This document shows positions 1-32,000 of a stretch of 32,000 bases of DNA, one piece after another. Every line of letters begins with the position of its first letter. Positions within the stretch are counted from its first letter, which is position 1. A program made the translations under genes and the position numbers. Source of the stretch: Candidatus Harpocratesius repetitus (lineage in GTDB: Archaea; Asgardarchaeota; Lokiarchaeia; Sigyniarchaeales; Promethearchaeaceae). The stretch covers positions 900,001-932,000 of the forward strand of contig JAIZWK010000001.1 in the NCBI GenBank assembly GCA_021498095.1. The letters run 5' to 3'. The notes beneath the pieces are model-generated. The model was not told where the DNA came from and searched no databases. It saw nothing but the letters and a program-made list of their open reading frames with translations.

Positions 1-1257
1 GCAGATGTGAAGATTTTGAAAGATCCAACTGGAAAATTACATACAGAAGGAAAAATTGCTGAATTTCTTAGTGTACAGAGGGATAAATTTGAAAAGCTTT
101 CTCAAATTCTCCAACGTCGACCAGAATCAAGTGGGCTTCTACCGATTAATATGATTAATCGCTTGGAAAATTCAACAGAGGTAAAATTTATTGGAATGGT
201 TATCGATAAGAGGCAAACAAGTTCTCGAAATTATCTGATTGAAATGGAGGATACGACTGGACATTGTATGACTTTGGTTCAACAAAAACATTCTGAGGTT
301 TATCAGTTAGTTGATTATCTTTTACCTGATCATGTGGTTATTATCGATGGTTACCTAAGCGTAAATGAAAAAACAAACTCTCGTATTATTTTAGTTAACG
401 ATATTATTTTTCCAGATTCTCCCAACTCCCATAAAGTGCAGTTTCCTGAAGAAGATATTGCAATGTGCTTGATATCAGATACTCATTTTGGTAGTGTAGA
501 GTGGTTAGAAAAAATATGGTTTCGATTTGTGGATTATTTAAATTGTAGAGTAGGAAATGATCGTCAAAGAACACAAGCAGGAAAAATTAAATATTTATGC
601 ATTGCAGGAGATATTGTTGATGGAATTGGAGTTTACCCCAACCAAGAAAAACATCTACTAATTAAAGATATTTATAAACAATATGAAGCGTGTGCCGAGT
701 ATTTAGCTGAAATACCTGAGTATATTGAAATAATTTTAACACCAGGAGATCATGATGCTGTTCGGAAAGCTGTGCCCGCACCGGCTCTGTCTAAAGATTT
801 TGCTAAACCATTGTATGATAGAGGGTATAAACTTTTAGGAAATCCTGCTATGGTAAGTTTACACGGAATAAAAACCCAGCTCTTTCATGGCACTTCATTG
901 ATTGATTTGAATATGGCTATTCCGGGAATGACAAATGAAGATCCATACAAAACTATGAAAGAATATATCCGAGCGCGCGATCTTGTTCCTACTTATGGGA
1001 AAAAGACTGAAATTGCACCTGTAGAAAAAAATTGGTTTGTATTAGATGAATTACCTGATATTCTACATACAGGACATCTTCACAAAAACGGATTTGGTAA
1101 ATATCACGGTATTTTATTAGTAAACTCTGGCTGTTTTCAAGATCAAACAGAATTTATGGATAGTCTTGGAATTATCCCGGATTATGGTAAACCTACAGTA
1201 ATTAATATGAAAAATAAGTTACAAGCCAAGGTTATTGATTTGGTTGGTAGTAGGTGA
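1..1257 (+). CDS. polB: DNA polymerase D small (exonuclease) subunit DP1, 5'-truncated by the window edge
   Basis: Frame is open from base 1. OB-fold-like N-terminal part, then calcineurin-like phosphoesterase motifs SDTHFG, GDIVDGIGVYPNQ, PGDHD, HG, HTGHLH and a C-terminal NSGCFQDQT typical of archaeal DP1. Confidence 0.93.
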   Translation, partial: ADVKILKDPTGKLHTEGKIAEFLSVQRDKFEKLSQILQRRPESSGLLPINMINRLENSTEVKFIGMVIDKRQTSSRNYLIEMEDTTGHCMTLVQQKHSEVYQLVDYLLPDHVVIIDGYLSVNEKTNSRIILVNDIIFPDSPNSHKVQFPEEDIAMCLISDTHFGSVEWLEKIWFRFVDYLNCRVGNDRQRTQAGKIKYLCIAGDIVDGIGVYPNQEKHLLIKDIYKQYEACAEYLAEIPEYIEIILTPGDHDAVRKAVPAPALSKDFAKPLYDRGYKLLGNPAMVSLHGIKTQLFHGTSLIDLNMAIPGMTNEDPYKTMKEYIRARDLVPTYGKKTEIAPVEKNWFVLDELPDILHTGHLHKNGFGKYHGILLVNSGCFQDQTEFMDSLGIIPDYGKPTVINMKNKLQAKVIDLVGSR

Positions 1258-1264
1258 AATAAAA

Positions 1265-1990
1265 ATGGTGATGAAACCTCCTAGTGAATTAAATCAACTA
1301 TTACTTTATTGGTGGAAAATAATTGATCGAGACGAGATAAATAAAGATGATTTACAAAACTTTATCGCTTTTGAATTATTTACCTTTTCTTTGGAGAAAA
1401 CTAAAGCAACGATTCAAGAAGCTATAGATAGGAAACTTTTAATCTATGATCCAATTACAGATTTAGTTCGTTTAAATTCAACTTTACAAACTAAGTATAA
1501 TGAATGGTTGAAAGGAGGAATTACAAAAACTAAAAAAATGCTTCAAGTTTTGCGTAAGCGTTGGCGTGAACCTCTTCAATTTAGGAAGGAAGACATTTTT
1601 TCAGTTTATTATCAAGATTTGGTTGATCCATTAGTTCATAATAGAGCATCGAGAATCCTTAGTTCGAGAGTGAAAATAGACAAAAGTAATTTCGATGATA
1701 TTGGGAATTCGGGAGATTTGGATAATATCAATAATTTAGATGATTTAAAACTGTTTATTTCTGGGAAAATTAAGGGCTATCCCTTTCAGATTGATTCATC
1801 CCGCAAGATTATACAGCATGTATGTCCTGAATTTAAGCAATATCGAGCAAAAGAGAAATCTTTTTGTCCTCATCTAGCTCGTTTAATTTTGAAAATAAAC
1901 CTCAAATATCCAGAAATTACGCTTGGGCTACTTAAAAGAATTGCTCAAACAAAGGAATCTTGGATATTTTCTACCGAAATTAATATATAA
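1265..1990 (+). CDS. DUF2240-like N-terminal domain plus C-terminal SWIM-like zinc finger
   Basis: ATG at 1265 follows a GGTGA SD overlapping the DP1 stop (ORF track starts at 1235). N-terminus (FIAFELFTFSLEKTKATIQEAIDRKLL) resembles archaeal DUF2240. C-terminal HxC-x14-CxH (QHVCPEF...FCPHL) resembles a SWIM-type Zn site. Confidence 0.55.
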   Translation: MVMKPPSELNQLLLYWWKIIDRDEINKDDLQNFIAFELFTFSLEKTKATIQEAIDRKLLIYDPITDLVRLNSTLQTKYNEWLKGGITKTKKMLQVLRKRWREPLQFRKEDIFSVYYQDLVDPLVHNRASRILSSRVKIDKSNFDDIGNSGDLDNINNLDDLKLFISGKIKGYPFQIDSSRKIIQHVCPEFKQYRAKEKSFCPHLARLILKINLKYPEITLGLLKRIAQTKESWIFSTEINI

Positions 1991-2007
1991 AAAAGAAGTT
2001 ATTTTTT

Positions 2008-3351
2008 CTACATTAACTTTCTGAATTTCTTACCACTAAATCGAGTAATTTTATTTCGAATACATGAAGGTGGTATATTCATTAATTCTGCGATTCTCGA
2101 CTCGTTTTGTAGGTAATCTTGCAGATCTCTCAAAGGTACATTAGATTTTATAAATTTCGTTCGACCGTATCGTCCAGTAGATTTTACTCTTGCATTAACC
2201 ATACCTGAAAGATCTAACTCACGAATTAATTCTGAAACACGGCGTTGTGTCAATTTATTTAGTCCTGGTATTAATTCAACCATTTCACAGTATGTATTGT
2301 AAATATCGCCGGTGATAATTGTTTCTTGATTTAAATGCTTTTCAAGTTGATAAATACTAAGAAGGATCATTTTACTTTGTAAAGGAAGTGCTTCACAGTA
2401 TTCTTTCATTTTATCCTTTTCCATATTATCTTGAGCAAAATACACATGATCGATAGTAACTTGCTTGGCATTTCGACGTTCTGCAAATTCACCCGCTTTT
2501 CGGAGCAAATCTAATGCTTTTCGTGCATCACCATGTTCTTTGGCGGCTAAAGCTGCACAAAGTGGAATTACACTTGGATCGAGTACATCAGGATAAAATG
2601 CTCTTGCAGCGCGCTGTTCCAAAATGTCTTTAATTTCCAAAGCGTTGTATGCAGGAAAAACAATTTCTTCTTCACCCAAACTGCTTAAAACTCGAGGATC
2701 TAAAGCGCTTTTAAAATTAAGGACATTTGAAATACCGATTATATTTACTTTGGTCGATTTCAAATGAGAGTTGATTCGAACCAGATTATATAATACATCT
2801 TGAGATTTTCGAGCCTTTTTAACAAGCACATCAATTTCATCAAGTATAATGAAGCAATTTCCTTTAAGATTTGTATTAATTTTTTCAATAAGAGTATCAA
2901 AAACCACATCAATCGGCCAACCGGCTATTGGGACGGGATTATCAGGGTCAATTTCATCGCAAATTTTAGCTAATACGCGATATCCTGTATTCACTTCTTG
3001 ACAATTTAAAAAGATCCATTTACTTTCAGGAATATTTGCATTACGGCATTGTCGATTCAAATGATTACTGACATAACTAATTACGGCTGTTTTCCCGGTA
3101 CCTGTTTTTCCAAAAATAAAAATATTTGATGGCATGGAATTTTTTAGGCTGCATGCCACAATCTCAGCAATTTTCTGAATTTGATGATTGCGATGAGGTA
3201 ATAATGATGGTACAAATTCAGGGCGTAACACATCACGTTCATGGAATATCTCTTCTTTCGACATAAAATCTTTGAAATAATTATCAATATCAAACATTAT
3301 CACACACATCTCTTTTAATTCATACTTCCTCACTCGAAAGGAAGGAATCAA
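2008..3351 (-). CDS. cdc6: Orc1/Cdc6 replication initiator (true start probably 3309 or 3297)
   Basis: Walker A GKTGTGKT, Walker B IILDEID, DPRVLSSL, HGDARKALDLLR sensor-2, and a C-terminal winged helix (LTQRRVSELIRELDLSG...GRYGRTKFI). Confidence 0.96.
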   Translation of the reverse strand: MIPSFRVRKYELKEMCVIMFDIDNYFKDFMSKEEIFHERDVLRPEFVPSLLPHRNHQIQKIAEIVACSLKNSMPSNIFIFGKTGTGKTAVISYVSNHLNRQCRNANIPESKWIFLNCQEVNTGYRVLAKICDEIDPDNPVPIAGWPIDVVFDTLIEKINTNLKGNCFIILDEIDVLVKKARKSQDVLYNLVRINSHLKSTKVNIIGISNVLNFKSALDPRVLSSLGEEEIVFPAYNALEIKDILEQRAARAFYPDVLDPSVIPLCAALAAKEHGDARKALDLLRKAGEFAERRNAKQVTIDHVYFAQDNMEKDKMKEYCEALPLQSKMILLSIYQLEKHLNQETIITGDIYNTYCEMVELIPGLNKLTQRRVSELIRELDLSGMVNARVKSTGRYGRTKFIKSNVPLRDLQDYLQNESRIAELMNIPPSCIRNKITRFSGKKFRKLM

Positions 3352-3658
3352 AGCATACTTTCTTTTTTGTCGAGATGCTATTTAAGTGCGGTTGTTAATG
3401 GATAAGTTATTATCTGGAAAATAAAGAATGTATCATCCATTAATCGTTTAAATTTGTAGTGTTCTCGTTAATATCTTTATGAATTTTATGGAAAAAACCT
3501 TAAAAATGATGGGATCTTCTACGAAAAAAAACAAAAATGTTCCTTTAAGATTAATTTCATTTAGATAAGAGCACTTTTAAAGATCTCTATTAACCAAATA
3601 TTTTTAATTTCAGAAGAAATTACGTGTAATATTTAAATGCCTTCAATATAATGGATAA

Positions 3659-4756
3659 TTGATCAAAATTCTGTTCAATGACGCATTAGAATCATTTTTA
3701 AATATTCCATCAACCCTATTACGATGTCTCCGCTATTATCTTTCTCCCGAAGGGAAACAAATTTTAAAATCTTTTCAGAATTTCTGCGAAATTGATAATA
3801 TTCACCGGTTGATTTTGGTTGGACATAGTTATAATTATTTTGCTTCCTTAATACCCTATTATTATATTAATTCTTCCATTGAAGTTTCTGTATTGCAAGC
3901 AAAACAAGTGAAATCCAGAGAATGTATTCTTATTGAACCAGACGAGTTTGTAACATACTGTCACCCGCATAAATATGCTAAAGATGCGGTTTTTGTGTTT
4001 GTTACACGCACAGGTTCAACACAAGTTTATCAAAGCATTGAAAAACTTCATAAATTTGAGATTGATCATCAAAAAATTGGGGTTGTGTCAAATAACCCTA
4101 AATTAAAATCCAATTGTAATTTTTATTTTCCGCTTCTCTGTGGTGATGAAAAAGTTATTGGTTCTAATTCTTTCCCTGCAGATATTTTAGTATTGTATTT
4201 TCTCACAAGAGCTTTTATGAATCAAGAACCCATTCCAAAATCAATAGAAGATGAAATCCGACAAATGATTTTTGAAATCAAGTTTTATCAACAAGATTGG
4301 AAATTTCATGTATCGAGTTTAAATGATTTTTTGGGAGTAGATTATAATTTTCTGTATTTCATTTCAAAAGGAACAAGTTTATCTGTGGCATATCAAGGTG
4401 CTTTAAATAGCAAGGCATATTTACGACTTTTTGGAGAAGGAATTTCTATTGGATTGTTTCTTCATGGACCTTTTCAAATAATCGACAACTCCTTTCGTTG
4501 CATTTTATTGGTCAGTGATGAAACCAGTATCGAAGATACAGTAAATTTAATAAATATTGCAAGCAAAAAACTTGGATCAGGTCGAATTATTTTAATTAAC
4601 AATAGTCGTGCTCTATCTTCATTAGGTCGAGCTAATAGAAATGTGTGGGTATTTGAACATACAACTCAAAATCCCTTTTTGGCTCCAATTTTTGAAATGG
4701 TTGTTTTAAATTACTTATTCCTTGATCAAGCACTTCGTCGGGGGGTAATTGAATAA
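3659..4756 (+). CDS. SIS-domain (GlmS isomerase/AgaS/FrlB-like) protein, degenerate active site
   Basis: Two SIS subdomains. VTRTGST at the SQSGET phosphate loop. AYQGALNSKAYLRLFGEGISIGLFLHGPF aligns without gaps to GlmS [28 protein letters not shown]. TTG start. Confidence 0.8.
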   Translation: MIKILFNDALESFLNIPSTLLRCLRYYLSPEGKQILKSFQNFCEIDNIHRLILVGHSYNYFASLIPYYYINSSIEVSVLQAKQVKSRECILIEPDEFVTYCHPHKYAKDAVFVFVTRTGSTQVYQSIEKLHKFEIDHQKIGVVSNNPKLKSNCNFYFPLLCGDEKVIGSNSFPADILVLYFLTRAFMNQEPIPKSIEDEIRQMIFEIKFYQQDWKFHVSSLNDFLGVDYNFLYFISKGTSLSVAYQGALNSKAYLRLFGEGISIGLFLHGPFQIIDNSFRCILLVSDETSIEDTVNLINIASKKLGSGRIILINNSRALSSLGRANRNVWVFEHTTQNPFLAPIFEMVVLNYLFLDQALRRGVIE

Positions 4757-5877
4757 TGTCAAAAAAGAATGATTCATTTATTTGGCCATTTTCATTTCAA
4801 CAAATTCGAGATGATTTCTTTAATGAAATTGAAAGTTTACACAACTGCGCTGATCAGTATTTCAGTGGTAAATTTTCTTCACTTTTTAGTAAATTGAGGA
4901 AAATACTCATGGATTATGAAATTTCTAAAGTTTTTTTTATCGGGAATACATACAGTTATTTTGCCAGCCAAATCGCTTCACAAATGATAATGGTTGATCA
5001 GAATGAGATATCCTTTTCTCTTTACTGTGTAGAATTAAGTGAATTTTTCGATTACATGCTTCCTCAAGAACCTGAAAAAGCTCTTTATATTTTTATTTCC
5101 AAATCAGGAAAATCACGATTTCTACAAGAATGTGTAGATCATTTACGTTTATCAAAAATTTCACCAGAGACAGTTTGGCTTATAACAAATAACCAGAATA
5201 CATCATTGGCTTCATTTATTTCAAATAGATTTCCTATGTTTGTTTCCAGCGAAATAGTATTAGGAACAAAATCATTTATTAATACTCTATTCATAGTTTA
5301 TTTAATTACACGAGTTTTATTAGGAAAAGAGGCTGTCGATTCACACCTTCAAAGAAAAATTCATATTTTTTTGTCTGATTTGGCAAATTTCCGTGAAAAT
5401 TGGGAAAAACCCACTGAATATATTGAGTCATTTTTAGGTGATTTTGATGATTTATATATTATTTCGAGAGATCCCGCTTCTATGGCTGCAGCATCACTAA
5501 GTGCATTACATGCAAAGAGTTTTACTCGACTTCTTACTGAAGGTACTTATATTTCTCATTTTTTCCATGGACCATTTCAAATTTTAGAAAAAAAGATTTA
5601 TCCAAGAGAAATTAGAATTCTTATGTTTGTTGGTGATCGAACGACAAATGAAGCCACAATTTATCGATTAGTCAAATTGATACTAGAACGAGCTGGAAAA
5701 GTGCTTGTTTTAAGCAATAACCCTGCTGTTTCTGATACTCTTAGAAAAAACAAGAGAATTTCGTTGGTTGATTTTACTGCAGATATTCAGGTATTATCCC
5801 CAATATTCGAGTTATTTATTTTACAATTTGTACTACTAAAAATTGCAGAAAAAAAAGGATTGCTACAAAAAAGTTAA
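4756..5877 (+). CDS. Second SIS-domain protein (tandem paralog), degenerate active site
   Basis: TAATG overlap with the previous gene. Motifs FIGNTYSYFAS, FISKSGKS, LGTKSFINT, FFHGPF; same architecture as the upstream paralog. Confidence 0.8.
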   Translation: MSKKNDSFIWPFSFQQIRDDFFNEIESLHNCADQYFSGKFSSLFSKLRKILMDYEISKVFFIGNTYSYFASQIASQMIMVDQNEISFSLYCVELSEFFDYMLPQEPEKALYIFISKSGKSRFLQECVDHLRLSKISPETVWLITNNQNTSLASFISNRFPMFVSSEIVLGTKSFINTLFIVYLITRVLLGKEAVDSHLQRKIHIFLSDLANFRENWEKPTEYIESFLGDFDDLYIISRDPASMAAASLSALHAKSFTRLLTEGTYISHFFHGPFQILEKKIYPREIRILMFVGDRTTNEATIYRLVKLILERAGKVLVLSNNPAVSDTLRKNKRISLVDFTADIQVLSPIFELFILQFVLLKIAEKKGLLQKS

Positions 5878-6067
5878 TGGTTTCACTGTTTACGAGAAGT
5901 AGTTGAAAATAGTAATCGGGCATACCCTTCACTAGTAAAATGTGATCTAAGCCCATCATCTCCTCAATGGTCATTGCAGTAAATCGATTATCACCTACAG
6001 TTGAAAAATGATTATTTAACGGTTCAAGGAGATCATGATTGCTGACATGTATTACACTGAATAACAT
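5816..6067 (-). pseudogene. Fragment homologous to part of the 8981-9448 ORF
   Basis: HDLLEPLNNHFSTVGDNRFTAMTIEEMMGLDHI matches DDLVEPINDHFGGISDTRFEPMTLEQMMGLDHI at 20/33 identical residues. The 3' end runs antisense into the SIS gene. Confidence 0.6.
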
Positions 6068-6200
6068 TCATCAATCCTTCAAATGTAAGTGCTTCAAATC
6101 TATAATGAGGAAATTCGGCTTCGAAGACCGATTGTAGTAGTGAAAAAGACAATGTTATAAAGTTAAGAAATTTCACATTATTGTTTGCATCCCACCTCAT
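6033..6200 (-). pseudogene. 55-codon fragment carrying a third copy of the RFxx(L/M)TxEx(L/M)M motif (not in the ORF track)
   Basis: Hand translation: MRWDANNNVKFLNFITLSFSLLQSVFEAEFPHYRFEALTFEGLMNVIQCNTCQQS*. Overlaps the 5816-6067 fragment in another frame. Confidence 0.45.
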
Positions 6201-6476
6201 TTGATTTTATGATATTTTTCATTAAGAATGCGTCCTTTTTGAAAGAATTCGATAGAGCAAACTTTTTGAATCACTCCGTCTTAACCGATTAAAACTTCGA
6301 TCAGGGCGAATTGGACTTAATTCAGATTGAATCCAGCGTGAGAGCCGCAAGTATAGAGTTTCAAGATCAAGATTAGGGAGAAGCATTAATTCGATTATAT
6401 GATTTTGTACCGCAGTAATTAAATTTGAAATGCTCACATAATAAGATTTTTGGGCATCAAAATTGAAGAGAAATAT
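6188..6476 (-). mobile_element. IS4-family transposase C-terminal remnant with candidate right terminal repeat
   Basis: The frame extends to an in-frame TAA at 6477-6479: IFLFNFDAQKSYYVSISNLITAVQNHIIELML...LSPIRPDRSFNR...SKRTHS*. The PIRPxRSFxR tail is typical of IS4-family transposase C-termini. A CAT-starting end (CATCCCACCTCATTTG, + strand 6188) lies 34 bp past the stop. No matching left end found. Confidence 0.5.
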
Positions 6477-6501
6477 TTAAGTGCATTTGGCTATCAGCGA
6501 A

Positions 6502-6560
6502 GTGGGTCGAAGAGGTCGAAAATAGTCAAAATTGGTCGAATGGGGTCGAATGGGTTGAAA
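6502..6560. repeat. Six ~10-bp tandem units with core GGTCGAA
   Basis: gtgggtcgaa / gaggtcgaa / aatagtcaaa / attggtcgaa / tggggtcgaa / tgggttgaaa. Confidence 0.8.
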
Positions 6561-6585
6561 TGATATTATCAATAAGAGCGAACGG

Positions 6586-7590
6586 TTAAATCAAGTAATA
6601 CGGTGAGTTTGGAAGCGGTTTTTTACGTTTTTCTAGGATTGCAATAAGGACGGGGTCGGATGGTCCTGCGTGTGTTTGGAGGTATTCGATTGCGGACGGG
6701 GTGGCGCATGCGATCAACCATTGGCGGTGTTCTTCTGTAAATCCGTTAGGAAATCGGCGGTCATCCAGTTTGGCGTCGGGATTTTTTTTGGTTGTGATGT
6801 ATGCGATAGCCAAATCGGGGATAGTTGGGGTGAAAAGAGGGACGAAATGGGGGTCATACTTATCGCACCAATCTTGGTATGTCCATAGTGTAAATTCAGA
6901 AAAACGGGGTTTTAATATGGAACCTACAAAATGTTGAACAATAAAATCAGGGTGGTAGTAATATTCTCCATTACGATATGCATGAAGAAATTTTTCCCTA
7001 TCGAATGGTTTTATGTTAAGAAAGGCTTTATCGAATTTTTGGTTAATTTTCATATAATCAAATTCCTCATTATTATCAATTGGCACACCCTGTTTATCAT
7101 ATAGTGGGATCGGCCAATTCGGGTAAATTTTTCGCATGAGGAACTGCAATAACCAGTATGTATCGAGCGGTAGACCATTTTCATCACAGGGCACAATTTT
7201 GGACGATGGTAACGGCATTACAAAATGGTCTTGTAAACTACCGGTTTTATATTGGCGCAAATCGACCCTGAAACGGTAATAATAGTCCGAAATGATGAAA
7301 AAATATTTGTATTCATCAGGTGCGGGGCAAGGATTTGACGAATCATCAAAAGGCATTATAATAGGCATGGGGCTCATAGGATCGAGTTGTCGTTGATAGT
7401 AAAAGTATCGCCAGAATGGATGAAGAGGTATACCGTATTCATCGCGTTCGAGTGTTTCGGGTAGAGGATATCCCAAATACATTTCGTATGGGACGCTACC
7501 GTCTCTCGGGCGGTAATATTTAACACCGTCTTTTTCGATTTCTCTAAAAATGCGAAATTGTTCAAAATATTCTGGAGGGAAATATGACAT
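6586..7590 (-). CDS. Orphan Pro/Tyr/Asp-rich protein with repeated DxxG(I/L/V)P(L/I) motifs
   Basis: 334-aa ORF with ATG start in the GC-richer island. Motif copies DEYGIPL (res 50-56), DENGLPL (136-142), DKQGVPI (165-171). No family recognised. Confidence 0.7.
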   Translation of the reverse strand: MSYFPPEYFEQFRIFREIEKDGVKYYRPRDGSVPYEMYLGYPLPETLERDEYGIPLHPFWRYFYYQRQLDPMSPMPIIMPFDDSSNPCPAPDEYKYFFIISDYYYRFRVDLRQYKTGSLQDHFVMPLPSSKIVPCDENGLPLDTYWLLQFLMRKIYPNWPIPLYDKQGVPIDNNEEFDYMKINQKFDKAFLNIKPFDREKFLHAYRNGEYYYHPDFIVQHFVGSILKPRFSEFTLWTYQDWCDKYDPHFVPLFTPTIPDLAIAYITTKKNPDAKLDDRRFPNGFTEEHRQWLIACATPSAIEYLQTHAGPSDPVLIAILEKRKKPLPNSPYYLI

Positions 7591-7678
7591 TTTTTCTTGT
7601 TCTTTCTTCTATTTTTTCATTTTTCAATTTTTAATTTTTCAGTTTTTTTATTCTATATATTATTTGTATTTTACATAT

Positions 7679-7708
7679 AAAAAAAGTGCCCAAAACGTTT
7701 TTGGGGCA
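7679..7708 (-). terminator. Hairpin plus U-tract, intrinsic-terminator-like
   Basis: Minus strand TGCCC-CAAAAACGTTTT-GGGCA followed by CTTTTTTT, ~36 bp after the stop of the 7745-8851 ORF. Confidence 0.45.
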
Positions 7709-7744
7709 AAAATTATTGGAGATATTCATTTTGCTGCTTGTAGA

Positions 7745-9448
7745 TTACATGGGCCGGGTGAAGATGCGGACCGCTTGGGCATATTTTTTATATATGGGCA
7801 TTTTTTGCACTTCAGTCCAAGAGAGTCCTTGTGCTAACAACATGTGTAACTCCTCACGGTTTTTCCACCAAGTTTTCATTTTTGGATTTTTGGGGTCAAT
7901 TTCTATTTCATATTTTTTGGTATTGATATCAACGGTTGTGCTCATTACTCCATAAGTGGCTTTGGTGCGGGCGATCAATTCCGAATTGGTGAATCTGCAA
8001 CACCGTGCGAAGGATTTTTTCTTTCCGGTGTATTTCCAAATTTTCCAATTGAAATCAGGCACTTTAACATCTTTACCGAGTAAAAACAGTGCGATTTTCA
8101 ATGTATCTCCTTCAAATGCGTCGTAAAGACCCGGGTATTCTTGTTCAACGGCTTTTTTGACTTTGGGTAGGTTGAGGAGCGCCATAGCTTGAAACATGCG
8201 GAAAATTTCGTTGCTTATCAATCCAGGTTCGATCTTTGCAATTTTATCGGCGTTTTGATAATACCATTTCATGTGTGATGAGATACCGAATACAACGGTT
8301 GGAATACAATACTTTTCTACTTGAACTCCGACTTTTATATTCGTTTCTGGTCCGTAATTTTCCACCACGTAGTTTAAGTTAACAAGTACTTTACCTGCAT
8401 CGACGACTTCAAATGCTATGGGCCATCCATTAACTATCACAGCAAAATCGAGTTGCCCCGCATTACGAATATAATGATGGGACATAATCGACTGCATATC
8501 GTAGGGCCCTTTTAAATAGCCGAGCACATCCCCAAATTGACCTATACCTTCTCGAATACGAATGGCTTCAGCGATTTTGAAGAGCTCCAAGTAGGGAATG
8601 GTACGAGTTTCAAGCACGGACATAGTGCGGATGTTGCGTGTGCCTTCGGGGTCGGCAACGGTTCCCCAAAACATTTTGATATAAGCCGCTTTTGAATACA
8701 TCAACATGGGATTGATGTCGAGTTCGGATAATCGGTATAAAATCGGGGCATAGCGGCCCGAAAATGGTAAGCGATCTCCTCCATTGGCGGAGAAACAGTT
8801 ATAACGGTTCCAAATTGATTGAAAGAACCTACTGATTCCATCGAGTTTCACTATACGCTTTACACGGGTGAATGATTTTCCGTTCCATGTTTTTGACGGG
8901 TTATATTCTTCTGGGTTTCCTGTATAGTCCGAATTACCATTTTTGAATAGGTTTGGGGTATTCTCCAGAAAACCGAAGAGTTAAGCAAAGTATAGAATGA
9001 TGTGATCAAGCCCCATCATTTGTTCCAAGGTCATGGGCTCGAACCTGGTATCGCTTATGCCACCAAAATGGTCATTGATCGGTTCCACGAGGTCATCTTC
9101 AATGCCGGTAATGGATTGATAAAATCGATTATAGAATTCCATCACGATATAGATTTTATCTTTCTGGCCGATCTGATCGAGTTTCGGGCCAGTAATATAT
9201 TCATTTTTACTATTTGCAATGGGTTTACTGTATTTAATCAGCTTATTCAGAATGGTATAAAAGTTGGCCCATTTTTGGGCGAATTTACGATGGGCATTAT
9301 TTTCTTGTGTGCTCGAGGAAAGCATTATTTTTTCGGCAAAATCTTTACACCAATTATATCTTCCTTTAGATCTTCCTTTGGAAATTAGAATTTCCAAGTG
9401 AGAATTAGAATTGAGGCGAAAAATCATGATATTACCAAATTGAAGCAA
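7745..9448 (-). pseudogene. 567-codon frame interrupted by a single TAA (8981-8983); C-terminal part has a PD-(D/E)xK-like motif
   Basis: The 155-aa and 368-aa track ORFs share a frame (9448-8851=597). The 43 codons between them are stop-free (LFGFLENTPNLFKNGNSDYTGNPEEYNPSKTWNGKSFTRVKRI). GQLDFAVIVNGWPIAFEVVD resembles the D...E core of restriction-like nucleases. Confidence 0.55.
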
Positions 9449-9631
9449 GAATCTTACTAAATTAATAAATCAAATTAGAAATATTGTGTGTGTTTTGAAA
9501 TCAAAGAGATTCAAATGAAAAATCTACAATATTCAAGGATGGTAATAAAAAAAAAACTTAAATTTATGAAAAGTTCGGTTATACTCCGATTCTTTTCCAT
9601 ATTTGGTTTATCTCTATTTTTTAGATTTAAA

Positions 9632-10621
9632 TTATGATAAATTTTCCTCTTGTTTATAGATTTCAATGGCTAATTGCTGCAAAGCGCTTTCAACCTTTTC
9701 TCCTGTTTTTGCTGAAACTTCTATGAATCCAATCAAATTATGCTCTTTTACATACTTTAGTGCCTCATCTCGGGAGACTTTCCGCTCTAAATCAATTTTG
9801 TTTCCTACTAAAAGCGTGGGAATCCGCCCGACATTTTCTTCTAATTCTTCCAACCATTTGTCTAAATTACGAAACGATACGGGGTTATTTACATCATAAC
9901 ACAAAAGGCAACCTTTTGCATCCCGGTAATAAATACCCCGAATTTTTTCATAATGGACTTGACCTGCTGCATCCCAAAGATTGATTTTTGCCCGAAATCG
10001 ATATGTTCCTGAATATAAAATATCATTTGGTGTATATGTACAAATTATTTCTTTACTTCCAAAATCGACTCCTAATGTAGTTTTCAAATCTTGTTTAAAG
10101 TAATCATCAGTAAATCGCACTTTAATGGCGGTTTTTCCTGTAGCTGAATCTCCAATTTCAATAATTTTAAATGAATATTCATTTTTTAACAGCGATCTTA
10201 CTTCATGATTCGCCCAAGGTTCAATGTCTGCACCGGTAATCAAATCTTCTTGGATTTCTTCAATAGTTTCAAATTCAAGAATATATCCAAGAGAGTAGGT
10301 ATCACTTTCCATATTTTGCAGGGCGTTTCGATTCACATTTTTAATTTTTCCTGTGCAAGGAGAATTTAACGTGGTAATTCCATTTGTAGTTGTGATGACC
10401 GCAAAGGGTTCCCCAATTTTGACTGAAGTTTCAGAGAGAATTGCTAATTCCGTTGGTTTTTTCAAGAATGCAAAGCCTATCTGATCCAATCCAACAATTT
10501 TTTTGACCCGATCGACATAAACATGTTGCGTTTTCGAGTACAAGAGATGTTCGGGAAGAGAATATCTTCCATCTGCAATTATGACCAATGTTGAGCCGCT
10601 CCTAACAGTATATTGATCCAT
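9632..10621 (-). CDS. Fusion of a GcvH-like (glycine cleavage H fold) domain and a Rab-like small GTPase
   Basis: N-terminal YSLPEHLLYSKTQHVYV...VKIGEPFAVITTTNGITTLNSPCTGKIKNVN...DTYSLGYI follows the GcvH pattern. C-terminal G1 GDSATGKT, G2 TTLGVDF, G3 WDAAGQ, G4 NKID, G5 SAK, plus the Rab-type YYRDA. Confidence 0.88.
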   Translation of the reverse strand: MDQYTVRSGSTLVIIADGRYSLPEHLLYSKTQHVYVDRVKKIVGLDQIGFAFLKKPTELAILSETSVKIGEPFAVITTTNGITTLNSPCTGKIKNVNRNALQNMESDTYSLGYILEFETIEEIQEDLITGADIEPWANHEVRSLLKNEYSFKIIEIGDSATGKTAIKVRFTDDYFKQDLKTTLGVDFGSKEIICTYTPNDILYSGTYRFRAKINLWDAAGQVHYEKIRGIYYRDAKGCLLCYDVNNPVSFRNLDKWLEELEENVGRIPTLLVGNKIDLERKVSRDEALKYVKEHNLIGFIEVSAKTGEKVESALQQLAIEIYKQEENLS

Positions 10622-10763
10622 GCATTGAAATCCCTTATAAATTTTTGCTCACTGCTTTTACAGATGCTGTGAACTTCTTTCCATCCGAAAAATCGTTAAA
10701 AAAATATTGGAAAAATCAAAAAACAATATAAAATTTAACTTAAAATTGGTTGAAATTGATAAT

Positions 10764-12239
10764 TTATCCTTTTGTAACCCCAATCGGAACTAGTCGAGCT
10801 ACTTTTTTAATAATACCTAAATCATGACTTACATTTACGACTTGATCGATATTTTTGTATGCTAAAGGAGCTTCTTCTGCTAATACTTTTAAAGAAGCAG
10901 CTTTTACTGCAATTCCTTTTTGATTTAATTCTTGCTGAATATTCTTACCATAGAATTTACGCTTCGCTTTAGAACGACTCATTTCCCGCCCTCCACCATG
11001 GGCTGTGCTGGCAAAACTTAATTCCATTGCTTTTTCTTGACCAACACATAAATATGAAGCAGTTCCCATACTTCCTGGAATTAATACTGGTTGTCCGATA
11101 GATCTGTATTTTTCTGGTAAATCTGGATGATTGGGAGGAAATGCACGGGTGGCACCTTTTCGATGAACGTTAACCATCTCACGTTTTCCACCGCCTACAT
11201 CATGCTCTTCTATTTTTAAGATATTATGAGCAACATCATAAACCAATTCCATTTGTTCAGGTGGAATATGCAAAACTTCATTAAATGCTTCACGTGTCCA
11301 ATGCATTATAATATGCCTATTGGTATAGGCAAAATTTGCCGCAGCGCGCATTTGTGCTAAATAACGATCTGCTTCTTTTGTCCCAGAAATAACATAACTA
11401 AGTTCTCTGTCTGGAGGAACAATGTTTTTCCGATGCATCATATGATCAATTTCTTGTAGAGAGTCTGTGCAAATTTGATGACCCATAGCACGAGAACCGG
11501 TATGAATCATCACAGTTACTTGGTTTTCCACTATGCCCATGATTTTTGCGGCTTCTTCATCAAATATTTTCTCCACTCTTTGAATTTCAATAAAATGATT
11601 TCCTGATCCTAATGATCCTAATTGTCGGAGTCCTCGCGCTTTCGCCTTGTTTGAAACCAGACTAGAATCGGCTCCCACAGTTCGACCTTGATCTTCGCAG
11701 AAATATCGATCTTTATCAAATCCATAGCCATGCTTAATTGCCCAATCAATACCTTCATCTAAAACTTGATTTAAATCATTTTCTGTAATATGCAATTTTC
11801 CTTTTGATCCTAAACCACTGGGTATATGCCTAAATAAAGATTCTGTTAATGCAGGAATCTGTGGTGCAATATCTGAATAATTTAATCCAGTACGCAGCAA
11901 GCGCACTCCACAGTTGATATCATATCCAACACCTCCTGGACTTATAGCACCTCCATCAACACTTGTAGCTGCTACTCCTCCAATACAAAAACCATATCCT
12001 TGATGGGCATCAGACATAGCGATTACATGCTTACGAATCCCTGGTAGGCAGGCAACATTCGTAATTTGATCGATACTTCGATCATTCTTAATATGTTGCA
12101 TAAGATAGTCGTTTGCGTACACTCGCGCTGGTACTTTCATAGTAAAATTGTATATTTTTTCATTATACTTTATTACCTTCATTTCAGGTTCTATTTGGTA
12201 AATTCCTTCTGCTATTTTTTTTGGTATCATATAAATCAC
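10764..12239 (-). CDS. rtcB: RtcB tRNA-splicing RNA ligase
   Basis: DAHQGYGFCIGG, GYDINCG, GSGNHF, HTGSR, HNI, HRKGATRA, PGSMG, STAHGGGR; archaeal-type architecture. Confidence 0.97.
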   Translation of the reverse strand: MIYMIPKKIAEGIYQIEPEMKVIKYNEKIYNFTMKVPARVYANDYLMQHIKNDRSIDQITNVACLPGIRKHVIAMSDAHQGYGFCIGGVAATSVDGGAISPGGVGYDINCGVRLLRTGLNYSDIAPQIPALTESLFRHIPSGLGSKGKLHITENDLNQVLDEGIDWAIKHGYGFDKDRYFCEDQGRTVGADSSLVSNKAKARGLRQLGSLGSGNHFIEIQRVEKIFDEEAAKIMGIVENQVTVMIHTGSRAMGHQICTDSLQEIDHMMHRKNIVPPDRELSYVISGTKEADRYLAQMRAAANFAYTNRHIIMHWTREAFNEVLHIPPEQMELVYDVAHNILKIEEHDVGGGKREMVNVHRKGATRAFPPNHPDLPEKYRSIGQPVLIPGSMGTASYLCVGQEKAMELSFASTAHGGGREMSRSKAKRKFYGKNIQQELNQKGIAVKAASLKVLAEEAPLAYKNIDQVVNVSHDLGIIKKVARLVPIGVTKG

Positions 12240-12534
12240 TATATTAATAAATTGATAGGATTGAATCTGCTTAAATTGTTCACTAGAATTGAAAATTTGC
12301 TAAAGACATTGAAGATCAGTTGTAGTTAATTTGTAATCTTGATCACTCCATCAATTCCCATCAATATTTCAATGATAATGATCAAAGGATTCCCTCAGCA
12401 TAAAAAGTTAAGCTTTCAGAAATAAAATGGTTTTTAATAATATCTTTACATGTATTGAACCATTTTCTTTATATCATTCCCATATTTTTCCCCAATTGAT
12501 TAATTGTTTAAATCACTAGGTTAAAAAAAGACGT

Positions 12535-14022
12535 TTGCTTAATCTACCTATTATGCCATTTGACAGTGAAATTTCTTCAACTGAAAATGATTCGAAAAAA
12601 TCTCTTTTGGAAAAAAAACTAACCAAAAAATCTCCCTTTGCTTGGGAAAAATATGACGAAATCCAGAGAAAAGAAGTACGTTCTCTGGCTGCAGATTATC
12701 TTAAATTTTTAGGAAGTGCTAGAACTGAACGTGAACGAACTAAATGGGCTGTTCAAGAAGCTGAAAAGAACGGATTTAAACATGTAGAATTGGGTAAAGA
12801 TATTACAACTCTTAATCCTGGTGATAAAATCTATTATGTAAATAAATACAAGAATGTGGCTTTAGTTGTGATTGGAAAACATCCAATGACGGAAAGAACT
12901 CATTTAATTGGTTCACACATCGATACACCACGATTAGATTTGCGTGTGAATCCTTTGGTTGATGATAAACAAGCAGGGGTTGGTCTTTTTAAGACTCATT
13001 ATTATGGAGGAATTAAAAAATATCAATGGACCACCGTTCCTCTTCATTTAACTGGAATTGTGATAACGAAAGAAGGAAAACGGATAGAAATTGACATCGG
13101 GCGCGATCCCAACGATCCCGTTTTTACTATTCCAGATTTATTAATTCATCTTTCTTCTACAGTACAAGCTAAACGAACCATGAGGGAAGTTATTAAAGCG
13201 GAAGAAATGACTGTCATTGCTGGTGGATTACCAGTTTCGGATGATAAAGCCAAAGAAAAATTTAAATTGAATATTCTCAGCATTCTAAACGAAAAGTATG
13301 GATTGATTGAAGATGATTTTCAATCTGCAGAATTGAATTTAGTCTCAGGAATTCAACCACGCTATATAGGTTTTGATAAAAGCATGATTGGAGCTGCAGG
13401 CCATGATGATGGCGTCTGTGCTTGGACCAGTGTTCGAGCACTCTTTGATATTAATGAGATTCCACCATATACTTCAGTGGTTTGTTTTTTTGATAAGGAA
13501 GAAATTGGAAGTAATGGAGCAACAGGAGCAGAATCAAAATGGTTGTATTTTGTGATGAATGATATCATGGTTCGCACAGGCATTCCAGAAACAATTACAA
13601 ATCTACACTTGGCACTAACAAATAGCTTTGTGGTAAGTTCTGATGTTTCTGCCGCAGTTGATCCTGCTTTTAAGGCAGTTCATGATATTCAAAATGCAGC
13701 TGTTTTTGGTAAAGGTATAACCTTGGTGAAATACACTGGTTCTGGAGGAAAGTATTCTGCTAATGATGCAAATGCAGAAACAGTTGCATATATGCGGAAA
13801 GTATTTGAAGAAAAGAAAGTTCCATATCAAATGGGTCAATTAGGTGAAGTTGATAAAGGCGGAGGGGGAACTATTGCTAAGTATATGGCTGAAACTTTTA
13901 ATTGCGAAGTAATTGATGTTGGCACGCCTGTATTGAACATGCATAGCCCCTTTGAAATTGTGCATATTGCGGATGTATATGCTACATATCTCGGTTATTT
14001 GGCTTTCATTTTGCATGATTAA
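12535..14022 (+). CDS. M18 family aminopeptidase (likely ATG at 12553)
   Basis: GSHIDTPRLDL, THYYGGIKKYQW, HDDGVC, DKEEIGS, SSDV, GGGGTIA, NMHSPFE: M18 zinc ligands intact. Confidence 0.93.
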   Translation: MLNLPIMPFDSEISSTENDSKKSLLEKKLTKKSPFAWEKYDEIQRKEVRSLAADYLKFLGSARTERERTKWAVQEAEKNGFKHVELGKDITTLNPGDKIYYVNKYKNVALVVIGKHPMTERTHLIGSHIDTPRLDLRVNPLVDDKQAGVGLFKTHYYGGIKKYQWTTVPLHLTGIVITKEGKRIEIDIGRDPNDPVFTIPDLLIHLSSTVQAKRTMREVIKAEEMTVIAGGLPVSDDKAKEKFKLNILSILNEKYGLIEDDFQSAELNLVSGIQPRYIGFDKSMIGAAGHDDGVCAWTSVRALFDINEIPPYTSVVCFFDKEEIGSNGATGAESKWLYFVMNDIMVRTGIPETITNLHLALTNSFVVSSDVSAAVDPAFKAVHDIQNAAVFGKGITLVKYTGSGGKYSANDANAETVAYMRKVFEEKKVPYQMGQLGEVDKGGGGTIAKYMAETFNCEVIDVGTPVLNMHSPFEIVHIADVYATYLGYLAFILHD

Positions 14023-14205
14023 GGGATCTAATAGATCAATCATTATATATTATATTTTTCTTTTTTTTTCAGTTTTTGAAGTATGTAGCAATAAAATTTA
14101 AAATGAGAAAATTTGCATACAAATTAAACTTTTGATTAATATTAATATAAGTTGTAGGTTTGGGAAGAAATTATTGGACAATTGTCTTCTTTTTTTTTAA
14201 AAATT

Positions 14206-14304
14206 AGCCAGTGAAGGGGATTGAACCCTTGAACCTCTTGATTTTTCAGAATGAATGTCCATTCATAATACGAATCAAGCGCTATACCACTAAGCTACAC
14301 TGGC
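14206..14304 (-). tRNA. tRNA-Thr(CGT) with 26-nt intron at 37/38 (intron 14243-14268), no encoded CCA
   Basis: Acceptor GCCAGTG/CACTGGC, U73, anticodon stem CTTGA/TCAAG, loop TT-CGT-A|A, T arm AAGGG-TTCAATC-CCCTT. Intron TTATGAATGGACATTCATTCTGAAAA forms a BHB-like motif (TTCG pairs with TGAA) and an ATGAAT/ATTCAT hairpin. Confidence 0.95.
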
Positions 14305-14483
14305 GTAAAAAGGCGTAAGGCTTTAGTATTGGTTAAGTCAATAAACATTTCGTAACATTAAAAATTTTTGTTGATTGTCTATTAAAAAGCGTCAAATTTA
14401 GTGGTGATCTAATAAATTGCATGAGCGAATAAGTAATTATTATTAATTCTTTGGATAAACCAGGAAAAAATTATTTATTGTGC

Positions 14484-14798
14484 TTATTGAAACAAAATTT
14501 CAAGTTTTTCTAATGATAGACTGCAGACTTTTCGTACGCCATGACCACCAGGGCGATAATCGCAATTAATTAATTTGGCTTTTTGTAAAATGGCAATTTG
14601 GGCCGAGATATTGGCTTCTGTTTGCCCTAATTTGGCTGCAATTTCCGAAACATCCATTGCCGCCATAGTTAATTCCTTTAGTATTTTTTGTCGGGTGACA
14701 CTGGATAATGCTTTCGCAATTTTAACCAATTCTGGTGTTTCGAGTTGATATCCTGAGGAATCAATCCGATTATTTTGTATGTTTTGAATTATTTCCAT
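14484..14798 (-). CDS. ArsR/SmtB-family winged-helix transcriptional regulator
   Basis: IAKALSSVTRQKILKEL...MDVSEIAAKLGQTEANISAQIAILQKAKLI, a typical ArsR wHTH. Confidence 0.88.
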   Translation of the reverse strand: MEIIQNIQNNRIDSSGYQLETPELVKIAKALSSVTRQKILKELTMAAMDVSEIAAKLGQTEANISAQIAILQKAKLINCDYRPGGHGVRKVCSLSLEKLEILFQ

Positions 14799-14837
14799 TT
14801 TTCTCCTCTTTCCCTAATTATTTTTATTTAAAAATCT

Positions 14838-14864
14838 TATTAATAAATTCATAATTTATTAATA
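14838..14864. promoter_or_regulatory. Perfect 12-3-12 inverted repeat, candidate operator
   Basis: TATTAATAAATT-cat-AATTTATTAATA, 40 bp upstream of the ArsR start. All A/T arms, so a chance origin is possible. Confidence 0.4.
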
Positions 14865-15446
14865 TAATCTCATAATAATATAGAAAACTCTGTAATATAA
14901 GGCTATGGATTCATATTAGCCACTTATGAGTTGAATAAAATGAATTTATTTAAATAATTTGTATACAATGATTTCATTGAATTCATAATGATCATTTCAA
15001 AAGTAAAAAAAAATAAGATTAATTGCCATGCAATGTTTCAAATTTAAGAAGTGTAAAATGTATACATTGTCACATGATGGATGCAAAACCTAATTCTTAA
15101 TCAATAAAATTGATAAATGGTATTTCTTGGGAAGAATATATAATTTGGAACTAATATTTCGATTTATAATTTACAGATTCAATTTCCAATTTTTTTTAGG
15201 GGCAAATATCAGCAGTCCTCAACATAATCCGTTTGTATTATCATGAAATTGCATTTTTCACTAGAGTTTAAGTAAAACGCATCTAAATTAAAATAAAAGA
15301 TCTTCTAGATAATTATTCAGCAATATCTTCTAAATTTTCATTCAATTATTTGACCATCTCTTTTTTTTTTGATTTTCTAAATTTTTTAATACTAGTGAAG
15401 TGAAATCATATTATATTCAACCGATTTCAAAGGAGTTCCGACATAA

Positions 15447-17513
15447 ATGATTCATTTGGCTAAATCTGGAAATCGTTTTGATCTCTATTATCAAGATGTA
15501 AAATTCTTTTCCCATCGAAACGATGAGCCTGCGGTGATTTTGGGTATAGGGGATCATAAAATTAAGGTACAAGATGGAAATTTTAAATTCAAAGAGAAAT
15601 TGCAGCGAAAAATTCCCCTAAATCGCTTTAATATTGAAATGAACACAAAAACTAGGGTTGATATTCAATTCTCTAATACAGAAACCTATGAGAGTGTTGT
15701 GCTTTCATTTAGGGCAGGAAAAGAATTAGAAATTCAGATTAATGCAAAAAGCCAAAATATCAATCGAATATGGGTTCATTTACCCTGTCATGATTCTGAA
15801 TTCATATATGGAAGTGGAATACATGCTTCCAATTTTTGTTTGAATGAGAAAAAGGTTCAACTTTGGGTGCAAAATATTCGATCTCGAAAGAAACAAAAAA
15901 AAGGCTCATTAATGCAGAGCAGTTTTCCACTTCCAATTTTTATTGGAATTGCTGAAAGTGTGAAATATTACTGTTATATTGAAACATATAATTTTGGTGA
16001 ACTCAGATTTCACCAAAAGGGAAAAAAGGGAAATTTTCATGAATTATATTTTTGGGGAATTCCATCTAAGATTTTCATTCGTAAAGGAGAAAATCCTATT
16101 CAAGTTTTGGAATATCTTACTGATAAACTTGGAAAACAGCCCCATCTTCCAGAATGGATTTACGAGGGAATTTGGATCGCTGATTCTGGCAAAAATGGTA
16201 ATGAAAAGATTGAAAGTCGATTAAAAAGAATTATTGAGGCTGGAGTGAAAATAGGTGCAATTTGGCTTTCTGATTGGTCTGGAATTCAAAAAATTAATGA
16301 AGGAGCAGGCATTTTTTGGGATTGGAAATGGAACGGATCCGGACGGCCAATTAAATATTCAGATTTTCCTGAATTTGTCAAAAATTTAAAAAACATTGGG
16401 ATTCATGTTATTGGTTATATTAATGGATTGCTTTCTCGCAAAGGAGATCTTTATCAAGACATCCCTGACAAATCATTTTTAATACATACTCATTACGACA
16501 CCGAATACATGATCTCTGTAGGTGATCAGCAAGCAGTAATGCTTAATTTATTCAATCCAGCATGTTTTAATTGGTTTAAAAAGATTATAAAAAATAACTT
16601 GATTAAAGAAGCTGGCTTAGATGCTTGGTTGGTTGATTATGGAGAACGGCTTCCTATAGATATCGAGACATGGAATGAAAAAAAAGGATTCGAAATGCAT
16701 AATAAATATCCGGTTTTTCTATCTCAAGTAAATTATGAAGCAATCTTTGATGTAACAAAAAATCTTGATACTACATTCATTAGCAGTACTGGATATCTAA
16801 ATTCTATTCGATATACTCCTATTTTTCAAATAGGATTTTTATTTCCTTCATGGGATCGGGATAAAGGAATTGGTGCTGTAGTATCATCTATGCTTTCTGC
16901 TGGAATGAGTGGAATTGGCCAAACTTTTTCAGATATTGGTGGTGTTATTCCAGCTGATGGTGATATCAAACGTTTTAAAGAGTTAATAATGAGATGGGCG
17001 GAATTGGCATGCTTTTCTTTACTAATGGTTTCAAATGATGGTTATTTTGCTTATACTATTAATAATGATAGTAAAGATGAAAGATATGACCCTTCTTCGC
17101 AATTTAATTCTGATGATGAAATTCTCAAACATTTTGCTCGAATGAGTCAAATTCATTCATTTATCAAGCCGTATTTACAGAAATGTGAAGAAGAGTACCA
17201 AAATAAAGGAATACCTATTATTAGAGCACCCATTTTATACTTTTTCGATGATCCTCGAGTTCGTACAATAGATGATCAATACTTATTAGGACCGGATGTT
17301 TGGGTGGCTCCAATAGTTAAAGAAAGAACCACCCAAAAATCTTTATACTTGCCAGATGATGGTTGGATTCATTTATGGTCGGGTATTGAGTTCAAACAGG
17401 GGAGTATTAAAATTAATGTGCCTATTGGATATCCTGCAGTTTTTTATAAAAAGAATAGTGATTGGAAGGATTTATTTGATTCAATTACTACACAGTTTGG
17501 CACCCATGTATAG
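15447..17513 (+). CDS. GH31 family, YihQ/sulfoquinovosidase-like architecture, acid/base Asp absent
   Basis: Collinear with YihQ throughout: NRIWVHL, LGKQPHLPEWIYEG, IWLSDWSG, WDWKWN, AWLVDYGE, SDIGG, KELIMRW, HFARM, QYLLGPDVWVAP, APIG-like PIGYPAVFY. Confidence 0.88.
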   Translation: MIHLAKSGNRFDLYYQDVKFFSHRNDEPAVILGIGDHKIKVQDGNFKFKEKLQRKIPLNRFNIEMNTKTRVDIQFSNTETYESVVLSFRAGKELEIQINAKSQNINRIWVHLPCHDSEFIYGSGIHASNFCLNEKKVQLWVQNIRSRKKQKKGSLMQSSFPLPIFIGIAESVKYYCYIETYNFGELRFHQKGKKGNFHELYFWGIPSKIFIRKGENPIQVLEYLTDKLGKQPHLPEWIYEGIWIADSGKNGNEKIESRLKRIIEAGVKIGAIWLSDWSGIQKINEGAGIFWDWKWNGSGRPIKYSDFPEFVKNLKNIGIHVIGYINGLLSRKGDLYQDIPDKSFLIHTHYDTEYMISVGDQQAVMLNLFNPACFNWFKKIIKNNLIKEAGLDAWLVDYGERLPIDIETWNEKKGFEMHNKYPVFLSQVNYEAIFDVTKNLDTTFISSTGYLNSIRYTPIFQIGFLFPSWDRDKGIGAVVSSMLSAGMSGIGQTFSDIGGVIPADGDIKRFKELIMRWAELACFSLLMVSNDGYFAYTINNDSKDERYDPSSQFNSDDEILKHFARMSQIHSFIKPYLQKCEEEYQNKGIPIIRAPILYFFDDPRVRTIDDQYLLGPDVWVAPIVKERTTQKSLYLPDDGWIHLWSGIEFKQGSIKINVPIGYPAVFYKKNSDWKDLFDSITTQFGTHV

Positions 17514-17627
17514 ATTTTCAAAATTTTTTGCTTTTTCTATTATTTTTTTTTACATGATGTAATTTTGCATTGCAAATTTGCTAAAATTTTTTATCCACTT
17601 TCGACATACTTAAATAAGGGGATATGA

Positions 17628-18911
17628 ATGAAACGTGTTCGGAATTACATTCTTTCTCAAAACAAAGATACAGTAGGACTTAATGAGATTTCAGCTGAAT
17701 TATCTTTAACAAAAAAAGAAGTTTCTGCTGAATTACTTCAATTCCTTGAAGATACTCTTAAAAATAATCCCGATGGATTGACTATTACAGATTTGAAAGA
17801 GAAAACTAAATTGAATCGAAATTGGATTGCTAAGCAGCTAGAAATATTAGAGTTATTAGGGCGTGTTGAATTAAAAACAATTGGACCTGCTAAATTATAT
17901 CGCTGGTCGGAAGAAGGATTGAATAAATGGGAGAAATATTACCGAGCATTGATAGAGAATTCTCATGATGTGATTATTGTAATCCAAAAGCGCCCTCAGC
18001 AATCAATGCAGATCCAGTTTATTAGTGATAGTATTGAGCAAATATCAGGAATAACTGCTGGTGAATTCGATGAAGAGAAAGTAACCAAACATATTCACCC
18101 AGATGATCGCAGTATCATCGAAAGTTTGGACAGAATTTTTGCGAATGAAACAGTACAAGATACTATTAACTTTCGCTTTTTAGATAAATGGGGAAAATAT
18201 CACTATATTGAAGCAGCAATAACAGATCTACGAGATAAGCCAGAAATTGGTGGGCTTGTTTTGAATTGTCAAGATGTCACAGAAACTTTCATTTTACAAC
18301 AGCAAATTCAATATCGAATAGCTTTTGAACAAATATTGCTAAATATTTCGACAACTTTGATCACAACTCCAGAATTCGATCTAGTTCATAGACTTTCTGA
18401 AAACTTTAATGCTATTGGAAAATTCATGCAACCAAGCGATCATTTGGAAAATCTTAATTTTATCGCAGATTATTTGTATCTTTCTATATTTGATTCACAT
18501 GAGCAAAAACTTCGTGCAGTTACATATTGGAACAATTTAGAAGAATTTTCAAATATACCTAAAAGTTTCTTAGTTATTTCAGCTAAAGAACATGATTGGT
18601 TGATAAAGAAAATTCTCCAAAAGGAACCTGTGTTTTATTCACCGATTAAAGAAATGTGGTCGAAATTGGATGGTAATATGAAAAATGAGTTAAAATCAAT
18701 AGATTCAGGTTCATTTTTAGCAATTCCTTTTCAAAGTGCTGATAATGAGATCTTAGGTGCTATTATTATATTTTTCCATACTGCACTTAAAGCTGCAAGT
18801 AAAGATCAGTTATTGGATCTTTTTCAAAATTTAGCTGCAATTTTTGTAAGTCATTTGAAACGAATTGAGCAATCTTCTCAGCATTCTCTTGAAGATTTAT
18901 TTCATTATTGA
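17628..18911 (+). CDS. One-component regulator: HTH/wHTH + PAS + GAF-like domain
   Basis: wHTH TITDLKEKTKLNRNWIAKQLEILELLGRVELKTIGPAKLY. PAS YRALIENSHDVI...HIHPDDR...FRFLDKWGKYHYIE...LNCQDVTE. GAF-like tail (FEQILLNIS...SFLAIPF...ILGAIIIF). No kinase domain. Confidence 0.8.
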   Translation: MKRVRNYILSQNKDTVGLNEISAELSLTKKEVSAELLQFLEDTLKNNPDGLTITDLKEKTKLNRNWIAKQLEILELLGRVELKTIGPAKLYRWSEEGLNKWEKYYRALIENSHDVIIVIQKRPQQSMQIQFISDSIEQISGITAGEFDEEKVTKHIHPDDRSIIESLDRIFANETVQDTINFRFLDKWGKYHYIEAAITDLRDKPEIGGLVLNCQDVTETFILQQQIQYRIAFEQILLNISTTLITTPEFDLVHRLSENFNAIGKFMQPSDHLENLNFIADYLYLSIFDSHEQKLRAVTYWNNLEEFSNIPKSFLVISAKEHDWLIKKILQKEPVFYSPIKEMWSKLDGNMKNELKSIDSGSFLAIPFQSADNEILGAIIIFFHTALKAASKDQLLDLFQNLAAIFVSHLKRIEQSSQHSLEDLFHY

Positions 18912-18980
18912 TCATTTCACTTTCAAAAGGAAATATAAATACAGAAAAATAAGAAGGAAAGAAGTATAAGTTGAATTGTA

Positions 18981-19781
18981 ATGCTAAATTTTATTTCGAT
19001 AGTTTTAATTGGCAGCGAAAATGCAGGAAATATTGGTGCAGTTGCTCGTGTCATGAAAAATTTTGGGCTTTCTAATCTAATTCTTATCAATCCTTTAGCA
19101 GATCCTCAGTCTAACACAGCTTTTGGGTTTGCAATGCATGCTAAAGATGTGTTACAAAATGCGGAAATTTATTCTATACCTTCTATTTCTTCAAATGACA
19201 TGTATCATCAATATTTAGATGAGAAATTGAAATCATTTAATGTAGTTATCGGAACTACGGCAAAAGGTATTACTTATAAGAACATACATCGAATGCCTGT
19301 ATTTTTAACTGAGTTTTCCATTAATCAATTTTCACAACAAGATCGGATTGCATTAGTATTTGGACGGGAATCGACTGGATTAACCAATGAAGAATTACAA
19401 CACATGGATTTCTTATTGCGTATTCCAACTGATGACATCTATCCTACACTAAATTTATCACACGCAGTGGGAATCATATTATCACATTTCTTTTTTCAAC
19501 AATCAAGCAATTTACAGCAGCAAATTCGACAAAACGTTAACTTAGCCAAGCAATCAGATAAGGATTTGCTTTTAGAAAAAATATCTCAAGTAATTAATGC
19601 TACTCCTTTAGCAGATTTCCGACAGAAACGAACACTTACTGCTTTTAAAAATATTTTAGGTAGAGCCATTGTTACCCAAAAGGAATTTGAATACTTGCGC
19701 AATTTTTTTAGAAAAATTCTGCAAGTTTATGAAAACCCCGATATATATGAAGCTATTCATGAAAATGAGACATTTAAATAA
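18981..19781 (+). CDS. trmJ: TrmJ/SpoU-family tRNA 2'-O-methyltransferase
   Basis: ENAGNIGAVARVMKNFG, VIGTTA, ALVFGRESTGLTNEEL, YPTLNLSHAV. Confidence 0.92.
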   Translation: MLNFISIVLIGSENAGNIGAVARVMKNFGLSNLILINPLADPQSNTAFGFAMHAKDVLQNAEIYSIPSISSNDMYHQYLDEKLKSFNVVIGTTAKGITYKNIHRMPVFLTEFSINQFSQQDRIALVFGRESTGLTNEELQHMDFLLRIPTDDIYPTLNLSHAVGIILSHFFFQQSSNLQQQIRQNVNLAKQSDKDLLLEKISQVINATPLADFRQKRTLTAFKNILGRAIVTQKEFEYLRNFFRKILQVYENPDIYEAIHENETFK

Positions 19782-19881
19782 ATTGAATAATTTGAAAGAA
19801 TGAATAAATAACTCAAAGTAAATTGATAAAAGATAAATAAAAAGAATAAAAGCCAAAAAAAGAATTACTCGATATATCATA

Positions 19882-20319
19882 TCATACCAAAGAACCCATG
19901 AAGTCTAATTCAGGAACTAAGGAATATAGACAGTACAATAAAAGTAAACTGATAAAGGAGATCCAAGTTGCATCTCGCCAATCCATTCCCGCAATAAACT
20001 TTAAAATCACCATAAACACAAAAAATACGACAATTGGAACCAATTGAACAACATAGTTCCTTCCTTGTCCTGGAGTAATTAAATTTCTAAGACTTGAAAA
20101 TAAATCTCCTAATAATCCTAAAATAAAACCTGCTCCACTTCCAACTAATGGCACTAAAATTACTAAAATAATAGCTGCAATGAGAAGAATGAACTTTTTA
20201 TCCACTGCATATGACTTTGATATAATCAATCGTGCAGAAAGCCACAACATTAACCATAATAATATGCTCGCGATGAGAATATATACGATGGTAAGAAAGA
20301 TATCGGTTTGAAGAATCAT
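19882..20319 (-). CDS. Hypothetical membrane protein (about 4 TM helices)
   Basis: 145-aa ORF with four long hydrophobic segments. Confidence 0.75.
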   Translation of the reverse strand: MILQTDIFLTIVYILIASILLWLMLWLSARLIISKSYAVDKKFILLIAAIILVILVPLVGSGAGFILGLLGDLFSSLRNLITPGQGRNYVVQLVPIVVFFVFMVILKFIAGMDWRDATWISFISLLLLYCLYSLVPELDFMGSLV

Positions 20320-20463
20320 ACAATCATATTTTATAATTCTAGAACATTTAAAAATGAGATGAAAATTAAATGGAGATAGAAATGAAAGAAAAAAATGTAA
20401 GAAAGAGATTTGGATTAAATTTTAACAATAAATGCTATAATAAATGTTATCAAATTTCGAAAA

Positions 20464-20721
20464 TTACCAAATTCCACGAGCGATTAAGATCATATCCAAT
20501 CCAAATCCAACAAAGATTCCCGCTAAGATCAAAGTTATAGCTGTGAATTTTACCGAATCTCTTTCGGGTCGTTTATACTGTGTAAAGAGAATCAATAAGA
20601 AAAAGGTCAAAATTCCTAGGATTAGCAAAATCCAACCCCAAAATCCATTGTAATCCATATTTTGAAATGTTTCTTTTATACTTTGACCCCATTCTTGAAG
20701 AACATTATTTTGAAATAGCAT
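20464..20721 (-). CDS. Small two-TM membrane protein
   Basis: 85 aa, two hydrophobic helices separated by a charged loop (QYKRPERDSVK). Same strand as its neighbours. Confidence 0.7.
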   Translation of the reverse strand: MLFQNNVLQEWGQSIKETFQNMDYNGFWGWILLILGILTFFLLILFTQYKRPERDSVKFTAITLILAGIFVGFGLDMILIARGIW

Positions 20722-20811
20722 GAAATATCAAATCAAAACAAATTGCCGGGCTTTAAAAAAATTATGAATCGAATTATTGAGCATCAAAGAAAAAAATTTT
20801 ATTTCAATTTA

Positions 20812-21375
20812 TCAATTGTTAATCAGAGCTTCATATAATTTAATAAAAACTTCTTCCACACCTTCAAAAGTTTTTGATGAAACAAATAAATGGGCATAAA
20901 ATTTATCCTTATTTGGAAATGTTTGCAGGCGCGCTTCAAATTGAGTGCGAAATTGCTCAATAATATCATTTGATGAAATTAGATCTTTTTTAGCACCTAC
21001 TAATATTATTGGTATGTCTGGATTTTCATTTAAAATTAATTGATTCCATTTCTCAATACTATCAAATGATTTATACCTGGTGAGATCATACATGATTATC
21101 GCACCCTTTATACCTTTAATATATGAATCATGAAGGAATTGGAATCTTTCTTGTCCACCAAGATCAAAAGTCAATAAAGATTCAGAATTTGATTGAGGAT
21201 AAGCCGAGATTTGAGAATCTTCATTTGGTTTCATTTCCACACATGCAAAGTCCACCCCTACCGTCATTTTAGATGATTCATTAAAATTATGATGGCATTT
21301 TGCTTCGAGTAGAGTCGATTTACCAACACCACCTTCACCTAGAAGTGCAATTTTGATCAAACGAGGAGAACCCAT
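20812..21375 (-). CDS. Rab/Ras-like small GTPase
   Basis: G1 GEGGVGKS, G2 TVGVDF, G3 DLGGQERF, G4 variant AKKD, G5 SSK. No C-terminal prenylation motif. Confidence 0.92.
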   Translation of the reverse strand: MGSPRLIKIALLGEGGVGKSTLLEAKCHHNFNESSKMTVGVDFACVEMKPNEDSQISAYPQSNSESLLTFDLGGQERFQFLHDSYIKGIKGAIIMYDLTRYKSFDSIEKWNQLILNENPDIPIILVGAKKDLISSNDIIEQFRTQFEARLQTFPNKDKFYAHLFVSSKTFEGVEEVFIKLYEALINN

Positions 21376-21511
21376 TATGAAATATTTGTTCAGTATACTT
21401 AAAAAATAAGAGGATTTTCATGATAACTTTATAAAATTGAGCAAATTCGATTCCATCTTTTATAAGCTAATAAATTCATTTATATTGATCTTTATATAAG
21501 TTAAATTAGAA

Positions 21512-21970
21512 ATGAGTTGTGATGCTGGAACTATTATTCTTATTGCTACAGATTTGAAATTCTATGAAATTTTAGATTCTCATCTCAAATTCTTATATAA
21601 TATCATACCTTTGGATAATTTTGATGATATAGATGTTCTAGATCCTTCTTGGAATATAAAGCTCTTCTTTTTGAATACAGATCGCCCATGGATAGGTTTA
21701 AAAGATATTCTGGAGAAAATCAAAGAGTCAGAGTACTATATGAATATTCCTGTTATTGGATTGTCTTTAAAAAAACATTATCATGAGATAGAAGAAAAAG
21801 TGAAGCATATGTTTGAAGATATTTTGCTAATGCCTTGCGGTTCTGAAGATCTGCTAACGAGGGTAGATATTTGGATTAAAACGTATGATGTTATGTGCTC
21901 TGATGAATTTGAAAGTAAAACTTTTCAAATAAATATCCCTTCTGAAAATTCGGAGAATTTTAAAAATTAA
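21512..21970 (+). CDS. Degenerate response-regulator receiver-like protein
   Basis: Receiver-like pattern TIILIATD...KLFFLN...ILEKIKES...NIPVIGLS...FEDILLMPCGSEDLLTRV, with the phospho-Asp replaced by Asn and KP by MP. Confidence 0.65.
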   Translation: MSCDAGTIILIATDLKFYEILDSHLKFLYNIIPLDNFDDIDVLDPSWNIKLFFLNTDRPWIGLKDILEKIKESEYYMNIPVIGLSLKKHYHEIEEKVKHMFEDILLMPCGSEDLLTRVDIWIKTYDVMCSDEFESKTFQINIPSENSENFKN

Positions 21971-22040
21971 ATACCGATAATGGTTATTTTATTTATTTTG
22001 TCGCTCATCACAAACAATTTTTAAGCATTCTTTAATAAAG

Positions 22041-22931
22041 TTATATTTCTTCTTCATTTTGAAAAAAATGCAGTTGAGAGACGAATTCTTTTTCCCATTG
22101 TTCCCAAGCAGATTTAAGAGCTGCTTTAACAGGCGTTAAAATTTTGGAAGTCAACTCTATTTTTTTTGAATTTTGAGTAAGCTCTGGAAAAAATTCTTTA
22201 GATTCATCAAGCAAATGCTCAATTAAAGTGGTAATAATAAATTGATAATAATGATCTACTTCTTCATTTAGTAATAGTTCTTTTTTTGTGAGTGAATATA
22301 TTTTAAAGCCATCTTTAAAATGAGAAATGATTTTTCCTTGAACTTCCAGATGATTAAGTAAGACTTCAACGATGTCCAAAGGAATATCGAGAAATCCTTG
22401 AATCTGATATTTATCTGCATATCTTTCACTTAAATAATCTATTAATTGCATCTGCCAATTTTCGAGTTTAAATAATATTTCATGTGGTGAAATTTTCAAA
22501 TCTAGTGAGTTTTCTAATTCACTATCAATGATAATGCTATTTGAAAGATTTGGGAATTCATTTTGTTGAATGGTGGATTCATTTTTAGCAATTTTTACCA
22601 TATTCAATTTATCACTTAATTCAGTTAGAATAATTTGTTGCGCTTTCAATTGTTCAGTGAATTTACTCATGCTTTCATTGAATTGATCTGCAAAATATCT
22701 AATATCTTCTGAATTTTGAGACTCTGGATGTAAAAATTGTTTCAGTTTATTGCTTTTCATGTTTTGTTTTCTTTCATTTAAGATTTGGGAGCGTAATTCC
22801 AGTAACTGATTAGGAGACATGCCTGAACCGAAAATCCGCTTTAATTCGTTTTGAACTTGTCGGATGGAGAGTTGTGTTTCCAGTAAGGTTTTTGCATATG
22901 GATATTTATTAGGATTTTTTTTTCGAGGCAT
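22041..22931 (-). CDS. Hypothetical protein: N-terminal HTH-like, coiled coil, internal winged helix
   Basis: Likely ATG at 22931 (MPRKKNP; track start 22949). LSIRQVQNELKRIFGSGMSPNQL, then a heptad-like segment, then QLIDYL...KYQIQGFLDIPLDIVEVLLNHLEVQGKI...KIYSL (wHTH-like). Confidence 0.65.
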   Translation of the reverse strand: MPRKKNPNKYPYAKTLLETQLSIRQVQNELKRIFGSGMSPNQLLELRSQILNERKQNMKSNKLKQFLHPESQNSEDIRYFADQFNESMSKFTEQLKAQQIILTELSDKLNMVKIAKNESTIQQNEFPNLSNSIIIDSELENSLDLKISPHEILFKLENWQMQLIDYLSERYADKYQIQGFLDIPLDIVEVLLNHLEVQGKIISHFKDGFKIYSLTKKELLLNEEVDHYYQFIITTLIEHLLDESKEFFPELTQNSKKIELTSKILTPVKAALKSAWEQWEKEFVSQLHFFQNEEEI

Positions 22932-22940
22932 AATACAATA

Positions 22941-23034
22941 AAATAACATTTGTTATTTATCATTTTTGAAAACATGCTTTTTTCAAGGAGCTGATTGAAT
23001 TAAATCGTTTTTTTAAAATAACATTATGTTATTT
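22941..23034. promoter_or_regulatory. Two copies of palindrome AAATAACA-N2/3-TGTTATTT
   Basis: 22941-22958 (spacer TT) and 23016-23034 (spacer TTA), directly upstream of the HTH-containing gene. Confidence 0.5.
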
Positions 23035-23101
23035 ATTTTTTAAAATGAATTAAAAAAAATATCCATGAAAGTAAAGAATGAAAAGATAAATGAAAAAAGA
23101 C

Positions 23102-23902
23102 TTATGCTTTGAACTTTACTTCATTTTTTAAGATTTCTTTATCAATTTCAATTATTCGATTTAAGACGCCTTTTCTTAGGGTGTGAAGTCGAATTAATCT
23201 TGAATTTAACTTTTTATCTTTAGGAATTTCAAGTTCAGTAATTTCATAGCTGTTTTGCATAATTATAGATTTCCAATGTGAAGGTATTTCATCCCGAAAA
23301 TCCCCTGCAATTTCATCTAATAAGTCATTTAGCATTGATTCTGTGTTTGGTAACTTCAGTGAAGCAAATTTTAGCTTGTTGGTTGCTGAAGAGTCTTCTG
23401 GATTTTTTGAACTAGGGCGTGGTGGCTTCTTTTTGATCTTTAAAACAACAGACTTATCTGAACTTGTGAAACTTAGCAAAATATAAACATAAGATGTTCC
23501 TTTTAATGCTAATTCCATCAATTTTTCTCGTTCAATCTTCTTTGCTGTTTTAATTTCTGTTGTGTAATTTTTAGTTTGACCTTTGCTTTTAACAGGATAC
23601 CATTCTTTTGGAAAACCAAGCTTATCTAATAGTGGTGCAAAATCCACTCCACCAATTATATTTCCAGTAACGTTTATTTCATCATCTGTACAAGCTTTTA
23701 ATGCAAATCTTAATAACAAATCTTCATATTCATGCGATGCCCAGAGCGAAATTTTAGTTTTAGTCTTTGATATTTTAATGACCGGACCTTCAAACATTCC
23801 TTTGGAATATCTGGTGAAATGTTTATGCACATCAGGTGCATTTTTCACGGGATCATCCACATTGGGATTATTGACAAGTTTCATAAGAAAGTGATCTGAC
23901 AT
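23102..23902 (-). CDS. Hypothetical protein, conserved-looking archaeal type
   Basis: Long ORF; likely ATG at 23902 after GAGG (track start 23926). HKHFTRYSKGMFEGP N-terminal motif. Function not recognised. Confidence 0.75.
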   Translation of the reverse strand: MSDHFLMKLVNNPNVDDPVKNAPDVHKHFTRYSKGMFEGPVIKISKTKTKISLWASHEYEDLLLRFALKACTDDEINVTGNIIGGVDFAPLLDKLGFPKEWYPVKSKGQTKNYTTEIKTAKKIEREKLMELALKGTSYVYILLSFTSSDKSVVLKIKKKPPRPSSKNPEDSSATNKLKFASLKLPNTESMLNDLLDEIAGDFRDEIPSHWKSIIMQNSYEITELEIPKDKKLNSRLIRLHTLRKGVLNRIIEIDKEILKNEVKFKA

Positions 23903-24317
23903 GATATTTTCCTCTCGATGAATCAAATTATTCCAATTGTTCTAAATAATATGAATTGATTGTATTTAACCTAAATAATTTTGGAATACTTTAGAGAAAA
24001 TTAAAATTTGTGGTTCAAATGGAACAAATGGAATTATTTAAAGTAAATCAAAGCAAAAAAAAAAACACAAAGAATTCCGTTATAAAATCATAAAAAATCA
24101 GAAAAAAAACACAAGAGAAATTAAAAAAAATCAGAAATAAAGTTGAAAATACATCTAAAAGAAATTATACCCAAAATCAAAAGCAAATGTTTTTATATTA
24201 TTCGATTGTTATTAATATTAATTTAACGTTTGAATTATCTTAATTTTCAATAACGTTATAATAAATATGATCTATTCAAAAATTTAAAAATCACATAATA
24301 ATTCAAAGGTTTTCTAT

Positions 24318-25277
24318 ATGAATATTCAATCTCCCGTAAACACTCATTTGTCATTACAATCCATTCATGTTCAAGAATTTCCACCTTTTGATTCTTCTTA
24401 TTTTAAGATTTCAACAATCCATTCTGTTATTCATGTAATCAAGCCAAAGCACGTGGGATACGATGAATCAAATGTAGTATTAATTGAACTAAACTCTGGA
24501 ATAATTCTCATAGATTCTTTTATTTCACCAAAGGCAAATGCTCAACTTATTGCATTTGTAGAAAAACATCTTCATAAACCAATACAGTATTTAATTAACA
24601 GCCATTCTCATATTGATCATTTAATGGGCTATCTCTCCTTCAACTCGAATATTCCAATTCTGGCAGGAGTTCAATCGTTTAAACACATGTCAGGTAAAGG
24701 ATTCTCAATCCTGAAACAATGGGCAAATAATATGAAAGATTCTTTTCATAACATCGTGATGGAATATATTAATGAAGAAAATCCTAATTCTATTGAATGC
24801 TTGGAAGAAGTAATTAAATTATTCCAATTAAGTAAAATGTCGAATTTTAACTTTCGATTACCAAATTTGCTAATTGAAGATCACATTTATTTAACTGGCG
24901 ATAAAATTTCAGTTGACATTCAAAATGTAGGTCCGGCATTTACTGAAGAAGATTTAATTATACAGATACCTGAGCTTAAAACTGCATTTCTTGGACCTCT
25001 CTTATGTCAAGGTTGTCTCAATGCTTCAAAGTTGGTTGAATTTGTTCAACAAGCTAATTCATTAAACAATATTATCAATATTTTAACTAAGATCGCAAAA
25101 GATGATATAAATATCTTTTTAAGTAGCTCTGGAAAAGTATGGGAAAAATGCGAAGTTTTAGAATTTCGCGAAATGTTAATTCATTTACAAGAAAATTCTC
25201 ATGCTAATTTATTAAAAAATAACACTTCATCAACTAATATCTTTCCTCCTTTATCCAAATTTGTGATGAGAATATAG
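24318..25277 (+). CDS. Metallo-beta-lactamase fold protein with incomplete metal ligand set
   Basis: SNVVLIEL...LIDSF...YLINSHSHIDHLMG (HxHxDH intact). Later ligand positions read PAFTEED, FLGPLL and LSSSG. Confidence 0.82.
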   Translation: MNIQSPVNTHLSLQSIHVQEFPPFDSSYFKISTIHSVIHVIKPKHVGYDESNVVLIELNSGIILIDSFISPKANAQLIAFVEKHLHKPIQYLINSHSHIDHLMGYLSFNSNIPILAGVQSFKHMSGKGFSILKQWANNMKDSFHNIVMEYINEENPNSIECLEEVIKLFQLSKMSNFNFRLPNLLIEDHIYLTGDKISVDIQNVGPAFTEEDLIIQIPELKTAFLGPLLCQGCLNASKLVEFVQQANSLNNIINILTKIAKDDINIFLSSSGKVWEKCEVLEFREMLIHLQENSHANLLKNNTSSTNIFPPLSKFVMRI

Positions 25278-25481
25278 AACACTTAAATTAAAAAAAAGCA
25301 AAATTGAATTGTAAGCATTCATTCAATAAATTAAAATTTGCCCCATATTTTTTTGATTAATGAAAATTTGAAAATGGAATATTTAACTCAGTAATGATGA
25401 CTCAGATTCATAAAATATTAATTATTTATCATTTAAGGATTTATAATCATATTAAAAAAAAAATATAGCCACGTTCTCTAG

Positions 25482-26234
25482 GTGATGCCTATCTCCAATA
25501 CTCAAAAATCCGGTGAGACAAGTGGGTCTTCTTCGCATACTTCCAAGACGCACAAACATCACGAATGTAAATCAAAAAATAAATCAGAAGGCGTAATTTC
25601 TTTTAAAGATGTTATGCAAAGTAAACCTAAATTCTTGATTTTTTCTCTATTATCAATGTTCCCAGAACTTAGTTTGAAACAATTGAAGGAATTTACCAGT
25701 AAATCAAAATCGACCATCTCAATACATCTCTCAGACATGGAACGTATGGGATTAGTCCGAGTTGCAAGAGAAGAAAAAGCACGTGGTTCTATTCCAACAA
25801 AATACTTTCGATTAGTCGAAGATTATGAAGAAAAAATCGCAAGACGTAAATGTGAAAATCATGAAGATCGTATAGCTGAATTTAAAGAGTTTTTGCAAAT
25901 ACATCAATCCTTTGCACAAGTTCAATCTCAATTATTAAGCAAATGGTTAAAATATTTGTCTGCACTTGAAAAACGTTTAGATTCTAATCAAGATCCTGTT
26001 GTCATTGAGGAAATTTCCTCTTTAAAAGCTGAAAAAGGAAGACTTTCGGTTGTTTCTTTTTATACAGATAGTATTGCAGCAGAAATGCGTAAAGGTCTAT
26101 GGCCAATTTATAAAAAAGCAGAACATGATAATAAGGAGGCAGATAAACCTGATCCAGTTGTACATCCATATTTTATTGGTGTTCAAATACTCCCAATAAA
26201 GCGCGCATTTGATTATTTCTTTGAAAATGAATAA
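25482..26234 (+). CDS. Winged-helix (ArsR/MarR-like) transcriptional regulator with Ser/His-rich N-terminal tail
   Basis: ELSLKQLKEFTSKSKSTISIHLSDMERMGLV...TKYFRL wHTH followed by a helical C-terminal domain. Confidence 0.8.
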   Translation: MMPISNTQKSGETSGSSSHTSKTHKHHECKSKNKSEGVISFKDVMQSKPKFLIFSLLSMFPELSLKQLKEFTSKSKSTISIHLSDMERMGLVRVAREEKARGSIPTKYFRLVEDYEEKIARRKCENHEDRIAEFKEFLQIHQSFAQVQSQLLSKWLKYLSALEKRLDSNQDPVVIEEISSLKAEKGRLSVVSFYTDSIAAEMRKGLWPIYKKAEHDNKEADKPDPVVHPYFIGVQILPIKRAFDYFFENE

Positions 26235-26344
26235 GATGATAATTTAATTTAAGTTTGTATATTGCAAATATTGAAACGCAAAATTTTTTTTATCATGATA
26301 CGTTTATTTTCCTATTCTTTACTGTTTTTCTAAGGTGACCATCG

Positions 26345-26863
26345 ATTCCTACAGAGAAAAAGAAAACGTTATCTGCAACATTAAAAGCTGTTTTAAAAGA
26401 TTTTGGTGGACCGGAAGCTCTCAAAATTGCCAAAATCTTACTAGATGCTGGTGATGAAACCACTGATGAGAAAATTGCCGAATTAAGTAAAGTTAAACTC
26501 AATGTAGTTCGAAAAATTCTCTATATATTAAATGAGAATAAATTAACTGAGTTTAAGCGAGTCCGGGATAAGCGTTCAGGCTGGTTCGTATACTTTTGGA
26601 ATGAATCATTCGACAATTTGCCCTTATTGTTACAAGAACGTAGGGAAATGGTTATCGAAAAATTAGAATCTCGAATGAAGTATGAAGAACAGAATTATTT
26701 CTTTCAATGTAGCAATGGATGTGAAGGACGATATGTCTTTATTGAAGCAATGGATTATAATTTTATTTGTCCTGTTTGTCAACAAGGTCAATTAGTTGCT
26801 GATGAGAACAAGAAAAAAGTGCAATTTCTCAAAGATTCAATAATAAAATTAAGAAATTTATAA
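26345..26863 (+). CDS. tfe: Transcription factor E (TFE/TFIIE-alpha), full length; ORF track shows only the C-terminal half
   Basis: In-frame upstream extension from 26339: SIPTEKKKTLSATLKAVLKDFGGPEALKIAKILLDAGDETTDEKIAELSKVKLNVVRKILYILNENKLTEFKRVRDKRSGWFVYFW (TFE wHTH), then Zn ribbon FQCSNGC...FICPVC. Start placed at ATT 26345 after an AGGTGA SD. Confidence 0.92.
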   Translation: MPTEKKKTLSATLKAVLKDFGGPEALKIAKILLDAGDETTDEKIAELSKVKLNVVRKILYILNENKLTEFKRVRDKRSGWFVYFWNESFDNLPLLLQERREMVIEKLESRMKYEEQNYFFQCSNGCEGRYVFIEAMDYNFICPVCQQGQLVADENKKKVQFLKDSIIKLRNL

Positions 26864-27007
26864 AAATTCATTTTTCATTTATTTATTTTTGTCTTTATAC
26901 ACTTTTATTTAGCACATAATTCGGAATTTATAATTTTAATTCCAAAAATAAATATAGCCGGTCTCTATTATTAGATCATATATTAATCAATGAGGGATAA
27001 TAAAAAC

Positions 27008-27322
27008 ATGGATTCAAACACTTATATTGTCAAAATTAATTCGGCATTGTCGAATAAGCCTTTTTTTATTAAAATTGATGATCCTTCGCTGAGTGTTGAC
27101 ACAATTTTTAACGAAGCTATCATTCAACTAAAAAATGCGGGAAAACCACTTGAAAGTCAGCAATTAGCTCAATTATATGAACGACATCAGATCTTTAATT
27201 CAGGCAATATTGTTCAAAAAGGCGATCTATTCTCAGACCTTATCAAGAAAAAACAAGTAGTTGGGGATCAAGAAGTAAAAATTGCTGAGTTAGATTTAGT
27301 TACATCTCATTCTGGAGGATAA
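27008..27322 (+). CDS. Divergent ubiquitin-like (beta-grasp) protein with free C-terminal GG
   Basis: Ends ELDLVTSHSGG* (ubiquitin: TLHLVLRLRGG). QIFNSGNIVQKGDLFSDL aligns to RLIFAGKQLEDGRTLSDY. Likely ATG at 27008 (track start 26990). Confidence 0.72.
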   Translation: MDSNTYIVKINSALSNKPFFIKIDDPSLSVDTIFNEAIIQLKNAGKPLESQQLAQLYERHQIFNSGNIVQKGDLFSDLIKKKQVVGDQEVKIAELDLVTSHSGG

Positions 27323-27501
27323 TTCTTTATCTTTTTATCCTTTTTTTATTCATTTTATTATTCTAGCTTATCATTTATTATATATTTACAAAATAGTAAT
27401 CTACTAAGAGATGAAGAAATAAATTGCTTTTTCTTTTATCAAATTGAATACTTTCGATCAATTCCATAACTTTTCAAGGAATCATGGATTTTATTGCTTA
27501 A

Positions 27502-27951
27502 GTGATTACTATGAAATCAAATCCGCGTGTGATAATGGAAACGAGTAAAGGAACTTTACTGATTGAATTGTATTCGGAACATGCACCGGGAACTGTGGCT
27601 AATTTTCTTAAATTAGTTAATCAAAAGTTTTATGATGGGTTGACTTTCCATCGAGTTATCCCTGATTTTGTTGTTCAAGGGGGATGTCCTCATGGAGATG
27701 GTACTGGCGGTCCGGGATGGACTATTAAGTGCGAAACTGAGGGTAATCCATTAATTCACAAGCCTGGTGCGTTAAGCATGGCTCATCGTGGAAAAGATAC
27801 AGGTGGATCTCAATTCTTCATTGTACTTAATCGAGAAAATACCAAACATCTTGATGGAAAACATACAGTATTTGGTCAAGTCGTTAGTGGGATGGAATTA
27901 ATATCAAAAATTGAACAAGGCGATCGAATGCTGAAAGTAGAAGAGATTTAA
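27502..27951 (+). CDS. Cyclophilin-type peptidyl-prolyl cis-trans isomerase
   Basis: [46 protein letters not shown]. Confidence 0.96.
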
Positions 27952-28014
27952 TCCTTTTTTTCTTCTTTCTTGATTAATATTAAATAAATTTAAGAAATAG
28001 GCGTTGATATTAAA

Positions 28015-28902
28015 ATGGCTCAAGTATTTAGGGCAGCACACATGGTGCGAGATTTAGAACCTGAAGATATTCGTGTGTTGACTGGAATCGAGTTGGGCAT
28101 GCGCCGTTTTGAATTTGTCCCTATGGATCAAATAAGTTATTATTCTCGTATTCTAAAATCAGAAACTGAATATCGACTTAATAAACTTCATAAACTGGGT
28201 ATTCTTCAGCGTAATTCCCAGTTGGGTTATGTGGGGTATCAACTTATTTCAGAATCATATGATATCTTAGCCCTCAATACTTTAACTCAACAGGAGATTA
28301 TTATTGCTGTTGGTGATTTAATTGGGCGTGGAAAGGAATCAGATGTATATATTGCAAAATTACCAAATGGAAAGGAATGTGCTTTAAAAATTCACCGAAT
28401 TGGCCAAACTAGTTTTCGTCAAATCCGAAAATTGAGAAATTACATAAAGAATCGCAGACACATCTCCTGGTTATATGTTAGTCGTCTTTCAGCGGAATCA
28501 GAATATGCCGCGTTACAGAAAATTTCGCAATTAAAAATTAATACTCCAGTTCCCTATGGACAAAATCGACATATGGTAGTTATGAGTTTGATAGAAGGAA
28601 AATTAATAAGTACGATTCCAGAACTGGAAAATCCTGAAGATATTTTAAATCAAATTCTTAATCAAATAGAGACTCTTTATTTGCAAGGAAAAATGATTCA
28701 TTGTGATTTGGGTGAATTTAATATAATAATTACACCAGATCAAAAGGTTCAAATTATCGATTGGCCGCAATGGGAAAGTAGTGACCACCCAAATGCAATC
28801 TCTTACTTAACTCGTGATTTATCAAATATTAATTTCTTTTTTAGGAAAAATTATCATGTTGATTTCGATTTAGATGATTTTTTATTTCATTTATTAGAAT
28901 GA
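28015..28902 (+). CDS. rio2: RIO2-type atypical Ser/Thr kinase (N-terminal wHTH)
   Basis: N-terminal wHTH (DIRVLTGIELGMRRFEFVP), GRGKESDVY, ALKIHRIGQTSF, IHCDLGEFNII, IIDWPQ. Confidence 0.93.
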   Translation: MAQVFRAAHMVRDLEPEDIRVLTGIELGMRRFEFVPMDQISYYSRILKSETEYRLNKLHKLGILQRNSQLGYVGYQLISESYDILALNTLTQQEIIIAVGDLIGRGKESDVYIAKLPNGKECALKIHRIGQTSFRQIRKLRNYIKNRRHISWLYVSRLSAESEYAALQKISQLKINTPVPYGQNRHMVVMSLIEGKLISTIPELENPEDILNQILNQIETLYLQGKMIHCDLGEFNIIITPDQKVQIIDWPQWESSDHPNAISYLTRDLSNINFFFRKNYHVDFDLDDFLFHLLE

Positions 28903-29030
28903 CATAATAAGAACTCATCAACACTCAATTTACATAATTCTAATTGATCTAATTTAATATTCTCTAGATGATTTTCATATTTCTTTTAGGTTCCAAAAGA
29001 TTTATATATCTAATAAATAGAGTGATTTTA

Positions 29031-29267
29031 ATGATACCCGAAGGTGGTTACAACACAGAAAATATTGAGCTCTTTTACCTAGGATATTTTGGAATTGCTG
29101 TATTGGGAATTCTATTGCTAATAATAAATGTTATATTATCTCGAAGAAATAATAACCAAGAAAATGATTTCGCAAAAAAATTAGCAAACAATTTAAAGCC
29201 TTTAGGAATTGTATTTATATTTATTGGTTTGTTAGGGGTTTTTATTCTTTTTTGTTTTATGATATAA
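29031..29267 (+). CDS. Small two-TM membrane protein
   Basis: Likely ATG at 29031 after GAGTGA (track start 28968). Two hydrophobic helices around a polar loop. Confidence 0.55.
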   Translation: MIPEGGYNTENIELFYLGYFGIAVLGILLLIINVILSRRNNNQENDFAKKLANNLKPLGIVFIFIGLLGVFILFCFMI

Positions 29268-29280
29268 TAATTTGCTTCTT

Positions 29281-29943
29281 TTATTTTGATTCGATATAGA
29301 ATATCCAATCTTCTATACTCGGACTAAAAGGATAATCAATTATTTCTATTTTAAAATTTCTTTCTAAAAAAACATTACTCAACCATTTTTTCCATAGTTT
29401 AAAGTCGTATTTTTTTTTTAATACAGAAATAACGATTTTAGTGATTAAATTGGCATCTTTTTTAATAATTCTGTGTATTTCTTTTATTCCTTTTATTGGA
29501 TCTGGAAGATTTTGAAGAGTTGTTAGGGAAATTATATTTAAAATTATGTCATTTCGAAATGGTAAATTTTCAGCATCTGCACAAACTAAATGTGGGTTAA
29601 ATTTATATTTTCTATTTTTAAATCTGTGATTTATCCATTTTGATTTAAATTTTAGCAACATTCCATTTGATAAATCACAACCAATATAATGAAAAGATAG
29701 AATTTTTTCCTTTTTTTGGGAACTTATTATTAAATCCCAAGTTAATCCTGTCCCACATCCAAGATCAAACCACATGCAATTAAAATTTATATTTTTTGTA
29801 GAAATAAGAGAAAATTTCTTTTTTTGAAGCGTTTTATAACGATTATCATAGATTTCTATATAACTTTCCTCATTATAGCGGTCTTGGATTTCTTTTTTTT
29901 TTCTTTGTGAAAGATTATGAGATATTGATTTTGATTCATTCAT
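29281..29943 (-). CDS. Class I SAM-dependent methyltransferase
   Basis: FDLGCGTG, IGCDLSNGML, CADAENLPF, SLTTLQNL. Confidence 0.9.
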   Translation of the reverse strand: MNESKSISHNLSQRKKKEIQDRYNEESYIEIYDNRYKTLQKKKFSLISTKNINFNCMWFDLGCGTGLTWDLIISSQKKEKILSFHYIGCDLSNGMLLKFKSKWINHRFKNRKYKFNPHLVCADAENLPFRNDIILNIISLTTLQNLPDPIKGIKEIHRIIKKDANLITKIVISVLKKKYDFKLWKKWLSNVFLERNFKIEIIDYPFSPSIEDWIFYIESK

Positions 29944-30175
29944 ATTTCATTCAAACTTAGATTTAGATTGACACATTTTATTATTTTGAATAAATTGTTA
30001 TTATAAAGGATGATTTGATATTGCTAAATCATTTGATCAGTTTAACATTTTCGTTTTACTGATCATCTTATTGCTTGATTGCTTGATCACTTTTAAATAC
30101 TTTTAAGCGAAAGATCTCATTGTTTTTTAAAGGATGCATCATTATTTACTCCATTGATTAAGTTACGTGTTTTTT

Positions 30176-30418
30176 ATGGCATATAATAACAGTCGTAATC
30201 CATTACGAGCGCTTCAAAACCGAATTGGACAAGAAATTGTTGTTCGTTTGAAGGACTCAACTGAGTATCGTGGTAATTTAAAGGAATATGATAATTTTAT
30301 GAATTTAATAATTGAAAATGTTACTGAAACAATTCCCCATGAGGAAGAAACGAATCACTATTCTGAGCTTTTTGTGAGGGGAAATAATATTCTTTTTATT
30401 TTGCCCGAAGCGGATTAA
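30176..30418 (+). CDS. Sm-like archaeal protein (SmAP/LSm)
   Basis: Sm1 (IVVRLKDSTEYRGNLKEYDNFMNLII) and Sm2 (LFVRGNNILFI) motifs. ATG at 30176. Confidence 0.95.
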   Translation: MAYNNSRNPLRALQNRIGQEIVVRLKDSTEYRGNLKEYDNFMNLIIENVTETIPHEEETNHYSELFVRGNNILFILPEAD

Positions 30419-30429
30419 TTTCCTCTTCA

Positions 30430-30511
30430 TTTCTTTCTGTTCTGCCATAGAATCGAATTCACTAAAAATTATATTTTTCTTTCTGTTCTGCCATAGAATC
30501 GAATTCACTAA
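30430..30511. repeat. Perfect 36-bp direct repeat, two copies, 10-bp spacer
   Basis: TTTCTTTCTGTTCTGCCATAGAATCGAATTCACTAA at 30430-30465 and 30476-30511. Confidence 0.9.
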
Positions 30512-30929
30512 GTGAGTATTTCGAAAAATAACAGAAAAATTTTTTTTTTTACTAAAAATTTTTATTAATAAAATCTTTTTCAAAAAAATGCCATATCATA
30601 TTGAGAGTTTGATTCTCTATTTTACTTTTTTATTTAAAAAGTACTTAATTTTTGCTGTGTTTCACAAATTTATCTTTTTTTAAAAAGTCATAAATGTTAT
30701 TTTATCTGTTATATTAAATTTATTCTAATTTTTTTATTAACTTCTTTAAATGTAAAAATTTTCCTTTAAGTTAGACATAAAAAGACATATTTATATTTAT
30801 TACTGTTATTTTTCTTTATTTTATCGTAAATTTTTTACTAAAAACATTTATTTTGCAAAATATTCTAGTATATACTGTTTTCTCATATCATTAAAATAAT
30901 ATTGTTTCACTGATACACTAGAAAATATA

Positions 30930-31601
30930 ATGAAATTGCAAAAAAATTCTCAAATGACTGAAAATGATTATCGAGCAGCGGTGGTCCGCGGAGCGCAAGA
31001 TATTTTTAAGGGTCATTTAGTCGAATTTGGAGAGGGAAATGTTTCAATGCGTGTTGCTGATCAAGATGAGCTCTTTATAACACCCACCCAAAACGATTAT
31101 CAATCATTGACTTCTAAAGATATCGTTCATATAAAATTTGATGGTACCTTACTCTCAAAAGAACGTAAACCATCTTCTGAATATCGTCTTCACGTTGCAA
31201 TTTATCAACAGCGACCTAAAGCTACATGTGTGATTCACACTCATTCAATTTATGCCAGTATGCTTTCTTTGGTCAAACAAAGTATTCCAATCCTATTTGA
31301 AGAAGCTTTGATCTTTTTAGGGGGTGAAATTCAAGTGGCAGATTATGTTGAAGCAGGAACAGAACAATTAGGGATTCAAGCAGAGCATTACATGGGGGAA
31401 ACTAATGGTATTATAATGGAAAATCATGGTGTTGTTGTATGTGGGCGCACCATGCAATATACTGTTAAAAATGCTATGTTGATTGAAAAAATGGCTAAAA
31501 TCTATTGGGGTGCAAAACATTTAGGTAATGTGCATTCTGTTGATAAAAAATATTGGGATAAATTCTTAAAGATACATAAAGGTTTTTTCAGCACATATTA
31601 A
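30930..31601 (+). CDS. Class II aldolase/adducin family (FucA-like)
   Basis: GNVSMR, FITPT, KPSSEYRLH, VIHTHS, MENHGVVVCG; zinc histidines intact. Confidence 0.92.
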   Translation: MKLQKNSQMTENDYRAAVVRGAQDIFKGHLVEFGEGNVSMRVADQDELFITPTQNDYQSLTSKDIVHIKFDGTLLSKERKPSSEYRLHVAIYQQRPKATCVIHTHSIYASMLSLVKQSIPILFEEALIFLGGEIQVADYVEAGTEQLGIQAEHYMGETNGIIMENHGVVVCGRTMQYTVKNAMLIEKMAKIYWGAKHLGNVHSVDKKYWDKFLKIHKGFFSTY

Positions 31602-31622
31602 GATATAATTTGAGGAATTTGT

Positions 31623-32000
31623 ATGCGTATCCAATTAAAATCTTATTCTGAAAAATTCGACATTTTTCTGCCTGATGATTTAGATATAGTAGTTCAACAT
31701 TCAAAACACGAAAAATCTATTGAAAATCCCGTTGATTCACTCTTAAATGCTTTAAATTCTCCTTATATGACAAAACCTTTAAAAAAACTCTTAGAAAATG
31801 CCCAAATTCAGAATGAGAACTCTGATGATTATATTTGTATTCTTATTTCCTTCAACATGCCACCAACAATTTGTCAATCAATTCTAAAATTGCTGGAAAA
31901 CTGTTTTAAGAAAGTAAAAATACCTGATACAAAGATAAAAGTCCTACTGGCAACTGGAATGCATCCTAAACCCTCTCCTAAATACATGAAAAGGTTATTA
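31623..32000 (+). CDS. LarA/DUF2088-like N-terminal domain, truncated by the window end (not in the ORF track)
   Basis: Hand translation: MRIQLKSY...LLNALNSPYMTKPLKKLL...ICILISFNMPP...ILKLLENCFKKVKIPDTKIKVLLATGMHPKPS. Matches the LarA pattern AL-x-x-P...PL...I-x-I-x-S...ATGxH. Confidence 0.7.
   Translation, partial: MRIQLKSYSEKFDIFLPDDLDIVVQHSKHEKSIENPVDSLLNALNSPYMTKPLKKLLENAQIQNENSDDYICILISFNMPPTICQSILKLLENCFKKVKIPDTKIKVLLATGMHPKPSPKYMKRLL

Follow-up and report, generated by a model that had tools for sequence, protein, structure and literature searches.

A lysine-less GcvH-like domain joined to a Rab-like small GTPase in an Asgard archaeon: conservation, paralogous lineages and gene neighbourhoods

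The window analysed here is a stretch of 32,000 nucleotides from Candidatus Harpocratesius repetitus (assembly GCA_021498095.1, contig JAIZWK010000001.1, positions 900,001 to 932,000). Its reverse strand carries a 329-codon open reading frame (9632..10621), confirmed as continuous as the initial annotation had described it, in which a GcvH-like domain is followed by a Rab-like small GTPase. The gene, its domains and its neighbours are listed in table 1.

Table 1. Features of the fusion gene and its surroundings (window coordinates; residues in 329-aa numbering).
Feature	Position	Strand	Remarks
Two double-SIS genes (GlmS-isomerase-domain-like)	3659..5877	+	3659-4756 and 4756-5877; convergent with the GTPase gene
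Lineage-specific insertion, 3.75 kb	5878..9631	.	three ORFs, no family matches, higher G+C; outside the conserved module
GcvH-like/Rab-like GTPase CDS	9632..10588	-	most likely extent; 318 codons + stop
Rab-like small GTPase domain	9635..10177	-	residues 149-329; no C-terminal Cys; Pfam Ras
G5 SAK	9707..9715	-	residues 303-305; S and A in 103/103, K in 100/103
G4 NKID	9791..9802	-	residues 274-277; N, K and D invariant, 103/103
G3 / switch II DAAGQ	9959..9973	-	residues 217-221; D217, G220 and Q221 invariant, 103/103; catalytic-type Gln
Elongated beta2-beta3 (interswitch) hairpin, ~10 residues	10004..10033	-	residues ~197-206; family-specific
G1 / P-loop GDSATGKT	10130..10153	-	residues 157-164; G157, G162, K163 and T164 invariant, 103/103
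GcvH-fold (H-protein-like) domain	10178..10588	-	residues 12-148; AF2, Foldseek, profiles
Hairpin ITTTNGITTLNSPCTG, lipoyl-hairpin equivalent	10349..10396	-	residues 76-91; conserved flanks, variable tip
Asn80 codon at the lipoyl-lysine position	10382..10384	-	alignment with lysine-bearing GcvH proteins
AGGAG, Shine-Dalgarno-like	10599..10603	-	10 nt 5' of the TTG; read from sequence
RtcB RNA ligase gene	10764..12239	-	5' of the GTPase gene, same strand; Pfam RtcB E 9e-168

The coding sequence is most likely shorter than the annotated frame, which extends 33 nt further, up to an ATG at 10621. Translation would start at the TTG at 10588 and give a product of 318 aa. This start is preferred because nearly all orthologs begin with MV... 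at the equivalent codon, because the ATG is not conserved (the closest ortholog lacks its equivalent and is likewise TTG-initiated) and because AGGAG precedes the TTG by 10 nt. The motif is also kept in the Harpocratesius ortholog and may serve as a Shine-Dalgarno element.

The N-terminal domain has the fold of the glycine cleavage H-protein, as had been proposed from its sequence. The AF2 model of residues 12-148 has a pLDDT of 94.5. In a Foldseek search of the PDB, every one of the best 22 matches (E below 1e-3) is to GcvH or GcvH-L; TM values to GcvH structures, normalized by target length, are 0.6-0.76. Used alone as a phmmer query, the domain matches bona fide GCV_H proteins at E values of 7e-6 to 9e-4 (reciprocal). 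Pfam profiles recognize the two halves of the protein unequally: the Ras match covers residues 152-322 with an E value of 1.9e-42, whereas the GCV_H match (residues 35-134, 17 bits, E 0.0055) falls under the gathering score of 22.2 bits. The NCBIfam GcvH models give 15.5-19.9 bits, also short of their cut-offs of 116-117, and several orthologs carry a precomputed PF01597 match. With GcvH (PF01597, TIGR00527) the domain shares the barrel-sandwich hybrid plus C-terminal helix, the N-terminal motif 'LP..L.Y...H', the 'SP.SG' strand and the 'Y..G' motif; it differs in lacking a conserved lipoyl lysine and the Glu at -3, in scoring below the family cut-offs and in being fused to a GTPase.

All fusion N-domains form a single clade (SH-aLRT 99) separate from canonical GcvH, a topology that points to a single origin; the tree settles no sister group of the fusion domain. 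By profile score, the nearest relatives in the genome search are stand-alone, lysine-bearing GcvH-like proteins of Asgard archaea (58-83 bits), which adjoin a lipoate-protein ligase in both loci with annotated neighbours. A search of the protein database for close stand-alone relatives returned only fragments of the family and ordinary GcvH.

The position of the lipoyl lysine was located by alignment with lysine-bearing GcvH proteins. It corresponds to Asn80 of the hairpin ITTTNGITTLNSPCTG, so the replacement of lysine by asparagine noted in the initial annotation is borne out. Conservation of this asparagine among relatives, raised there as a check, was not found. Counts over 103 family members and six lysine-bearing references show that this column is the most variable of the hairpin, with N in 23 of the 103 members, Q in 18, R in 17, K in 12, S in 9, T in 6, I in 5 and other residues in the rest. 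The Glu three residues N-terminal of it is kept in 6/103. The flanks are strongly conserved (I76 in 90, T78 in 78, G81 in 100, T84 in 93, L85 in 94, P88 in 103 and G91 in 103 members), which argues that the hairpin still matters. Judged from this alignment, the N-domain cannot be a conserved lipoyl carrier. The organism itself has the means to lipoylate: its own lysine-bearing GcvH and a ligase of the LplA type are encoded elsewhere in the genome, which also has a second GCV_H protein with the lysine.

The C-terminal domain is Rab-like and, on its motifs, a competent switch. G1 to G4 (G2 being T182) and the Ser-Ala of G5 are invariant in the 103 full-length relatives, and the Lys of G5 is present in 100. 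Among solved structures, the closest are those of Rab11, Rab18, the Thorarchaeota Rab 7EZB, Rab2 and Rab1 (E 1e-32 to 1e-27), and the 60 matches listed are all Rab, Ypt or Thorarchaeota Rab. The Rab-type motifs LGVDF, KINLW and YYRDA can be read off the sequence, the RabF motifs having been judged by eye. The window protein ends ...KQEENLS, and none of the 103 members has a Cys within its last eight residues. The five G boxes, the Rab-like character and the missing prenylation tail described in the initial annotation are all borne out. The domain shares the complete G1-G5 set with eukaryotic Rabs, but lacks their C-terminal Cys motif for geranylgeranylation; it also differs from Asgard and eukaryotic Rabs by the N-terminal H-like domain and by a beta2-beta3 hairpin that is 10 residues longer. 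This elongation is seen in the DFG-to-WD segment, 28 residues long in 86/103 members, and in the Ras profile match, where 171 residues align to 161 model positions; the strands that flank it in the AF2 model span residues 186-196 and 207-217.

In the full-length AF2 model (pTM 0.59, with low confidence for switch I), the helix that ends the H-fold (130-144) is joined to strand 1 of the G domain (148-157) through a connection of three residues.

The fusion is conserved in Asgard archaea. More than 100 full-length orthologs, 315-320 aa long, are present in independent assemblies, closed genomes among them, and the gene is contained in Logan contigs of the likely source sample (share 1.00). Purifying selection acts on both domains: compared with a 92%-identical ortholog, the N-domain has a dN/dS of 0.084 and the GTPase domain one of 0.064. 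The sole point in favour of an artefact, with genes for GcvH and for a GTPase misjoined in assembly, or of a decaying gene with a neutrally drifting relic domain, is the sub-threshold GCV_H score. To this reading we attach practically no probability: the orthologs and the signature of selection already refute it, and the confident model of the N-domain also speaks against it.

The family comprises several paralogous lineages, among them A, B and C, and the window gene belongs to lineage A. The only persistent neighbour of lineage-A copies is the SIS pair, found downstream of the A-type copy in 11/11 loci, one of them in another family. The two SIS genes are adjacent and divergent from each other in sequence. 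Their matches to NCBIfam glmS and Pfam SIS lie far under cut-off, and GlmS isomerase domains in the PDB are matched at E values of about 1e-5; they would be divergent, GlmS-isomerase-like proteins of the sugar-phosphate-binding type. Among 400 genomes, orthologs of SIS365 (at least 46% identity) are confined to those with the fusion family, and they are absent from three fusion-less genomes of the same family. The SIS genes are convergent with the GTPase gene and not co-transcribed with it, and the pair and lineage A occur in one clade only, so that inherited synteny could explain why they are found together. The GTPase and the SIS proteins may be functionally tied.

The insertion between the SIS pair and the GTPase gene is missing from the locus of the Harpocratesius ortholog; there the SIS gene stops 52 nt beyond the GTPase gene. 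Two-gene cassettes paralogous to it occur elsewhere in the genome. The 155-aa ORF at 8981..9448 was considered as a partner gene and rejected: it shows no similarity to the partner family described below and lies inside this insertion, absent from the closest ortholog locus. RtcB is a neighbour only within the genus: it lies directly upstream in the window and at L002, L035 and L047, lies at a distance of 5-6 kb in MK-D1-like genomes, and is missing at L019, L034 and L051.

Lineage B has another setting. Its copies lie with HdrC-B-A-FlpD and a 169-aa partner gene in 9/9 loci, and lineages B and C both occur in a context of TusA/DsrE sulfur-relay and Hdr genes. An Hdr neighbourhood does not apply to the window copy, as the window holds no Hdr, FlpD, TusA or DsrE gene; no LplA gene was found in it either. 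The lineage structure, with the Hdr and partner-gene context belonging to lineage B and the double-SIS context to lineage A, is new. Only three positions (146, 148 and 322) are conserved within each of the lineages A and B but differ between them, and none of these is on the hairpin. So few lineage-specific residues argue against an N-domain specialized for different neighbours (SIS versus Hdr); to judge from the alignment, a partner shared by A and B would fit better than neighbour-specific docking. Complex prediction for the window protein and the 169-aa partner-family protein of this genome gave a score of 0.17, against a mark of 0.32, a result that bears on binding in neither direction.

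The architecture is not new, but it is not known to have been studied. Two proteins of Promethearchaeum syntrophicum MK-D1, WP_147661646.1 and WP_147662223.1, are labelled 'GCVHG' in the supplementary sequence list of Tran et al. (2024, Commun Biol 7:273, PMC10933270). In the main text of that paper, proteins of this kind are grouped under '?', the sign for domains of unknown function, and the lysine, the lineages and the context are not analysed there. Of the two, WP_147661646.1 (P0021) is orthologous to the window protein within lineage A (66% identity, same tree clade), and its locus shares the RtcB ... SIS pair - Cdc6 - PolD neighbourhood with the window. The 'GCVHG' GTPases have the same architecture, a GcvH-like domain directly N-terminal of a small GTPase, in about 317 aa. 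We found no main-text description in the literature on Asgard GTPases with GcvH or glycine cleavage. The initial annotation, which did not recognize the architecture from characterized proteins, was therefore right that it is uncharacterized, but the MK-D1 ortholog had already been catalogued.

A comparable carrier is LbpA of sHdr sulfur-oxidation loci (Cao et al. 2018, eLife, PMC6067878), in which a strictly conserved lysine is lipoylated by a cognate ligase. LbpA and the fusion domain are each GcvH-like yet distinct from canonical GcvH, lineage-B copies likewise lie at a Hdr/TusA/DsrE-type locus, and the stand-alone proteins closest to the N-domain are carriers that have the lysine and adjoin a dedicated LplA ligase. 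The fusion domain, in contrast, has lost the lysine, and the lineage-A copy in the window has neither Hdr nor a ligase nearby.

The most likely function, for which we judge the balance to be about even, is that of a GTP-gated adaptor that uses the pseudo-carrier domain as a docking surface. The fusion would be a functional two-domain signalling protein of the Asgard-specific family 'GCVHG'. Its N-domain would descend from lysine-bearing lipoyl carriers of the H-protein type and, no longer carrying lipoate, would have been retained as a protein-docking ('pseudo-carrier') surface; a dN/dS of 0.08 for the H-like domain fits such re-use as a non-carrier module. The last helix of this domain leads almost directly into strand 1 of a Rab-like GTPase that is, on its motifs, fully competent, and whether GTP or GDP is bound there would control binding by the H-like domain or by the whole protein. 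Both the docking and the nucleotide gating are what we infer from these features. For lineage A, the tie to the double-SIS pair and not to heterodisulfide reductase makes a metabolic or regulatory output more likely than one in vesicle traffic. Re-use of the H-fold on a GTPase, the core of the initial proposal, stands in so far as a lysine-less H-fold is fused to an intact Rab-like switch under purifying selection. The links proposed with it, to one-carbon/lipoate metabolism or to the cytoskeleton, were not found for the window copy: no actin or glycine-cleavage gene is near the locus, and the lysine-bearing GcvH and the lipoate ligase are encoded elsewhere.

The strongest competitor, which we consider doubtful, is that the H-like domain is purely an intramolecular regulator, packed on its own switch/interswitch face, for example on the elongated beta2-beta3 hairpin; it would be a built-in inhibitor, a GAP/GEF-like element or a dimerization module, with no external partner of the H-protein type. 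The short interdomain connection, the conserved interswitch elongation unique to the family and the near lack of differences between lineages A and B, as an internal interface would predict, all agree with it. The full-length model, however, gives no confident interface, given its pTM and the poorly predicted switch I, and the conserved, solvent-exposed flanks of the lipoyl hairpin would go unexplained unless they are part of the interface. We know of no case in which a GcvH fold regulates a GTPase. Distinctly less probable than this is the idea, drawn in part from the initial annotation, of a membrane-traffic or cytoskeletal Rab in which the H-like domain replaces the prenyl tail for localization, possibly with an actin link like that of ABITRAM/Simiate (FAM206A). 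That protein is described as a eukaryote-specific relative for which GcvH is the likely ancestor (PMC3859600); it has a reported non-carrier role and, unlike the fusion, is stand-alone and eukaryotic. The closeness of the G domain to Rab11, Rab18, Rab2 and Rab1 and the missing prenylation Cys would suit such a role, but the approximately 30 loci inspected contain no cytoskeletal or membrane-remodelling gene, the neighbours being SIS, Hdr, sulfur-relay and housekeeping genes, and the nearest N-domain relatives found are prokaryotic lipoyl carriers. ABITRAM is not named among the 120 best profile matches, and no solved ABITRAM structure is among the Foldseek matches.

It is very improbable that the N-domain is still a covalent carrier through another residue, for instance Cys89 of SPCTG, which would carry a persulfide, or the lysine of those few members that have one. 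Cys89 is present in 69/103 members, and the lineage-B and -C copies lie near sulfur-relay and Hdr genes. Against this, it is replaced by Val or Ile in the other 34, including all Hel/Hod-type sequences, and lines up with Val or Leu in the 'PVSG' strand of GcvH, a position that we take to be buried; the lysine column is unconstrained, and the window copy has no sulfur-relay neighbours. In a further reading, which we regard as unlikely, the lineage-A GTPases would form a metabolite-sensing switch with the two double-SIS proteins, these being catalytically altered, and with roadblock-like partners in some genera, a prokaryotic analogue of the Rag/Ragulator type, and the lysine-less H-domain might also root the eukaryotic ABITRAM.

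Asgard archaea encode dozens of eukaryote-like small GTPases, and to our knowledge none of them has a known function. The present family is one of a small number in which the extra domain and the genes nearby hint at one. A carrier-protein fold of central or redox metabolism appears to have lost its lysine and become a module of a Rab-like switch, in paralogous lineages tied to different sets of metabolic genes. Should metabolic enzymes or sensors be under the control of the switch, some of the Asgard 'Rab' expansion would be older than, and unrelated to, membrane-traffic roles, which would bear on the origin of eukaryotic GTPase signalling. Orthologs of both lineages exist in cultured relatives, which makes the question directly testable.

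The genome studied here also provides a natural case of loss. Its lineage-B copy is a deletion remnant, which leaves the window gene as the only intact member of the family, and the Hdr block of that copy is missing as well, a co-loss seen in this single case.

The fusion ORF was found as claimed in the initial annotation, as one continuous frame of 329 codons, to which the residue numbers used here refer. In an alignment of 30 full-length relatives, nearly all start with MV at ORF codon 12, which in the window is TTG (10588) with AGGAG upstream. The closest ortholog (Harpocratesius, 92% identity) has no equivalent of the ATG at 10621 and also starts with TTG, and more distant orthologs have ATG exactly at the position of this TTG. 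On these sequence grounds, the real product is most likely a protein of 318 aa. The family has about 115 full-length relatives (44–92% identity, 315–320 aa) in many assemblies, among them those of Promethearchaeum syntrophicum and Lokiarchaeum ossiferum, both closed, and MAGs labelled Harpocratesius, Helarchaeota, Hodarchaeota and Sigynarchaeota. In a survey restricted to hits whose open frame is at least about 290 aa long, the fusion is present in 14 of 400 genomes of the phylum, mostly of the window's own family. Against the closest ortholog, the H-like domain has a dN/dS of 0.084 and the GTPase domain one of 0.064. The fusion is a genuine, conserved gene under selection. In the same comparison, dS is 0.23 in the H-domain half and roughly fourfold higher, 0.90, in the GTPase half, possibly owing to recombination or to a constraint at the RNA level.

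Coordinates of the features discussed in the text (G000, the genome carrying the window; L, locus handles)
Feature	Coordinates	Strand	Description
Syntenic block	window 1-3351		Metallophos-family gene, 251-aa ORF, Cdc6/ORC gene
SIS365	window 3659-4756	+	double-SIS (GlmS-isomerase-like) gene
SIS373	window 4756-5877	+	double-SIS (GlmS-isomerase-like) gene
Insertion	window 5878-9631		3.75 kb; three ORFs (334, 368, 155 aa), no family match, higher G+C
Fusion ORF	window 9632-10621	-	329 codons
Fusion, most likely product	window 9632-10588	-	318 aa
Second Ras/Rab-like GTPase gene	window 20812-21375	-	single-domain, 187 aa; Pfam Ras E 8.5e-29; ~10 kb from fusion
Closest ortholog of fusion	L002:8001-8957
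Paralogs of 334-aa and 368-aa ORFs	near 48-50 kb, 62 kb and 783-785 kb of genome		diverged; again adjacent pairs
Lineage-B remnant	G000:C1:1492951-1493340 (L010:1993-2370)	-	outside window
315-aa GCV_H protein	G000:C1:1600955-1601902 (L016:934-1881)		C-terminal lysine-bearing GCV_H (118 bits), Cys-rich N-terminal part
Partner domain with glutaredoxin-like domain	G000:C1:3658257-3659177 (L011:1450-2370)	-	N-terminal CxxC domain
GcvH-like gene with ligase gene	L030:5998-7582		other Asgard genome; lysine-bearing, 150-153 aa
GcvH-like gene with ligase gene	L027:4856-6408		other Asgard genome; lysine-bearing, 150-153 aa

The survey of 74 small GTPases in P. syntrophicum MK-D1 (Tran et al. 2024, PMC10933270) marks unusual architectures in its main text with '?', for domains of unknown function, and its supplementary sequence list tags WP_147661646.1 and WP_147662223.1 as 'GCVHG'. 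These are our family members P0021 and P0040, respectively. Our literature search found no paper that discusses the architecture; it is already catalogued and unstudied, and the window gene is a further member. The paralog lineages with their neighbourhoods, the association of the window gene's lineage with a SIS gene pair, and the co-loss in this genome of another lineage's copy and its Hdr genes, described below, are new.

Pfam recovers the Ras domain strongly (residues 152–322, E 1.9e-42) and GCV_H only weakly (residues 35–134, 17 bits, E 0.0055; the gathering score of 22.2 is not reached); NCBIfam gives equally weak matches to the GcvH and 'GcvH-related protein' models. The fold proposed for the N-terminal domain is borne out by structure prediction: residues 12–148 are modelled with a mean AF2 pLDDT of 94.5 (32 sequences in the alignment), and all 22 Foldseek matches at E < 1e-3 are GcvH or GcvH-L (TM up to 0.76 by target length), with ordinary lipoyl/biotinyl domains ranking behind at E ~0.1. 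When the domain alone was searched with phmmer against 1.8 billion representatives, the fusion family came first, followed by proteins matching Pfam GCV_H at E ~1e-24, and a profile search recovers about 1800 GcvH proteins.

As first noted, Asn80 of the window protein occupies the position of the lipoyl lysine in alignment with lysine-bearing GcvH proteins. Asn is not conserved there: in 103 full-length members the column is variable (N 23, Q 18, R 17, K 12, S 9, T 6, I 5, others) and is the least constrained of the hairpin, and the Glu at -3 survives in six. The flanking residues I76, T78, G81, T84, L85, P88 and G91, each kept in 78–103 members, form a family-specific motif. The domain is an H-protein fold and not a conserved lipoyl carrier. 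Because the genome keeps a canonical GcvH (150 bits), a second lysine-bearing GCV_H domain and an LplA-type ligase, the lysine loss is specific to the fusion. The second domain belongs to the 315-aa protein, surrounded by small Cys-rich and ferredoxin-like genes; here too the genome puts the H-fold to a non-canonical use.

In the domain tree, all fusion N-domains form one clade (SH-aLRT 99), apart from canonical GcvH, including that of the same genome (SH-aLRT 97); no supported sister group emerged for the fusion domains. The nearest proteins by profile score are stand-alone Asgard proteins of 140–153 aa (58–83 bits; ordinary GcvH, 58 bits or less), sharing with the fusion domain an N-terminal 'Y.LPDDLYY' and a C-terminal 'G..I..W...E' helix. 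They still carry the lysine, in motifs such as AEAGK and IETGKW, and adjoin lipoate-protein ligase and Nuo-like genes in both of the two loci with annotated neighbours. The fusion domain thus appears to be a lysine-less side branch of true lipoyl carriers, comparable to LbpA-type proteins (PMC6067878). The L030 and L027 pairs, each a stand-alone GcvH-like gene beside a lipoate-protein ligase gene, adjoin a Nuo/Mbh-like operon and resemble a carrier/ligase module of LbpA type in Asgard archaea.

The five G boxes are intact, as originally read: all 103 members share G1–G4 and the Ser-Ala of G5 without change, and 100 have the G5 Lys. None has a Cys in its last eight residues, in agreement with the reported lack of a prenylation tail. 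Among solved structures, the closest relatives are Rab11, Rab18, the Thorarchaeota Rab 7EZB, Rab2 and Rab1. Compared with Rabs, the beta2–beta3 hairpin has about 10 extra residues, an elongation conserved family-wide. By its sequence, the domain should be a competent Rab-like switch. In the full-length model (pLDDT 84, pTM 0.59; switch I poorly predicted), the last helix of the H-fold (130–144) continues into strand 1 of the G-domain (148–157).

The tree of the 103 members was combined with neighbourhoods read in about 30 loci. Lineage A includes the window protein and P0021; lineage B includes P0040, a Harpocratesius protein and one L. ossiferum protein; another L. ossiferum protein represents a third group, and Hel/Hod-type sequences are basal. 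A convergent double-SIS pair lies just downstream of lineage A in all 11 loci with flanking sequence (10 genomes, at least five genera, including one genome from another family); three of them carry one or two partner-family genes in between. In lineage B, nine of nine loci have HdrC-HdrB-HdrA-FlpD next to the fusion gene and, downstream of it, a partner gene of 169 aa. The third group (two full loci, including the L. ossiferum copy, and two more on short contigs) has distant Hdr paralogs and TusA several kb off, and Hel/Hod-type loci have neither context. An Hdr association for the window gene was rejected, because this gene belongs to lineage A, whose loci carry the SIS pair; the Hdr context belongs to other lineages.

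The SIS pair is the one persistent neighbour of the window gene; RtcB and an M18 peptidase are immediate upstream neighbours in the window's genus only. Of the 400 genomes, 12 have an ortholog-level match to SIS365 (at least 46% identity). Each of these 12 carries the fusion family, and SIS365 orthologs are missing from three genomes of the same taxonomic family that lack the fusion. Since both features are confined to one clade, this co-occurrence is suggestive, not proof. Both SIS proteins are distant from the GlmS isomerase domain (47–51 bits; cut-offs >380). They retain a T-R-T-G-S-T phosphate-loop-like motif and have Ala in the alignment column where the GlmS 'KLKE' motif has its catalytic Glu. 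In the window, an insertion that the nearest relative lacks parts the pair from the fusion gene; the paralogs of its two longer ORFs suggest a multi-copy two-gene cassette. The block at the start of the window is syntenic across the family, with the PolD large-subunit gene next in relatives, and may mark a replication-origin region.

The window gene is the only intact family member in its genome. In a lineage-B remnant, an internal deletion of about 630 bp makes the first 12 codons run straight into the last third of the GTPase domain, and 10 bp are inserted near the 3' end. A Logan contig from the likely source sample covers the remnant and the partner gene with zero differences. The flanking genes are 91–96% identical to the intact Harpocratesius locus, and the 169-aa partner gene is intact (96% identical to its ortholog). 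Between the flanking genes the sister species has an AsnC-Fer4-FlpD-HdrA-HdrB-HdrC block that this genome lacks; a high-copy repeat takes its place, and a 32-residue AsnC fragment is its sole trace. The loss of both the B copy and the Hdr block supports, as a single case, a functional tie between them, and shows that lineage A is retained independently.

The fusion has an even chance, in our estimate, of being a GTP-gated adaptor whose pseudo-carrier H-like domain would provide the docking surface. This reading draws on a carrier fold with a conserved hairpin and no cofactor site, a fully competent GTPase, purifying selection on both domains, an interdomain link that looks rigid, and paralog lineages bound to distinct sets of metabolic genes. 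The main rival, that the H-like domain is an intramolecular regulator, appears rather unlikely to us. The observation of an H-like/Rab-like fusion is confirmed and its initial interpretation was partly right: re-use of the H-fold as a non-carrier module stands, and the links to one-carbon metabolism and the cytoskeleton are unsupported.

Should the fusion be such an adaptor, lineages A and B may share a docking partner, for example the partner family, since they differ at only three lineage-specific conserved positions, none on the hairpin; the neighbouring enzymes would then not be direct docking partners. A weak language-model lead connects the partner family to Roadblock/LAMTOR2. Its only other member in this genome is fused to a glutaredoxin-like domain, and its partner domain is 48% identical to the partner beside a lineage-A copy (L019) and 42–44% identical to lineage-B partners.

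Follow-up and report, generated by a model that had tools for sequence, protein, structure and literature searches.

The bacterial BilABCD systems, which are ISG15-like and occur as Type I and Type II, are encoded in the operon order Ubl-E2-JAB-E1 (bioRxiv 10.1101/2023.09.26.559546; PMC10557695), and the Bil JAB pre-processes the ubiquitin-like protein (Ubl) to expose its reactive glycine and was also shown to cut a Ubl-GFP fusion (PMC10557695). The archaeon Caldiarchaeum subterraneum carries an operon for ubiquitin, an E1, an E2, a small RING protein and an Rpn11-like protein (PMC5654768, PMC6043591), the last of which processes the ubiquitin precursor of that archaeon (PMC6043591). Sampylation (SAMP/UbaA/JAMM1) attaches a GG-ended beta-grasp protein by means of a ThiF-type E1 and relies on a JAMM for removal; it uses no E2, and the SAMPs match the Pfam ThiS/MoaD profiles and double as sulfur carriers. 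In eukaryotes, ubiquitin-eL40 and ubiquitin-eS31 carry an N-terminal modifier fused exactly at its GG to unrelated, ribosomal proteins.

The window analysed here (a stretch of 32,000 nucleotides, genome positions 900001-932000 of a Lokiarchaeon) encodes a 104-aa ubiquitin-like protein, called UBL below, that resembles each of these systems in part. Its relatives in three distant lineages (genomes G126, G308 and G397) head operons in the gene order of Bil, whereas in the window's genome the modifier gene is split off from the operon. Pre-processing by the Bil JAB fits the forms of UBL in which a single residue or a whole domain follows the GG, and a solved BilA chain (8tyz_B) was among the UBL fold matches (VIA Z 7.5). 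Unlike Bil, the system has an Asgard host, its modifier is unlinked and duplicated in the window's family, and a defence-island context was not seen; Type II BilD is a multidomain protein with an IAD, an AAD and a mobile CYS, whereas the E1 described here, 283 aa in length, consists of one adenylation domain that carries CxxC pairs for zinc. Profiles of UBL, of the E2-like protein and of the JAMM protein found no match among solved Bil chains or PADLOC models, libraries whose coverage of Type I Bil is uncertain, and the E1 matched only generic E1-E2 models. With the Caldiarchaeum system, UBL shares an archaeal host and, as we argue below, a modifier that would be made as a JAMM-trimmed precursor. 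The Caldiarchaeum Rpn11-like enzyme was the closest solved relative of the JAMM protein (E 1e-9), followed by AMSH and Rpn11, and Caldiarchaeum ubiquitin gave the highest TM by query (0.56-0.58) among the UBL Foldseek matches; the JAMM by its sequence and UBL by its shape lean towards that system. The differences are that the Pfam ubiquitin profile misses UBL, that UQ_con misses the E2-like protein, that a RING gene was not noticed and that the E1 is ThiF/MoeB-sized. Eukaryotic ubiquitin and NEDD8 have the same fold and the LxLVxxxxGG end, but UBL shows no detectable sequence homology to them, contains two insertions and is 104 aa long compared to 76 aa; the cargo of its fusions is virus-like (dUTPase, PGDYG/phrog_419, TrmB-type helix-turn-helix) and not ribosomal. 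The UBL family is best read as a previously unnamed Asgard tag and a variant of the Ubl-E2-JAB-E1 systems, not as a member of Bil.

The UBL gene and its fold

The UBL coding sequence runs from 27008 to 27322 on the forward strand of the window, its translation ending in LDLVTSHSGG immediately before a TAA stop codon. Both this frame and the spacing that UBL shares with the end of ubiquitin (LHLVLRLRGG) had been described in an earlier, sequence-only reading of the window and agreed with our direct reading. An in-frame ATG lies 18 nt upstream (26990-27007, forward strand) and would add six residues (MRDNKN); it is the less likely start because the N-termini of the homologues line up with 27008. 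A GAGGG Shine-Dalgarno-like word at 26992-26996, 11 nt 5' of the ATG at 27008, is a candidate ribosome-binding site. By direct reading, an A/T-rich TATA-like word, AAAAATAAATATA (26944-26956, forward strand), lies about 50 nt upstream and may be an archaeal promoter of the gene's own, and a T-rich tract right after the stop codon (27325-27349, forward strand; T5 at 27332-27336 and T7 at 27341-27347) may be an archaeal oligo-T terminator, in which case the UBL gene would be a unit of its own.

A word-indexed search retrieved 38 close homologues, mostly metagenomic with very few exceptions, whose identity to UBL ranged from 58% to 88%, and an exhaustive phmmer search found only 54 cluster representatives among 1.8 billion. 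On the evidence of these relatives, the frame is a real gene under constraint and a chance open reading frame is excluded. The homologue of Lokiarchaeum ossiferum (NEF87_002067) is labelled a ubiquitin-like domain protein in UniRef; identity to the L. ossiferum counterpart was 66% for UBL, 66% for Rio2 and 81% for cyclophilin. No library names the family, which is invisible to Pfam and annotated as hypothetical and is therefore missed by surveys based on domain profiles.

An AlphaFold2 model built from a 38-row alignment (pLDDT 89.5, pTM 0.80) comprised strands at residues 5-12 and 15-23, a helix at 30-43, an extra helix at 47-59 corresponding to the first insertion, strands at 60-64 and 67-69, and a hairpin at 80-85/88-99 that forms the second insertion and the last strand, with the HSGG tail floppy or disordered. 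This agrees with the alignment to ubiquitin with two insertions that the sequence-only reading had made by eye. Foldseek ranked NEDD8, ubiquitin, SUMO and Caldiarchaeum ubiquitin highest among PDB structures, with E values from 5e-4 upward and a TM by target of 0.61-0.70 for these top matches. VIA, an aligner independent of Foldseek, placed a ubiquitin-like protein first (Z 8.9, rmsd 2.0 over 75 residues), then MoaD and ubiquitin (both Z 8.1) and then dozens of ubiquitin-like domains, with Z ranging from 8.9 to 7.3, and a shape search of the atlas returned ubiquitin/Rad60-SLD and MoaD/ThiS. The proposed beta-grasp fold was thus recovered by structure prediction and fold search, and we are confident that the model represents a fold of the ubiquitin type.

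This likeness did not extend to sequence profiles. In a Pfam scan, UBL and all 38 homologues left ubiquitin (PF00240)/Rad60-SLD, ThiS, Urm1 and Ufm1 unmatched at E values up to 5, and the family likewise did not match the ThiS/MoaD/SAMP/Urm1 profiles PF02597 and PF09138. Searched against PDB sequences, the family profile gave spurious matches to designed repeats only, and its comparison by hhalign with the genome's own PF00240 ubiquitin precursor returned a probability of 0.1, which amounts to nothing. UBL is probably not one of the Asgard Ufm1 homologues, which are reported from nine major clades (PMC12962969) and so form a different and wider family; Pfam Ufm1 (PF03671) had no match in the whole genome at E values up to 1, and UFM1 was absent among the UBL fold matches listed.

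The UBL C-terminus, precursor-like tails and fusions

S-H-S-G-G was conserved at 90% or more among the 38 homologues. Of 90 family proteins retrieved, 68 were intact at the C-terminal motif, and H-x-G-G was kept in every one of them (68/68), in line with the conserved terminal GG on which the sequence-only reading had rested its case. The same reading had raised the possibility of an invariant GG-stop, which did not hold: only 13 of the 68 stop at GG, while 27 carry one further residue, 5 carry 2-6, 2 carry 7-30 and 21 carry more than 30 (range 0 to 296 aa). The first residue beyond the GG varies (N, Y, I, M, C, F and others where it is the only one), as it does in precursors of the ubiquitin type; the L. 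ossiferum form, for instance, ends in GG-Met and a paralogue in GG-KNK. The long tails are mutually unrelated, including a dUTPase (E 2e-20), a TrmB-type helix-turn-helix, a protein of the PGDYG/phrog_419 phage family and several unknowns. An invariant GG that may be followed by anything is the signature of a modifier that is made as a precursor and trimmed after the GG, and most UBL relatives are accordingly predicted to be precursors of this kind. The UBL of the window appears to be mature already and would need no trimming, and the same applies to its paralogue in this genome (4,123,740-4,124,057), which ends in HHSGG-stop and lies between acetyltransferase genes.

Fusions joined at the GG were found at five metagenomic loci (L026:2444-3235, L082:1803-2462, L084:6401-7090, L085:3507-4193 and L027:1254-2465), where the protein that follows is a dUTPase, a PGDYG/phrog_419 protein, a zinc-ribbon protein or of unknown kind. 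Of four fusion-bearing contigs that we looked at, three consist of dense, mostly one-directional arrays of small unannotated genes, and these same three encode phage-type DNA methyltransferases, dUTPase, ThyX and DEAD/ResIII helicases. PHROG scans of the fusion-bearing contigs returned DNA methyltransferases, helicases and phage families of no assigned function, with no capsid, portal or terminase on any of them. A scan of IMG/VR with the UBL family alignment gave 44 pattern hits, of which none was confirmed; as these patterns were derived from the chromosomal subfamily, fused forms may have escaped them. The gene content suggests that the fusion contigs may be Asgard virus or mobile-element genes, and it is because of the two empty searches that we use "virus-like" as an interpretation throughout.

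An unlinked E2-like/JAMM/E1 operon that probably acts in trans

The sequence-only reading had noted that no E1, E2 or JAMM gene is present in the window, and a search of the whole genome bore this out, with all ThiF, UQ_con, JAB and Prok-JAB matches falling outside 900001-932000. In the three distant lineages, UBL heads a tight operon in which it is followed by an E2-like protein of about 260 aa, a JAMM protein of 320-360 aa and a ThiF E1. The window's genome holds a counterpart that lacks UBL at 431,995-434,454, about 490 kb from the UBL gene, made up of a 283-aa ThiF-type E1 (431,995-432,846; Pfam ThiF, E 2e-54), a JAMM metalloprotease with an intact E...HSH...S..D motif (432,843-433,616) and a 274-aa E2-like protein with an HPF-x(7-12)-C-[LM]-G motif and a UBC-like fold (433,630-434,454). 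By BLAST, the UBL-less operon is orthologous to the distant operons, its proteins being 44-50% (E1), 34-42% (JAMM) and 30-36% (E2-like) identical to theirs. It recurs in the carrier genomes of the family, with a helical protein downstream.

The family alignment of the E1 (254-327 aa, a single ThiF domain) showed a glycine-rich loop, R-Q, an aspartate, two CxxC pairs and an invariant crossover-loop cysteine, the catalytic and zinc residues being invariant as well. Its nearest solved relatives were ThiF (E 2e-37, far better than UBA5 at 3e-18), the Uba1 adenylation domain and MoeB. In the JAMM alignment, E96, H149, S150, H151, S159 and D162 were invariant, and in 27 sequences of the E2-like protein the same was true of H190, P191, C205 and G207, with HPF followed 7-12 residues on by C-[LM]-G. 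The E2-like protein was unmatched in Pfam (both as a single protein and as 27 members), in PADLOC and among PDB sequences. Its model (pLDDT 86.8) gave E2s as best Foldseek matches at only E 0.06, and when VIA was run on residues 100-263, its 50 best matches were, with few exceptions, E2, UEV or RWD domains (Z 7.5-4.1). A shape search of the atlas was uninformative, and a feature search provided a lead toward Prok-E2_D clusters at 0.86, below the 0.9 level. We take the protein to be an E2-like carrier that is divergent and bears an additional N-terminal domain; the Z-scores are middling and alone would be insufficient, and this reading of the model rests on the motif and on the uniformity of the matches.

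Several observations were made beside the operon. Divergent from the E2-like gene runs a gene for a protein of 224 aa whose C-terminus forms a zinc ribbon (genome 434,581-435,255, forward strand; L039:8582-9256). All carrier genomes of the family that were inspected have it, at 51-86% identity, and the protein may serve as regulator, target or E3-like partner. Pfam scans of genes downstream of the operon found TPR repeats in one lineage only and no E3 or target candidate. One genome of the family (G134, contig C136, L057:4815-6478) has two tandem E2-like copies ahead of a longer, 446-aa JAMM protein and the E1, and it gave three UBL matches. The window's genome also encodes a separate ubiquitin-like conjugation module, a CBASS-type set at 2,401,316-2,404,813 (L005) with a 557-aa Cap2-like E2-E1 fusion, a 152-aa Cap3-like JAB and a nucleotidyltransferase-like gene.

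A search with the family alignment found UBL in 14 of 400 genomes of the phylum. Besides the window's genome, UBL is present in 10 of the 13 other genomes of its own family and in a single member of each of three distant families, compared to 0 of 135 genomes of the sister family; the majority of carriers encode it twice. The E2-like gene was found by alignment searches in exactly the same 14 of 400 genomes, so that the carriers of both span four families, and both genes are missing from the same three genomes of the window's own family. This agreement is not a statistical test, as the genomes are related and amount in effect to some four gains or retentions and to one or two losses. Co-folding the E1 alignment with the UBL alignment lent weak support, with a score of 0.38 compared to 0.00 for the best of three controls, at least 89% contact agreement between runs and a partner pLDDT of at least 77. 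Among reference pairs, 58 of 80 solved complexes and 2 of 110 mismatched pairs attain the mark for a pass, but only 7 of the 80 do so with a score of 0.60 or under, as do both of the passing mismatches; the pass of this modelled pair may reflect its likeness to solved E1-Ubl complexes.

Overall, we consider it probable (roughly 0.7) that UBL is a conjugatable modifier activated in trans by the E2-like/JAMM/E1 operon, which supports the proposal of the sequence-only reading that UBL represents a distinct modifier family of this kind. The biochemical steps we infer as follows. The exposed Gly-Gly carboxylate of UBL would be adenylated by the ThiF-type E1. The 274-aa E2-like protein would next take UBL over on its invariant cysteine, in thioester linkage, and UBL would then be joined to target proteins. 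The JAMM would remove whatever follows the GG in the precursor forms and probably also reverses UBL conjugates; as both UBL copies are mature in the window's genome, it would be needed there only for removal. The last lysine of UBL is K91, so that trypsin would leave 13 residues (Ile92 to Gly104) on a target, a remnant that the diGly enrichment proposed in the sequence-only reading would miss.

The genome encodes other enzymes that could act on UBL: an E1 of the eukaryote type, a UQ_con E2 and, in addition, three more proteins with a ThiF domain. An alternative explanation, which we regard as unlikely, is that UBL is conjugated by the eukaryote-type ubiquitin machinery and that the ThiF/JAMM/E2-like operon is uninvolved. 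The long E1 (about 3,322,400-3,324,100) and the UQ_con E2 (220,418-220,846) do exist unlinked to any modifier gene, and the last strand and tail of UBL have the LxLVxxxxGG spacing of ubiquitin. However, the natural client of these enzymes is the genome's own Pfam-recognised 83-aa ubiquitin precursor (QAGG-Y), to which UBL has no profile similarity, and the operon linkage in three lineages together with the identical pattern of presence and absence favours the ThiF/JAMM/E2-like set.

Genomic neighbourhood, function and meaning

The neighbours named by the sequence-only reading, TFE, cyclophilin and RIO2, were all recovered by their domains. An intact TFE-alpha with winged helix and zinc ribbon lies at about 26345-26863 on the forward strand, its C-terminal half 59% identical to an L. 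ossiferum protein that matches Pfam TFIIE_alpha. Its frame contains no ATG, GTG or TTG before residue 92, and the list of open reading frames gave the last 81 aa only; since the frame opens with IPTEKKK and the annotated L. ossiferum protein starts with IPTEKKE, an ATA/ATT-type start codon is suggested. A canonical start is also missing in the long eukaryote-type E1 (L004, about genome 3,322,400). Downstream of UBL on the same strand follow a cyclophilin-type peptidyl-prolyl isomerase (27502-27951; PF00160, E 2.7e-46) and a Rio2 kinase with Rio2_N and RIO1 domains (28015-28902), the latter being the first gene of an older Rio2-methyltransferase-LSm cluster. Upstream of TFE-alpha, a protein of 250 aa that combines an N-terminus rich in Ser/Thr/His with a winged helix of the MarR/ArsR type is encoded at 25482-26234 (forward strand) and has no counterpart at the equivalent position in L. 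ossiferum.

The order TFE-UBL-cyclophilin-Rio2-methyltransferase (on the opposite strand)-LSm is shared by L. ossiferum, by one more Lokiarchaeon and by several of the family's genera. Synteny with tfe, ppi and rio2, which the sequence-only reading had suggested might be invariant, was limited to some genera of one family, and the distant lineages have the UBL-E2-JAMM-E1 operon instead. The Rio2-Methyltransf_11-LSm cluster (window 28015-30418; loci L058-L081) is conserved without UBL across three families of the order (f1-f3), of which the window's family alone showed cyclophilin upstream of Rio2. Two genomes of that family (G131 and G132) keep cyclophilin-Rio2 and lack both UBL and the E2-like operon, and in one carrier genome UBL is located outside this neighbourhood. 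The neighbourhood, which the sequence-only reading had described as one of core information processing, is thus real, yet it looks incidental. The other ubiquitin parts of the genome are scattered as well, namely the 83-aa precursor, the single UQ_con E2 and the long E1. A functional tie between UBL and TFE, cyclophilin or Rio2 was considered and rejected, given that the Rio2-methyltransferase-LSm cluster is older and order-wide, that cyclophilin-Rio2 is also kept where UBL is absent and that one UBL lies elsewhere.

A further alternative is that UBL is a non-conjugated ubiquitin-like adaptor whose GG is an inherited relic and whose position beside cyclophilin and Rio2 reflects a role in the biology of ribosomes or transcription factors. 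The gene order kept in several genera is consistent with this, as is the finding that UBL evolves about as slowly as Rio2 (both 66% to L. ossiferum). Nevertheless, we think this explanation slightly more doubtful than conjugation by the eukaryote-type enzymes, because the GG never changes although the sequence beyond it does so freely, G131 and G132 keep cyclophilin-Rio2 yet lack UBL and the E2-like operon alike, and in other lineages UBL sits in the enzyme operon and not near Rio2. About equally unlikely is a ThiS/MoaD/SAMP/Urm1-type sulfur carrier that is thiocarboxylated by the ThiF enzyme for cofactor or tRNA thiolation and is not mainly a protein tag, for which the beta-grasp fold, the GG end, the compact ThiF/MoeB-like E1 with ThiF (E 2e-37) and MoeB as nearest solved relatives, MoaD at Z 8.1 in the fold search and the MoaD/ThiS clusters of the atlas search would all be suitable, but 0 of 38 UBL members match Pfam ThiS, Urm1 or any other family, the operon provides a JAMM and an E2-like protein whose cysteine is invariant while sulfurtransferase, MoaE, ThiG and rhodanese were not seen among its genes, long C-terminal cargo after the GG is a precursor feature of conjugated modifiers, and the distribution of UBL is too narrow for an essential cofactor pathway.

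Taking UBL as a conjugatable modifier activated in trans, its biological role may be housekeeping tagging or conflict with viruses. A broader scenario, which we put forward tentatively and do not regard as the likelier outcome, is that one Lokiarchaeia family and, sporadically, other Asgard lineages possess a second Ubl system that is unrelated in sequence to the eukaryote-type ubiquitin beside it and whose modifier has become unlinked and duplicated, and that viruses or mobile elements of these archaea encode this modifier joined exactly at its GG to proteins of their own (a dUTPase, a phage PGDYG-type protein and a DNA-binding protein) and thereby depend on, or subvert, the host JAMM and conjugation enzymes.

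The preferred reading would mean that a Lokiarchaeon carries, beside its eukaryote-type ubiquitin, a separate modifier of unrelated sequence with its own compact E1, divergent E2-like carrier and JAMM, the modifier genes being detached from the enzyme operon as they are in eukaryotes. Cultured relatives such as Lokiarchaeum ossiferum carry the modifier together with the E2-like protein and so bring the hypothesis within reach of a direct test, and the GG-joined fusions to virus-like proteins provide a natural substrate set for the JAMM. If the viral-fusion reading is true, these fusions would be an archaeal parallel to the ubiquitin-fusion precursors and to the viral use of ubiquitin in eukaryotes.
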